Positions 1 through 43,129 of a stretch of 43,129 nucleotides of DNA are shown one piece after another. This stretch comes from Thermodesulfovibrionia bacterium (GTDB lineage: Bacteria > Nitrospirota > Thermodesulfovibrionia > UBA6902). The DNA is taken from NCBI GenBank assembly GCA_945787795.1, contig CALZJD010000003.1:1-43129 (forward strand). The letters run 5' to 3'. The position numbers were made by a program, and so were the translations under genes. How positions within the stretch are numbered: the stretch's first letter is position 1; every line of letters begins with the position of its first letter. The notes below the pieces were generated by a model. It did no database searches and was not told the origin of the DNA. It worked only from the letters and a program-made list of their open reading frames with translations.

Positions 1-1
1 G

Positions 2-268
2 ATGACTGCAGCATCTGTATCACTTGGAGGAATGATCGGTTTTATAGGACTGCTGGTCCCCCATATCGGAAGGTTTGTCATAGGATCGGACAGTCGTATC
101 CTGATACCTGTCTCTGCCATTGGTGGAGGAGTGCTGCTTTGCATCGCTGATCTGATAGGGAAATCCATAGTCTCACCAATGGAACTGCCGGCAGGTATTA
201 TGACCGCCATACTCGGAGCGCCCTATTTTCTTTATCTTTTAAGGAGAAAAGATGTTCTCAGCTTCTGA
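2..268 (+). CDS. FecCD/BtuC-family ABC transporter permease, C-terminal fragment (5' end outside window)
   Basis: The ORF is open from the window edge. The hydrophobic C-terminus ...MELPAGIMTAILGAPYFLYLL is typical of FecCD-family permeases. Its stop overlaps the start of the downstream ATPase. Confidence 0.8.
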   Translation: MTAASVSLGGMIGFIGLLVPHIGRFVIGSDSRILIPVSAIGGGVLLCIADLIGKSIVSPMELPAGIMTAILGAPYFLYLLRRKDVLSF

Positions 269-1016
269 CAGACCTATTCTTGATTTTGAAAGTGTCGACT
301 TTTCCTATGAAAAGGGAACGCCTTTTATAAAGGATATCTCCCTTTCTATTGACAACGGGGAATTTATAGGTCTTCTCGGTGCAAACGGGTCAGGCAAATC
401 AACAATCCTGAAACTGGCAAGCGGGATATTGAAACCTTTATCAGGACAGGTACATCTCTGGGGCAAGGAACTGGGGAGTTTTCCAAACAGGGACAGGGCA
501 AAGCTTTTGAGTTACCTGCCGCAGTTTCTGGATATGAATATACCTTTTACCGTGAGGGAATTCGTTGGAATGGGACTGTATCCCTATGACACCATGCCTG
601 AGTTGTCTGTTGATGATGCGATCAATATGGTCGGGCTGGCAGATTACGCCGGATCTCTGATAACAACTCTCAGCGGCGGAGAAAGACGCAGAGTATACAT
701 TGCAATGACGCTTCTTCAGGGAGCAGGGCTTGTGCTTCTTGATGAACCTCTGGCCAACCTGGACATCAAATACCAGATGGAATTAATCAGGCTTCTCAAA
801 GATCTGGGGGCCAACAGGAATATTACCGCAATTATGGCTCTGCATGACATAAACATAGCTTTTCTGTTCGACAGGTTGCTCCTGGTTATGGAAGGCAAAA
901 TTATCGGCAGCGGCAAACCTGAAAACGTGCTGACAAAGGAGATGCTTAAACAGGCATTTGACATAGACATCGAACTGAAGAAAGAAGATTCAGGAGGAAT
1001 ATATATAAGGTACTAG
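252..1016 (+). CDS. ABC transporter ATP-binding protein (iron-siderophore/cobalamin type, FecE/BtuD-like)
   Basis: Walker A GANGSGKST, ABC signature LSGGERRR and Walker B LVLLDEP are present. An AAGGAG RBS precedes the ATG. Confidence 0.9.
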   Translation: MFSASDRPILDFESVDFSYEKGTPFIKDISLSIDNGEFIGLLGANGSGKSTILKLASGILKPLSGQVHLWGKELGSFPNRDRAKLLSYLPQFLDMNIPFTVREFVGMGLYPYDTMPELSVDDAINMVGLADYAGSLITTLSGGERRRVYIAMTLLQGAGLVLLDEPLANLDIKYQMELIRLLKDLGANRNITAIMALHDINIAFLFDRLLLVMEGKIIGSGKPENVLTKEMLKQAFDIDIELKKEDSGGIYIRY

Positions 1017-1068
1017 TCCGAGAAAACCAAGTTAACCTAATTTATGAAAAATCTGGAGGATGCTACAT

Positions 1069-3069
1069 ATGAAGCAGTTAATAATGATCATGGTGATCAT
1101 TTTACTTTCAATAACGTCAGTTCGGGCAGCACAGGAAGAGACAGTTAAGGTTGGTGAGGTAGTTGTGACGGCCTCAAGGTATGAGGAAGAGAGGAAGTCC
1201 GTCCCTGCACACATCTCAGTAATAGATGACGCAGATATCAGCAATTCCAATGCACAGAACATTCCTGACATTATAAGAAGCGAAGCAGGTATTTATGTGT
1301 CTGACATAACAGGCAATAAGCGTTCCGTGACTGTAGACATCCACGGATTCGGAGAAACCGCTGATCGTAATACACTTGTCCTTGTTGACGGCAGGCGTGT
1401 TAACCAGGCTGACCTGAGCGGCACGGACTGGACCCAGATTCCGCTTGACCGTGTTGCAAGGATAGAGATAATGAGAGGCGGTCAGGGAGGGGTTCTCTAT
1501 GGGGATAATGCCTCGGGCGGTGTTATAAATATAATTACAAAAAAGGGCAGCGAGATGAAATACGGTGCCGGTGCAGCTTATGGCAGCTATGAGACATTGA
1601 AAGGTAACTTCTTTCTGTCAGGTAAGAGAGACATGGCTGCTTTTTCATTAAACGGCAGCTACCTGAATTCTGGCGGCTACAGAAGAAATAGTGAGACTGA
1701 AGCAAAAGATGTGGGCATTGACCTTGATATATTTGTTAACGACTCTATCAATTTGAACCTGAGCAGCGGATACCATGAGGATAATACAGAGCTGCCGGGT
1801 GGATTGTTAAAGAGTGATCTTGACGCCGGGATTTCAAGAGATGATACAGTCGAACCAGATAATTTTTCAGATACGAAAGATTATTACATAAAAGCAACGC
1901 CTGAATATTACTTTATGGAAAACGGAATTGCCAGGGTAGATCTCTCATACAGGAATAGAAAATTCATCTCTTTCTATGCATATTCAAATATTTTTGGAGA
2001 AGGAGATTTTACAGGTGACGCAGAGATAGACACGATAACCGTCTCTCCGCAATTGATACTTAAAGGCTCAACCAGGGGCATTAATTATACATTATCCCTC
2101 GGCTTTGACTACCAGTCCGTTGAGGAAAACATCATAAATGACTCAAATGACGGAGGAGTTCCTCAGCCAACAGAAAAGTTTGACCTTGATAAGTCCAGCT
2201 ATGGATTTTACATACATGATGAGTTGGATATTACTGAGAAGCTCGAGGTTTTAGGCGGATACAGGCATGATGAGGCTGAATTCAAATATAGGCCAAGTAC
2301 GCCGGGCAGCAGGAAACTAAAAGAGGATGCCTATTCAGCCGGGGCAAACTATCTGCTTTCTGACAATGTTTCAGCTTACATTAATTTCTCCAGAAGCTTC
2401 AGATATCCTGTTCTTGACGAATTCTACAACTACTATACAAACGTTATAGACACATCACTTGTTCCTCAGAAATCTGACGACCTGGAGATCGGCGTCCGTC
2501 TAAAAGTGAACGAAGGAACATCAGCGCATGCAAACTTATTCAGGATAAGCACAAAGGATGAGATATTCTTCAATCCTGTCACCGGGTTAAATGCGAACCT
2601 TGACGGTAAATCTTTGAGAAAAGGGGTTGAGCTTGCAGTTAATTCACGTATTTCCGAGATGATAGCTGTCAACGCAAGCTACACCTATGTAGATGCTGAG
2701 ATTAAGGATGGTATGTTCGCAGGGAATGCTTTCCCGCATGTGCCGAAAAACAAGGTGACAGGCGAGGTCCTGATTTTTCCAGTGGAAGGCCTTATGCTTG
2801 GTCTCAACGCCGTCTTTACAGACAGCCGTCCGTTCATCAGTGATTTTTCAAACAGCTTTGACAAACAGGAAGAGTTTTTAGTAGTTAACAGCAAGTTGAA
2901 ATTTAAACGGGACAAAATAACAGTATCCCTGGATATTAACAACCTGTTTGATGAGGATTATTCAGAATATGGTGTTTTAGGATTCAATCTTAATACTTTT
3001 GCATATGAGAGAGCATTTTATCCTTCACCCGGAAGAAACTTTCTCGCAGGTGCCTCTGTTGAATTTTAA
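1069..3069 (+). CDS. TonB-dependent outer-membrane receptor (BtuB/corrinoid- or siderophore-type)
   Basis: Signal peptide ending ...SVRA/AQEE, TonB-box-like EVVVTASR, plug-domain motifs and a C-terminal beta-barrel ending in ...ASVEF. I placed the start at the ATG 9 nt after the GGAGG RBS; the ORF track's ATG at 1060 is the alternative. Confidence 0.85.
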   Translation: MKQLIMIMVIILLSITSVRAAQEETVKVGEVVVTASRYEEERKSVPAHISVIDDADISNSNAQNIPDIIRSEAGIYVSDITGNKRSVTVDIHGFGETADRNTLVLVDGRRVNQADLSGTDWTQIPLDRVARIEIMRGGQGGVLYGDNASGGVINIITKKGSEMKYGAGAAYGSYETLKGNFFLSGKRDMAAFSLNGSYLNSGGYRRNSETEAKDVGIDLDIFVNDSINLNLSSGYHEDNTELPGGLLKSDLDAGISRDDTVEPDNFSDTKDYYIKATPEYYFMENGIARVDLSYRNRKFISFYAYSNIFGEGDFTGDAEIDTITVSPQLILKGSTRGINYTLSLGFDYQSVEENIINDSNDGGVPQPTEKFDLDKSSYGFYIHDELDITEKLEVLGGYRHDEAEFKYRPSTPGSRKLKEDAYSAGANYLLSDNVSAYINFSRSFRYPVLDEFYNYYTNVIDTSLVPQKSDDLEIGVRLKVNEGTSAHANLFRISTKDEIFFNPVTGLNANLDGKSLRKGVELAVNSRISEMIAVNASYTYVDAEIKDGMFAGNAFPHVPKNKVTGEVLIFPVEGLMLGLNAVFTDSRPFISDFSNSFDKQEEFLVVNSKLKFKRDKITVSLDINNLFDEDYSEYGVLGFNLNTFAYERAFYPSPGRNFLAGASVEF

Positions 3070-3097
3070 TCGCTACGTTCAAGGGATATAAATTAAA

Positions 3098-3835
3098 ATG
3101 GAATTACAAAAGACATTTATCATTTCAGTCTTTGTGCATGTTATTTTTTCTGCTGCCCTTTTATTTTCCGCGGTATTATTCAAGGGCAGCGGGAATAGTG
3201 ATGAGGAGAAAGTTTTCTTCGTGGAACTGGCTATGGAGAAAAATAATGCGGATAGCATGAAATTAGTTTCGAAAAAGAAAGCATTCGCACCGGCAAAAGT
3301 TCAGGGAAAAAATCTGGTTAATGAAAAGCCGCCTGAAATAGTTACGTCAGAGGTTGCCCTGAAACAGGTGCCGGAACTTAGTGAAGAAAAGGTCGTTGAT
3401 AATAACGACCCGATGCAGACGGACACCGATGAAGCAAACGCTGATGAGGAACCGCTACCGGATGATGTACCGGATAGTTCTGAAAATCAGAGAGAAACAG
3501 TTAATGCATCTCTGTTTGCTTCTGTTGAAAGTAAAGGCCCCGGAAATGGCACAGCCAGATCAGGCCTGTCACCTTCCATGCTCGAATTGATCGGAAAAGC
3601 AATAGAAAATGTAAAATCCTATCCAATGCTGGCAAGAAAAAGGGGAATGGAAGGCACTGTTCATGTAAGTTTCAGGATTAATGAAAGCGGCAGGCCCGAT
3701 GAGATCGAGATAAAAAAGAGCTCAGGCCACAGCATCCTTGATTCAGCTACAGTTAAGGTGGTAAAAAAGGCAGCCCCTTACCCTCATACAAATAACAGAG
3801 TTGAAGTACCTGTTGCATACAGGCTCAGAAAGTGA
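3098..3835 (+). CDS. tonB: Energy transducer TonB
   Basis: N-terminal TM helix, acidic/Pro-rich linker and a TonB C-terminal domain (YPMLARKRGMEGTVHVSFRINESGRP...SSGHSILD). Confidence 0.85.
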   Translation: MELQKTFIISVFVHVIFSAALLFSAVLFKGSGNSDEEKVFFVELAMEKNNADSMKLVSKKKAFAPAKVQGKNLVNEKPPEIVTSEVALKQVPELSEEKVVDNNDPMQTDTDEANADEEPLPDDVPDSSENQRETVNASLFASVESKGPGNGTARSGLSPSMLELIGKAIENVKSYPMLARKRGMEGTVHVSFRINESGRPDEIEIKKSSGHSILDSATVKVVKKAAPYPHTNNRVEVPVAYRLRK

Positions 3836-3851
3836 ACAGAGAGATTTTCAG

Positions 3852-4412
3852 ATGTCAGTAAAAATAACATTTGTCATTGGTGGTGCGAGAAGCGGTAAAA
3901 GCTCATTCGTTCTCAACGTGGTATCTAAGCTTGAGGGCGCGAGGGCCTACATCGCAACCGGAGAAGCCCTTGATGACGAAATGCATAATAGGATCAGCAA
4001 ACACAAGGAAGACAGAGGCCCTGAGTGGAACACGTATGAGGAACCGCTAGAAATAGCACATGTTCTTTCAGACATCTTAGACGATCATAGTATTATCGTG
4101 ATTGATTGTCTCACATTGTGGTTGTCGAATGTTCTGATTAGAACCAAGAACAAAGAGCAAAGAACAAAAACTACGGAAGAAAGCATGAAGGAGCTTATTG
4201 ATGTGTTGCAGGGTATCAAGAACTCGTCACCCGTCACGCGTCACGCGTCACGGCTGTTCATCGTTTCCAACGAACTCGGCATGGGCATTGTGCCTGAAAA
4301 TGCAATGGCAAGGGAGTTCAGGGACCTGACAGGTTTTCTCAACCAGAAAGTTGCAGAAATAGCAGATGAGGTATTTCTTGTTACAGCAGGGATACCAATG
4401 AAAATAAAGTAG
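3852..4412 (+). CDS. cobU: Adenosylcobinamide kinase / adenosylcobinamide-phosphate guanylyltransferase
   Basis: P-loop VIGGARSGKS near the N-terminus and the conserved SNELGMGIVPEN...FRD motifs. I chose the start at MSVKITFVIGG; the track's 3801 start overlaps the tonB end and adds non-homologous residues. Confidence 0.88.
   Translation: MSVKITFVIGGARSGKSSFVLNVVSKLEGARAYIATGEALDDEMHNRISKHKEDRGPEWNTYEEPLEIAHVLSDILDDHSIIVIDCLTLWLSNVLIRTKNKEQRTKTTEESMKELIDVLQGIKNSSPVTRHASRLFIVSNELGMGIVPENAMAREFRDLTGFLNQKVAEIADEVFLVTAGIPMKIK
4146..4175 (+). repeat. In-frame heptamer-periodic cassette (AAAGARC units) inside cobU, encoding KNKEQRTKTT
   Basis: The sequence aagaacaaagagcaaagaacaaaaactacg shares the core CAAAGAGCAAAGA(A/G)CAAA with 6643-6672 in cobC. 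Confidence 0.6.
4221..4250 (+). repeat. In-frame 30-nt CGTCAC-heptamer cassette inside cobU, encoding NSSPVTRHAS
   Basis: The sequence AACTCGTCACCCGTCACGCGTCACGCGTCA is 28/30 identical to 8165-8194 and 24/30 identical to 32627-32656. It has a 7-nt periodicity (NNCGTCA x4). Confidence 0.8.
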
Positions 4413-4443
4413 GGGCTGTCCATGAATTGCTATTTTCCATTTT

Positions 4444-4525
4444 TGTCATGCCCGAAGTCTGTAGTCGGGCATCCAGAATCTGTTGAAAAAACTGGATTCC
4501 CGCCTAAAAGAACGCGGGAATGACA
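4444..4525. repeat. TGTCAT(T/G)CC nested-palindrome repeat (two hairpin units in inverted orientation), cobU-cobT spacer
   Basis: The structure is tgtcatgcccga..tcgggcatccag / ctggattcccgc..gcgggaatgaca. The same unit recurs at 9137, 25108, 31706, 39678, 42076 and 42177. Confidence 0.8.
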
Positions 4526-4639
4526 ACTCAATGTTTTAATTTATGGACAGACACTAAATGGATAAAAAACGATCAACGATGGTTCAACAGTAGAGCAATT
4601 GTTGAGCTACTGTTAAACAATATTTATAAGGAGGAAATC

Positions 4640-5656
4640 ATGGACTTACATTCATTAGCAGAAAGCATCACCCATACTAACGGCAAGTTCGGAGACGAGG
4701 CACAGCAGAGGCTGGACAGTCTTACGAAGCCGCAGGGCAGCCTTGGAAGGCTTGAGGAATTCGCAAAGCAGCTGGTTGCCATTACAGAACAGAAAATGCC
4801 TGATCTGGATAAAAAAGTAATATTTACATTTGCAGGAGATCATGGGGTAGCGGATGAAGGTGTGTCTGCAGGCATTAATGTCCTTGCACGTCATGCAGGA
4901 GCTGATGTTGTTGTAGTCGACGTGGGCGTAGATCACGATTTTGGTGATGTAGGGGCACGTTGCAACGTGCCCTTACTGATTAAAAAAGTGGTATCCGGAA
5001 CAAAAAATATGAGAAAAGGCCCCGCAATGACCAGGGAAGAAGCTGTCAAATGTATTGAAGTGGGAATGGCGCTTGCAACTGATTATGCTAAAAAAGGTTA
5101 CAAAATTTTCGGCACAGGAGACATGGGGATCGCAAACACAACACCATCAAGTGCAATCACTGCGGTACTTACAGGGAAATCAGTTGAAGACATTACAGGC
5201 AGAGGCACTGGCATTAATAATGATGCATGGAAGAACAAAGTGCAGGTTATCAGGGACGCTATTGAGCTGAATAAACCTGACGCATCTGATGCTATTGATG
5301 TTCTTGCAAAAGTCGGCGGCGCTGAAATTGGAGGCATCGCAGGTCTGATTCTTGGTGCTGCAGCAAACAAGGTCCCTGTTGTCGTTGATGGATTTATTTC
5401 CACAGCAGGTGCTTTAATAGCATACATTATTGATCCCAAAACAAGAGACTATATGTTTGCAGCCCACAAGTCCCAGGAAATAGGACATACTGCAATGCTT
5501 GATAAAATGGGGCTCAGGCCTATAGTAGATCTTGATCTCAGACTTGGTGAGGGAACAGGCGCAGCCCTGGCAATACTTCTGATAGAAGCCGGGTTAAAGA
5601 TTTACAAAGAAATGGCAACCTTTGAAGAGGCAGCGGTATCAAATAAGGAGAACTAA
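4640..5656 (+). CDS. cobT: Nicotinate-nucleotide--dimethylbenzimidazole phosphoribosyltransferase (lacks a conserved internal segment, see findings)
   Basis: Motifs [29 protein letters not shown] and [11 protein letters not shown] are present. The start at 4640 is preceded by an AAGGAGG RBS. The track's start at 4520 lies in repeat DNA. Confidence 0.85.
4949..4976. repeat. 28-nt near-perfect palindrome inside cobT (core 20 nt perfect, 4953-4972)
   Basis: The sequence is GTAGGGGCACGTTGCAACGTGCCCTTAC. GGGCACGTTG and CAACGTGCCC are exact reverse complements. It is in frame and encodes VGARCNVPL. Confidence 0.8.
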
Positions 5657-5740
5657 GAGCACAGAAACCAGAGCACAGACTACTTATTTTATCTTTTTTT
5701 ATCTTTAGTCTGTATTCTGTCATCTGTGATCTGTAATCTG
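5657..5740 (+). repeat. Inverted heptamer arrays forming a long imperfect hairpin between cobT and cobS
   Basis: The left arm is (N)CAGNNN units (gagcacagaaaccagagcacagact). The right arm is NNTCTGT units (agtctgtattctgtcatctgtgatctgtaatctg). About 17/22 positions pair, and the loop is a T-rich 25 nt. The right arm abuts the cobS ATG. Confidence 0.7.
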
Positions 5741-6526
5741 ATGAGAAAACTAATTCTGGCATTCCAGTTCCTGACAATCATACCGGTAAAGGACACCGGA
5801 GAAATCCCTGATGAGGAGATGGGCCGTGTTGCTGCCTCTTTTCCTGTTGTGGGGTTTGCTGAAGGAACAGTACTTGCCTGTCTTGCATTTCTCCTTTTAA
5901 AAATTCTTCCTGCTGAAGTTGTAAGTGCACTGCTGGTGCTTGTAATGACAATATTAAATGGCGGGCTTCACCTTGACGGCCTTGCCGACACCTTTGACGC
6001 TATCGCCGCCAGAGGTGACAGTGAGAGAAAGCTTTCCATAATGAAGGACAGTTCTACAGGCCCGGCTGGAGTCATTTCGATAGTAATTGTTTTGCTGCTT
6101 ACCTATGTACTACTTAATGCCGTTCATTTTCATGCATCAAAAGACCTCTACTTCGGTATAGTTTTACTTATGCCTGTTGTTTCCCGCTGGACAATGGTGC
6201 CTGCTCTTTACTATGGGAAACCAGCCAGACAGGACGGGTTAGGTAAAGTATTTATAGAATTTACAGGATTAAGAGAGCTCATACTTTCGACATTACTCAT
6301 GTTTCTGGTTGTGGTGATGTATGCTCTTGTATTCTCAGACGTTAACCTGTTTGTTTCATTCTGCATGATGAATTTCCCCGTATTATATGGATTCTGTCTT
6401 CTTACTGTATGGTTTTCAAATATTCATTTTGAAGGATTAACTGGAGACATATTAGGAGCAGTGAATGAAATTGCAAAACTTTTATTTTTAATTACATCAT
6501 TATTATGGCTACAACAGTCTACTTAA
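5741..6526 (+). CDS. cobS: Adenosylcobinamide-GDP ribazoletransferase (cobalamin 5'-phosphate synthase)
   Basis: Polytopic membrane protein with N-terminal LAFQFLTIIPV and the GGLHLDGLADTFD motif typical of CobS. Start taken at MRKLILAF. Confidence 0.88.
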   Translation: MRKLILAFQFLTIIPVKDTGEIPDEEMGRVAASFPVVGFAEGTVLACLAFLLLKILPAEVVSALLVLVMTILNGGLHLDGLADTFDAIAARGDSERKLSIMKDSSTGPAGVISIVIVLLLTYVLLNAVHFHASKDLYFGIVLLMPVVSRWTMVPALYYGKPARQDGLGKVFIEFTGLRELILSTLLMFLVVVMYALVFSDVNLFVSFCMMNFPVLYGFCLLTVWFSNIHFEGLTGDILGAVNEIAKLLFLITSLLWLQQST

Positions 6527-7128
6527 TAAGACACGGCAAAACAGTTGACGCGGATTCAAGGCGTTATAAGGGACATATTGATGTACCCTTGTCTGAGAAT
6601 GGGATCGGGCAGCTGGAAAAACTAGCTGAATATCTATCACAGACAAAAGAGCAAAGAGCAAAGAGCAAAGACATAAATGCTGTATATTCTTCCGGTTTAA
6701 GCCGTGCATTTAAAAGCGCTGAAATCATTGCAAAACCGTTTGGGCTCAAACCGGTCATCATTGAGGACCTTAAAGAGCGCAGCTTTGGCGCATGGGAGGG
6801 CATGACTTTTGATGAGATAAAAGAGAAATGGCCCGATGCGTTTAATGCATGGGCGGAGAATCCTCTGAAGTTCAGCCCTATGGAAGGAGAAAACACCTTG
6901 GAAGTTAAAGAGAGAGCTATGATGGCATTTAATGAAATAATCAGGAATCATAAAGATGAAGAAATAGCCATCGTTACCCATGGAGGAATAACCAGAGTGA
7001 TACTTTGTGAATTGCTCGAGATGCCGCTTGAAAATATATTTCGCATCGAACAGAGTTTTGCTGCATTGAATATAGTTGAATTTTGGGATTATCCTGTAGT
7101 TAAACTCATTAATGGGAGGATTGAGTGA
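6505..7128 (+). CDS. cobC: Alpha-ribazole phosphatase (histidine phosphatase family)
   Basis: The RHG motif (YLIRHGKT) and a later THGG histidine are present. It lies in the cob cluster and overlaps the cobS end. Confidence 0.8.
   Translation: MATTVYLIRHGKTVDADSRRYKGHIDVPLSENGIGQLEKLAEYLSQTKEQRAKSKDINAVYSSGLSRAFKSAEIIAKPFGLKPVIIEDLKERSFGAWEGMTFDEIKEKWPDAFNAWAENPLKFSPMEGENTLEVKERAMMAFNEIIRNHKDEEIAIVTHGGITRVILCELLEMPLENIFRIEQSFAALNIVEFWDYPVVKLINGRIE
6643..6672 (+). repeat. In-frame heptamer cassette (AAAGAGC x3-4) inside cobC, encoding TKEQRAKSKD
   Basis: The sequence is acaaaagagcaaagagcaaagagcaaagac. It is related to 4146-4175. Confidence 0.65.
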
Positions 7129-7238
7129 AAGTCAGTAGACAGGTGGGCAGACATATTAAAATCCAGAGTTGATATCTGTTATATATTAAGGCAGGTAGGG
7201 ATGGATGACTGCATGATAAATTTAACAAAGGGCATTAA

Positions 7239-7634
7239 ATGCACAACAAAGAAATTATAATTATTGTAGGTCACGGTAATCCTGAAAAAGAAGCAGACAG
7301 TACCGGTTATATATCTGAAGAGCTGCATAACCTTATCCATCCTTCATGCAATCATACGTGCGTAAGAATTGCTTATCTTCAGTTTATGAAGCCTGAGCTT
7401 CAGAAAGCGATCAACGATGCGGTGAATGATGGTGCTGAAAAAATAATAATACATCCCTATCTATTAAGCAGTGGATACCATGTATCAAAGAATATTCCCT
7501 TTATGATTGATAAGGCAAAAAAAGACCACCCTGACGTTAAATTTGTATATACTGAACCATTGGGTGCTCATAAAAAACTGGTGGAAGTGGTGCTTGAAAG
7601 AATCATGGCATCAACAGATCTTCAACATGATTAA
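7239..7634 (+). CDS. cbiX: Sirohydrochlorin cobaltochelatase, small CbiX(S) type
   Basis: At 131 aa it matches CbiX(S) size. It has IIIVGHGN... and HPYLLSSGYH motifs. Confidence 0.75.
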   Translation: MHNKEIIIIVGHGNPEKEADSTGYISEELHNLIHPSCNHTCVRIAYLQFMKPELQKAINDAVNDGAEKIIIHPYLLSSGYHVSKNIPFMIDKAKKDHPDVKFVYTEPLGAHKKLVEVVLERIMASTDLQHD

Positions 7635-7645
7635 AGAAAATTTAA

Positions 7646-8326
7646 ATGTATAAAGTATTTGTCATAGGTATAGGATTTCGTCCTCTTGATAAAAAGGCCA
7701 GCACAGCTCTTTTGCAGTCAGATGTCGTACTTACCAATGACAGGCTGCTTGAAGCATTTAAAGATTATGCTGAATATAAGAATGTTCAAGACAGAATTGT
7801 ATCTCTGAAAGATATTCATGAGACAAAACAATATATTCGTGATAATTATAGAAGCAAGGCAATAGCCCTGTTGGCTGTGGGAGATCCCATGTTTTTCGGT
7901 ATTGGCAGGGTAATTAAAGATGAAATTGGCAAAGAGGCCATGGAGGTCTATCCTGATTTATCAAGTATACAGGTGGCCTTTGCAAGGATTAAGGAGCCAT
8001 CAAGCAATGCATTCATCATAAGTCTTCATGGCGGACCTGATCCGGATAACAGAAGGAAACTTGAGTATGAGATTACTGAACTGCCTGATCTGCTTACACA
8101 GCATAAAAAAATAGCAATCCTTACGGACAGGATAAACAGCCCGACAGAAATAGCAAAGACACTCAACTCGTCACCCGTCATCCGTCACGCGTCACCAAGA
8201 ATGTATGTCTGTGAAAAACTGGGATACGATGATGAGAAAATCACAGATGGGTTACCGGAAGAAATCGCTGCAGCCTCCCATGTCCATCCAAACGTGGTAA
8301 TCATTGTATATGGTGAGAATGACTGA
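7646..8326 (+). CDS. cbiE: Cobalt-precorrin-7 (C5)-methyltransferase / precorrin-6Y methylase CbiE-like
   Basis: Tetrapyrrole methylase fold motifs are present (VIGIG..., LLAVGDPMFFGIG). Confidence 0.75.
   Translation: MYKVFVIGIGFRPLDKKASTALLQSDVVLTNDRLLEAFKDYAEYKNVQDRIVSLKDIHETKQYIRDNYRSKAIALLAVGDPMFFGIGRVIKDEIGKEAMEVYPDLSSIQVAFARIKEPSSNAFIISLHGGPDPDNRRKLEYEITELPDLLTQHKKIAILTDRINSPTEIAKTLNSSPVIRHASPRMYVCEKLGYDDEKITDGLPEEIAAASHVHPNVVIIVYGEND
8165..8194 (+). repeat. In-frame 30-nt CGTCAC-heptamer cassette inside cbiE, encoding NSSPVIRHAS
   Basis: The sequence AACTCGTCACCCGTCATCCGTCACGCGTCA is 28/30 identical to the cobU copy and sits in the same reading phase. Confidence 0.8.
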
Positions 8327-9104
8327 AAAGGACCTGCAATTTTTCAGGAACTGGTATCAGGATTATTCAAATTCATTCCATACCTCTGATGAAGAAGCAT
8401 GGAAAAACCACTCCCTTAAGATCGAACACACTGATCATGTCTGTATAAATATAGCCGGTATCGCCAGGGACCTGTCTCTTGGCAATCGGGAAGTAATGCT
8501 CGCGGAAACGATAGCCCTCTTTCATGATCTTGGCAGATTCAGGCAATACTCAGAATTCAAGACATTTCAGGACCGAAAATCAAAAAACCACGGCCTGCTC
8601 GCGGCATTAACGCTTATTAAAAACAATGTGCTGCGTGATTTGCCAGAAGATGAGAAACATCTTATTCTCCAATCCGTAAAATTCCATAATGCCTATGCAA
8701 TACCAAACATTTTTGATGATTATTCAACTCTTTTTCTGAAATTGATCCGTGACGCTGACAAGCTGGATATCTTCAGGGTATTTATTAAATATTACGAAAG
8801 TCCTCCTGAAGAAAAGGCTTCAGAAACCGCATTTGGACTTCCAGATACAGATGGTTACTCTAAAACTGTGATTTCAAGCCTTCATAAAAGGCGCACCGCA
8901 TCGTACAGATCATTGAGAACAGAAAATGATTTCAAATTGCTAAAGCTGTCATGGATATATGGACTGCATTTTAACTATTCATTAAAAATTGTGCGGGACA
9001 AAGAATATATAAAAATCCTGGCTGGAAAGCTGCCTCAGACAGATGAGATAAAATCAGCGGTTACAGAAGTTGAATATTATGTTAAGGAAAAACTCGGGAA
9101 ATAA
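8304..9104 (+). CDS. HD-domain phosphohydrolase
   Basis: LFHDLGRF and IRDADKLD motifs are present. The start is uncertain (8304, 8310 or 8319). Confidence 0.7.
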   Translation: MYMVRMTEKDLQFFRNWYQDYSNSFHTSDEEAWKNHSLKIEHTDHVCINIAGIARDLSLGNREVMLAETIALFHDLGRFRQYSEFKTFQDRKSKNHGLLAALTLIKNNVLRDLPEDEKHLILQSVKFHNAYAIPNIFDDYSTLFLKLIRDADKLDIFRVFIKYYESPPEEKASETAFGLPDTDGYSKTVISSLHKRRTASYRSLRTENDFKLLKLSWIYGLHFNYSLKIVRDKEYIKILAGKLPQTDEIKSAVTEVEYYVKEKLGK

Positions 9105-9136
9105 AAAGTGTCTGTCAATAAACACTGATCGTCTGG

Positions 9137-9277
9137 TTGTCATTCCGGCAGTCCTTAAGCCGGTCGAAGCGACTCTCGCGAAGACTCGCATCGAGAATCC
9201 AGTCATTTCTATACCTTCTGGATGCCCGACTAAAGCCCCCTGCTTACTTTCTGCTGGGGCAGGCTTCGGGCATGACA
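9137..9277. repeat. TGTCATTCC nested-palindrome repeat (expanded copy) between convergent HD gene and helicase
   Basis: The ends are tgtcattccggc...gaatccag ... ctggatgcccgac...cttcgggcatgaca. Confidence 0.75.
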
Positions 9278-9326
9278 AGAATAAAAAATAGCAATTTATA
9301 CACAGCCTCTAAACAGTTAACCTGAA

Positions 9327-10925
9327 TTATTCCACTATCTTCATCTCAAGAATCCTCTCAAGATGAAACACCCTCTCGTCCTTCCTGCTGGTACAGAACG
9401 CCTGTACTCCGGGGAATTTTCTGCCCTTGTACTCCATCTCTCCGACATGTCTGGGAAGAATGGTCCTTTTTGATTTCGCATCATCGGTCTTAAGGTAAAC
9501 TATTTCCAGTTTCTTCTCTTTACTGATAGCTTCATCAAGCAGGGCTACCCTGTCATCAAGTGACAACTGTTTCCCAGCCTGATCATACTGGTAACGAGTT
9601 ACAAACTGGACGACCCTTCGGTCCAGCAAAACATTTTTTTTATAGACAGGTTTTTTTAGAACGAGTCCGTTAAGTGTTGTACAGCGGCTGAGTGCAACAT
9701 AAAGCTGTCCATGAGAAAATGTCCCTCTTCCTATGTCTATGACCGCTCTTTCAAAAGTCATCCCCTGGCATTTATGTATTGTTACGGCCCAGGCCAGCCT
9801 GAGAGGATACTGCGTAAAGGACCCGACACTTTCAGATAATATGCTGGATGTCTCTTTGTCATATGAGAATTCATACATTTCCCATTTGTGCGGCATAACA
9901 TCGACGACCTCTCCATCTGACAGCTCTATCCATAGAACATCAGGGCCATCCTCCTGCTCATCAATATCTTCAATCCTGCCGATGCTGCCGTTTATCCATC
10001 GACCATGCGGATCATTATTAAGCATCATTACCTGTGCTCCCTGTCTCAGGGTAAGATCAAGAGATGTGGGCAGACTCTTATCACCAAAATCACCATCAAT
10101 GAGTCCCTCGTAGCAGTGTTCATCCGTCTTGAGTTCGCTTAGCTTGGAATTATTAATATCATCAGCAAGTGCGTTTGTCGTAGTCAGATATATATAAAAA
10201 TCTCCTGTTTTCTCTTTGAAATCAGGATCACATCTCTTATTTATCTCATCCATGTCCATGTCAGTAATGGAATTATTTCTGATGCCATTCAGAAGATCCA
10301 GAAACCTCTGGTCCTTTTGTCTGTACACCTTTTCAAGTTCAATAAACTCCATATTAAATGATCTGTCATCACCGGCAAGTTTTGAAAACAGATCATCGTC
10401 AAACACGCGGGCACTGAAAAAATACGGGCTTTTATATAAATCCCTGAAAAGGGCCTTCTCCCTTGAGGTGACTACCGGTGGTAACTGATAGAGGTCTCCT
10501 ATAAAGATCATCTGGATACCGCCAAAGGGCCCGGTGGTTTTGCCATGCTTTCTGAGAAAGAGATCTACGCAATCAAGCAGATCAGCCCTGACCATCGAGA
10601 TCTCATCAATGATGATGGCATCCAGCTTAGAGTAAAGGTCCTTGTCCCTTGGCCTTACCTTATGGACCGTGTCAGGGGTTACCCCTATCTTAAAATTAAA
10701 AAAAGAGTGTACTGTCTGTCCTTTTACATTCACCGCAGCCACGCCTGTCGGTGCCAGCACAGCAACGTTCTTGTCAGTGTTTTCCCGGAAATATTGAAGC
10801 AGCGTTGATTTACCCGTACCCGCCCTGCCCGTAACAAATATATTCCTGTCTGTTTCCTCCATAAGGGTCAAGGCATGGAGAAACTGCTCATTCAATTCAA
10901 TCTGTTTGCCTTTTATGAATTTCAT
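9327..10925 (-). CDS. Pif1/RecD-like SF1 DNA helicase with C-terminal WYL-like domain
   Basis: Walker A GRAGTGKST, Walker B IIIDEISMV and motif TIHKCQGMTF are present. The C-terminal ~70 aa (LEIVYLK...RTILPRHVG...QAFCTSRKDERVFHLERI) fits the WYL pattern. The ATG start is at 10925; a TTG at 10934 is the alternative. Confidence 0.8.
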   Translation of the reverse strand: MKFIKGKQIELNEQFLHALTLMEETDRNIFVTGRAGTGKSTLLQYFRENTDKNVAVLAPTGVAAVNVKGQTVHSFFNFKIGVTPDTVHKVRPRDKDLYSKLDAIIIDEISMVRADLLDCVDLFLRKHGKTTGPFGGIQMIFIGDLYQLPPVVTSREKALFRDLYKSPYFFSARVFDDDLFSKLAGDDRSFNMEFIELEKVYRQKDQRFLDLLNGIRNNSITDMDMDEINKRCDPDFKEKTGDFYIYLTTTNALADDINNSKLSELKTDEHCYEGLIDGDFGDKSLPTSLDLTLRQGAQVMMLNNDPHGRWINGSIGRIEDIDEQEDGPDVLWIELSDGEVVDVMPHKWEMYEFSYDKETSSILSESVGSFTQYPLRLAWAVTIHKCQGMTFERAVIDIGRGTFSHGQLYVALSRCTTLNGLVLKKPVYKKNVLLDRRVVQFVTRYQYDQAGKQLSLDDRVALLDEAISKEKKLEIVYLKTDDAKSKRTILPRHVGEMEYKGRKFPGVQAFCTSRKDERVFHLERILEMKIVE

Positions 10926-10930
10926 ATCGG

Positions 10931-11452
10931 TCAACCCTGCTCTTTAAAAAGCCTTCTTGCCTCTTTGAATACCTCAAGATAGTCATCTGTTTTATAATCA
11001 GGAAACGTGTAGGGAAGGGGCTGATAACTATCGCCTGAGTACATAAGCGTAACTTCCCCGTAAATTCCTTTATCAAGGTACACTCTGTGAGAGAAGTCTT
11101 TGGTGGAAACAAGCACAAGCTTGGCACTGTTAAGGTAGCCCGGATCAAGGTTTATCCTTCTCCCTCCATCATTGCTGAGAAACTGCTTTTCGATTTCATT
11201 GGTCTGCACCTTGATATCAGATATCTCCACGGGATTAACAAGCTTTTTAAAAAAAACAAACCTGCGCCTTAACCCTTCCCCCATTTCCCTTGAATAATAT
11301 TTTGTATGCTCCCACGGCCACACAGGACTCTCAAAATCAATGTCTCCAAAGGCTGCTTTGAGCTGATCGTCCACAATTGTAAAAAGGGATGTATCATTTG
11401 ACAGCATGCCTGTAAACAGTTTCACCTGTTCCGGTTCGGTGATGTTACCCAT
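10931..11452 (-). CDS. DUF4416-family protein
   Basis: Pattern recognised by eye: KLF..ML....L......L...FG.ID..S..W.W..T.YY..EMG..L.R.F..F..L, RINLDPGYL and LVLVSTKDFSHRVYL. Its stop lies 5 nt from, or overlaps, the helicase start. Confidence 0.6.
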   Translation of the reverse strand: MGNITEPEQVKLFTGMLSNDTSLFTIVDDQLKAAFGDIDFESPVWPWEHTKYYSREMGEGLRRRFVFFKKLVNPVEISDIKVQTNEIEKQFLSNDGGRRINLDPGYLNSAKLVLVSTKDFSHRVYLDKGIYGEVTLMYSGDSYQPLPYTFPDYKTDDYLEVFKEARRLFKEQG

Positions 11453-11809
11453 GTTCTATATTATATAAATTTGTTAATTGTTGGAATACAGGATTGTGCA
11501 GGGGCGGGTTCTCCCCGCTCTTATGTAGCGAATTATGTGTATGTATGAGGTCAAATCTTTTTCGAGACTATTACCTAAAGGTAATACGATATTTACACGA
11601 TAAGATATTTAATACTTGTATCAGGAACAGGAACATATTATGAATACTATCAAATGTATTTCAAGAAATTTGTCAGTCAATCCCATAGTATTACGTTCCT
11701 TTCTGCTAATACATGGAAGTGGGGAGGATATCAATGAACCCAATTCTGAGCCCTTCTGATTGTACCTGGCGGTAGTCCGCTGTAATGGTAAAACAGTATA
11801 GAGCTTTAA

Positions 11810-13027
11810 ATGATTAATATATATTACAAAAAAAACACGCACTGTTTATGTCGAGCTGATTTAATTGTATGGTTTCCCGTATTCCTTTTATGTTGTCTTG
11901 TAATATCTGGTATCGTGCCTGATCGTGCTTCTGCCCTTTCTCCCATGCAGATAATAAATACTCCGGATGGGATTGAAGATGTTGCCCTGTCTGCTGCATC
12001 AGCTCCTTCTTATATACACAGGGGTGATTGGGAGCCACCCGACGTCTTACTGCTGGTTGAATACGCGGAATGGCAGGAATCGATTGATTCAATAATCGCA
12101 GCTGCACGTAACGACATGACCCCTGTCTATATTTTAATGAACAGGGATGATGAACAATACAGAGAAAATATTCTGCAGGCGGAGCAAGACAGTAATAATA
12201 CGCTATTAAATCTTTCACTCGATACTCCATGGATCCGTGACTATGGTCCTCTCCAGTTAAAGGCACGTAACGGATCTGTCAAATGGGTAGATTTCGCGTA
12301 CTCCAATCAGCGGACCCATGATGATTCTGTACCGGACGAGCTTGCCGGATATATGGGCACCTCCATAGAGGATGGTGATTACTTCCTGGATGGCGGAGCT
12401 GTTATAAGTAATGGAAGCGGGTTGTGTGCCATAACTGATAAGAGCCTTGAAGAAGCTGCAGTGGATCAATTTCATATTGAAGAGTTTCACAAATTCCGGG
12501 ATATTCTCGGCTGTAGGGCACTGGCGGTATTACCTGCTCTCACAGGAGAATCTACGGGACATGCGGACATAATCGCCCAGTTTTTATCACCTGAAATAAT
12601 TGCGGTAGCACAAGTGAATCAGGAGGATACTTATGGAATAGCCGCGGAACTGGAGCAGGCCGTCGAATTATTAAAGGAAGCCGCTGAAGACATTTCTCAG
12701 CCTTTAAAAGTCATCCGATTACCGCTCATTGTGGAAGCTGATTTTTTTTATTCATATATAAACGGCACAAGATTAAAAAATACATATTTAATCCCATCAT
12801 TTAATAACGTTCCCTCTGATATTGAACGAATTGCTATAAATGTTCTGCAATCAGCATTGCCCGATATTGAGCTGTCTTCCATCCCTGCAGAAACAATGGT
12901 AAAGAATGGAGGCGCAGTCCACTGCATAACTCTGGGACTTAACCTGCCTGACACTGCTGATGAGGTCCAGTTCTGGGTTAAGAGAACCCGGAACGCTTTA
13001 TCATCAGATTTGCTTCTCTTTAATTAA
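11810..13027 (+). CDS. Agmatine deiminase / peptidyl-arginine deiminase family protein with N-terminal signal/TM
   Basis: Motifs DTPWIRDYGPLQ and GGAVHCITL (catalytic Cys) are present, with a hydrophobic N-terminus. Confidence 0.7.
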   Translation: MINIYYKKNTHCLCRADLIVWFPVFLLCCLVISGIVPDRASALSPMQIINTPDGIEDVALSAASAPSYIHRGDWEPPDVLLLVEYAEWQESIDSIIAAARNDMTPVYILMNRDDEQYRENILQAEQDSNNTLLNLSLDTPWIRDYGPLQLKARNGSVKWVDFAYSNQRTHDDSVPDELAGYMGTSIEDGDYFLDGGAVISNGSGLCAITDKSLEEAAVDQFHIEEFHKFRDILGCRALAVLPALTGESTGHADIIAQFLSPEIIAVAQVNQEDTYGIAAELEQAVELLKEAAEDISQPLKVIRLPLIVEADFFYSYINGTRLKNTYLIPSFNNVPSDIERIAINVLQSALPDIELSSIPAETMVKNGGAVHCITLGLNLPDTADEVQFWVKRTRNALSSDLLLFN

Positions 13028-13054
13028 CCGGGATAAAGGCCATACGGCTCATAC

Positions 13055-13528
13055 TTAGACAATCACCAATGAATCATCAGAACCAAATGTATTAGGAACG
13101 TATTTATCTGCACACCAATCATTTTCCCAGCGAATGCTGTCAATGAAGTATCTGAACCTGTATTCTTTGTCACGGTGTAATTTCAGGGTTGCTTTAAAAT
13201 CACCGTTCTTTAGTTTTTTCATCTGATTTTCTGTCAAATTCCAGTTATTAAAATCACCGACTATGGTGACAACCTGAGCATCAGGCGCTGCTTCTTTCGG
13301 TAATCTAAACGTCACATTACATGAACCATTTGATTTCAGATACTGCTTCTTCATACCTGATATCTCATTATCTTTAATCGGTCCAGCGTCCCTGGAAGGT
13401 TTTTTAGCATTCCCATTTTTAGGGCTTGTTTTCCTGGCACTCAGTTGCTGTTTTGTAATACCAGAACTCCCGTTCTTTCTTTTAGAACTCTCTTTTTGTT
13501 TTGATATTTTTTTGCTTGTCTTTCTCAT
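13055..13528 (-). CDS. CBM48 / AMPK-beta glycogen-binding-domain protein with Lys-rich N-terminal tail
   Basis: The C-terminal ~85 aa (VTFRLP...VVTIVGDFNNWN...F.ATL.L....YRFRYFID..W.ND) match the CBM48/E-set pattern. I preferred the ATG at 13528, which has an AAGGAG RBS; 13543 is the alternative. Confidence 0.65.
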   Translation of the reverse strand: MRKTSKKISKQKESSKRKNGSSGITKQQLSARKTSPKNGNAKKPSRDAGPIKDNEISGMKKQYLKSNGSCNVTFRLPKEAAPDAQVVTIVGDFNNWNLTENQMKKLKNGDFKATLKLHRDKEYRFRYFIDSIRWENDWCADKYVPNTFGSDDSLVIV

Positions 13529-13968
13529 TAACTTCTCCTTCATAATGTATTATGTTGCTGGTTAAAAAAACCAGCTGATTTTTATACGGTCTAAATAATG
13601 CCGTACTTTAGTGTTAACTGAAAAATATTAAATACTATAACCTCTTCTCCCTCTTCTTTAAAAAGCAGCGTAATGTTATCACAGTATGAAGAATTAAGTA
13701 AAATTTAAAAAATACTACTTTTTGCATAAACAATTTTGAAAGGAAATAACATATTATTCTCCTGTAGTTATCGAGGATTCATGATCGTGCTATTTTTACT
13801 GATTTATATCAGGAATCAATAAAATTCACTCAGGGTGAAGATTTATATTGGTTATGGTCAGCATGAACTATTATGAGGCTTAAGGATACTATTTAATAGT
13901 CAACGATTTTATAAATATCTGAAAATCCTCTCTTATCAATAACTGGTAGCTGGTCAAAATGTTAAGGA

Positions 13969-15842
13969 GTCGAGTGGCGCGGGGGAATCTCACCCTCCAC
14001 GCTCTCACAGATCCGGACGTGAACCTCTCAGCTCATCCGGCTCCTATCGTCCAACCGGTGGTCGAAAACCTGCCCGCCAATGTGCAAACAGTAGTGGCTG
14101 CTGACGAGCTAATCGTCCCAGCCAGTGCATTGCTCTTCGACGGTGGCCTTTCAATTTCTTGTATTTCCTCATTACCCATCGCATCAGAATACGATCAAAT
14201 ACGTGAAACGTAAAATAAAGTGCAGACTTGTAGTACTGTCCATAGTAATTTATCCATCCTCGAAGGATTGGGTTGCAGATGTATGACAGCTCTTCAAGGC
14301 TTTTGTCACTACGACGGTGAAATCGCCAACTTCTCATGACGTGGCGTATCTTCTTGATCGCTTTATTGCTCACCGCCGGACTGAAATTGACAAGGCACTT
14401 TCCAAACCGAGTCATTGAGTTTCTAGGTCTAAATGTATATCCCAAGAAGTCGAATTTCTCATTCAGATACCTACCTCGCCTCCTGCCATCCTTACAGTAG
14501 ACAATCTTCGTCTTTGAAGGATGAAGCTCCAGTTTGCACTGCAAAAGCCTCTTTTCAATCATAACCTTGATCCACTGAGCTTGTTTCTCACTCACGCAGT
14601 GCACGATGATATCGTCAGCATAACGCTCAAATGGTATAGTTGGATAGTTCTTCCTCATCCATTCATCAAATGCGTAATGGAGAAAAAGATTTGCCAGCAA
14701 AGGACTAATAACAGAACCCTGTGGCGTACCCTTGAGACGCTCTACACGTCTCCTATCTTCCCGTTGTGCTGGTGCCTTTAACCATCTCTTAATGTACAAC
14801 AGAATCCACTTGCTATCCGTATGCTTCCGCACCGCTCTCATCATGAGGTTATGCTCCAGATTATCAAAGAACCCTTTGATATCCAGATCCAAAGCCCAGT
14901 CATACTGCCAGCATCTCTGCCGTGCAACTCCTACTGCCTCAACTGCTGACTTTCCAGTCCTGTACCCATAAGAGTCTGGATGAAAGTGAGGATCTACATC
15001 GGGCTCCAGATACTTCTTTACCACCATCTGGGCAACTCGATCACTTACCGTAGGTATCCCTAGTGGCCTTTTGCCTCCATCTACCTTTGGTATCTCCACT
15101 ATCCGTACCGCTGGGGGAAAGTAGCTCCCTGAAGACATCCGATTCCAGAGCTTGTAAAGATTATTCTTTAAATCTTTTTCAAACTCCTCAATCGACTCCT
15201 CATCTACTCCGGCAGCACCTTTGTTTGCCTTTACTCTCTGATACGCTTCCCATACTACTTGTTTGGAAATACTAAACGGTTTTGCTTTACCCAATAGCTC
15301 CTCCCACTGAATGGTTGACTATTTTTTCAAAGCTGGACGATATAATCCCCTTCGCTCCAGTTCCATTACGAACTTTCTTCACTACTACGGGATTACTCCG
15401 CCCCCTTCATGTGCATCGATACTTTCCCCTTCGTGGGTCTCACTTATAGGTTTTCTCTTAGCATCACATGAAGAGTTCCCACGTTCCACACAAAAGCCTG
15501 TATCAGGTTCATGCCACCTTTATGCCGGACGCCGCTCAGGCAGTAAGCAGGTCTCCTCCTGAACTTATCCTGGTGTCAACAAAGCCACCAGTTTTGACGT
15601 CATCTTTAACTTTTCGACACCTCATCGGTGGTTCGCTTTCGCTCATCTCCCTGATCCTTACCTCGCCACGATCCTGTGCCGTGACTTTCCTTAACGCTCA
15701 CCACACCAGCTTTTGACTAATGCAGCTTAAGGTGGTTTGAAGCCTGCTCCTGCAAGCCGACTCCGAGGGGCCCTCCCTCATCTCATGTGCAGCATCGAAT
15801 GCTTTATCCTTCACCTCCTTTCAGCACTCGTTCGTGGCGCAC
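13969..15842 (-). mobile_element. Group II intron (complete; RT/maturase ORF in domain IV, no endonuclease domain)
   Basis: On the minus strand the 5' end is GTGCGCC at 15842. A domain V-like hairpin GAGCCGGATGAGCTGAGAGGTTCACGTCCGGATC starts 1 nt after the ORF stop. It is followed by a domain VI helix with an unpaired A 7 nt from the ...CTCGAC 3' end. Boundaries are accurate to about +/-5 nt. Confidence 0.85.
14044..15294 (-). CDS. Group II intron reverse transcriptase/maturase
   Basis: RT motifs are present, including YADDIIV, as is the maturase X domain (GWINYYG). The C-terminus ...LFAHWRAGFRPPVGR has no HNH motif. Confidence 0.92.
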   Translation of the reverse strand: MGKAKPFSISKQVVWEAYQRVKANKGAAGVDEESIEEFEKDLKNNLYKLWNRMSSGSYFPPAVRIVEIPKVDGGKRPLGIPTVSDRVAQMVVKKYLEPDVDPHFHPDSYGYRTGKSAVEAVGVARQRCWQYDWALDLDIKGFFDNLEHNLMMRAVRKHTDSKWILLYIKRWLKAPAQREDRRRVERLKGTPQGSVISPLLANLFLHYAFDEWMRKNYPTIPFERYADDIIVHCVSEKQAQWIKVMIEKRLLQCKLELHPSKTKIVYCKDGRRRGRYLNEKFDFLGYTFRPRNSMTRFGKCLVNFSPAVSNKAIKKIRHVMRSWRFHRRSDKSLEELSYICNPILRGWINYYGQYYKSALYFTFHVFDRILMRWVMRKYKKLKGHRRRAMHWLGRLARQQPLLFAHWRAGFRPPVGR

Positions 15843-15944
15843 TTTATTGAAGTTATCAAAAAGCATGCCTGAATATAACTCTTCACAATTTATTCTTAGT
15901 TCCTTGATAAGATTATTCTAAAATATTTATTATGAGGTGATAAT

Positions 15945-16193
15945 ATGATGCATTATATGAATTTTCTGGGCATAGGATTTAATGGATTTGGTTTCGGTTG
16001 GATTTTCATGATACTATTTTGGGGTTTAGTAGTTCTGGGCGTTATTTATTTTTTTAAAAGTCCGGTAAGTAGCAGTAAGGCCGCTTTCATTGGTAAGACT
16101 GCAGAGGAAATTCTGAAGAGAAGATATGCTTCAGGTGAAATAAGCAAAGATGAATATCATGATAAAATGTTAGGTGTACATGGTAAGTCATGA
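15945..16193 (+). CDS. SHOCT-domain small membrane protein
   Basis: One TM segment followed by LKRRYASGEISKDEYHDKM (SHOCT pattern). A GAGGTG RBS is present. Confidence 0.65.
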   Translation: MMHYMNFLGIGFNGFGFGWIFMILFWGLVVLGVIYFFKSPVSSSKAAFIGKTAEEILKRRYASGEISKDEYHDKMLGVHGKS

Positions 16194-16221
16194 AATGATT
16201 AATATTATATATCTAAAAAAA

Positions 16222-16737
16222 ATGTCCAATACTTTTGTTATTGGTATTTGTTTCATCATACTAATCTCAAGCCTTTTTTATGCAGATCAGGTTGCATATG
16301 CTCATTTTGTTGAGCCTAAAAAAGGAGATATATGTCCAATATGCGGCATGTCTGTCAGTGAACACCCTCTCTGGGTAGCGGTTATTATGTTTTCCGATGG
16401 CAAGCATGTAAAGCTTCACGGTCCGAAGAGCATGTTTACGTATTACTTCAATCTAGAAAAATATGACAAGAAATATAAAATGCAAAATGTTTCAACAATG
16501 CATGTGACAGAATATTTCACTGAGAAACACATAAAAGCACAAGAAGCTCACTATGTAATAGAGAGCAACATACACGGACCAATGGGAGCCGAACTTATTC
16601 CTTTAAAAGATAGGACGTCTGCAGAAGCATTTACAAAAGAGCACGGGGGTAATATTTTACTCTTCAAAGACATAACACCGGAAATTGTCAATTCTCTGAA
16701 AAATATAGTTTCTGATAACCTCCCCACGAGGCAGTAA
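16222..16737 (+). CDS. NosL-family (copper-chaperone-like) protein
   Basis: Signal/TM segment, then CPICGMSV...HPLWVAVIMFSDGKHVKLHGPKSMFTYY, as in NosL-family proteins. Start taken at MSNTF (16222). Confidence 0.6.
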   Translation: MSNTFVIGICFIILISSLFYADQVAYAHFVEPKKGDICPICGMSVSEHPLWVAVIMFSDGKHVKLHGPKSMFTYYFNLEKYDKKYKMQNVSTMHVTEYFTEKHIKAQEAHYVIESNIHGPMGAELIPLKDRTSAEAFTKEHGGNILLFKDITPEIVNSLKNIVSDNLPTRQ

Positions 16738-16755
16738 TGGCTCTGCCTTTTTATT
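16729..16755 (+). terminator. Rho-independent terminator after the nosL-like gene
   Basis: The AGGCAG/CTGCCT stem is followed by TTTTTATT. Confidence 0.55.
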
Positions 16756-16930
16756 GACTGATGAAGTTATCAATAAAGTTGAATCAGTTCAAACTCTAAA
16801 GAATATATTCCTTATTATATTGATTTTCAAGGAGTATCGATGATATCGATCGTCAATTAATCAGGGAAGTGATAGATTCCTGTAAATTATGGCCGCCCCT
16901 GTTGCATGTTTGATTCCCTTTAATTCATGC

Positions 16931-16959
16931 TTGACAAACAATGCTCGGCGTGTTATATT
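16931..16959 (+). promoter_or_regulatory. Near-consensus sigma-70 promoter of fur (TTGACA-17 nt-TATATT)
   Basis: TTGACA lies at 16931-16936 and TATATT at 16954-16959, separated by a 17-nt spacer. The promoter directly abuts the Fur box. Confidence 0.6.
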
Positions 16960-16978
16960 GATAATGATTATCATTTTC
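16960..16978. promoter_or_regulatory. Fur box upstream of fur (autoregulation)
   Basis: GATAATGATTATCATTTTC compared with the consensus GATAATGATAATCATTATC. Confidence 0.75.
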
Positions 16979-17002
16979 ATGCCAGAGGTAAACCATTAAA
17001 TT

Positions 17003-17437
17003 ATGGCATTTGAAGAAGAACAGAAAATATTCGACGATTTTGTAAAAAACAGAGGTCTGAAGCATAGCGACCAGAGACGGGAAATTCTTTCGACCTTTCT
17101 GAAAACCGAAAAGCATCTGACTGCTGACGAGCTGTACAGGCTGGTGAAGAAGCGAAACAAGTCAATCGGAACCGCTACTGTGTACAGAACATTGAAACTG
17201 CTTAGTGAAAGCGGTCTGTGCAGGGAATTCAGGCTGGATGACGGAACAGCACGATATGAACATCTTTATGGCCATGACCACCACGACCATCTCATATGTA
17301 CAAGTTGCGGCATTCTTGAAGAAGTGGTTGATCCTGAAATCGAAAAACTCCAGGAAAAGCTGGCAATAAAGCGGGGCTTTAAGATCAGCAACCACAAGAT
17401 GGAGATATACGGCACCTGTCGGAAATGCAGAAATTAA
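17003..17437 (+). CDS. fur: Fur-family transcriptional repressor
   Basis: Winged-helix N-terminus, HHDHLICTSCG...CRKC metal sites, and flanking Fur boxes. Confidence 0.9.
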   Translation: MAFEEEQKIFDDFVKNRGLKHSDQRREILSTFLKTEKHLTADELYRLVKKRNKSIGTATVYRTLKLLSESGLCREFRLDDGTARYEHLYGHDHHDHLICTSCGILEEVVDPEIEKLQEKLAIKRGFKISNHKMEIYGTCRKCRN

Positions 17438-17467
17438 AGAATATTTAATTTTTTTTGATATACAAAT

Positions 17468-17486
17468 GATAATGATTATCATTATT
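17468..17486. promoter_or_regulatory. Fur box upstream of feoA
   Basis: GATAATGATTATCATTATT lies 28 nt before the feoA start. Confidence 0.75.
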
Positions 17487-17513
17487 AATAAAATAAAATT
17501 CGGAGGTTTTTAA

Positions 17514-17756
17514 ATGTTACCACTTGGATTGTTGTCTGAAGGCGAAGCAGCCATGGTCATGCAGGAAGAGGCAAATATGAGGAGCAACCGCGCAGACATA
17601 CTGTGCAGGATCGAAGAAATGGGATTTCGCGCAGGAAAGACCGTTGAGATGCTGAGTAACGAAGGCAAAGGACCGCTCCTGATACGTGTTGACAATGCAC
17701 GGGTCGCCATCGCACGGAGCCTGGCTATGAAGGTAATGGTAAGGAGGACAAATTGA
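17514..17756 (+). CDS. feoA: Ferrous iron transport protein A
   Basis: Small FeoA/SH3-like pattern (L..L..GE.A.V...........R..EMGF..G..V). A GGAGG RBS is present. Confidence 0.8.
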   Translation: MLPLGLLSEGEAAMVMQEEANMRSNRADILCRIEEMGFRAGKTVEMLSNEGKGPLLIRVDNARVAIARSLAMKVMVRRTN

Positions 17757-17980
17757 TGAACCTGGCAAAACTGAAACCCGGAGAGCGGGGACGAATAACA
17801 AAGATAGGCTCCATAGGGCCGATAAAGAGGCGACTTATGGACATGGGAGTTCTTGTCGGTGAAGAAGTGATAGTAGAAAAGATCGCACCCCTCGGAGACC
17901 CTATTGAAGTGACTATTAAAAACTACAGCCTTTCCCTTCGCCGGAAGGAAGCGGAAGGCATTTCCGTGGAGGGCGCATAA
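17756..17980 (+). CDS. feoA: Ferrous iron transport protein A (second copy)
   Basis: LAKLKPGERGRITKI...RRLMDMGVLVGEEV matches FeoA. An AAGGAGG RBS is present and the start overlaps the upstream stop as TGATG. Confidence 0.85.
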   Translation: MNLAKLKPGERGRITKIGSIGPIKRRLMDMGVLVGEEVIVEKIAPLGDPIEVTIKNYSLSLRRKEAEGISVEGA

Positions 17981-20193
17981 TGGATTCTACAGTACTTGAA
18001 ACAAAGGTTGCAGCAGAGCGCAGTCTGATAACAATTGCGATCGCCGGAAACCCGAACTCGGGCAAATCAACTCTAATCAACGCCATCGCCGGAACAAAGC
18101 TGCATGTCGGCAACTGGCCCGGTGTTACCGTTGAGAAAAAGGAGACTGTCTTTGATTACCGCGGCAGAAGGATCAGGCTTGTGGACCTTCCGGGTACCTA
18201 CAGTCTAAGCCCCTATACGCAGGAAGAGATAATAGCACGGGATTACCTTGTACATGAAAAGCCCGATGTGGTCATCAATGTTGTTGATGCCACAAACCTT
18301 GAGAGAAACCTTTATCTTTCTGTGCAGATCCTTGAGCTGGAGATACCGGTTGTCATGGCCCTGAACATATACGACGAAGCAGAGAGGAAAGGCTTCAGTA
18401 TTGATAAAGAAGCAATGCAGGAGATGCTCGACGTAACCATCGTGCCTACGGTAGCTACAAAGAAGACAGGTCTGAGTGAGCTCTTTGAAGCAGTTGTAAA
18501 CATCGTGGACAACGGTCAGACTGGCAGGCCCCGCCATCTTAACTATGGCAACGACATAGAGGCTGCTGCAGGCGATGTACAGAAACGGATCATGGAGACC
18601 GCTCCTTCGCTTGCAAATAAATACCCGCTCAGGTGGCTTGCCTTAAAGGTGCTTGAGGGAGACGACCGCGCCATTGAGGAAAGGGATTTAAATATCACGG
18701 ACTGTACGGATGGCGAGGCAGTGAAACATCTTGTCACCACGCAGGGTGACGATATCGAATCCCTGATGGCCGATGCGCGCTATGCCCAGGCATCAGGGCT
18801 GACAAAAGAGGTCCTGACAAAACCCTCGGTCCGGAAAACGGAACTCACGGAAAGGATCGACAGGGTCGTCCTGAACCGCTACCTCGGCATCCCGATATTC
18901 CTGGCTGCCATGTGGCTTGTCTTTAAACTGACCTTTGATGTCTCCACCCCTTTCGGAGACTGGATAGATGAAATGACGGCGGGACCATTCATGCGCTGGA
19001 CATCAACTGTAATGACCTTCCTGCGCGCACCTGACTGGATGATCTCCCTTGCAACTGACGGGGTGATCGCCGGTGTTGGCTTTGTGCTGGTATTCGTACC
19101 TGTGGTCTTTGCCATGATGTTCTTTATTACCTTTCTTGAGGGAAGCGGCTACATGGCCCGAGCGGCCTTTGTGATGGACAGGGCCATGCACTCAATGGGC
19201 CTTCACGGGAAGTCTTTTATCCCCATGCTGCTCGGATTTGGATGCAACGTGCCGGGTATCTACGCAACAAGAACGCTGGAGAACAACAGGGACAAGGCAC
19301 TGACTGCCCTTCTCATACCTCTCATGTCCTGCGGCGCACGGCTGCCTGTCTATGTTCTTTTTGTAAGTGCCTTCTTCGCTGCCAGCTCCGGCACTGTACT
19401 CTGGTCACTGTACGTGCTCGGCATCGTAATGGCCATCATAGTCGGTATTATATTTAAAAAGACCATATTCAGGGGAGACTCGCCCATGTTTATCATGGAG
19501 CTACCCCCCTACAGGTTTCCATCGATGAGGAACCTGATGATACATACCTGGGAAAAGGGCAAGCACTTTCTTATCAAGGCAGGCACGTACATCTTTGCTG
19601 TGTCCATCATTGTCTGGTTCCTGCTGAACCTGCCCTGGGGAGTAGAACATAAGAAAGACTCCTTTCTGGGACAGACCGCCCAGGTCGTGGCCCCTGCCTT
19701 TGAACCCCTGGGATTTGGGAACTGGGAGGCCTCAGCTGCCCTCATAACCGGCATCATCGCTAAGGAGATCGTGGTAGGCACCATGGGTGAGATCTATATC
19801 CCGGCCTCAAACGGGGAAGCACCGGAGGAAGCAGAAGAAGTACCTACCTTCGGGGAAGACCTGAAACACATGACAGTATCATTCGGAACAGCTGCACGGG
19901 ACTCAGTGCTGAACGTCTTTTCGACCTTTGGTGTCGCGAGCATCTCAGCCGAGGAAGATGAGGAGGCAGGCCCGCTGAAATCAAAGATAATGGATGCATT
20001 CACACCGTTAAGCGCCTATTCCTTCATGACATTTGTGCTGCTCTATATGCCCTGTGTCATCGTGCTCGTTGCCATGAAGCATGAATTCGCCACATGGAAG
20101 TGGGCAGGACTGGCATTTGGCTACCAGATGGTGCTGGCGTGGACCGTATCATTCATCATTTATCAGGGCGGTAAGGCCCTGGGCCTGGGATAG
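17980..20193 (+). CDS. feoB: Ferrous iron transporter FeoB
   Basis: N-terminal G domain (GNPNSGKST, DLPGTYS), then a polytopic membrane domain. The start overlaps the upstream stop as TAATG. Confidence 0.95.
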   Translation: MDSTVLETKVAAERSLITIAIAGNPNSGKSTLINAIAGTKLHVGNWPGVTVEKKETVFDYRGRRIRLVDLPGTYSLSPYTQEEIIARDYLVHEKPDVVINVVDATNLERNLYLSVQILELEIPVVMALNIYDEAERKGFSIDKEAMQEMLDVTIVPTVATKKTGLSELFEAVVNIVDNGQTGRPRHLNYGNDIEAAAGDVQKRIMETAPSLANKYPLRWLALKVLEGDDRAIEERDLNITDCTDGEAVKHLVTTQGDDIESLMADARYAQASGLTKEVLTKPSVRKTELTERIDRVVLNRYLGIPIFLAAMWLVFKLTFDVSTPFGDWIDEMTAGPFMRWTSTVMTFLRAPDWMISLATDGVIAGVGFVLVFVPVVFAMMFFITFLEGSGYMARAAFVMDRAMHSMGLHGKSFIPMLLGFGCNVPGIYATRTLENNRDKALTALLIPLMSCGARLPVYVLFVSAFFAASSGTVLWSLYVLGIVMAIIVGIIFKKTIFRGDSPMFIMELPPYRFPSMRNLMIHTWEKGKHFLIKAGTYIFAVSIIVWFLLNLPWGVEHKKDSFLGQTAQVVAPAFEPLGFGNWEASAALITGIIAKEIVVGTMGEIYIPASNGEAPEEAEEVPTFGEDLKHMTVSFGTAARDSVLNVFSTFGVASISAEEDEEAGPLKSKIMDAFTPLSAYSFMTFVLLYMPCVIVLVAMKHEFATWKWAGLAFGYQMVLAWTVSFIIYQGGKALGLG

Positions 20194-20213
20194 GCCGTTA
20201 ACAAGGAGGATTT

Positions 20214-20378
20214 ATGCAGTTAAGCGATTACATATTAATGGGCCTTATTCTCTCCGGCTCGGTATACATACTGTACCGTTCCCTGTGGAAGAAGAAAGGT
20301 TATTGCCAGGGATGCAGCGCCGGCTCCTGCGACTCAGGAAACAGCCGGAATGCAGAAAAGACCGATCACTGCTGCTGA
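20214..20378 (+). CDS. FeoB-associated Cys-rich small membrane protein (54 aa; absent from ORF track)
   Basis: My own translation is MQLSDYILMGLILSGSVYILYRSLWKKKGYCQGCSAGSCDSGNSRNAEKTDHCC. It has one TM helix and a Cys-rich tail. An AAGGAGG RBS lies 5 nt upstream and the ORF sits immediately after feoB. Confidence 0.7.
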   Translation: MQLSDYILMGLILSGSVYILYRSLWKKKGYCQGCSAGSCDSGNSRNAEKTDHCC

Positions 20379-20592
20379 TCCCATGGTGTGAAATAAACGG
20401 GACCACAGTGATTGCCGATGGGTATGAAAGCACGGGCAATAACATATTTCACAGTAAGTGAATCAATAAAATCATACTTAGGGGCGGGGTTTAACCCTCC
20501 CTTATGCTTTCGAAATAAAACAACTCAAACTTTTTGCCATTACGGCATCCGGTGTTCTTAACACCGTAACATATAAATCCTGGAGGTTAAAA

Positions 20593-21042
20593 ATGAAACA
20601 GAGCATCTTGATAGGACTTATGGCAGCATTGTTTATAGTGTCCAGCTCATTTGCAGAGGAAATCACTTATTCAAAACACATTAAACCAATTATCACGGAG
20701 AAATGTCTTAAATGCCACGGATCAGATGCACCAGAATACAAGGAGTTTAAACTAAACAAAAAGAAATATATTTCTGAGCAAAAAGGTCCCAGAATGGACA
20801 GCTATACGCACATGGTCTATTTTATAGGCTGGCCGGATACGGGTGCCATGATGAGAAGACTGGACGACGGAAGTAGTAAGGATAATGGAATACCAGGCAA
20901 CATGTACAAGAACCTCGGCAATACTGAAGAGGAGAGACAGCAAAATCTGTCATTATTCAAGGAATGGATAGGTATCTGGTCGCTAAACAGGTGGTCGGCT
21001 GTCAGTAAAGATGATCTAAGCAGCATGAAATTGACATACTAG
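20593..21042 (+). CDS. Secreted mono-haem c-type cytochrome domain protein
   Basis: A signal peptide and a single CLKCH haem-binding motif in the context IKPIITEKCLKCHG. A GGAGG RBS is present. Confidence 0.65.
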   Translation: MKQSILIGLMAALFIVSSSFAEEITYSKHIKPIITEKCLKCHGSDAPEYKEFKLNKKKYISEQKGPRMDSYTHMVYFIGWPDTGAMMRRLDDGSSKDNGIPGNMYKNLGNTEEERQQNLSLFKEWIGIWSLNRWSAVSKDDLSSMKLTY

Positions 21043-21052
21043 TAATATCTCT

Positions 21053-21080
21053 TGGAAGGCAGGGCTGATGTCCTGCCTTC
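21053..21080 (+). terminator. Stem-loop after the cytochrome gene
   Basis: GGAAGGCAGG-8 nt-CCTGCCTTCC forms a 10-bp perfect stem. No clear T tract follows. Confidence 0.5.
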
Positions 21081-21527
21081 CATACAGAGTATACAATACG
21101 TTACCGCATTTCAAGTCCCAATTTGCTTATATCACTTAATCGTTAATTAAACCTGGGTAACTATCCACAGGCTTAAGTTTTTAAACATACTATCGCTAAA
21201 ACTAATATATAATTACCCTCACAACCTAAGTCACAGCGGATCATTGATAAATATGATTTATCCTCATTTTCAAAGTAACTGCTGATTCATTGACAACTGA
21301 TATAAGTCAGTGACCTTATAGCTTTTCCCATTTTGAAGCTTTGTCGGTAAACTCGATATAATTATCATTGACCTGTGCTTACCGATAAATAGATGAATTC
21401 GCTAATCTGTGACCTACATCGATTCTGGAGATAACATGATGGAGTCTTTATCTTTACCCCTAATCAGATAAACATTATTTCTTTCAATACATTTTCAATT
21501 ATCGAGATGTATTATGTCAGAAAATTT

Positions 21528-22397
21528 CTAGTGTAAATCTTTTTCTTTTCCCGTCGTATCACGCGACATATCAAAGTTTTCATCAAATAGCGGAACATGA
21601 CATATTAATTCTTCTATATGTTTCAGATCGCTATCTGATATTGACAGGATATCAAGTGAACTCTGGTTAAGGGGGTAGTCTGGATCTTTTTCAAATGGAC
21701 TATAACCGTTTTTAGAAACTAAATAATCAGCAATGTGTATTAAGGCTAATTGCTTTGCATTTTTACCAAGATTTGGCGTGTGATGATATAAAATAGCATT
21801 TATACTAGAATCCGGCAAATTCCATTGAATAGCCAGCCAGTAACCTACCTCAGCATGGGAACTGTTCAGTATATTTTGTTCTGCATCAAGAAGAGACCCC
21901 CCATTATTAAATGAATCCCTGATATTCTGGTAAATATCCGGGAAATATCTATGTAATACTAAATAACCTAAATCGTGTAAGAGACCGAGAATCAGAATAT
22001 CTTCTTCCATGCCTGCCTTGATATGATCAGCTATGAATCGTGCTGCCAGACTAACAGCTATGGAATGATTAAATAACCTTGTGTAGTCAGATATTTTTTT
22101 ACTGTCATCAAGGAAACTCAATACAGATATTCCAACTGCTATGCTTTTGACATTATTAAACCCAATTCTCATAATTGCATTGTCAAGATTAGTGGTCTGA
22201 TAGCGAAACCCGAAAAAAGCTGAGTTTGCAAAGCTTAAGATTTTTGCAGATATAGCAGGGTCTCTTTCCACAATATTCATAAGTTTCTCAATGGAAAGCG
22301 ATGAATCGTTATTTAGATTCATTATTTTCTGAGCAATCAACGGTAAGGTTGGTAGATTCTCAATCTTCTGTATATAAGATTTAATATTATCAGGCAT
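21528..22397 (-). CDS. HDOD-domain signalling protein
   Basis: The N-terminal LPTLPLIAQKIMNL, LLHDLGYLVL and YHH motifs are typical of HDOD. The start is ATG 22397 or GTG 22400. Confidence 0.8.
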   Translation of the reverse strand: MPDNIKSYIQKIENLPTLPLIAQKIMNLNNDSSLSIEKLMNIVERDPAISAKILSFANSAFFGFRYQTTNLDNAIMRIGFNNVKSIAVGISVLSFLDDSKKISDYTRLFNHSIAVSLAARFIADHIKAGMEEDILILGLLHDLGYLVLHRYFPDIYQNIRDSFNNGGSLLDAEQNILNSSHAEVGYWLAIQWNLPDSSINAILYHHTPNLGKNAKQLALIHIADYLVSKNGYSPFEKDPDYPLNQSSLDILSISDSDLKHIEELICHVPLFDENFDMSRDTTGKEKDLH

Positions 22398-22793
22398 CAC
22401 TTATTCTCATGTCGGATAGACCAGAGAAAATCTAAATAAGTTTTTCCCTTATAAGAAAAATAGGGATTCCCCTATCCAGAGCTAACCTTTACTATCCGAT
22501 AGTAGAATTGCCCAATAATTTTTATCACTTTCAGTAAACGGCAGTCATGCCCTCCAAGACTGCCGTCCCTCATTTAAGTCGGGTCGATGTTAATAAACTT
22601 CCCCGCTGCAGGCAGACGGGGTATAAATCCATCCTCATATAAGTACGCCGCAAGCGGCGGTGAATAAAATCCCAGGAGATTAAATTTCAAGAAATAACCG
22701 TTATGAACCGATATGATTATTGATGTTTAATTGCATTGCAAAGGTTAGATATTGTTGAGCAAACAGTAATCTATTAGCAGGAGAGCAGGTTCT

Positions 22794-24116
22794 ATGAAAG
22801 ACGAATTTAACCTGACTGAGTCAGAACAGGATTTTGAAGAAAAAGTATCAGTCATAGCTGATGAGGTCCTTAGTATTCTTAAAGAGCTCCACCAGGAGAA
22901 CAGACAGCAGATAAGCAGCAAACACATATCAGATAAAATGAAATGGAAAGCTTCTGTCAAGAATTTGTTGACAAACAATGAAATGACGAAAGCTGATAAT
23001 GACCCGGACACCGTGGGTCTTAAAGAAATTTCAGATGCCCTGTTAGATAAATTAAAGGAACTGTTGCCCCCTTCCATGACTGATAAGCTTAATGAATTAA
23101 AAGATGAAATACACAACGATACCAATAACCATGGTTCCAGGGACTGGTTAGATTCTCCTATCAACATTATTAAGAAACATATTACTTCCCTTTCACATCG
23201 CAACAAAGAGCTTGAGGAATTTATGGTTGCAGCATTGCAGCACCTCTCAGATACAGAATCTCACCTGGCAAGTGAACTGTCATGCCATCAGGACAAGTTC
23301 AGAGATGATAGAAATTTTGAGGATCAGATTGCTAAAAATATGAATATAATGTCTGAGGACATAACGGTAACGAGTAATGTTAGTTTAATTAAATCAATAT
23401 TAGTAACCAAAATAGAAAATATCAATACGCATATTACTGATAAACGGGATCAGGACATGAGTAAACTAAAGGATACAGAAAAGACACTGGAAGATATGAG
23501 CGCACGTTTGACAGAAATAAAAGAAGAGGCTGATGAGTTACGCAAGAGATCACAGGAAATAGAGGTTGAATCTATTACTGATGCATTGACAGGGATTTAT
23601 AACCGCAAAGGATATGACGATAAAATGTCCGAAACGTTGGCCCATGTCAAGCGCTACGGCATTAAATCATCACTTATTGTTTGTGATATTGATTTCTTTA
23701 AAAAAATTAATGATAACTTCGGACATAAAGTCGGCGACCTGGCCCTCATAAAACTGGCCACCCTGCTGAAAGACCGTCTGAGAACAAATGACTTTATTGC
23801 ACGATTCGGCGGTGAGGAATTTGTGGTAATTCTGCCCCATACAGATATTGAGGGAGCAGCAAAAGCGGGACTGGGTCTGCGGGAGTATATTGACAACGCT
23901 GTTTTTTCATACAAGGGGAAAGAGGTCCCTTTAACTATCAGCATTGGCGTAAGCGAATTCACAAAAGACGATGACAATTCCTCTGTATTTGAAAGAGCTG
24001 ATCATGCACTCTATCTTGCGAAAAAATCTGGCCGAAATACGGTAAAGACGGAAAATGACGTAATTAATAATGGATTGGTTTTGAACAATGCAGACTCAAT
24101 CCCTGTCTCAGATTAA
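22794..24116 (+). CDS. Diguanylate cyclase (GGDEF) with long N-terminal coiled-coil region
   Basis: The active site is RFGGEEF. An RTND (RxxD) I-site lies 5 residues upstream. The GGDEF fold motifs DALTGIYNR and DIDFFKKINDNFGH are present. Confidence 0.9.
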   Translation: MKDEFNLTESEQDFEEKVSVIADEVLSILKELHQENRQQISSKHISDKMKWKASVKNLLTNNEMTKADNDPDTVGLKEISDALLDKLKELLPPSMTDKLNELKDEIHNDTNNHGSRDWLDSPINIIKKHITSLSHRNKELEEFMVAALQHLSDTESHLASELSCHQDKFRDDRNFEDQIAKNMNIMSEDITVTSNVSLIKSILVTKIENINTHITDKRDQDMSKLKDTEKTLEDMSARLTEIKEEADELRKRSQEIEVESITDALTGIYNRKGYDDKMSETLAHVKRYGIKSSLIVCDIDFFKKINDNFGHKVGDLALIKLATLLKDRLRTNDFIARFGGEEFVVILPHTDIEGAAKAGLGLREYIDNAVFSYKGKEVPLTISIGVSEFTKDDDNSSVFERADHALYLAKKSGRNTVKTENDVINNGLVLNNADSIPVSD

Positions 24117-24240
24117 ATAAAATTTGCAGGTTGCTAATAGTACGAAATGAGCGTGATAATCCTAAATTTTATAGTTATCTCATAGAAACGATTGCACAAA
24201 TACTTCAACCATAATCTTAGACAGTCTGAAAGGACATTAT

Positions 24241-25044
24241 ATGAACTCTGAAGCAATATACTACAAATTCGTTATTATATCTGTCTTGTCTTTCATCGTT
24301 ATATCTACAGGGGCATTTGAGGCGGACGCTAAACAGCCTTTCTCTGAAAACTCTACTATCATTGCCTCGCTATCCGACTCCGGGCTTAGCAGTACAGCAC
24401 TGGAATATTACAAACAGGGAATGAAATACAGCAAGGCCGGCAAACATAAGAATGCGATAACTGCTTTTAAAAAAGCTATCCAAATAGCACCTGACTACAT
24501 TTATGCACACAATGATCTCGGAAATGCATATGTAGACCTGAAGAAATATAATGACGCTGTAAGAGCGTACAAAAATGCGATCAGAATCAAACCGGATTTT
24601 ATCGCGGCCTTAAAAAACCTTGCCTATACATTGGCCATACAGAGGGAGTACAAAAAAGAAATATCCGCCCACAAAAAGGTTCTTTTTTATAAGCTGGATG
24701 ATACTGAAACACATTATAATCTGGGAGTCGCTTACAGCAAGTTGAAAAAGTACGAGGAAGCGATAGCATCATATAATAAAGCATTGAAAATTAATCCGTC
24801 CATGGCAGATGCATACTATAACCTTGGGGTCACCTACAGCAAGCTGAACAAACATATTGAGGCTAAGGATTCTTACAGGAAAATGCTTGCCTTACATCCT
24901 GATGATCCTGGTGCCCGCTACAACCTGGGAGTTACCTATCTTAACCTTGAAGATAAAAAGTCAGCGTTACAGGAGTATGAAACTCTGAAGAAGATCGATT
25001 CCAAGACAGCCCTCCAATTGCTGGATCTCATTAATAATAAGTAA
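24241..25044 (+). CDS. Secreted tetratricopeptide-repeat protein
   Basis: A signal peptide is followed by about six 34-aa TPR units (A...Y...G.AY..L..Y..A...Y..A..I.P). Confidence 0.85.
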   Translation: MNSEAIYYKFVIISVLSFIVISTGAFEADAKQPFSENSTIIASLSDSGLSSTALEYYKQGMKYSKAGKHKNAITAFKKAIQIAPDYIYAHNDLGNAYVDLKKYNDAVRAYKNAIRIKPDFIAALKNLAYTLAIQREYKKEISAHKKVLFYKLDDTETHYNLGVAYSKLKKYEEAIASYNKALKINPSMADAYYNLGVTYSKLNKHIEAKDSYRKMLALHPDDPGARYNLGVTYLNLEDKKSALQEYETLKKIDSKTALQLLDLINNK

Positions 25045-25065
25045 CGGATAGCAATTAACAAGAGG

Positions 25066-25214
25066 TTCTAATTAGTTACTGTTGCGGAAAGCCAAAATTC
25101 TAATAACTGTCATTCTGAACTTGTTTCAGAATCTCAAGGTATCAATAACATAGGAGATCCTGAAACAAGTTCAGGGTGACAAATAACAACATCCGCAACA
25201 GGAACTAATTAGAA
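25066..25214. mobile_element. MITE-like 149-bp element with 23-bp terminal inverted repeats enclosing a TGTCATTC nested palindrome
   Basis: TTCTAATTAGTTACTGTTGCGGA (25066-25088) matches the reverse complement of 25192-25214 at 22/23 positions. The internal pair tgtcattctgaac..ttcagaatc / gatcctgaaac..gttcagggtgaca lies at 25108-25181. Confidence 0.6.
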
Positions 25215-25215
25215 A

Positions 25216-25872
25216 TCAGTAGGGATTGCATACCTTCACGCAAAGTCCGCAGATGTATTGACCAACATTGTGGGCTTTGGCAAAGTATTTTAATTTCTCC
25301 AGACAGGCAGGTTTGTTCCAGTCTTTATGGGAGTCTTTAATAGCAGACACCGGGCAAACGGCAATGCACTTTTTACATTCACCGCAGTCCTGTTCAACCG
25401 GTTTGTCCGCCTCAAGCGGCATATCAGTCAGTAAGGTTGCAATCCTTATTTTCGAGCCATATGTTGGGCTTACCAACAGGTTATTCCTTCCTATCCAGCC
25501 CAGCCCCGACCTTATCGCAGCCATTTTATGAGACATGTGCGCTGTCTGCTTTTCCCAGTCAACGATCTGGCTTGCAGGGATCGGCATGGCATTATAGCCT
25601 CTGTTCTGAATTATTCCTGTAAGCTTTGCAGCGGTCTGGTCGAGCATCCAGTTGACCATTCTGTAATTGTGAAGATAATGGCGGGTCGGTCCGATGATAC
25701 ATCCTTTTAAAACCGCGGATGAAACGCTCCCCCCGATTGATATGGCATAAGACAGTCCCTCTGTCTGGTCCATGGGAAGGGCATCAAAATGGGGTCTTAA
25801 ATCGTCAATATTGGATACGCCGAATTCGGTTGGTCCGGATGCAAGTGTAAAGGCCTTTAACTCATCATACAT
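25216..25872 (-). CDS. 4Fe-4S dicluster protein, epoxyqueuosine reductase (QueG)/reductive-dehalogenase-like, short form
   Basis: Two ferredoxin-type Cys motifs are present (CGECKKCIAVCP, CGLCVKVCNP). At 218 aa it is shorter than canonical QueG. Confidence 0.5.
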   Translation of the reverse strand: MYDELKAFTLASGPTEFGVSNIDDLRPHFDALPMDQTEGLSYAISIGGSVSSAVLKGCIIGPTRHYLHNYRMVNWMLDQTAAKLTGIIQNRGYNAMPIPASQIVDWEKQTAHMSHKMAAIRSGLGWIGRNNLLVSPTYGSKIRIATLLTDMPLEADKPVEQDCGECKKCIAVCPVSAIKDSHKDWNKPACLEKLKYFAKAHNVGQYICGLCVKVCNPY

Positions 25873-25876
25873 GAAG

Positions 25877-26392
25877 CTATAACCACTTCTCTATAATGGC
25901 CGTAGTTTCTTCATTGCCCCATTCCTTTGGTCCGACCAGTTTTTCCCGGATAATACCTTCCTTGTCGATAATGAACGTTTCGGGAACTCCGGTTATACCG
26001 TAGATCTTTCCTGCTTCATTATCAGGACTTATAAGAGTAGGTGCCTTGACTGTATGCGTCCTGTAATATTCCGGCAGGTTTGCAGGATCATCCCTGAAGA
26101 GCATACCAAACATCTTAAAGGGCCTGCCCTGCATTTTTTCGTAAAGGACCTGCTTGTGAGGCATTTCAGCTTCACAGGTAGTACACCAGGTCGCCCAGAA
26201 ATTTATAAATACGACATTCCCTTTCAGATCAGCAAGCTTCCAGATTTTTCCTGTTGAATCCGGATATTCAAACAACGGAGCGGCCTGTCCGACTTCGGCG
26301 ATACGTTCATACTTCTTTGTTTCGGGCATCATGAACAATGCTGCAGCACAGATTCCTATTATGACGATGAGGACTATTGCTTTACTATTCAC
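25877..26392 (-). CDS. TlpA/ResA-family thiol:disulfide oxidoreductase
   Basis: N-terminal TM anchor and a thioredoxin fold with the WCTTC active site. The start is GTG. Confidence 0.85.
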   Translation of the reverse strand: MNSKAIVLIVIIGICAAALFMMPETKKYERIAEVGQAAPLFEYPDSTGKIWKLADLKGNVVFINFWATWCTTCEAEMPHKQVLYEKMQGRPFKMFGMLFRDDPANLPEYYRTHTVKAPTLISPDNEAGKIYGITGVPETFIIDKEGIIREKLVGPKEWGNEETTAIIEKWL

Positions 26393-26524
26393 TTAATGTT
26401 ACCCCCTGAATCTCAGATTATGTTTTCTAATATTACTCATAATTATGAATATGTTATGAATCGATATGCTCACTATACTACATTATTCATAATTTCCGTT
26501 TTTGAGAAATACGTCACTGGCGCA

Positions 26525-26995
26525 TCATAACGGCTTTAACAGACATACTGCCTGGGCCACAATTCCTTCTTCTCTTCCAACAGGACCCATGCCTTCATCA
26601 GTCTTGGCCTTGATATTGATTGAGTCCAAAGGTATGCCTGAACCGGATATGTTCTCTTTCATTTTATCGATAAAGGGTTGAAGCTTCGGTCTTTCTGCCA
26701 TGACTAAAGAATCAATCCAGGCGATATCAAGACCCTGCTGTTTCATTAACTGTGTGGTCTTTGCAAGCATGTCCAGACTGGAGGCCCCTTGCCATTTACT
26801 ATCGGAATCAGGGAAATGTCTTCCGATATCTCCTGCACCAAGGGCTCCTAAAATGGCGTCAATGATTGCGTGGCATAAAACATCAGCGTCTGAATGACCG
26901 AGAAGGCCCTTTTCAAAAGGCACATCCACACCACCGAGTATCAGCTTTCTTCCATTCACAAGTTTATGCGAATCATACCCTATACCGATCCTCAT
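26525..26995 (-). CDS. ispF: 2-C-methyl-D-erythritol 2,4-cyclodiphosphate synthase
   Basis: Motifs MRIGIGYDSHKL and GHSDADVLCHAI are present, and the 156-aa length fits. Confidence 0.95.
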   Translation of the reverse strand: MRIGIGYDSHKLVNGRKLILGGVDVPFEKGLLGHSDADVLCHAIIDAILGALGAGDIGRHFPDSDSKWQGASSLDMLAKTTQLMKQQGLDIAWIDSLVMAERPKLQPFIDKMKENISGSGIPLDSINIKAKTDEGMGPVGREEGIVAQAVCLLKPL

Positions 26996-26999
26996 AAAA

Positions 27000-27698
27000 T
27001 TATCTCTCCTGCCTTTCCTTCATCAGAAAAAATTCTACCATATCCATGTCCGCAGGAACAGTTACTTTTATATTATAGGGACTTCCGGGTATCACTCTAA
27101 TCTTTCCGCCCATGTCTTCAATAAGGGCCGCATCATCAGTTGCATGAAGACCTTTTTCATAAGCCAGATCATATGCCCTCCTGATAAGAGTGTAACGAAA
27201 TAACTGTGGAGTCTGTATGGCCCTGATCTTCTGTCTTTTCAATGTTGATACAACGAGGCCATCAATATCTACTTCCTTAAGTGTGTCCTTTGAAGGTCTG
27301 CCCGGAATAACTCCATCAACTCCTTCTAATCCTTTTACAAGATTATTAATTGTTCCTTCAGGAATGACCGGTCTCACCCCGTCATGTATCAGTACAAGCG
27401 GATCGTTATCGATCATTTTTAAAGCGTTATAGACAGAGTCCTGCCGCTCCTGTCCGCCGTTGGCTATTTTCCTGACCTTATTAAGCTCAAATTCACTGGC
27501 AAGTTCTCTCCCGTATTCAATGTCTTCATCGCGGAGCACCGGTATGATTTCAGTAATCAGTTCTTCTATATGGAGCCTCAAAAGCGTAAGGGCAAGCAGA
27601 GGGATTTCATCGACATGAACAAAGGTCTTTCTCCGGGAACTGTCAAACCTCTTCCCCAGCCCTGCTGCCGGGACTATGGCAATAATGCTCTCTTCCAT
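27000..27698 (-). CDS. ispD: 2-C-methyl-D-erythritol 4-phosphate cytidylyltransferase
   Basis: The motif VPAAGLGKRF is present, the 232-aa length fits, and it is adjacent to ispF. Confidence 0.92.
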   Translation of the reverse strand: MEESIIAIVPAAGLGKRFDSSRRKTFVHVDEIPLLALTLLRLHIEELITEIIPVLRDEDIEYGRELASEFELNKVRKIANGGQERQDSVYNALKMIDNDPLVLIHDGVRPVIPEGTINNLVKGLEGVDGVIPGRPSKDTLKEVDIDGLVVSTLKRQKIRAIQTPQLFRYTLIRRAYDLAYEKGLHATDDAALIEDMGGKIRVIPGSPYNIKVTVPADMDMVEFFLMKERQER

Positions 27699-28705
27699 TA
27701 ATGGCGGGCCATTTTAAGTTCTTCCCTGTCCGCTTCCTCTTTAAGCTTTGCAAATATCATTCTGCCGGCAGTTGTCTGCAGGACACTGGTTACGACCACA
27801 TTGACCTGCTGGTTCATCTTTTTTCTGGCATTATCAACGACCACCATTGTGCCGTCATCAAGATACCCCACACCCTGATTTGACTCTTTCCCCTCTTTGG
27901 CAATGAAAATGTTCATCTTCTCACCGGGAAGCACAACCGGTTTCAGTGCGTTGGAAAGCTCGTTGAGGTTAAGCACGGTTACGCCCTGTAATTGGGCAAC
28001 CTTGTTAAGGTTAAAATCATTGGTTATGATCTTGGCTCCCATCATCCTGGCAAGGGCAACTAATTTGGCGTCAACCTCTTTGATCTTGGGGAAGTCCTCA
28101 TCTATGATATTCACCGTCACATTGTTCATTTTCTGGATCTTGTGGAGCATGTCCAGCCCTCTCCTGCCCCTTGTCCTTCTCATGGAATCTGCTGAATCAG
28201 CAATGTGCTGAAGCTCATGGAGAATGAACTGGGGAATGATAAAGGTCCCCTCAAGAAAACCTGCTTCACAGACATCAACGATCCTTCCGTCAATAATAAC
28301 GCTTGTATCAATGATCTTGGCGTATTCTTCCTCAGTCCTGCTTTTAAACGCCTTGACCAGATTGCCGATGGTAAAGTCCTTGCCTGCGCGCAGTCCGAGC
28401 AAAAGACCACTATAACCGAACATCGCATTGAATATAAGGGAAATATAGTCGCCGTCAATGCTGGTAAAAACTGTCTTGATCGGGAAGTAAATCAATTTCG
28501 CGAATATCAATCCAATGGAAAGTCCCACAAGCCCGGCAAAGGCAGTCCCAAAACCGAGGATAGTTGTCAAATATTCAATAATCAGCGCTATCACTCCTAC
28601 TCCTGCGCCCCAGAAGATGCCGTAGTAAGACATGCCTTCCCTTATACCAAGGAAATAACCGCCTGCAACAAAAACCAAGAAAAATATAATTCTGTAAAGT
28701 ATCAT
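27698..28705 (-). CDS. YacL-like membrane-anchored PIN + TRAM domain protein
   Basis: Four N-terminal TM helices, a PIN motif (IIDTSVIIDGRI) and a C-terminal TRAM-like beta domain. The gene order yacL-ispD-ispF matches that in Bacillus. Confidence 0.75.
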   Translation of the reverse strand: MILYRIIFFLVFVAGGYFLGIREGMSYYGIFWGAGVGVIALIIEYLTTILGFGTAFAGLVGLSIGLIFAKLIYFPIKTVFTSIDGDYISLIFNAMFGYSGLLLGLRAGKDFTIGNLVKAFKSRTEEEYAKIIDTSVIIDGRIVDVCEAGFLEGTFIIPQFILHELQHIADSADSMRRTRGRRGLDMLHKIQKMNNVTVNIIDEDFPKIKEVDAKLVALARMMGAKIITNDFNLNKVAQLQGVTVLNLNELSNALKPVVLPGEKMNIFIAKEGKESNQGVGYLDDGTMVVVDNARKKMNQQVNVVVTSVLQTTAGRMIFAKLKEEADREELKMARH

Positions 28706-28742
28706 CGTTCCGGTCCTTTAATGTTTATAAATTTGTTTATAA

Positions 28743-29000
28743 TTATGAATAAATTTTCAGGGTAATATAAAATTTATTTCCCCCCCTGTTAACAAAAAGC
28801 AATGCAGTGTCCCCTTCTCTTAAACTGCTGGTGATTCTGTTGAAGTCATAAAGATCACGCACCTTTTTTTTGTTTATTTCCTGTATGACGTCGCCTTTCT
28901 TTAATCCAACATCTTCTGCAGCAGTGTAAGGCTGTACCCTTACAATAACCACCCCTTTTTCATTTCTGGAAAGATCGAGCTGCTTTGCTATATCCCGCAA
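28743..29000 (-). CDS. HtrA/DegP second PDZ domain, separated from the protease body by a frame change
   Basis: RDIAKQLDL...GVVIVRV...AAEDVGLKKGDVIQEIN is a typical PDZ2. The ORF-track start is TTG and overlaps the end of 28960-30108. Confidence 0.6.
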   Translation of the reverse strand: MRDIAKQLDLSRNEKGVVIVRVQPYTAAEDVGLKKGDVIQEINKKKVRDLYDFNRITSSLREGDTALLFVNRGGNKFYITLKIYS

Positions 29001-30108
29001 CTTTGATCTTGAGCGGCTTGCTGTTTCTTATAATATGCAGATTAATATTACTCCCGACCTTTGTCTGGGAGACCAGGTTTCTCAGCGCCTCAACGTTTCT
29101 TATATCTTTTCCATTTACCTTGAGAATTACATCGCCCCTTTTAACCCCGGCCATGTCTGCCGGGCTCCCCTTAAACACGTCTGTAACCAGTGCTCCGGCC
29201 AGTTTCTCAAGACCAAATTCCTTTGCAAGTTCAGGCGTAAAATTCTGAATAGTCACCCCGAGCCATCCCCGTGTTACCTTGCCGTCCTTGATCAGCTGTG
29301 TCATGACCGACTTTGCCATATTGCTCGGCACAGCAAATCCAATTCCCTGGTATCCGCCTGTCCTGGAAAAAATAGCAGTATTAATCCCGACAAGTTCTCC
29401 TTTAACATTTACCAGCGGCCCCCCGGAATTTCCCGGGTTAATGGCTGCATCAGTCTGAATAAAGTCCTCATAATCAGCTATGCCCACATTCGCACGTCCC
29501 ATGGCGCTGACTATTCCCATGGTGACGGTATGTCCAAGGCTGAATGGATTGCCAAAAGCCAGAACAAACTCACCCACCTGCAGTGATTCAGAATTTCCCC
29601 AGTTAATCTGAGGGAGGTCATCGGCAGATATCTTTATTACCGCAATATCAGTCTTTGGGTCCGTACCTATAATTTTACCCCTGTAATTCTGCTGGTCATA
29701 TAATGTCACGGTGATCTCATCAGCCTTTTCAACAACATGATTATTTGTGATGATATATCCGTCTGATGAAACAAGTACGCCGGAACCAAGACTTTGCTCT
29801 TTCCATTTTTTAGGCATGCTAAAGGGATCAAATAAGTCCTGAAGCGATCCATCAAAAAAATCGGAAAATGGCGAAGAATCTTTTTTGGAGACTGTCTTGG
29901 AAGTGGAAATATTTACGACAAGAGGACTGATCACCTTGACTATATCTGAAAAGGCGCTGCCCTCACCCTTCAGGGATTGAGGAATCTGAATATTATACGT
30001 ATACGGGGTTCTGGACTTTTTACCAGTAAATATTTGTCCCTTTTTGCCGATTGCATATCCCACAATCAATGTAATTATAAGAATTAAAAGAAAAGATGAT
30101 TTTTTCAT
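28960..30108 (-). CDS. htrA: HtrA/DegP/DegQ serine protease (signal peptide, trypsin domain, PDZ1)
   Basis: The catalytic triad context is TNNHVV, DIAVIK and GNSGGPL. PDZ1 shows GDVILKVNG. The ORF ends in non-homologous residues AGYSKAARSFQK. Confidence 0.85.
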   Translation of the reverse strand: MKKSSFLLILIITLIVGYAIGKKGQIFTGKKSRTPYTYNIQIPQSLKGEGSAFSDIVKVISPLVVNISTSKTVSKKDSSPFSDFFDGSLQDLFDPFSMPKKWKEQSLGSGVLVSSDGYIITNNHVVEKADEITVTLYDQQNYRGKIIGTDPKTDIAVIKISADDLPQINWGNSESLQVGEFVLAFGNPFSLGHTVTMGIVSAMGRANVGIADYEDFIQTDAAINPGNSGGPLVNVKGELVGINTAIFSRTGGYQGIGFAVPSNMAKSVMTQLIKDGKVTRGWLGVTIQNFTPELAKEFGLEKLAGALVTDVFKGSPADMAGVKRGDVILKVNGKDIRNVEALRNLVSQTKVGSNINLHIIRNSKPLKIKVAGYSKAARSFQK

Positions 30109-30295
30109 TAATCAAATTATACATCCCATGGTTTGACCTTGTAAACCCTCCATAATTAATCATAATTTTACATATAGTTAGAACTTTTACTTATCGCGTC
30201 ATTAAAATTAATAATATCAGAGTGCTATTTCCAAATAAAGGCAAAAGACAACTCATTGACTACCACATATCTTATCAGGAGAATATAGTCTCATT

Positions 30296-31660
30296 ATGAA
30301 TATTCGTAACAGAAAAAAACATATTGAAGGGCTTGATAAGAAGTTCCTCTGGCATCCATTTACACAGATGAAAGAATGGGAGGCCCACACCCCCCTGATT
30401 ATTACTGAAGGCAGGGGCTCATTTCTTAAGGACATGTATGGCAAATGGTACATAGACGGCGTATCTTCCCTGTGGGTAACTGTCCATGGTCATGGGAAAA
30501 AAGAGATTGATGATGCAATAAAGGACCAGGTCGACAAGATCAGCCATTCCACTCTCCTCGGCCTTACCCATCCTCCAGCTGCAACTTTGGCTGAAATGCT
30601 GGTCAAAATAGCCCCGAAAGGTCTTTCCCGGGTATTTTATTCTGACAGCGGTTCCACCGCCGTAGAGATTGGTCTAAAAATGGCATATCAGTACTGGAAG
30701 CTCAGGGGAGTAAAAAACAAAACAGGTTTCCTGTCTCTCAATAATGCATACCACGGCGATACCATAGGCGCGGTAAGTGTAGGGGGAATCGATTTATTTC
30801 ATAATACATTCGCCCCTCTGCTTTTCAATACCTATCAGGCGCCTTCCCCGTACTGTTACCGCTGTGAACTCGGGAAACAATATCCGACCTGCAACATGCT
30901 CTGCCTTGAAAAAATGGAAGCGCTCCTCAAGAGACGTCATGAAGAAATTGCAGCGATAATTATTGAACCCCTTGTACAGGGGGCCGGGGGCATGCTTGTC
31001 TCTCCTCCCGAATATTTAAAGGGTGTTAAGAGATTGTGCAGAAAGTACAATGTCCTTATGATAGCTGATGAGGTTGCCACAGGCTTTGGAAGGACCGGAA
31101 AGATGTTTGCCTGTGAACATGAAAACATACGTCCTGATATTCTCTGTCTTGCAAAAGGCATAACAGGCGGTTATCTTCCGCTCGCAGCAACCATAACAAC
31201 AGAAAAGATGTACCGGCAGTTTCTGGGAAAATATAAAGACTTTAAAACTTTCTTCCACGGGCATACGTATACAGGCAATCAGCTTGCCTGTTCTTCTGCC
31301 ATAGCAAGCCTCAATATATTTAAAAAAGAAAAAACCATCCGTAATATGCAGAAGAAAATCTCCACGCTGGCAAAAGCCCTTCAGCCTGTTGCTGAATTTT
31401 CCCATGTAGGTGATGTCCGGCAAAAGGGATTTATGACAGGGATCGAGCTTGTTAAAAACAAAAAAACAAAAGAGCCCTATCCAGTTGAAAAAAGAACGGC
31501 CTGGCAGGTCTGTAACAGGGCAAGGGAAAAAGGACTTCTCATAAGGCCGCTTGGTGATGTGATCGTATTGATGCCGCCACTCAGCATTTCAATCCCGGAA
31601 TTAAAAAGCCTCGTACGAATAATTGCCGAGGCTATAAAAGAAGTAACCGAAAATGACTAA
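30296..31660 (+). CDS. bioA: Adenosylmethionine-8-amino-7-oxononanoate aminotransferase
   Basis: The N-terminal WHPFTQ, class-III aminotransferase motifs, the PLP lysine context LCLAKGITGGYLPL and the 454-aa length all fit. Confidence 0.88.
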   Translation: MNIRNRKKHIEGLDKKFLWHPFTQMKEWEAHTPLIITEGRGSFLKDMYGKWYIDGVSSLWVTVHGHGKKEIDDAIKDQVDKISHSTLLGLTHPPAATLAEMLVKIAPKGLSRVFYSDSGSTAVEIGLKMAYQYWKLRGVKNKTGFLSLNNAYHGDTIGAVSVGGIDLFHNTFAPLLFNTYQAPSPYCYRCELGKQYPTCNMLCLEKMEALLKRRHEEIAAIIIEPLVQGAGGMLVSPPEYLKGVKRLCRKYNVLMIADEVATGFGRTGKMFACEHENIRPDILCLAKGITGGYLPLAATITTEKMYRQFLGKYKDFKTFFHGHTYTGNQLACSSAIASLNIFKKEKTIRNMQKKISTLAKALQPVAEFSHVGDVRQKGFMTGIELVKNKKTKEPYPVEKRTAWQVCNRAREKGLLIRPLGDVIVLMPPLSISIPELKSLVRIIAEAIKEVTEND

Positions 31661-31705
31661 GAATCCTGGTGTTGTATCAACCTAGATTTGTCGGATTGAT
31701 TGGAT

Positions 31706-31775
31706 TGTCATTCCCGCAAGCGAAGCGCGCCGGGAATCCCATAAAAAGTAAGATTCCGGACAAGCCGGAATGACA
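31706..31775. repeat. TGTCATTCC nested-palindrome repeat between bioA and a small convergent ORF
   Basis: The ends are tgtcattcccgc..cgggaatccc ... gattccggacaagccggaatgaca. Confidence 0.8.
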
Positions 31776-31794
31776 TCTTACACTTGACATGACA

Positions 31795-31956
31795 CTAGTT
31801 TTTTCTTCTCTCTATAAACTCTTCCAGATATTCCAACAGAGCAGGATCACTGATCGAGACTGCGTATAACTCATCCTGTGAATCACACTTGCAATATGTC
31901 AAAAAATCCTTATGCAGCTTCTTTTCATCAACATTCACTACCATATAATTGTACAT
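31795..31956 (-). CDS. Small hypothetical protein (53 aa; 68 aa if the upstream ATG is used)
   Basis: The ORF has a GAGGTG RBS before MYNYMVVNVDEKK. I recognise no family. Confidence 0.35.
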   Translation of the reverse strand: MYNYMVVNVDEKKLHKDFLTYCKCDSQDELYAVSISDPALLEYLEEFIERRKN

Positions 31957-32152
31957 GTTCACCTCTTCTTCTACCTGAGTTCTTAATTTATTTATCGGCA
32001 TTTACAGGCATAATCTTTAGTTGAAACACGTAAAGCAGTACACGTTCACTATAACGGGACAGAGACACATCCCTTTATGACGTATCCCTTCTCATAATCG
32101 AATGACATAGTTTTTTTTGAAATGCTAAAATAGCATCTGCTGTCATTCGCCA

Positions 32153-32824
32153 TTGGAGAAATCATCGATGAAATTAATACATTTTTACAGGACACCTATC
32201 CTTTCTGAATCAGAGAATCAAGCGCTTCTGGCAGCTGTTCAATCCCGTGTTTCAGGGAATATTGGTGATATACAGACAGAACACTGTTTCAATATTGCTG
32301 TTGAGAAAGCATTAACACCAGATGAAATGAAAGTCCTGATCTGGCTTCTGTCCGAGACATTTGAACCCGACAAATTTTCTGATAAGAGTTTTTTAACTGA
32401 TGACAAAGCACCCCCCTTTAATTCCCCCCTTACCAAGGGGGAACACAGGGGGGGCATTCTTGAAGTCGGCCCAAGGATGAACTTCAGCACAGCATGGTCC
32501 ACAAATGCCGTTTCAATCTGTCATGCCTGTGGATTGAAAAAAATATCCAGAATTGAACGTTCCCGAAGATATCAATTTGTATTCAGCAAAGATGCGCCAT
32601 TGAGCAGTGAACAAATTGCAGGCATATACTCGTCACTCGTTACTGATCACGCGTCACTGCTGTACGACCGGATGACAGAATGTCACTACCCTGAACAGTT
32701 ATCAACATTTGAAACCGGTATGAAGCCTGAACCTGTTATTGAGATCCCATTAATTGAGCAGGGAAAAGAGGCGCTTGAAACTGGGACCTTGATTACTATT
32801 ACAACCTGTTCGTTAAGGACATAG
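32153..32824 (+). CDS. purL: Phosphoribosylformylglycinamidine synthase (large single-chain type), N-terminal fragment
   Basis: It aligns by eye to the E. coli PurL N-terminal domain (...VGPRMNFSTAWSTNAVSICHACGL...YDRMTE...). The frame is lost near 32778. The start is TTG. Confidence 0.8.
   Translation: MEKSSMKLIHFYRTPILSESENQALLAAVQSRVSGNIGDIQTEHCFNIAVEKALTPDEMKVLIWLLSETFEPDKFSDKSFLTDDKAPPFNSPLTKGEHRGGILEVGPRMNFSTAWSTNAVSICHACGLKKISRIERSRRYQFVFSKDAPLSSEQIAGIYSSLVTDHASLLYDRMTECHYPEQLSTFETGMKPEPVIEIPLIEQGKEALETGTLITITTCSLRT
32411..32454. repeat. C/G-run nested palindrome inserted in frame in purL (encodes PPFNSPLTKGEHRGG)
   Basis: The sequence is cccccctttaattccccccttaccaagggggaacacaggggggg. 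The inner stem is CCCCCTT/AAGGGGG and the outer stem is CCCCCCT/AGGGGGG. Confidence 0.7.
32627..32656 (+). repeat. In-frame 30-nt CGTCAC-heptamer cassette inside purL, encoding YSSLVTDHAS
   Basis: TACTCGTCACTCGTTACTGATCACGCGTCA is 24/30 identical to the cobU copy and in the same reading phase. Its position corresponds to a gap relative to E. coli PurL (..VAAELHDRMME..). Confidence 0.7.
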
Positions 32825-32949
32825 GCAGAAACCCTACCAATGTTGAATGCTTTGACCTGAGCCAGTCTAACAGTGAACACTCACGGCACTGGTTTTTTAA
32901 AGGCCAACTGATTGTTGACGGGAAAGAGGCACCGCATGACCTGATTGAA

Positions 32950-35900
32950 TTGATAAAGAAACCGCTTGATGCACATCCAAATAACAGTATTATTGCCTTT
33001 AAAGATAACTCCAGTTCTATAAGGGGATATTCTATTGAAACCATTGTTCCTGAACATCCGGGACAGTCTTCCCTGTTTACCATATCAGCTTCCCGGTACG
33101 ATCCGATATTTACTGCGGAAACTCATAACTTTCCGAGCGGTGTTGCTCCTTTTCCCGGCGCTGAGACCGGCACGGGCGGAAGGATCAGGGATGTTCAGGC
33201 AACCGGCAGGGGAGGACTTGTCATTGCAGGAACAGCTGCTTACTGTGTCGGCAACCTCATGGTGCCGGGATATGATCTTCCCTGGGAAGATAAGAGTTTT
33301 GAGTATCCTGAAAACCTTGCTTCTCCTTTAGAAATAGAGATCCAGGCAAGCAACGGCGCTTCTGATTATGGAAACAAATTTGGCGAGCCCGTTATTCAGG
33401 GATATACGCGGTCTTTTGGCATGAGGCTCAATTCCGGAGAGAGATATGAATGGATAAAACCGATCATGTTCACCGCAGGTGTTGGCCAGATGGACTCGGG
33501 ACATATCGAAAAAGGCGCCCCTAACACAGGCATGCTCGTTGTAAAAATCGGCGGGCCTGCCTATAGAATCGGTATAGGAGGCGGTGCCGCTTCCAGCATG
33601 ATTCAGGGAGAAAATATTGCTGAGCTGGACTTCAATGCGGTACAGCGCGGTGATGCAGAAATGGAACAGAAAATGAACCGCGCCCTTCGCACCTGTATTG
33701 AACTTGGGGAAGCAAATCCTGTAATTAGCATCCATGATCAGGGCGCAGGAGGAAACTGTAATGTTGTCAAGGAAATCATTTATCCGGCAGGAGCAAAGAT
33801 CGAGGTCAGAAAGATCCAGCTTGGTGATAACACCCTGTCCGTCCTGGAAATATGGGGGGCAGAATATCAGGAGCAAAATGCACTTTTAATAGAGCAAAAC
33901 AGCATTGATATATTTGAAAACATCTGTAACCGGGAAAAAGTCCCCTTTGCCGTTATTGGCCGTATATCAGGAGACGGCAGGATTGTACTGTATGATGAAA
34001 AAGATGACAGCACGCCTGTAAATCTGGATCTGGAAAAAGTTCTGGGTGACATGCCGCAAAAGACGTTTACCCTGGACCGTTTACACACTCAGGCAACTCC
34101 TCTACAGCTGCCTGAAGACATTACCATAAAAAGCGCACTGGAAAGAGTGCTGCGGCTGGTGTCGGTTGGCTCCAAGAGATTTCTTACAAATAAAGTTGAC
34201 CGCAGCGTGACCGGATTAATTGCACGCCAGCAGTGCTGCGGTCCTCTGCAGTTAACCGTTGCAGATGTGGCTGTCGTTGCCCAGAGCCACCTTGGTCTGA
34301 CAGGGGCGGCCATTTCAATAGGTGAACAGCCATTAAAGACCCTCCTTGATCCTGCTGCCATGGCGCGCATGAGTGTTGGCGAGGCGATTACAAATATTGT
34401 GTGGGCCAGATTAAGCGCCTTTGAAGATATTAAATGTTCGGGAAACTGGATGTGGGCTGCAAAACTTCCCGGAGAAGGTGCCCTGCTGTATGATGCTGCT
34501 GTTGCACTCAGCAATATGCTCACTGACCTTGGTATAGCCATAGACGGCGGAAAAGACAGCCTTTCCATGGCTACGCAGGTCAGAAGTAAAAACGGAACCT
34601 CTGAAACCGTCAAATCTCCGGGCACGCTTGTTATCTCTGCATATGCTACATGCCCTGATATAACAAAGGTAATTACCCCGGACATAAAACTACCCGGCAA
34701 CAGCAAATTGATGTATATCGATTTGGGAGAAGGAAAGAACCGCATGGGAGGCACCGCACTGGCGCAGGTGTTTAATCAAACAGGCGATGAATCGCCTGAT
34801 GTTAATGACCCTCTGCAATTAAAAAAAGCTTTTACAGCCATTCAGACATTGATTGAAAATGACCTTATCTTATCAGGCCATGACAGGAGTGACGGCGGTC
34901 TCATCACAACATTGCTTGAAATGGCCTTTGCGGGAAACTGCGGAATGGAAATAACTACAGGGGTCAGGGGTAATGGGTCAGAGGTAATGGGAGAAGATAT
35001 TATTGCAGAGCTTTTTTGTGAAGAATTGGGACTTGTTATTGAATACCTTCCTGATCATGAAGCACAGATATCCTCTTTACTGCAGGAATTAAACGTTCCA
35101 TATCAAATAGTCGGAAAAACTCATACTGATACAAATATTAAAGTGACTGTCAATGAAAATGTCGTTCTTGATGAAAAGATGATAGCCCTGCGAAATATCT
35201 GGGAAGAGACCAGTTATGAACTTGAGAAGCTCCAGGCAGATCCTGCATGCGCAGAAGAAGAAAGAAAGAATATATTCGACAGAAAAGGACCTGATTACCG
35301 TTTGAGATTTACTCCTGAAGATACCCCTGATGTGATAATAAAGAGTGATAAAAAACATAAAGTGGCAATCATCCGGGAAGAAGGCAGCAACAGTGACAGG
35401 GAAATGACCTCTGCTTTTTACCGGGCCGGTTTTGAGACATGGGATGTTGCCATGACCGATTTCCTTGAAGACAGGATCAGGCTTTCCGATTTCAGGGGCG
35501 TGGCCTTTGTCGGGGGGTTCAGCTATGCCGATGTGCTTGATTCGGCAAAAGGCTGGGCCGGGGTTATCAGGTTTAATGAAAAAATATGGGACGAATTCCA
35601 GAATTTTTATAAGAGACCTGATACCTTCAGCCTTGGTGTCTGCAACGGGTGCCAGTTAATGGCCCTGCTTGGCTGGATTCCATGGCAGGGGATAGAGGAC
35701 AATATCCAGCCGCGGTTTATTCATAACAGGTCCGGAAGGTTTGAGTCCCGGTTTTCATCAGTGAAAATACTTTCCAGTCCATCACTCATGTTAAAAGGTA
35801 TGGAAGATTCGGTCCTCGGGATATGGGTGGCCCATGGTGAAGGCAGGGCATATTTCCCTGACAGGGACATTCTGAAGAAGATTAATGATGATAATCTGGC

Positions 35901-36162
35901 GCCCATACGATATGTAGATGATAATAATGAGATCACAACTCATTATCCATTCAACCCGAACGGTTCTGAAAACGGGATAGCTTCCCTGTGTTCCCCTGAT
36001 GGAAGGCATCTGGCCATTATGCCGCATCCTGAAAGGACATTTCTGAAATGGCACTGGCCCTGGATGCCTGAAAAGTGGAAGCAGGATCTGGATACTTCCC
36101 CCTGGCTGAAAATGTTTCAGAATGCCAGGGAATGGTGTGAAACTGATAAAGACAGCAGTTAG
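32950..36162 (+). CDS. purL: Phosphoribosylformylglycinamidine synthase, main fragment (FGAM synthetase + C-terminal glutaminase)
   Basis: Motifs ETHNFPS, GAETGTGGRIRD and GVCNGCQ are present, as is the PHPER glutaminase triad context. Homology in this frame already begins at about 32779 (NWDLDYYYNLF..GRNPTNVE..SNSEHSRH). The first usable start codon is TTG at 32950. Confidence 0.85.
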   Translation: MIKKPLDAHPNNSIIAFKDNSSSIRGYSIETIVPEHPGQSSLFTISASRYDPIFTAETHNFPSGVAPFPGAETGTGGRIRDVQATGRGGLVIAGTAAYCVGNLMVPGYDLPWEDKSFEYPENLASPLEIEIQASNGASDYGNKFGEPVIQGYTRSFGMRLNSGERYEWIKPIMFTAGVGQMDSGHIEKGAPNTGMLVVKIGGPAYRIGIGGGAASSMIQGENIAELDFNAVQRGDAEMEQKMNRALRTCIELGEANPVISIHDQGAGGNCNVVKEIIYPAGAKIEVRKIQLGDNTLSVLEIWGAEYQEQNALLIEQNSIDIFENICNREKVPFAVIGRISGDGRIVLYDEKDDSTPVNLDLEKVLGDMPQKTFTLDRLHTQATPLQLPEDITIKSALERVLRLVSVGSKRFLTNKVDRSVTGLIARQQCCGPLQLTVADVAVVAQSHLGLTGAAISIGEQPLKTLLDPAAMARMSVGEAITNIVWARLSAFEDIKCSGNWMWAAKLPGEGALLYDAAVALSNMLTDLGIAIDGGKDSLSMATQVRSKNGTSETVKSPGTLVISAYATCPDITKVITPDIKLPGNSKLMYIDLGEGKNRMGGTALAQVFNQTGDESPDVNDPLQLKKAFTAIQTLIENDLILSGHDRSDGGLITTLLEMAFAGNCGMEITTGVRGNGSEVMGEDIIAELFCEELGLVIEYLPDHEAQISSLLQELNVPYQIVGKTHTDTNIKVTVNENVVLDEKMIALRNIWEETSYELEKLQADPACAEEERKNIFDRKGPDYRLRFTPEDTPDVIIKSDKKHKVAIIREEGSNSDREMTSAFYRAGFETWDVAMTDFLEDRIRLSDFRGVAFVGGFSYADVLDSAKGWAGVIRFNEKIWDEFQNFYKRPDTFSLGVCNGCQLMALLGWIPWQGIEDNIQPRFIHNRSGRFESRFSSVKILSSPSLMLKGMEDSVLGIWVAHGEGRAYFPDRDILKKINDDNLAPIRYVDDNNEITTHYPFNPNGSENGIASLCSPDGRHLAIMPHPERTFLKWHWPWMPEKWKQDLDTSPWLKMFQNAREWCETDKDSS
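34960..34989 (+). repeat. In-frame heptamer cassette (GGGTNAN units) inside purL, encoding GVRGNGSEVM
   Basis: The units are ggggtca ggggtaa tgggtca gaggtaa tg. The region is about 7 aa longer than the corresponding E. coli PurL loop. Confidence 0.55.
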
Positions 36163-36234
36163 TAGATAGTAGTTAAGGGAAAAGAATTGAACATGCAGGC
36201 CCTAACTACCAGCTACTGACTACTAACTACTTTT
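36158..36234 (+). terminator. Heptamer-array hairpin plus T tract after purL
   Basis: The left arm is gttagtagatagtagttaaggg. The right arm is ccc taactac cagctac tgactac taactac. The arms are largely complementary and are followed by TTTT. Confidence 0.6.
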
Positions 36235-36288
36235 ATGAGAAATGTTATACTAATAATCCAATGACACAATACATCCGCAGGTATGTAA

Positions 36289-37743
36289 TTGAGTACAAAT
36301 AAGAGCCTTATCCGAAAAAGCAGAATAAATCCTATCACATACGCTTCACTATCATCTGACAAGTTTCATGATGAATGCGGCGTATGCGGTGTGTATGGTC
36401 ACCCCGAAGCTTCCAACCTGACCTACCTTGGACTCCACGCCCTTCAGCACAGGGGACAGGAAGGTGCCGGCATATGTTCTTCTGACCGCAGACAGCTCTA
36501 TATAGAGAAATCAATGGGGCTTGTAACAGACATATTCTCTGAAAAGAGACTTAAACGCATTCCCGGAGACATGGCAATAGGGCACAACCGCTACTCAACA
36601 GCCGGCGCAAGCTCACTCAAGAATGTCCAGCCCATCATGGTTAACTATTCTCTTGGAGCACTTGCAATTGCACATAACGGAAACCTTGTCAATGCAGTTG
36701 AGTTAAGGACGGAACTGGAATCACAGGGGGCCATTTTCCAGTCAACATCAGACAGTGAAGTTGTGGTCCATATGATAGCCAGCTCCAGGGCCGGCAATCT
36801 CTACGAACGCCTGATCGATACCATGAGGAAGATTTCAGGGGCATTCAGTATTTTACTGATGACAGAAAATGAAATGATAGCAATGAGAGACCCCTATGGT
36901 TTCCGGCCATTAAGTATCGGTATTCATGACGGTGCATATGTAGTGGCTTCAGAGACATGTGCCTTTGACCTTATCGGTGCGACATATCAAAGGGATGTAG
37001 AGCCCGGGGAAATGGTCATCATAAACAGGGACGGTCTTAAATCCATCAAACCCTGCACGTCCTCAAGGCAGGCCAGATGCATTTTTGAGTTCATATATTT
37101 TGCACGACCGGACAGTAACATTTATGGCAACCTGAATGTGGATGCCATGAGAAAAGAGTTTGGCCGTCAGCTCGCCCGGGAGTTTCCGGTTGATGCTGAT
37201 ATTGTCATTCCTGTTCCTGACTCAGGGGTCCCAGCGGCGATTGGGTATGCAAAGGAAAGTAATATCGACTTTGATTTCGGTCTCATCAGAAACCATTACG
37301 TAGGCCGGACATTTATTGAACCAAGGCAGAATATCAGACACTTTGGCGTGAAAATAAAATTAAACCCGGTGCGTCAGCTTCTGCAGGGCAAAAGAGTACT
37401 TGTTGTGGATGACTCTATTGTAAGAGGAACAACAAGCAAGAAAATCGTGAAAATGATACGGGAAGGCGGCGCAAAAGAGGTCCATCTGCGTATAAGTTCA
37501 CCTCCTACCATCGGGCCCTGCTTTTACGGCATTGATACCCCTACAAGAAAAGAGCTCATTGCTTCAACACACAGCATTGAAGAGATAAAAAAATATATCA
37601 CCGCAGATACACTTCAGTATATGACCATCGAAGGACTATTAAAGGTGGTGCCCAATCCTGAACATTATTGCTCCGCATGCTTTGATGACAATTATCCCGT
37701 ATTTACCCGCCATGACAAAGTAGAGCAGATAGAGCTGTTTTAG
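36289..37743 (+). CDS. purF: Amidophosphoribosyltransferase
   Basis: The N-terminal nucleophile context is ECGVCGVYG. The PRPP loop is VLVVDDSIVRGTTS. C-terminal Cys residues fit the Fe-S type. The start is uncertain (TTG at 36289, no in-frame ATG before the catalytic Cys). Confidence 0.9.
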   Translation: MSTNKSLIRKSRINPITYASLSSDKFHDECGVCGVYGHPEASNLTYLGLHALQHRGQEGAGICSSDRRQLYIEKSMGLVTDIFSEKRLKRIPGDMAIGHNRYSTAGASSLKNVQPIMVNYSLGALAIAHNGNLVNAVELRTELESQGAIFQSTSDSEVVVHMIASSRAGNLYERLIDTMRKISGAFSILLMTENEMIAMRDPYGFRPLSIGIHDGAYVVASETCAFDLIGATYQRDVEPGEMVIINRDGLKSIKPCTSSRQARCIFEFIYFARPDSNIYGNLNVDAMRKEFGRQLAREFPVDADIVIPVPDSGVPAAIGYAKESNIDFDFGLIRNHYVGRTFIEPRQNIRHFGVKIKLNPVRQLLQGKRVLVVDDSIVRGTTSKKIVKMIREGGAKEVHLRISSPPTIGPCFYGIDTPTRKELIASTHSIEEIKKYITADTLQYMTIEGLLKVVPNPEHYCSACFDDNYPVFTRHDKVEQIELF

Positions 37744-37748
37744 ATACT

Positions 37749-38153
37749 CTAAAAATTCGTATTATTGTTACAGTCTATGTCATAGGTTTCCCCGTCAACC
37801 CTTGAGCCTAAAATTCCTGTTGCTCTCGCATGAAAACAGGGTGTCTGGGCAGTGCCGTCAATGTCCTCATCCTGGAATATTTCATAATCGAACTGCAGGT
37901 CCGCCCCTGGCCTGAAACCGGGGAGAAGAGCCTGAATGGCAAGCACATCATTTGCTGGTGCAGTATAGACAGAATTGTCTGAAAAGAACGTCTCTTCCAG
38001 TAATCTCAGGGATGAAAGGTTCTGATATGCTTCTGTTCTGGTGGCACTTGTCTGCTGTCCAACATAGGCAGGTATTGCGATCATTGCCAGTATGCCGATG
38101 ATGGCTATTACCGTAAGCAATTCAACTAATGTAAATCCTTTATTGTTTTTCAT
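37749..38153 (-). CDS. Type IV pilin-like protein (prepilin-type N-terminal methylation domain)
   Basis: MKNNKG/FTLVELLTVIAIIGILA shows the prepilin signal. A C-terminal Cys pair and an AAGGTGG RBS are present. Confidence 0.85.
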   Translation of the reverse strand: MKNNKGFTLVELLTVIAIIGILAMIAIPAYVGQQTSATRTEAYQNLSSLRLLEETFFSDNSVYTAPANDVLAIQALLPGFRPGADLQFDYEIFQDEDIDGTAQTPCFHARATGILGSRVDGETYDIDCNNNTNF

Positions 38154-38200
38154 TCATCATCCACCTTTTTATAAAAAATTTATAGTATTTCCTGCTTCTC

Positions 38201-38746
38201 TTAATCTGCGGTAACTCCCTTTGAATAAAATAATTCGCCGGCAAGGTTGGCAGCAGACAAATGTACATATCTTACTGTCTGGTTTTCATTAGGCGTATAG
38301 CATAGCGTCACCTGACCGGGATTGCCTGATGCTATGACATCGCAGTCAGCAAGAGTGGCCGCAAAACCACCATTTACAAACATCGGGAGGGCCGAGTTCC
38401 ATGGAGAAAAATCTCCTTTTGCAATTGATGTCGTTATAAACTGGGTTACAATGCCCGTTCCAGCAATCGTATTATTATCATCATCAGCTCCATTAACAAG
38501 TCCATCTCCTGTGGTATCATTTTCTCTGAGAACGCCTAAATTGGTTCCACCCTTTTTCGTTGAATTAATCCAACCCTGTAACTCTGGTATATTTCCATTA
38601 CATGCCCTCTGTACAGCACCCCTTCTCCCTCTTTCCTGCATTCCGATATATGAAGGAATGGCTATGGCAGCAAGAATGCCGATAATCGCTACGACGATCA
38701 GGAGTTCTATAAGGGTAAATCCGTTTTTTCTTTTAGGTATGGTCAT
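38201..38746 (-). CDS. Type IV pilin-like protein, paralogue 2
   Basis: MTIPKRKNG/FTLIELLIVVAIIGILAAIAIP shows the prepilin signal. I moved the start to 38746 because the track's 38770 ATG lies inside a terminator hairpin. Confidence 0.8.
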   Translation of the reverse strand: MTIPKRKNGFTLIELLIVVAIIGILAAIAIPSYIGMQERGRRGAVQRACNGNIPELQGWINSTKKGGTNLGVLRENDTTGDGLVNGADDDNNTIAGTGIVTQFITTSIAKGDFSPWNSALPMFVNGGFAATLADCDVIASGNPGQVTLCYTPNENQTVRYVHLSAANLAGELFYSKGVTAD

Positions 38747-38753
38747 GGTATAT

Positions 38754-38780
38754 AAAAAAAAGGGGAGCATACGCTCCCCT
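38754..38780 (-). terminator. Rho-independent terminator between pilin paralogues 1 and 2
   Basis: The minus strand reads AGGGGAGC-GTAT-GCTCCCCT followed by TTTTTTTT. Confidence 0.75.
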
Positions 38781-38794
38781 TTACTCTTTTAAGG

Positions 38795-39361
38795 TTAATC
38801 AGCGCTTACTGATTTTGTGTAGTAAGATACTCCATCATTATCCACTGCTACCAGGAAAGCAGTCCGTATATTGGCATTTTCACCCGGGGTATAACAGACG
38901 GTTACCTGCCCGACGTTAGCAAGTGCTGCTGCTTCGCAGGCAGCAGTGTTAGCTACTACGCCGCCGCTCACCCATAAAGGATTAAGCGAATCCCATGGGG
39001 AAACCTGGTTCGTACCTAATGGTCCAGTGGCAATTAACCACTGAGTTACAATACCAGCTGTAGCAAGGTCGTCATTAATAAGGTCAGTTCCAACAATAAC
39101 AGCACCATCACCATCAGTATCGACTTCAGTTAATAAGGCCTGCTGGGTACCCGCTTTTTTAGCTGCGTTCATCCAGGCCTGAATTTCAACGGCCTGTGAT
39201 TCTGCACCCCTGATCATACCGCCTCTTCTTCCTCTCTCCTGCATTCCGATATAACCGGGAATGGCTATGGCTGCGAGGATACCGATAATTGCAACAACTA
39301 TCAGCAATTCGATAAGGGTAAAACCTTTTTGCTCCTTTAAATTATTAACTGCCTTGTACAT
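38795..39361 (-). CDS. Type IV pilin-like protein, paralogue 1 (probable major subunit)
   Basis: MYKAVNNLKEQKG/FTLIELLIVVAIIGILAAIAIP shows the prepilin signal. A strong AGGAGG RBS is present and its own terminator lies downstream. Confidence 0.85.
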   Translation of the reverse strand: MYKAVNNLKEQKGFTLIELLIVVAIIGILAAIAIPGYIGMQERGRRGGMIRGAESQAVEIQAWMNAAKKAGTQQALLTEVDTDGDGAVIVGTDLINDDLATAGIVTQWLIATGPLGTNQVSPWDSLNPLWVSGGVVANTAACEAAALANVGQVTVCYTPGENANIRTAFLVAVDNDGVSYYTKSVSAD

Positions 39362-39501
39362 TACGTCCTCCTTTAAAGTGTATTTGGTCTTATGACCTGT
39401 TTAAAATTTGCTGGCAGGTAGTTCATTTACCTGCCTGTATAAATTCGTTCACCTCCCTTTTTCCTGATAATAACTTTGTCATCGTTATTTACACTTTATG
39501 T

Positions 39502-39519
39502 AAGCAGTTTTTATGCCAG
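39502..39519 (-). promoter_or_regulatory. Candidate sigma-54 (-24/-12) promoter for the pilin gene
   Basis: The minus strand reads CTGGCATAAAAACTGCTT, which is TGGCAT-N6-CTGC with canonical GG/GC spacing. It lies about 140 nt upstream of the pilin ATG. Confidence 0.4.
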
Positions 39520-39677
39520 TAATTTTATCTGACTATTTATTAATTAAATCAGTGCGTTATGTGGTTGGATCTGTTCAATCAACATACATTGACAGGGAAT
39601 AATATGTCCTGACTGCCATTTTTTGTCAGTTGTTTGACGGAAACTTAAATAAAACCTATGTATATAGCCCGATAGGT

Positions 39678-39754
39678 TGTCATGCCGGACTTGATACGGT
39701 ATCCCGTACATGCTGAAAAGATGAGATTCCGGCTTAAAGACTGCCGGAATGACA
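39678..39754. repeat. TGTCAT(G/T)CC nested-palindrome repeat in the pilin / ABC-binding-protein divergent spacer
   Basis: The ends are tgtcatgccggac... ...gattccggc..gccggaatgaca. Confidence 0.75.
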
Positions 39755-39927
39755 GATGAACAATCCGAGGTTGTACAAGGACACTTACTATCTGTCTCCC
39801 CATTCAAAGTCTTTATGGCATTCAAAACTTTTTGAGAGTTTCACAGAAATTCGCATAAGTTTTTAATTAAGCAAGCTAATGAACTTGACCTTATTAGGCA
39901 TACTCCTTTATAAAATAGACTTACAAA

Positions 39928-42060
39928 ATGCTGATAAAAAGAGTCCTCATACTGCTTCCCATACTTATTTTCTTCATTCTGCTTCAGTCCTTTTTCTGGG
40001 TGCCTACCTATGATGAACAGGCAAAGGGAAACCCCTACAGGCTGGAGGAATATATTACCGCCTCAATAGGGGATGCCAAGATACTGAACCCCATCCTGAA
40101 TGCTGACACTGCCAGCAGCTCAATCGCGGACCAGGTGTTTGACGGACTGATCGACAGGGATGAAGATCTAAGGTTTCGCGGTCGGCTTTCTGAAAGCTGG
40201 GAGATATTTGAAGAGGCATATTTTTATCTCAACCCGAAAGCAGAGATCAATGGCAGGCAAGTCACTGATCCTGAATTTATCAAGAAAAAGCTTCTTATAT
40301 ATAATGGTAATGCATCCTTACTGAAAGAAACATTAAAGAATATTCAGGACATCGAAATCATTCCTCCGACATCAGGAGAAACCACGATCCAGATACCCGG
40401 ACCTGATACAAACGGGGACGGTTTCCCTGATCCTATTGATATTAAGGTGCAGTTCAATGCCCCCCACCGGTTTAAGATCACGTTGAAAAAGGTAGACCAG
40501 GGATTTTTTGAAAACGTAACTTCTCTCCTTGGCAAAGAGTATTTTAATTCCTTTCCTGCTGCTGATTATATTGCAATAGAATCCAGCGAGCATCGGGACA
40601 AATTATCAATTGTAGCTCCCCAGGTGCTAGCGGCGGTTGAACATAACCCGGTTATTATCTTCAATCTGAGAAAGGGCGTGAAGTTTCATGACGGACATGA
40701 GTTTGATGCCCGCGATGTAGCATTTACCTATCAATCGATCATGGACAGTAAAAACCTGTCTCCGCGTATCCCTGATTATGAGCCGGTAAAGAGCCTTGAG
40801 GTATTGGACACATACAGGGTAAGAGTTGTCTACAAAAGGTTATATCAGCCTGCGTTTGGTACCTGGGGAATGGGCATGCTTCCTGAGCATCTCTTAAATA
40901 AGGATGCATTAAAAAAAGAGGCTGATGCAAAAGAAGAAGACCTGGAAAAATTTACCATGAGGGACAGTGATTTTAACCGCAGTCCTGTTGGTACTGGGCC
41001 TTTTGTATTCAGGGAGTGGAAATCAGACCAGTATATTGTCCTTGACAGGCACGAACAATACTGGGAGGGTGCTCCAAACTATAAGAGTTATACATTTCGT
41101 ATCGTACCTGATCTGCTGACGCAGGAGATGGAGTTTTATGGCGGCGCCATCGACAGTTATGGAGTGCAGCCCCATCAGGTTGAGCGTCTGAAGAAAGATC
41201 CTGCCTATCAGAATTTTTCAGGGCTTTCCTTTGGCTATACCTATATCGGATATAACATGAGGCGCGAGCTGTTTAAAGATAAAAGGATACGCAGGGCCCT
41301 TGGTATGGCCATTGATGTAGATAAGATCATTACATATGTGATGTATGATCAGGCAGAAAAAATCACCGGCCCGTTTGTAAAGCAGACAGACTATTACGAT
41401 AATAGCATTCAACCACTGCCATATGATCCTGAAGCTGCGGTCAAACTTTTAAATGAGGCCGGCTGGCAGAAAAATAATGAGGGAAAGCTTGAGAAAGACG
41501 GCAAAGTCCTTGCCTTTACCCTTATTACAAACAGCGGCAATGACCTGAGAAAAAGCATCCTGGCAATAGCACAGGACTCGTGGAAAAAAATCGGGATTGA
41601 CGTAAACACTGATATAGTGGAGTGGACTGTTTTTCTGGGAAAGCATGTCAACACAGGAGACTTCGATGCACTTATTCTGGGCTGGTCCATGGGTATTGAT
41701 CCTGATCTGTATCAGATATGGCACTCAAGCCAGACCAACAAGATGCAGCTTAACTTTGTCGGGTTTAAAAATGATACAGCTGACGACCTTATTGTAAAAA
41801 TACGACAGGAGTATGATTACGACAGGCAGGTTGCATACAGCCATCAGTTACATCAGATCATAGCAGATGAACAGCCGTATACATTTTTATATGTAGGCAA
41901 ATGGACTGCTGTGCTGGATAAAAAGATTGCCTTAAAAGAGGTGCTTTCTTCCGGAAAAGAGATGATAAAGAAGATAACACCCACCAAGACCGGCAACTAC
42001 AGTTTTCATTTTAATAAATGGATCAAACTGGCACAAAACCCGGTCTTTGATACGGAGTAA
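39928..42060 (+). CDS. ABC transporter substrate-binding protein, family 5 (peptide/nickel, OppA/DppA-like) with a large internal insertion
   Basis: An N-terminal TM/signal segment and the family-5 motifs ...LSESWEI... and FNLRKGVKFHDG are present. At 710 aa it is about 150-180 aa longer than typical members. Confidence 0.8.
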   Translation: MLIKRVLILLPILIFFILLQSFFWVPTYDEQAKGNPYRLEEYITASIGDAKILNPILNADTASSSIADQVFDGLIDRDEDLRFRGRLSESWEIFEEAYFYLNPKAEINGRQVTDPEFIKKKLLIYNGNASLLKETLKNIQDIEIIPPTSGETTIQIPGPDTNGDGFPDPIDIKVQFNAPHRFKITLKKVDQGFFENVTSLLGKEYFNSFPAADYIAIESSEHRDKLSIVAPQVLAAVEHNPVIIFNLRKGVKFHDGHEFDARDVAFTYQSIMDSKNLSPRIPDYEPVKSLEVLDTYRVRVVYKRLYQPAFGTWGMGMLPEHLLNKDALKKEADAKEEDLEKFTMRDSDFNRSPVGTGPFVFREWKSDQYIVLDRHEQYWEGAPNYKSYTFRIVPDLLTQEMEFYGGAIDSYGVQPHQVERLKKDPAYQNFSGLSFGYTYIGYNMRRELFKDKRIRRALGMAIDVDKIITYVMYDQAEKITGPFVKQTDYYDNSIQPLPYDPEAAVKLLNEAGWQKNNEGKLEKDGKVLAFTLITNSGNDLRKSILAIAQDSWKKIGIDVNTDIVEWTVFLGKHVNTGDFDALILGWSMGIDPDLYQIWHSSQTNKMQLNFVGFKNDTADDLIVKIRQEYDYDRQVAYSHQLHQIIADEQPYTFLYVGKWTAVLDKKIALKEVLSSGKEMIKKITPTKTGNYSFHFNKWIKLAQNPVFDTE

Positions 42061-42075
42061 ATAATGGATGATTGT

Positions 42076-42109
42076 TGTCATTCCCGCGGTCTTTTAGGCG
42101 GGAATCCAG
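42076..42109. repeat. Single TGTCATTCCCGC hairpin unit
   Basis: The sequence is tgtcattcccgcggtcttttaggcgggaatccag. Confidence 0.75.
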
Positions 42110-42176
42110 AGATACGATAAAGAGTTTAATCCTATCGAAGTCCGACTTCGATAGATTTAGAGTTTTTGAAGTTTTT

Positions 42177-42237
42177 TGTCATTCCGGCTTGTCCGGAATC
42201 AGTCTTTAAAAAAGATTCCGGACAAGCCGGAATGACA
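42177..42237. repeat. Perfect inverted pair of TGTCATTCCGGCTTGTCCGGAATC units
   Basis: The sequence is tgtcattccggcttgtccggaatc-13 nt-gattccggacaagccggaatgaca. Confidence 0.85.
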
Positions 42238-42275
42238 GATTTTTAGTAGCACATTATTTATAACGGAGCAATTAA

Positions 42276-43129
42276 ATGTTTTCCTTTACCATAAGAAGCT
42301 TTTTTCAGAAACTGGTTACGTTACTCTTCATCTCGATCATATCTTTTCTCGTTGTCTATCTCGCCCCGGGAGAACCAAGCCAGATCGATCCGCTGAACCC
42401 GAAGTTCACTCCAGATGACCTTGTTAAATTCAGACAGGAATTTAATCTCGACAAACCTTTGCAGGTCCAGTATTATCTTTTTTACAAAAACCTGTTCACA
42501 GGGGAGCTGAAATCATGGAAAGACAACCAGCCGGTACTTGGCAAGATCCATGAACGGTTTCTGAACAGCCTGTGGCTTTTTATTGTAGGCACGATCATAA
42601 CCTGGTGCCTGTCCTTTCCTGTGGGCATTGGCGCTGCCATAAAGCGCGGATCAGCCTTTGACAGGACAACAACATTCTTTGCCTATGTGCTCATCTCCAT
42701 TCCGAGTTTCTTCTTCGCCTACATTATAATTATTTTCGTTGTACAGACATTTAATGTCCCTGTCATAGGTATGCATACGTTTGGCATGGCCCAGGCAGGC
42801 GAATTTTACAGAATAATGGACAGGATATGGCATCTTGTCATTCCCTCCATATTAGGCGCGCTGGGAGGTATCGCATTACTGTCACGGTATGTCAGGGCCC
42901 AGATGCTTGAAGTAATCCATCAGGACTATATAAGAACGGCCCGGGCAAAAGGGCTCTCAAATGACAGGGTCTATTACAGGCACGGCCTCAGAAATGCCCT
43001 GCTTCCATTCGTGACCATGTTCGGACTGATACTCCCGGGACTGATCGGCGGCTCGGTAATCATCGAATCCATCTTTGCCTGGCCCGGAATGGGAAGAATG
43101 GGATATGAAGCGATCATAGCCCGTGATTA
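42276..43129 (+). CDS. ABC transporter permease (DppB/OppB-like), 3' end outside window
   Basis: My own translation runs MFSFTIRSFFQKLVTLLFISIISFLVVYLAPGEP... ...YIRTARAKGLSNDRVYYRHGLRNALLP... with no stop before the window edge. It is absent from the ORF track because it lacks a stop. Confidence 0.85.
   Translation, partial: MFSFTIRSFFQKLVTLLFISIISFLVVYLAPGEPSQIDPLNPKFTPDDLVKFRQEFNLDKPLQVQYYLFYKNLFTGELKSWKDNQPVLGKIHERFLNSLWLFIVGTIITWCLSFPVGIGAAIKRGSAFDRTTTFFAYVLISIPSFFFAYIIIIFVVQTFNVPVIGMHTFGMAQAGEFYRIMDRIWHLVIPSILGALGGIALLSRYVRAQMLEVIHQDYIRTARAKGLSNDRVYYRHGLRNALLPFVTMFGLILPGLIGGSVIIESIFAWPGMGRMGYEAIIARD

What the first reader, a model, noticed from the sequence alone, without database searches (positions are those of the whole stretch)
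4221..4250. One 30-nt CGTCAC-heptamer cassette is embedded in frame in three unrelated enzymes (copy in cobU)
The sequence AACTCGTCACCCGTCACGCGTCACGCGTCA (NSSPVTRHAS) in cobU recurs at 8165-8194 in cbiE (28/30 nt identical, NSSPVIRHAS). It recurs again at 32627-32656 in purL (24/30 nt identical, YSSLVTDHAS). Each copy is exactly 10 codons, lies on the coding strand and is read in the same phase. Internally it is four 7-nt units (NNCGTCA), and 7 is not a multiple of 3, so conservation of a 30-nt total looks selected. The reverse complement carries TGA in all three frames, so only this orientation could survive inside a CDS. In purL the cassette coincides with a gap relative to E. coli PurL as I remember it. 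The closest precedents I know are the in-frame Rickettsia palindromic elements and the heptameric STRR repeats of heterocystous cyanobacteria. A short heptamer-built element colonising housekeeping enzymes in a fixed phase is unusual and I do not recognise it as described.
Basis: partly seen in the sequence, partly recalled or inferred. Interest (0 to 1): 0.8.

Follow-up and report, generated by a model that had tools for sequence, protein, structure and literature searches.

The report
In-frame heptamer repeat cassettes in enzymes
The 30-base CGTCAC cassette is real and is translated inside three enzymes, but it is one example of short 7-base tandem repeats that are unusually common inside genes in this Nitrospirota lineage, sitting in surface loops of conserved proteins.

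Summary
Three copies of a roughly 4.3-unit CGTCACN array lie at 4221-4250 (cobU), 8165-8194 (cbiE) and 32627-32656 (purL). All are on the coding strand and in the same codon register. None is expected by chance.

They are not a unique element. The window has 8 period-7 arrays against 0.9 expected, and 6 of them are inside genes. In 133 kb of related Nitrospirota DNA, 31 of 40 arrays lie inside long ORFs (23 per 100 kb). In 581 kb from other phyla the figure is 2.1 per 100 kb.

- **Age:** the cobU and cbiE cassettes keep the same site and length in relatives 74-95% identical, so they are old and stable.
- **cobU:** both of its arrays add 7 residues (3 units) relative to canonical CobU. The cassette maps to a low-confidence loop.
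- **purL:** the copy is patchy among orthologues.
- **cbiE:** it is not a clean insertion.

Best reading: these are heptanucleotide microsatellite-type arrays, filtered by strand, by length (multiples of 3) and by loop tolerance. A copy-paste cassette remains a serious rival. The same register recurs in at least 4 unrelated genes, and array-plus-palindrome composites are shared between genes.

Verdict: a new variant of a known kind, of moderate interest.

The parts
4221..4250 (+). CGTCACN heptamer cassette (about 4.3 units) in cobU (gene 3852-4412), translated NSSPVTRHAS
   Evidence: The same site and length occur in L001 and L002. It corresponds to residues 124-133 of the CobU model, a loop between helix 108-124 and strand 133-140 with pLDDT<50 at 128-130.
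8165..8194 (+). CGTCACN cassette in the cbiE-type methylase (7646-8326), translated NSSPVIRHAS
   Evidence: It is conserved at the same length in orthologues from 95% down to about 52% identity.
32627..32656 (+). Decayed CGTCACN/TCGTCAC cassette in the purL N-terminal part (32168-32824), translated YSSLVTDHAS
   Evidence: L205 has a perfect (TCGTCAC)x4.1 at the same site and phase. The closest relative, L204, lacks it.
4140..4168 (+). AGAACAA heptamer array (4.1 units) in cobU, translated RTKNKEQRTK
   Evidence: Orthologue P0013 lacks exactly the 7 residues KNKEQRT. Canonical CobUs show a 7-residue gap here.
6646..6671 (+). Perfect AAAGAGC array (3.7 units) in cobC (6505-7128), translated KEQRAKSK
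   Evidence: The same loop carries other inserts in relatives.
34958..34985 (+). CAGGGGT/GGGTCAG array (4.0 units) in the purL C-terminal part, translated TGVRGNGSEV
5701..5740 (+). ATCTGTN array (5.7 units) abutting or overlapping the cobS start (GTG 5726 / ATG 5741). The unit carries stop codons.
   Evidence: The Pfam CobS match starts at residue 12 of the ORF.
36202..36231 (+). CTAACTA/CTGACTA array (4.3 units), intergenic between purL and purF, with stops in both orientations
   Evidence: The same unit family lies 4 nt upstream of the cobQ start in L002 (13383-13413).
32411..32455 (+). C-run/G-run hairpin-type in-frame insert in purL loop 1, translated PPFNSPLTKGEHRGG. It is a different repeat class occupying a loop that carries heptamer arrays in relatives.

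Best explanation
The cassette is a short heptanucleotide tandem array (unit CGTCACN, equivalent to TCGTCAC, about 4.3 units). It belongs to the class of heptamer simple-sequence repeats, which in this Nitrospirota (Thermodesulfovibrionia-like) lineage are unusually frequent inside genes.

**Inferred origin.** The arrays arise at the DNA level by slippage or reiterative copying of a 7-nt template during replication or repair. They are not selected as a protein motif.

**Filters for survival inside a gene**
1. The stop-free strand must be the coding strand. The reverse strand has TGA in all three frames.
2. The net length change must be a multiple of 3. For a 7-nt unit that means steps of 3 units, or 21 nt, or 7 residues. 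One seed unit plus three new units gives the observed 4-unit arrays.
3. The array must fall in a solvent-exposed loop that tolerates a Ser/Thr/Arg/His-rich linker of the form xSSxVTRHxS.

**After fixation.** The arrays are length-stable and decay by point substitution, with occasional re-homogenisation.

**Why the three copies look alike.** They share the same favoured unit, the same typical array size and the same register. Transposition is not required to explain this.
For: **Shown**
- Period-7 arrays number 8 in the window against 0.92 expected. Other periods are near expectation, except period 14, a multiple of 7 (2 against 0.21).
- Many different units occur, and 6 of the 8 arrays are inside genes.
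- In 133 kb of related loci, 31 of 40 arrays are inside long ORFs. In 581 kb from other phyla, 12 of 57 are. Intergenic densities are similar in the two sets.
- The CobU DCLT-to-VSNE distance is 37-41 aa in canonical proteins, 53 (39+14) in the window and L001, and 60 (39+21) in L002. P0013 lacks exactly 7 aa at site 1, and 7-residue gaps appear at both sites in many tblastn alignments.
- Units found inside CDS are stop-free on the coding strand. The arrays outside coding sequence (ATCTGTN at the cobS start, CTAACTA intergenic) carry stops.
- The cassette maps to the lowest-confidence loop of the CobU model.
- The same loops carry different heptamers in different lineages. CobU site 2 has TCAACAT x6.7, GTTCACT x3 or TCTGGGC. 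PurL loop 1 has CTCATCA x4.4 or GCATCAC. cobQ has TCTGGGA or ACTCGTC.
- There is no copy-number change across orthologues 74-95% identical.
- The same CGTCACN array occurs in many phyla, including in frame in an RmlB-like dehydratase and a UvrA-like protein.
- No RNA structure is shared by the three copies.

**From the literature**
- Heptamer SSR excess is established, and a polymerase-slippage explanation has been proposed (Mrazek 2007, as summarised in PMC4679880).
- A preference for four units has been reported (PMC4692102).
Against: - A one-step change from 1 to 4 units is not classical slippage, because the intermediates would be frameshifts in essential genes.
- The net length changes at PurL (+8 aa) and CbiE (0 to +5 aa) are not 7-residue quanta.
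- In L205 a perfect (AGTCAGG)x4.3 array occupies a stretch whose length is the same in array-less orthologues. That looks like replacement rather than insertion.
- The mode of about 4.3-4.6 units also holds for intergenic arrays in other phyla, so the frame filter alone does not explain it.
- The identical start, end and register of the cassette in cobU, cbiE, purL and cobQ is unlikely for independent random seeding. Treating the four sites as independent draws gives roughly 0.003 to 0.04, depending on the prior.
- The sample is about 130 kb of related DNA, not a whole genome. The in-ORF calls outside the annotated loci rest on an ORF-length rule.
Confidence: 0.55

Rival explanations
1. **Copy-paste cassette.** The roughly 30-nt CGTCACN block, and related array-plus-palindrome composites, would be a dispersed repeat family. 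It would spread between loci by a templated process, such as ectopic gene conversion between arrays, repair synthesis copying another array, or a site-specific mini-element. It would land in or overwrite permissive loops in a fixed register.
For: - The same boundaries and register (N/Y-S-S-x-V-T-R-H-x-S) occur in cobU, cbiE and purL, in cobQ of L127, and in real enzymes of other phyla.
- A 21-nt palindrome (CTGCCTGCCGGCAGGCAAGGC, translated 'LPAGRQG') sits at the same internal position of the CGTCAC array in cobU (L209) and in cbiE (L210) (proteins).
- A CAGAACA-array plus palindrome composite is 45/48 identical, including the flank TTAATCAGAACACAGA, between purL (L207) and cobU (L208).
- Some arrays replace sequence without any length change.
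- L122, a Nitrospirae MAG, has two cassettes with alike flanks within 2 kb.
Against: - There are no terminal inverted repeats and no evident target-site duplication in the flanks read, and there is no shared hairpin in the cassette itself.
- The flank identity between the window copies is only AACT, which is itself a degenerate unit.
- Orthologous copies diverge independently. In L002 the cobU and cbiE copies are not more alike than orthologues are.
- Dozens of unrelated heptamer units show the same behaviour, which points to a process rather than one element.
- The composites could equally arise if the palindrome inserts site-specifically into any array of that unit.
Confidence: 0.3
2. **Functional motif.** The array would be kept because it does something, for example as a DNA or RNA binding site for a heptamer-reading protein, or as a peptide motif (Ser/Thr-rich xSSxVTRHxS) used for regulation of the host enzymes.
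For: - Site and length are conserved over 74-95% identity, with units kept recognisable.
- The register recurs across genes and phyla.
- In other phyla the same unit often lies at the 5' edge of long ORFs in sense orientation, as TAACTGA repeats do in Beggiatoaceae (PMC4679880).
Against: - The same loops carry unrelated heptamers, palindromes or nothing in other lineages.
- The purL copy is decayed and is absent from the closest relative.
- There is no conserved RNA fold.
- The cassette lies in the least confident loop, away from conserved motifs.
Confidence: 0.07
3. **Phase-variable contingency locus.** Copy number would change frequently and switch the genes on and off.
For: The unit length is not a multiple of 3, so any single-unit change would shift the frame. 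Also, purL and htrA are frameshifted in this window.
Against: - No copy-number differences are seen among CbiE orthologues 94-95% identical, nor across 74-85% identical relatives.
- The purL frameshift is a 34-nt deletion 120 nt away from the cassette, not a unit change.
- The hosts are housekeeping enzymes.
- Four units is short for slippage.
Confidence: 0.03
4. **Assembly or sequencing artefact.**
For: The window carries at least two frameshifted genes, so the consensus quality is uncertain.
Against: The cassettes recur at the same sites in independent assemblies, including a complete 3.17-Mb genome (L002), another MAG (L001) and several metagenomes.
Confidence: 0.02

Closest known systems
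Long heptanucleotide simple-sequence repeats of prokaryotes (Mrazek, Guo and Shah 2007, as summarised in PMC4679880 and PMC4692102)
   Same: Both are tandem 7-nt units that are over-represented relative to other periods. The units differ from locus to locus. A replication-slippage origin has been proposed.
   Different: The published repeats are described as mainly intergenic, with units that are multiples of 3 favoured in coding regions. Here about three quarters of the arrays lie inside genes, in frame, in housekeeping enzymes.
G-rich heptamer repeats of Xanthomonas and Nostoc (PMC4692102), and the cyanobacterial STRR heptamers (the STRR comparison is from my own knowledge)
   Same: [quoted passage not shown]
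   Different: [quoted passage not shown] The arrays here are not G-rich, and the same size mode appears without any G4 potential.
TAACTGA direct repeats of marine Beggiatoaceae (PMC4679880)
   Same: Heptamer arrays of 2-6 units, often directly upstream of start codons. The window's ATCTGTN array at the cobS start and the CTAACTA/CTGACTA arrays behave in this way. The distribution across phyla is scattered.
   Different: TAACTGA carries stops in all forward frames and is almost entirely intergenic. The CGTCACN cassette is stop-free on its sense strand and is translated.
Rickettsia palindromic elements, i.e. in-frame MITE insertions (my own knowledge; the MITE review PMC10969869 was found but not read)
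   Same: Repeated DNA inserted in frame into unrelated conserved genes, tolerated because it lands in surface regions of the proteins.
   Different: RPEs are 100-150 bp, palindromic and presumed mobile. The cassette is 30 nt, a direct tandem repeat with no hairpin. The relatives do also carry 21-30-nt palindromes in frame in the same loops, and those are closer to RPE or REP behaviour.
Tandem repeats of Borg elements that create disordered protein regions (PMC9879509, abstract seen)
   Same: Tandem DNA repeats that arise de novo inside ORFs and add low-complexity, probably disordered segments.
   Different: That paper's abstract describes the Borg repeats as rapidly evolving and recently formed. 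Here the unit is 7 nt, the arrays are only about 4 units, and at least two of them are old and length-stable.

Membership tests
Heptanucleotide simple-sequence repeat (LSSR / STRR-like) | Head-to-tail tandem copies of a 7-nt unit | tested here: met
   TRF finds period 7 with 4.0-4.4 copies at all three sites.
Heptanucleotide simple-sequence repeat (LSSR / STRR-like) | More and longer arrays than the sequence composition predicts | tested here: met
   There are 8 period-7 arrays against 0.92 in 100 Markov-2 shuffles, with a maximum of 5 in any shuffle. The template scan gives 3 loci against 0.
Heptanucleotide simple-sequence repeat (LSSR / STRR-like) | Copy number varies between related genomes (the slippage signature) | tested here: inconclusive
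   No change is seen at cobU or cbiE across 74-95% identity. However, 7-residue steps and a 6.7-unit array occur at the same loops in more distant orthologues.
Heptanucleotide simple-sequence repeat (LSSR / STRR-like) | Predominantly intergenic location | tested here: not met
   In the window 6 of 8 arrays, and in related loci 31 of 40, lie inside genes or long ORFs.
In-frame palindromic mobile element (RPE / MITE-like) | Terminal inverted repeats or a stable hairpin | tested here: not met
   RNA folds of the three copies give z-scores of -1.6, +0.75 and +1.27, with no shared structure. The sequence is a direct repeat.
In-frame palindromic mobile element (RPE / MITE-like) | Dispersed near-identical copies inserted in frame in unrelated genes | tested here: met
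   Three genes in the window carry it. So do cobQ in L127 and a dehydratase and a UvrA-like protein in other phyla.
In-frame palindromic mobile element (RPE / MITE-like) | A clean insertion relative to empty sites, with target-site duplication | tested here: not met
   The net differences are +7 aa (CobU), +8 aa (PurL) and 0 to +5 aa (CbiE). No duplicated flank was seen.
Phase-variable contingency locus | Unit-number polymorphism among close strains that switches the reading frame | tested here: not met
   CbiE orthologues 94-95% identical have the same length. Read-level data were not available.

The most novel reading that the evidence does not exclude
A dedicated process working in a 7-nt register writes arrays of about 30 nt and 21-nt palindromes into DNA. 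It could be reiterative gap-filling synthesis, or a targeted mini-element or gene-conversion system. It would often act without changing length, or in 21-nt quanta, which would be why the arrays are tolerated in housekeeping genes. On this reading the CGTCACN cassette is a propagating module with fixed ends and register. It recurs in unrelated genes of Nitrospirota and also appears in frame in enzymes of other phyla.
Probability: 0.2. Interest if true: 0.8.

Novelty: new variant of a known kind. Interest (0 to 1): 0.55.

Why it matters
If the pattern holds genome-wide, this lineage would be a natural experiment in how non-triplet microsatellites enter essential genes.

- **Size preference.** The data show a 7-residue quantum, recurrent 'hot' loops, and a size mode of about 4 units that G-quadruplex formation cannot explain. 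That bears on the unexplained preference for four-unit heptamer arrays in bacteria.
- **Practical use.** These cassettes inflate loops, disturb alignments and homology models, and may break assemblies and gene calls in Nitrospirota MAGs.
- **Templated exchange.** The shared array-plus-palindrome composites hint at sequence exchange between short repeats, which would be worth testing.

Tried and rejected
- **Metagenome scan.** The scan with the CobU alignment also saturated. It returned mostly distant CobU loci, which proved useful as a control but gave only about 6 close relatives.
- **Exact look-up.** The window's CbiE found no record.
- **RNA families.** Rfam and tRNA scans found nothing at the cassettes, only a group II intron elsewhere.
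- **RNA folding.** No shared structure was found.
- **Self-written tandem scorer.** My own strict scorer was too stringent and was replaced by TRF with shuffles.
- **A corrected error.** I first took ATG 36235 as a start codon abutting the CTAACTA array. Translation showed an internal stop, so that claim was dropped.
- **Seed idea for CobU.** I considered that the 'PV' of canonical CobU might be the seed of the array, and rejected it as unproven because L001 has RV there.
- **Literature.** Searches for heptamer repeats in Nitrospirae/Thermodesulfovibrionia coding regions found nothing. Mrazek 2007 (PMC1895974) is not held.
- **Cluster look-up.** The cluster-member look-up returned only truncated protein names and no organism identity.

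Full report
**1. Observation**

Against the cobU copy (4221-4250), the cbiE copy (8165-8194) differs at 2 of 30 bases and the purL copy (32627-32656) at 6 of 30. Chance does not explain this.
- The 29-mer with up to 3 mismatches occurs twice, against 0 in 100 shuffles.
- CGTCACNCGTCA with up to 1 mismatch gives 7 hits against 0.15 expected.
- A four-unit CGTCAC template scan finds only these three loci, and none in 20 shuffles.

Pfam confirms the hosts as CobU, a CbiE-type tetrapyrrole methylase and the N-terminal domain of large PurL. All three copies begin at codon position 1 and are read as N/Y-S-S-x-V-(T/I)-(R/D)-H-A-S. The reverse complement has TGA at positions 1, 8, 15 and 22, which covers all three frames.

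**2. Context**

The window carries the following genes:
- a B12 uptake and salvage cluster (TonB-dependent receptor, TonB, cobU, cobT, cobS, cobC, cbiX, cbiE);
- a PIF1-type helicase;
- a group II intron;
- feoB;
- ispDF;
- htrA;
- purL and purF.

The closest proteins come from MAGs named Nitrospirae, Nitrospiraceae, Thermodesulfovibrionales or Thermodesulfovibrionia. Two syntenic relatives were fetched. L001 has a CobU 85% identical. L002, from the complete 3.17-Mb genome CP070632.1, has a CobU 74% identical.

**3. The cassette is one of many heptamer arrays**

TRF finds 8 period-7 arrays in the window, against 0.92 expected from 100 Markov-2 shuffles. Other periods are near expectation, except period 14, a multiple of 7 (2 against 0.21).

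Besides the three CGTCACN copies, the arrays are as follows:
- AGAACAA x4.1, also in cobU;
- a perfect AAAGAGC x3.7 in cobC;
- CAGGGGT x4.0 in purL;
- ATCTGTN x5.7 abutting the cobS start;
- CTAACTA x4.3 between purL and purF.

Units found inside genes are stop-free on the coding strand. The two outside coding sequence carry stops.

**4. Orthologue comparisons**

*CobU.* L001 and L002 have a CGTCAC array at the same site and of the same length, differing by point substitutions.
- The distance from the conserved DCLT motif to VSNE is 37-41 residues in canonical proteins of other lineages.
- It is 53 residues (39+14) in the window and L001, and 60 (39+21) in L002.
- Orthologue P0013 lacks exactly KNKEQRT at site 1.
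- Seven-residue gaps appear at both sites in many pairwise alignments. The solved CobU 8yep shows gaps of 6 and 9 residues.
- So in CobU each array corresponds to +7 residues, which is 21 nt or three units.

*CbiE.* The cassette is kept at the same length in orthologues from 95% down to about 52% identity. Many cassette-less orthologues have a loop of the same length (37 residues in the compared stretch). The shortest have 32-34 residues. So this is not a clean 10-residue insertion.

*PurL.* A subset of Nitrospirota orthologues carries SSLVTRHSSLF at this site. L205 has a perfect (TCGTCAC)x4.1 in the same phase. The closest relative (L204, 74% identical) lacks it. The net difference is 8 residues.

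**5. Structure**

An AlphaFold2 model of the window's CobU has a mean pLDDT of 84.8. It places the cassette (residues 124-133) in the loop between helix 108-124 and strand 133-140, and residues 128-130 are the only segment of three or more residues below pLDDT 50. The AGAACAA-encoded insert (residues 99-105) lies in the loop at 100-107.

**6. Wider pattern**

The same loops carry different repeats in different lineages.
- CobU site 2 has TCAACAT x6.7 (L129), GTTCACT x3 (L127), TCTGGGC-type arrays (L124, L125) or a 30-nt perfect palindrome (L131).
- PurL loop 1 has CTCATCA x4.4 (L205), GCATCAC x3.4 (L206) or C-run/G-run hairpins (the window and L204).
- cobQ has TCTGGGA x4.6 (L002) or a perfect ACTCGTC x4.6 read as LNSSLVTRHSSL (L127).

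In 133 kb of Nitrospirota-like loci, 40 period-7 arrays were found and 31 lie inside long ORFs (23 per 100 kb). In 581 kb of CobU loci from other phyla there are 57 arrays, of which 12 lie inside long ORFs (2.1 per 100 kb). Intergenic densities are similar, at 6.7 against 7.7 per 100 kb. Gene calls supplied with L001, L002, L204 and L205 give the same picture.

Array size peaks at 4.0-4.6 units in both sets, including intergenic arrays of other phyla. This agrees with the published preference for four units (PMC4692102).

CGTCACN arrays themselves occur in many phyla. They are also found in frame in a Desulfuromonadales RmlB-like dehydratase (PSPVTRHASR) and a Prolixibacteraceae UvrA-like protein (SSRVTRHASL).

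**7. Evidence for exchange between loci**

A 21-nt palindrome, read as LPAGRQG or LPTGQAG, interrupts heptamer arrays at several sites.
- It sits at the same internal position of the CGTCAC array in cobU (L209) and in cbiE (L210).
- A CAGAACA-array plus palindrome composite is 45/48 identical, including its 5' flank, between purL (L207) and cobU (L208).
- In L207 this insert carries stop codons.

**8. Mechanism**

*What is shown:*
- the period-7 excess;
- the high density inside genes in this lineage;
- the strand rule;
- the 7-residue quanta in CobU;
- the loop location;
- the long-term length stability;
- the turnover of units at hot loops.

*What is inferred:* the arrays are produced at the DNA level by slippage or reiterative copying of a 7-nt template. 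They persist in genes only when the strand is stop-free, the length change is a multiple of 3 and the site is a tolerant loop. I put this at 0.55.

*Main rival (0.30):* a templated copy-paste of complete cassettes. It is favoured by the common register and boundaries in at least four unrelated genes, by the shared composites, and by cases where an array replaces sequence without any length change (L205; CbiE).

*Less likely:* a functional motif, phase variation and artefact. The loops carry unrelated inserts in other lineages, there is no copy-number variation among close relatives, and independent assemblies agree.

**9. Comparison with known systems**

The cassette meets the definition of a heptanucleotide simple-sequence repeat, except for the usual intergenic location. 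It behaves like in-frame repeats such as the Rickettsia palindromic elements (my own knowledge), but it fails their structural criteria: it has no palindrome, no clean insertion and is 30 nt rather than 100-150 bp. I found no paper describing heptamer arrays in coding regions of Nitrospirota. The library is incomplete, so this is not proof of absence.

**10. Caveats**
- No whole genome could be scanned, so copy number per genome and genome-wide register statistics are unknown.
- In-ORF calls for loci without supplied gene calls use an ORF-length rule.
- Loop alignments are uncertain by a residue or two.
- The window has at least two frameshifted genes, so its consensus quality is uncertain. 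The cassettes themselves are corroborated elsewhere.

Noticed in passing
window 32779/32780 (purL): purL is split into two frames (32168-32824 and about 32786-36162). The cause is a precise 34-nt deletion relative to L204 and L205 that removes the conserved KINxxMGLGLDD segment. The closest relative, L204, also has purL broken, but at a different place (around residue 297).
   Followed up: partly
window 28743-30108 (-): The htrA-like protease (trypsin plus PDZ) is frameshifted into ORFs of 382 aa and 85 aa, whereas relatives have about 490 aa. Either the consensus has indel errors or the genome carries pseudogenes.
   Followed up: partly
window 13969-15779 (-): A complete group II intron is present, with Rfam D1-D4 and domain V/VI hits and an RT/maturase ORF at 14044-15294.
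   Followed up: partly
window 32411-32455; L131 cobC; L204 purL: A second class of in-frame insert consists of C-run/G-run hairpins read as PPFNSPLTKGEHRGG or PPSPPLLKGGKGG. They lie in loops of purL and cobC and are conserved between the window and L204.
   Followed up: partly
L209 cobU, L210 cbiE, L208 cobU, L207 purL, L125 cobU: A 21-nt palindrome (CTGCCT.CCGG.CAGGCAGG, read as LPAGRQG, LPTGQAG or CLPDRQA) is embedded inside heptamer arrays of different genes. It occupies the same internal position in cobU and cbiE. In L207 the composite insert carries stop codons inside purL.
   Followed up: partly
L131 10001-10576 (cobU site 2); P0267, P0268, P0278 (CbiE); P0154 (PurL): Other in-frame palindromic inserts occur in the same loops. 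One is a 30-nt perfect palindrome, CGTAGGGGCGGTTCGCGAACCGCCCCTACG. Others are longer elements read as AVIARS..TKQS..SPS(V/A)RND.
   Followed up: no
window 5701-5740; L002 13383-13413; window 36202-36231: Stop-rich heptamer arrays (ATCTGTN, CTAACTA/CTGACTA) lie directly at or a few bases before start codons (cobS in the window, cobQ in L002). This recalls the TAACTGA repeats of Beggiatoaceae. The window's CTAACTA array is about 58 nt upstream of purF.
   Followed up: partly
L004-L123 (many phyla): CGTCACN arrays of 3-21 units are widespread (Chloroflexota, Bacteroidota, Verrucomicrobiota, Planctomycetota, Acidobacteriota, Streptomyces). Many of them lie in sense orientation within 0-30 codons of the upstream end of a long ORF.
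   Followed up: partly
window 7128-7239 versus L002 13418-15073: The relative L002 has cobQ (cobyric acid synthase) between cobC and cbiX. The window has only about 110 nt there, so cobQ is absent from this position.
   Followed up: no
window 18001-20000: The feoB region has a G+C content of 0.52, against about 0.42 for the rest of the window.
   Followed up: no
L127 7214-7398: Three separate heptamer arrays (CGATACA x4.0, a perfect CATGCAT x4.1 and a perfect ACTCGTC x4.6) lie within 190 nt of the 3' part of one cobQ gene.
   Followed up: no

Follow-up and report, generated by a model that had tools for sequence, protein, structure and literature searches.

Repeats inside bacterial genes are known from contingency loci, in which simple sequence repeats within ORFs are phase-variable, as in Haemophilus and Neisseria. 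A different kind was reportedly described by Elhai and colleagues in 2008, namely the very small dispersed repeats of Nostoc/Anabaena, which are said to be about 20-30 nt long, scattered, sometimes located within genes and nested in other repeats, and not to be internally periodic heptamer arrays. Heptanucleotide arrays have themselves long been noticed in many bacterial genomes, where they are unexplained, and they have so far been described as intergenic and possibly regulatory. The closest described families are those called STRR or long SSR, which include the STRR of Calothrix and Nostoc and the GGGNATC repeats of Xanthomonas and Nostoc (PMC4692102), and the TAACTGA heptamer repeats of Beggiatoaceae, cyanobacteria and Bacteroidetes (PMC4679880). 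Over-representation of heptamers was reported by Mrazek et al. 2007, as that work is cited in these two papers (PMC4692102, PMC4679880). Arrays of the STRR/long SSR kind hold two to six units with a clear preference for four, which in Xanthomonas and Nostoc has been ascribed to G-quadruplexes, and in the same genera heptamer arrays are under-represented within coding sequence (PMC4692102). Of the 169 sets in Beggiatoa BOGUAY only 10 lie inside ORFs, and these mostly at the ends of the proteins (PMC4679880). Repeat DNA is also translated in the Rickettsia palindromic elements (Ogata et al. 2000), which, as summarised in PMC10969869, are palindromic, MITE-like elements of about 100-150 bp that encode a conserved peptide. 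A literature search that left out most subscription journals found no paper linking heptamer repeats with Nitrospirota.

The cbiE array and other heptamer arrays

The window analysed here is a stretch of 43,129 nt from a Thermodesulfovibrionia bacterium (contig CALZJD010000003.1). Its forward strand encodes, at 7646..8326, a precorrin-6Y methyltransferase subunit of 226 aa, which matches the tetrapyrrole methylase family of Pfam (TP_methylase, E = 2e-19) and whose homologues are named CbiE. Inside this gene, at 8168..8195 on the forward strand, stand four heptamer units, TCGTCAC CCGTCAT CCGTCAC GCGTCAC (consensus NCGTCAC), in frame and coding for SSPVIRHAS(P), residues 175-183. The first-pass annotation had reported near-identical segments in this gene and in the otherwise unrelated cobU, and both parts of that observation hold. 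Read from the sequence, AACTCGTCACCCGTCATCCGTCACGCGTCA (window 8165-8194) and AACTCGTCACCCGTCACGCGTCACGCGTCA (window 4221-4250) agree at 28 of 30 bases, the two mismatches being adjacent (CG versus TC, at 8181-8182), and both arrays follow an AAC codon; the hosts are a methyltransferase and a kinase, the latter encoded at 3801-4412 and matching Pfam CobU with E = 1.8e-55. The reading phase is also the same in the two genes (AAC TCG TCA CCC GTC...), giving NSSPVIRHAS in CbiE and NSSPVTRHAS in CobU, and TRF reports period 7 with 4.0 copies at both sites (8169-8196 in cbiE and 4225-4252 in cobU). When at most one mismatch is allowed, the pattern CGTCACNCGTCAC matches seven times in the window, against 0.04 matches expected from shuffles. 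The internal period-7 tandem structure, the exact bounds of the cbiE array and a third copy in purL were missing from the first-pass annotation.

Since 7 and 3 have no common factor, the array passes through all three codon phases, which yields the peptide SSPV(T/I)RHAS; the complementary strand has TGA in every frame, so that the array can be accommodated in a gene in one orientation only. In the AlphaFold model the array-coded residues join a helix (166-174) to a strand (185-190). Confidence of the model is high through this loop, probably because of an array-rich alignment, and it is informative only as a helix-to-strand connection. A PDB sequence search with CbiE gave a confident alignment for residues 59-130 only and did not place the loop, and an exact-protein look-up returned no identical protein on record. 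At the level of RNA, no Rfam 15 family overlaps the array at the gathering score, the sole matches in the window being two group II intron hits at 13969-15779, and predicted folding of the array region is no more stable than that of shuffled sequence (z = +1.35; 190 of 200 shuffles equal or exceed it); a structured-RNA reading of the array was rejected on these grounds. Terminal inverted repeats and palindromic hairpins were looked for at the cbiE array and not found, the repeats there being direct ones only.

TRF detects eight period-7 arrays in the window, of which the cbiE array and five others sit in Pfam-supported genes. Three belong to the GTCAC family. Besides the one in cbiE, these are (i) cobU site B, at 4224..4251 (+), with units TCGTCAC CCGTCAC GCGTCAC GCGTCAC in the phase of cbiE and coding for SSPVTRHAS, which falls in a 9-residue gap in the alignment to the solved CobU 8yep, and (ii) a degenerate third copy in the part of purL that encodes the N-terminal domain, at 32630..32657 (+), with units TCGTCAC TCGTTAC TGATCAC GCGTCAC in the same phase and coding for SSLVTDHAS. 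The others carry different units: cobU site A (4140..4168, +) holds 4.1 copies of AGAACAA, codes for KNKEQRTK, corresponds to a 6-residue gap relative to 8yep and has a unit that varies by lineage among CobU orthologues; cobC (6646..6671, +) holds 3.7 copies of a perfect (AAAGAGC), in frame; an (ATCTGTA)-type array of 5.7 copies (5701..5740, +) spans the cobT/cobS junction and the start of cobS; a second array inside purL (34958..34991, +) is of the (CAGGGGT)/14-mer type, CAGGGGT being the commonest heptamer family in related loci; and 4.3 copies of (CTAACTA) lie downstream of purL in intergenic DNA (36202..36231, +). The unrelated housekeeping genes cobU, cbiE, purL and cobC each carry an in-frame array, and the gaps in CobU and the modelled loop in CbiE point to permissive sites.

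Such arrays are also abundant beyond the window. In 653,615 nt of CbiE-orthologue loci, TRF found 229 period-7 arrays, compared with 10 in shuffled sequence, and periods 8, 9 and 14 were likewise enriched. Copy number peaks at 4 (102 of the 229 arrays) and the commonest length is 31 nt; 35 of the 163 arrays with at least 3.5 copies are perfect. With coding status called crudely, from stop-free frames of at least 150 codons rather than gene models, 201 of the 229 arrays (about 88%) lie in such frames, as do 90% of all bases, so that there is no depletion from coding DNA. Sense-strand TCA occurs in 58% of 168 coding arrays, against 13% expected, and TAG or TGA occurs in none; TCA on one strand is TGA on the other, and TCA arrays can therefore be read through in one orientation only. 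The TCA-core four-unit arrays are distributed over the three codon phases as 30, 7 and 15, counts in which orthologous sites enter many times and to which no weight was therefore given. The cbiE array belongs to this lineage-wide population of in-frame heptamer arrays.

The GTCAC family itself extends much further. A scan for (GTCACNN)x4 in one genome per species gave, among the matches listed, Acidobacteriota (many of them Pyrinomonadaceae), cyanobacteria (Scytonema, Sphaerospermopsis), Saprospiraceae, Bacteroidales, Omnitrophota, Verrucomicrobiota, Dialister, Streptomyces, Shewanella and Alcanivorax; in a viral collection, more than 120 contigs proved to carry the family. Arrays in these other phyla have, again among the matches listed, 4 to 22 units, and NN often varies within an array in which GTCAC is constant; stop-free frames alone did not settle their coding status.

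Age of the cbiE array and its likeness to cobU

CbiE homologues at 50-95% identity bear source names such as Nitrospiraceae, Nitrospirae, Thermodesulfovibrionia and Dissulfurispiraceae, which place the window in Nitrospirota and probably in Thermodesulfovibrionia. Orthologous operon DNA was compared in a complete genome (L001, CP070632.1), in the contigs L002 and L203-L208, and in 80 metagenome loci (L123-L202). A four-unit GTCAC-type array is present at the same CbiE codon position in L123-L126, L129 and L001 (78-85% identity) and also in L002, L134, L137, L149, L162 and others (51-64%), so that it reaches down to about 51-55% identity; the 18-residue form of the CbiE loop occurs in 49 of 120 homologous proteins. 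The cobU array is as widespread, being found in CobU orthologues at 57-85% identity in the form of VTRHASR, ITHHASR and similar peptides. In L207, a strain at 95% nucleotide identity, the cbiE array is base-for-base identical to that of the window. Judged from these sequence comparisons, the cbiE array is an old one, vertically inherited at its site.

These observations bear directly on the conclusion that the first-pass annotation had drawn from the 28/30 identity, namely a recent insertion, copying or gene conversion. Stated in full, a 30-nt cassette would have reached cobU and cbiE of this genome recently, by insertion or by copying or conversion from one gene to the other. The high identity, the common phase and the AAC shared by both sites are what one would expect in that case, and the order of variable positions (TC, CC, GC, GC) in the L123 cbiE array, inferred as ancestral, is also that of the window's cobU array. 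Nevertheless, both arrays occupy the same sites in orthologues of 51-85% identity, and the window's cobU array is matched at least as well by cbiE arrays from elsewhere (30/30 in L123, 29/30 in L208 and 28/30 in L124, L125 and L126) as by the one in its own genome. Furthermore, the match between cobU and cbiE within one genome is only 26/30 in L208 and 23/30 in L001, and L207, at 95% nucleotide identity, shows none of the presence/absence polymorphism that had been suggested as a check. Given arrays in distant orthologues and no closer match within its own genome, a recent insertion or copy in the window's genome is unsupported, and we consider it very improbable. The first-pass annotation would have given up its proposal for CbiE orthologues that keep the segment in genomes lacking the nucleotide motif elsewhere: the segment is indeed conserved in orthologues, but those orthologues do carry the motif elsewhere. 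As part of the explanation that we favour below, the likeness of the two arrays would probably come down to their being of the same unit family, with four units each, in the same phase and with a small repertoire at the variable position.

An older or occasional exchange between dispersed arrays of the same family, by short-tract gene conversion or by copying of whole arrays, would give cobU and cbiE a shared history beyond that of the family. In a sublineage about 77% identical to the window, a 21-nt palindrome, CTGCCTGCCGG[CT]AGGCA[AC]GGC, interrupts the GTCAC arrays of cobU and of cbiE exactly where two units meet: it stands between units 3 and 4 in cobU (L203, L204) and in cbiE (L127, L205), and after unit 2 in cbiE of L206. 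Such a coincidence points either to exchange of arrays between genes or to a tiny palindromic element that targets GTCAC unit boundaries. The second cbiE unit of L127, which is GC and thus typical of cobU arrays, favours exchange; the position in L206 and the presence of a similar palindrome in CAGAACA-type arrays (P0147) favour an element that may target unit boundaries independently. Besides, the palindrome loci L127, L203, L204 and L205 come from different samples and not from one genome with both genes, and the three genomes in which both arrays are available show no homogenisation between cobU and cbiE. In support of exchange, identical heterogeneous arrays occur twice per contig in L005, L022 and L089, which belong to other phyla, and the order of variable positions that the window's cobU shares with cbiE of L123 may reflect copying or conversion of a whole array. 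With evidence on both sides, we regard exchange of this kind as possible but not likely.

Conservation, divergence and candidate mechanisms

Nucleotide diversity was compared over 188 codons in six close orthologues. Third-codon positions flanking the array have pi = 0.364 (n=179), those within the GTCAC core have pi = 0.048 (n=7), about 8 times less, and those at the variable NN sites have pi = 0.533 (n=2). When seven flanking third positions were drawn at random, the conservation of the core was reached in only 19 of 20000 draws (p ~0.001). Conservation in these alignments thus follows the heptamer and not the codon. The first-pass annotation had argued for an origin at the nucleotide level rather than protein convergence, and this part of its reasoning is borne out, both by the core third positions and by the unrelated heptamers found at the same loop elsewhere.

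A conserved protein motif SSPVTRHAS common to two corrinoid enzymes, for instance a His-containing ligand loop, could have been invoked, as both hosts act on corrinoids and the peptide is kept in many orthologues. A conserved protein motif is expected to leave synonymous sites free, and inside the GTCAC core they are not, being conserved by the 7-nt unit instead of the codon. Moreover, a third copy is found in purL, the segment is absent from solved CobU, and other lineages have at the same place in CbiE peptides such as KPSAVSCQLSAL, NSELRTPNSEL, NLSPIAHSLLPV, KGSGGRGQGLEV and others, among which KPSAVSCQLSAL, NSELRTPNSEL and others have no His. Contradicted by the synonymous-site pattern, this reading was rejected, and we give it almost no credence.

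A functional nucleic-acid motif would account more directly for a core conserved well above synonymous sites. It might consist, for example, of UCA/GUCAC triplets 7 nt apart that a multimeric protein with affinity for single-stranded RNA or DNA would recognise, or of antisense stops in all frames. The excess of sense-strand TCA in coding arrays is in line with this idea, as is the location of arrays in other phyla a few nt upstream of start codons (this work; PMC4679880), and the heptamer repeats of Nostoc alter recF and recO expression (bioRxiv 10.1101/2022.06.06.494920). On the other hand, unrelated heptamers or no array at all are found at the same site elsewhere with no sign of loss of enzyme function, the arrays, taken as a class, diverge at about 3 times the rate of the DNA around them, and no binding partner is known. 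Taking these points together, we deem such a function improbable.

The divergence just mentioned is most evident when orthologous sites are compared between lineages. Related loci differ at 29.7% of aligned columns within arrays and at 9.7% elsewhere, and the differences between relatives extend to entire blocks (21, 27-28, 33 and 42 nt) and to full replacement with another array. At the CbiE loop, other lineages have (GTCAGCT)4, (AACTCCG)4, (CCTATNG)4 or (CAGGGGT)4, each with four units that follow directly on the same AA[CG] codon and so keep the register of the window's array. CbiE orthologues that lack an array have 13-15 residues at the loop, compared with 18-21 in those that have one, the length differences being 4-6 residues. 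In CobU orthologues, site A carries CAGAACA-type arrays giving RTQNTEHRTQ, and site B carries GTCAC, SSVCSLKSGFC, GTRNPESGTR and other forms; both sites fall at gaps relative to 8yep. In CobC, the (AAAGAGC) array of the window is replaced in L208, which is about 85% identical, by (AACTCAA) x4.3 at the identical place and with equal protein length. The gaps in CobU, the shorter array-less CbiE and the modelled loop all point to a permissive position, which in the model is a connecting loop.

Length is far more constant than the unit. All array-bearing CbiE orthologues examined have four units and are in frame, and no alleles of 3 or 5 units were found among the assembled sequences of the orthologues and strains examined. 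Length differences in steps of 7 nt are absent from the cbiE site; elsewhere, differences of 21 and 42 nt (3 and 6 units) are seen, together with others of 27-28 and 33 nt. A frameshift of the L002 cobU at its array was considered as phase variation and set aside, as it is a 1-nt change in an A-run in a contig whose name suggests a long-read assembly, and may be a sequencing error.

With some reservation, we consider the cbiE array to be probably an STRR-like short heptamer array that a permissive loop tolerates and whose periodicity is upheld by homogenisation among its units. Neighbouring units would be homogenised non-reciprocally, through a transient 7-nt misalignment in replication or repair followed by correction, which would leave the number of units unchanged. 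Fast homogenisation combined with ordinary mutation would then permit lineage-specific drift of the unit in an array that remains four-unit, periodic and in frame, and selection at the protein level would demand only a tolerable loop length. The stability of the GTCAC core within the clade may reflect conversion from arrays of the same family or weak selection on a nucleic-acid motif. The clearest sign of homogenisation is the cobU array of L208, a perfect (CCGTCAC) x4.3, compared with the mixed units of its relatives (variable positions TC, CC, GC, GC in the window and TC, CC, TC, TC in L001), and homogenisation with drift fits what is seen in cbiE, cobU and cobC alike. Many of the differences among units are changes of CG to TG or CA, and parallel decay of the CpG of each unit may contribute to it.

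Plain slippage is less easily reconciled with these data, for (i) orthologues do not differ in 7-nt steps but all carry 4 units, and (ii) copy numbers, those of non-coding arrays included, peak sharply at 4, where slippage predicts a steady fall. To account for the four-unit preference, a model in which each array arises from a seed unit by a fixed gain of 21 nt (three units) was also tried and fails as a general rule, given blocks of 21, 27-28, 33 and 42 nt and loop differences of 4-6 residues. Homogenisation for its part leaves unexplained the preference for four units, the low variability of the GTCAC core and the lack of 3- or 5-unit alleles. Under neutral drift with homogenisation one would not expect the core to be 8-fold more conserved than synonymous sites; its conservation suggests either a function or a reservoir of donor arrays. 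The blocks by which near relatives differ could equally result from de novo insertion.

Insertion is at the centre of another explanation, drawn by analogy with the Rickettsia palindromic elements, in which the arrays would be selfish cassettes of about 27-33 nt, actively inserted by an enzyme and, within genes, retained only where they keep the frame and fall in permissive loops. In favour of such cassettes are the sharp clustering of sizes at 4-4.7 units (about 31 nt), inside coding sequence and outside it, differences of 27-28 and 33 nt in presence or absence of whole arrays between relatives, the change of array at one site between genomes 85-93% identical, and the spread of the family over many phyla and, among the matches listed, the viral contigs. 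However, the arrays lack terminal inverted repeats and hairpins, no target duplication can be recognised, their units are heterogeneous, and no candidate enzyme has come to light; in addition, all lineages keep one register at the cbiE site, which descent fits better than repeated independent insertion. We therefore see a selfish cassette as rather unlikely.

Finally, it is tempting to speculate that a dedicated process, and not passive slippage, makes and renews heptamer arrays in this Nitrospirota lineage. Arrays of about four units at fixed sites inside essential genes would fit such a process, as would a unit that is rewritten with length and register unchanged between genomes 7-15% apart, and the same nested 21-nt palindrome in arrays of different genes. 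We hold this to be quite unlikely. If true, it would mean a new self-renewing or templated system of intragenic repeats, possibly spread by phages, that continually remodels protein loops.

Significance and comparison with known systems

Taken singly, the cbiE site is of modest interest; the pattern that deserves attention is that of fixed sites, register and unit number combined with lineage-specific units, a pattern so far only partly explained. Here, core enzymes contain the arrays in frame, at about the density found in the remaining DNA, and dozens of lineages offer orthologous sites for comparison. Such alignments make the birth of arrays, the preference for four units, and the roles of homogenisation, inter-locus conversion and selection directly testable. 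For annotators and structure predictors, peptides such as SSPVTRHAS, RTQNTEHRTQ and SAVSCQLSA are to be expected in these genomes as translated repeat DNA and should not be taken for functional motifs.

Like contingency loci, the cbiE array has within an ORF a unit whose length is not divisible by three, so that gain or loss of one unit would shift the frame. In contrast to them, it has only four, heterogeneous units, and the frame-switching variation in unit number among strains that characterises contingency SSRs was absent from every orthologue and strain examined; the hosts are core biosynthetic genes rather than surface or restriction-modification genes. With the Rickettsia palindromic elements, as they are summarised in PMC10969869, the likeness lies in repeat DNA that is inserted in frame in unrelated metabolic genes, at permissive positions, and translated as an extra peptide. 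Measured against the same summary, the array differs from them in being a 28-nt direct tandem array with no inverted repeats and with a lineage-specific unit at the same site.

Altogether, the closest likeness is to the STRR and long SSR families, with which the arrays share tandem 7-nt units, many dispersed arrays per genome, a low copy number favouring four, a constant core with variable positions in one array, a lack of predicted secondary structure and a wide, patchy phylogenetic spread. NCGTCAC is nonetheless a different unit family from those published, and GTCAC cannot form G-quadruplexes; the preference for four units is hence not peculiar to repeats that form them. A predominantly intergenic location, which is a trait of the described STRR families and not part of a strict definition, does not apply here: whereas the published arrays are overwhelmingly intergenic and near start codons, about 88% of those in this lineage lie in reading frames, in the middle of housekeeping enzymes and at orthologous positions.

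Palindromes and other sequences in cobU and cbiE

A 21-nt palindrome, CTGCCTGCCGG[CT]AGGCA[AC]GGC, whose translation is LPAGRQG, is nested within GTCAC arrays at an exact unit-boundary position, in cobU and cbiE alike. It was located in the cobU arrays of the related contigs L203 (704-724) and L204 (1005-1025), and in the cbiE arrays of L127 (1034-1054), L205 (734-754) and L206, in the last of these within the CbiE loop. It follows the second unit in L206 and the third in the other loci. Palindromes resembling the 21-nt one were also observed in L126 and L159, in other contexts.

The CbiE loop, the helix-to-strand connection encoded by the cbiE array, accommodates further sequence types. In some lineages it is filled by period-8 arrays (TTCCGCAC x4), as in L154 (~2590-2625) and L142 (3161-3195), and some lineages have in it a long insert encoding ...FIARSPGEVRTTKQSIPSATFEIASPTVRNDT... 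(L131 ~5830-5960; homologues P0026, P0036 and P0025), which looks like a translated dispersed repeat of the hairpin type, different from the heptamer arrays. Three further periods were enriched relative to shuffled sequence, with 80 vs 15 arrays of period 8, 51 vs 6 of period 9 and 50 vs 3 of period 14.

Composite hairpins and differences between related loci

In several metagenome loci carrying CbiE orthologues (L132 8503-8573; L142 1898-1971; L145 6092-6160; L164 ~6090-6190), a G-rich heptamer array is followed, ~10 nt further on, by a C-rich array able to pair with it (GGGGTCA / CCCCTTG), and a 90-nt in-frame insert consists of two mutually complementary heptamer arrays. These paired arrays and the insert are composite hairpins built of heptamer arrays. 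Comparison of L166 and L167, which are 99.3% identical, revealed two differences, an 84-nt element with a 27-nt direct repeat (AAAGGGACTTTGTCCCTTTAAAACCCT) on its flanks and a 33-nt tandem duplication; the sites of difference are L166 5847 / L167 5796 and L166 6043.

Other features of the window

A group II intron occupies 13969-15779 on the minus strand, with Rfam matches to RF00029 (13969-14045) and RF01999 (15661-15779). The 416-aa ORF between them (14044-15294, minus strand) presumably encodes the intron's reverse transcriptase. Elsewhere, purL falls into two ORFs (32153-32824 and 32950-36162) that do not share a frame, with a break near 32775-32800 where ~10-15 residues expected ahead of WDLDYYYNLF are apparently absent. 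A pseudogene is one possible explanation and an assembly error another; the break had no obvious connection with any heptamer array.

GTCAC arrays in viruses and other phyla

(GTCACNN)x4 arrays were found in at least 120 IMG/VR viral contigs (including L209-L288), and some of those among the matches listed are long and located at contig ends. Heterogeneous GTCAC arrays also occur twice per locus, inverted and 25-400 nt apart (L005 1967-2043; L022 6673-6878; L089; L049), and the identity of each pair, including the order of the variable positions, implies either copying of the whole array or divergent 5' leaders with one array in common. Among the matches listed, (T[CT]GTCAC)x4 arrays of Acidobacteriota stop ~7-12 nt upstream of ATG, e.g. 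...GTCACtgttcttATG (L065, L075, L083, L102, L110, L113 and further Pyrinomonadaceae loci). They sit where the ribosome-binding site would be, a position likewise described for the TAACTGA arrays of Beggiatoaceae.
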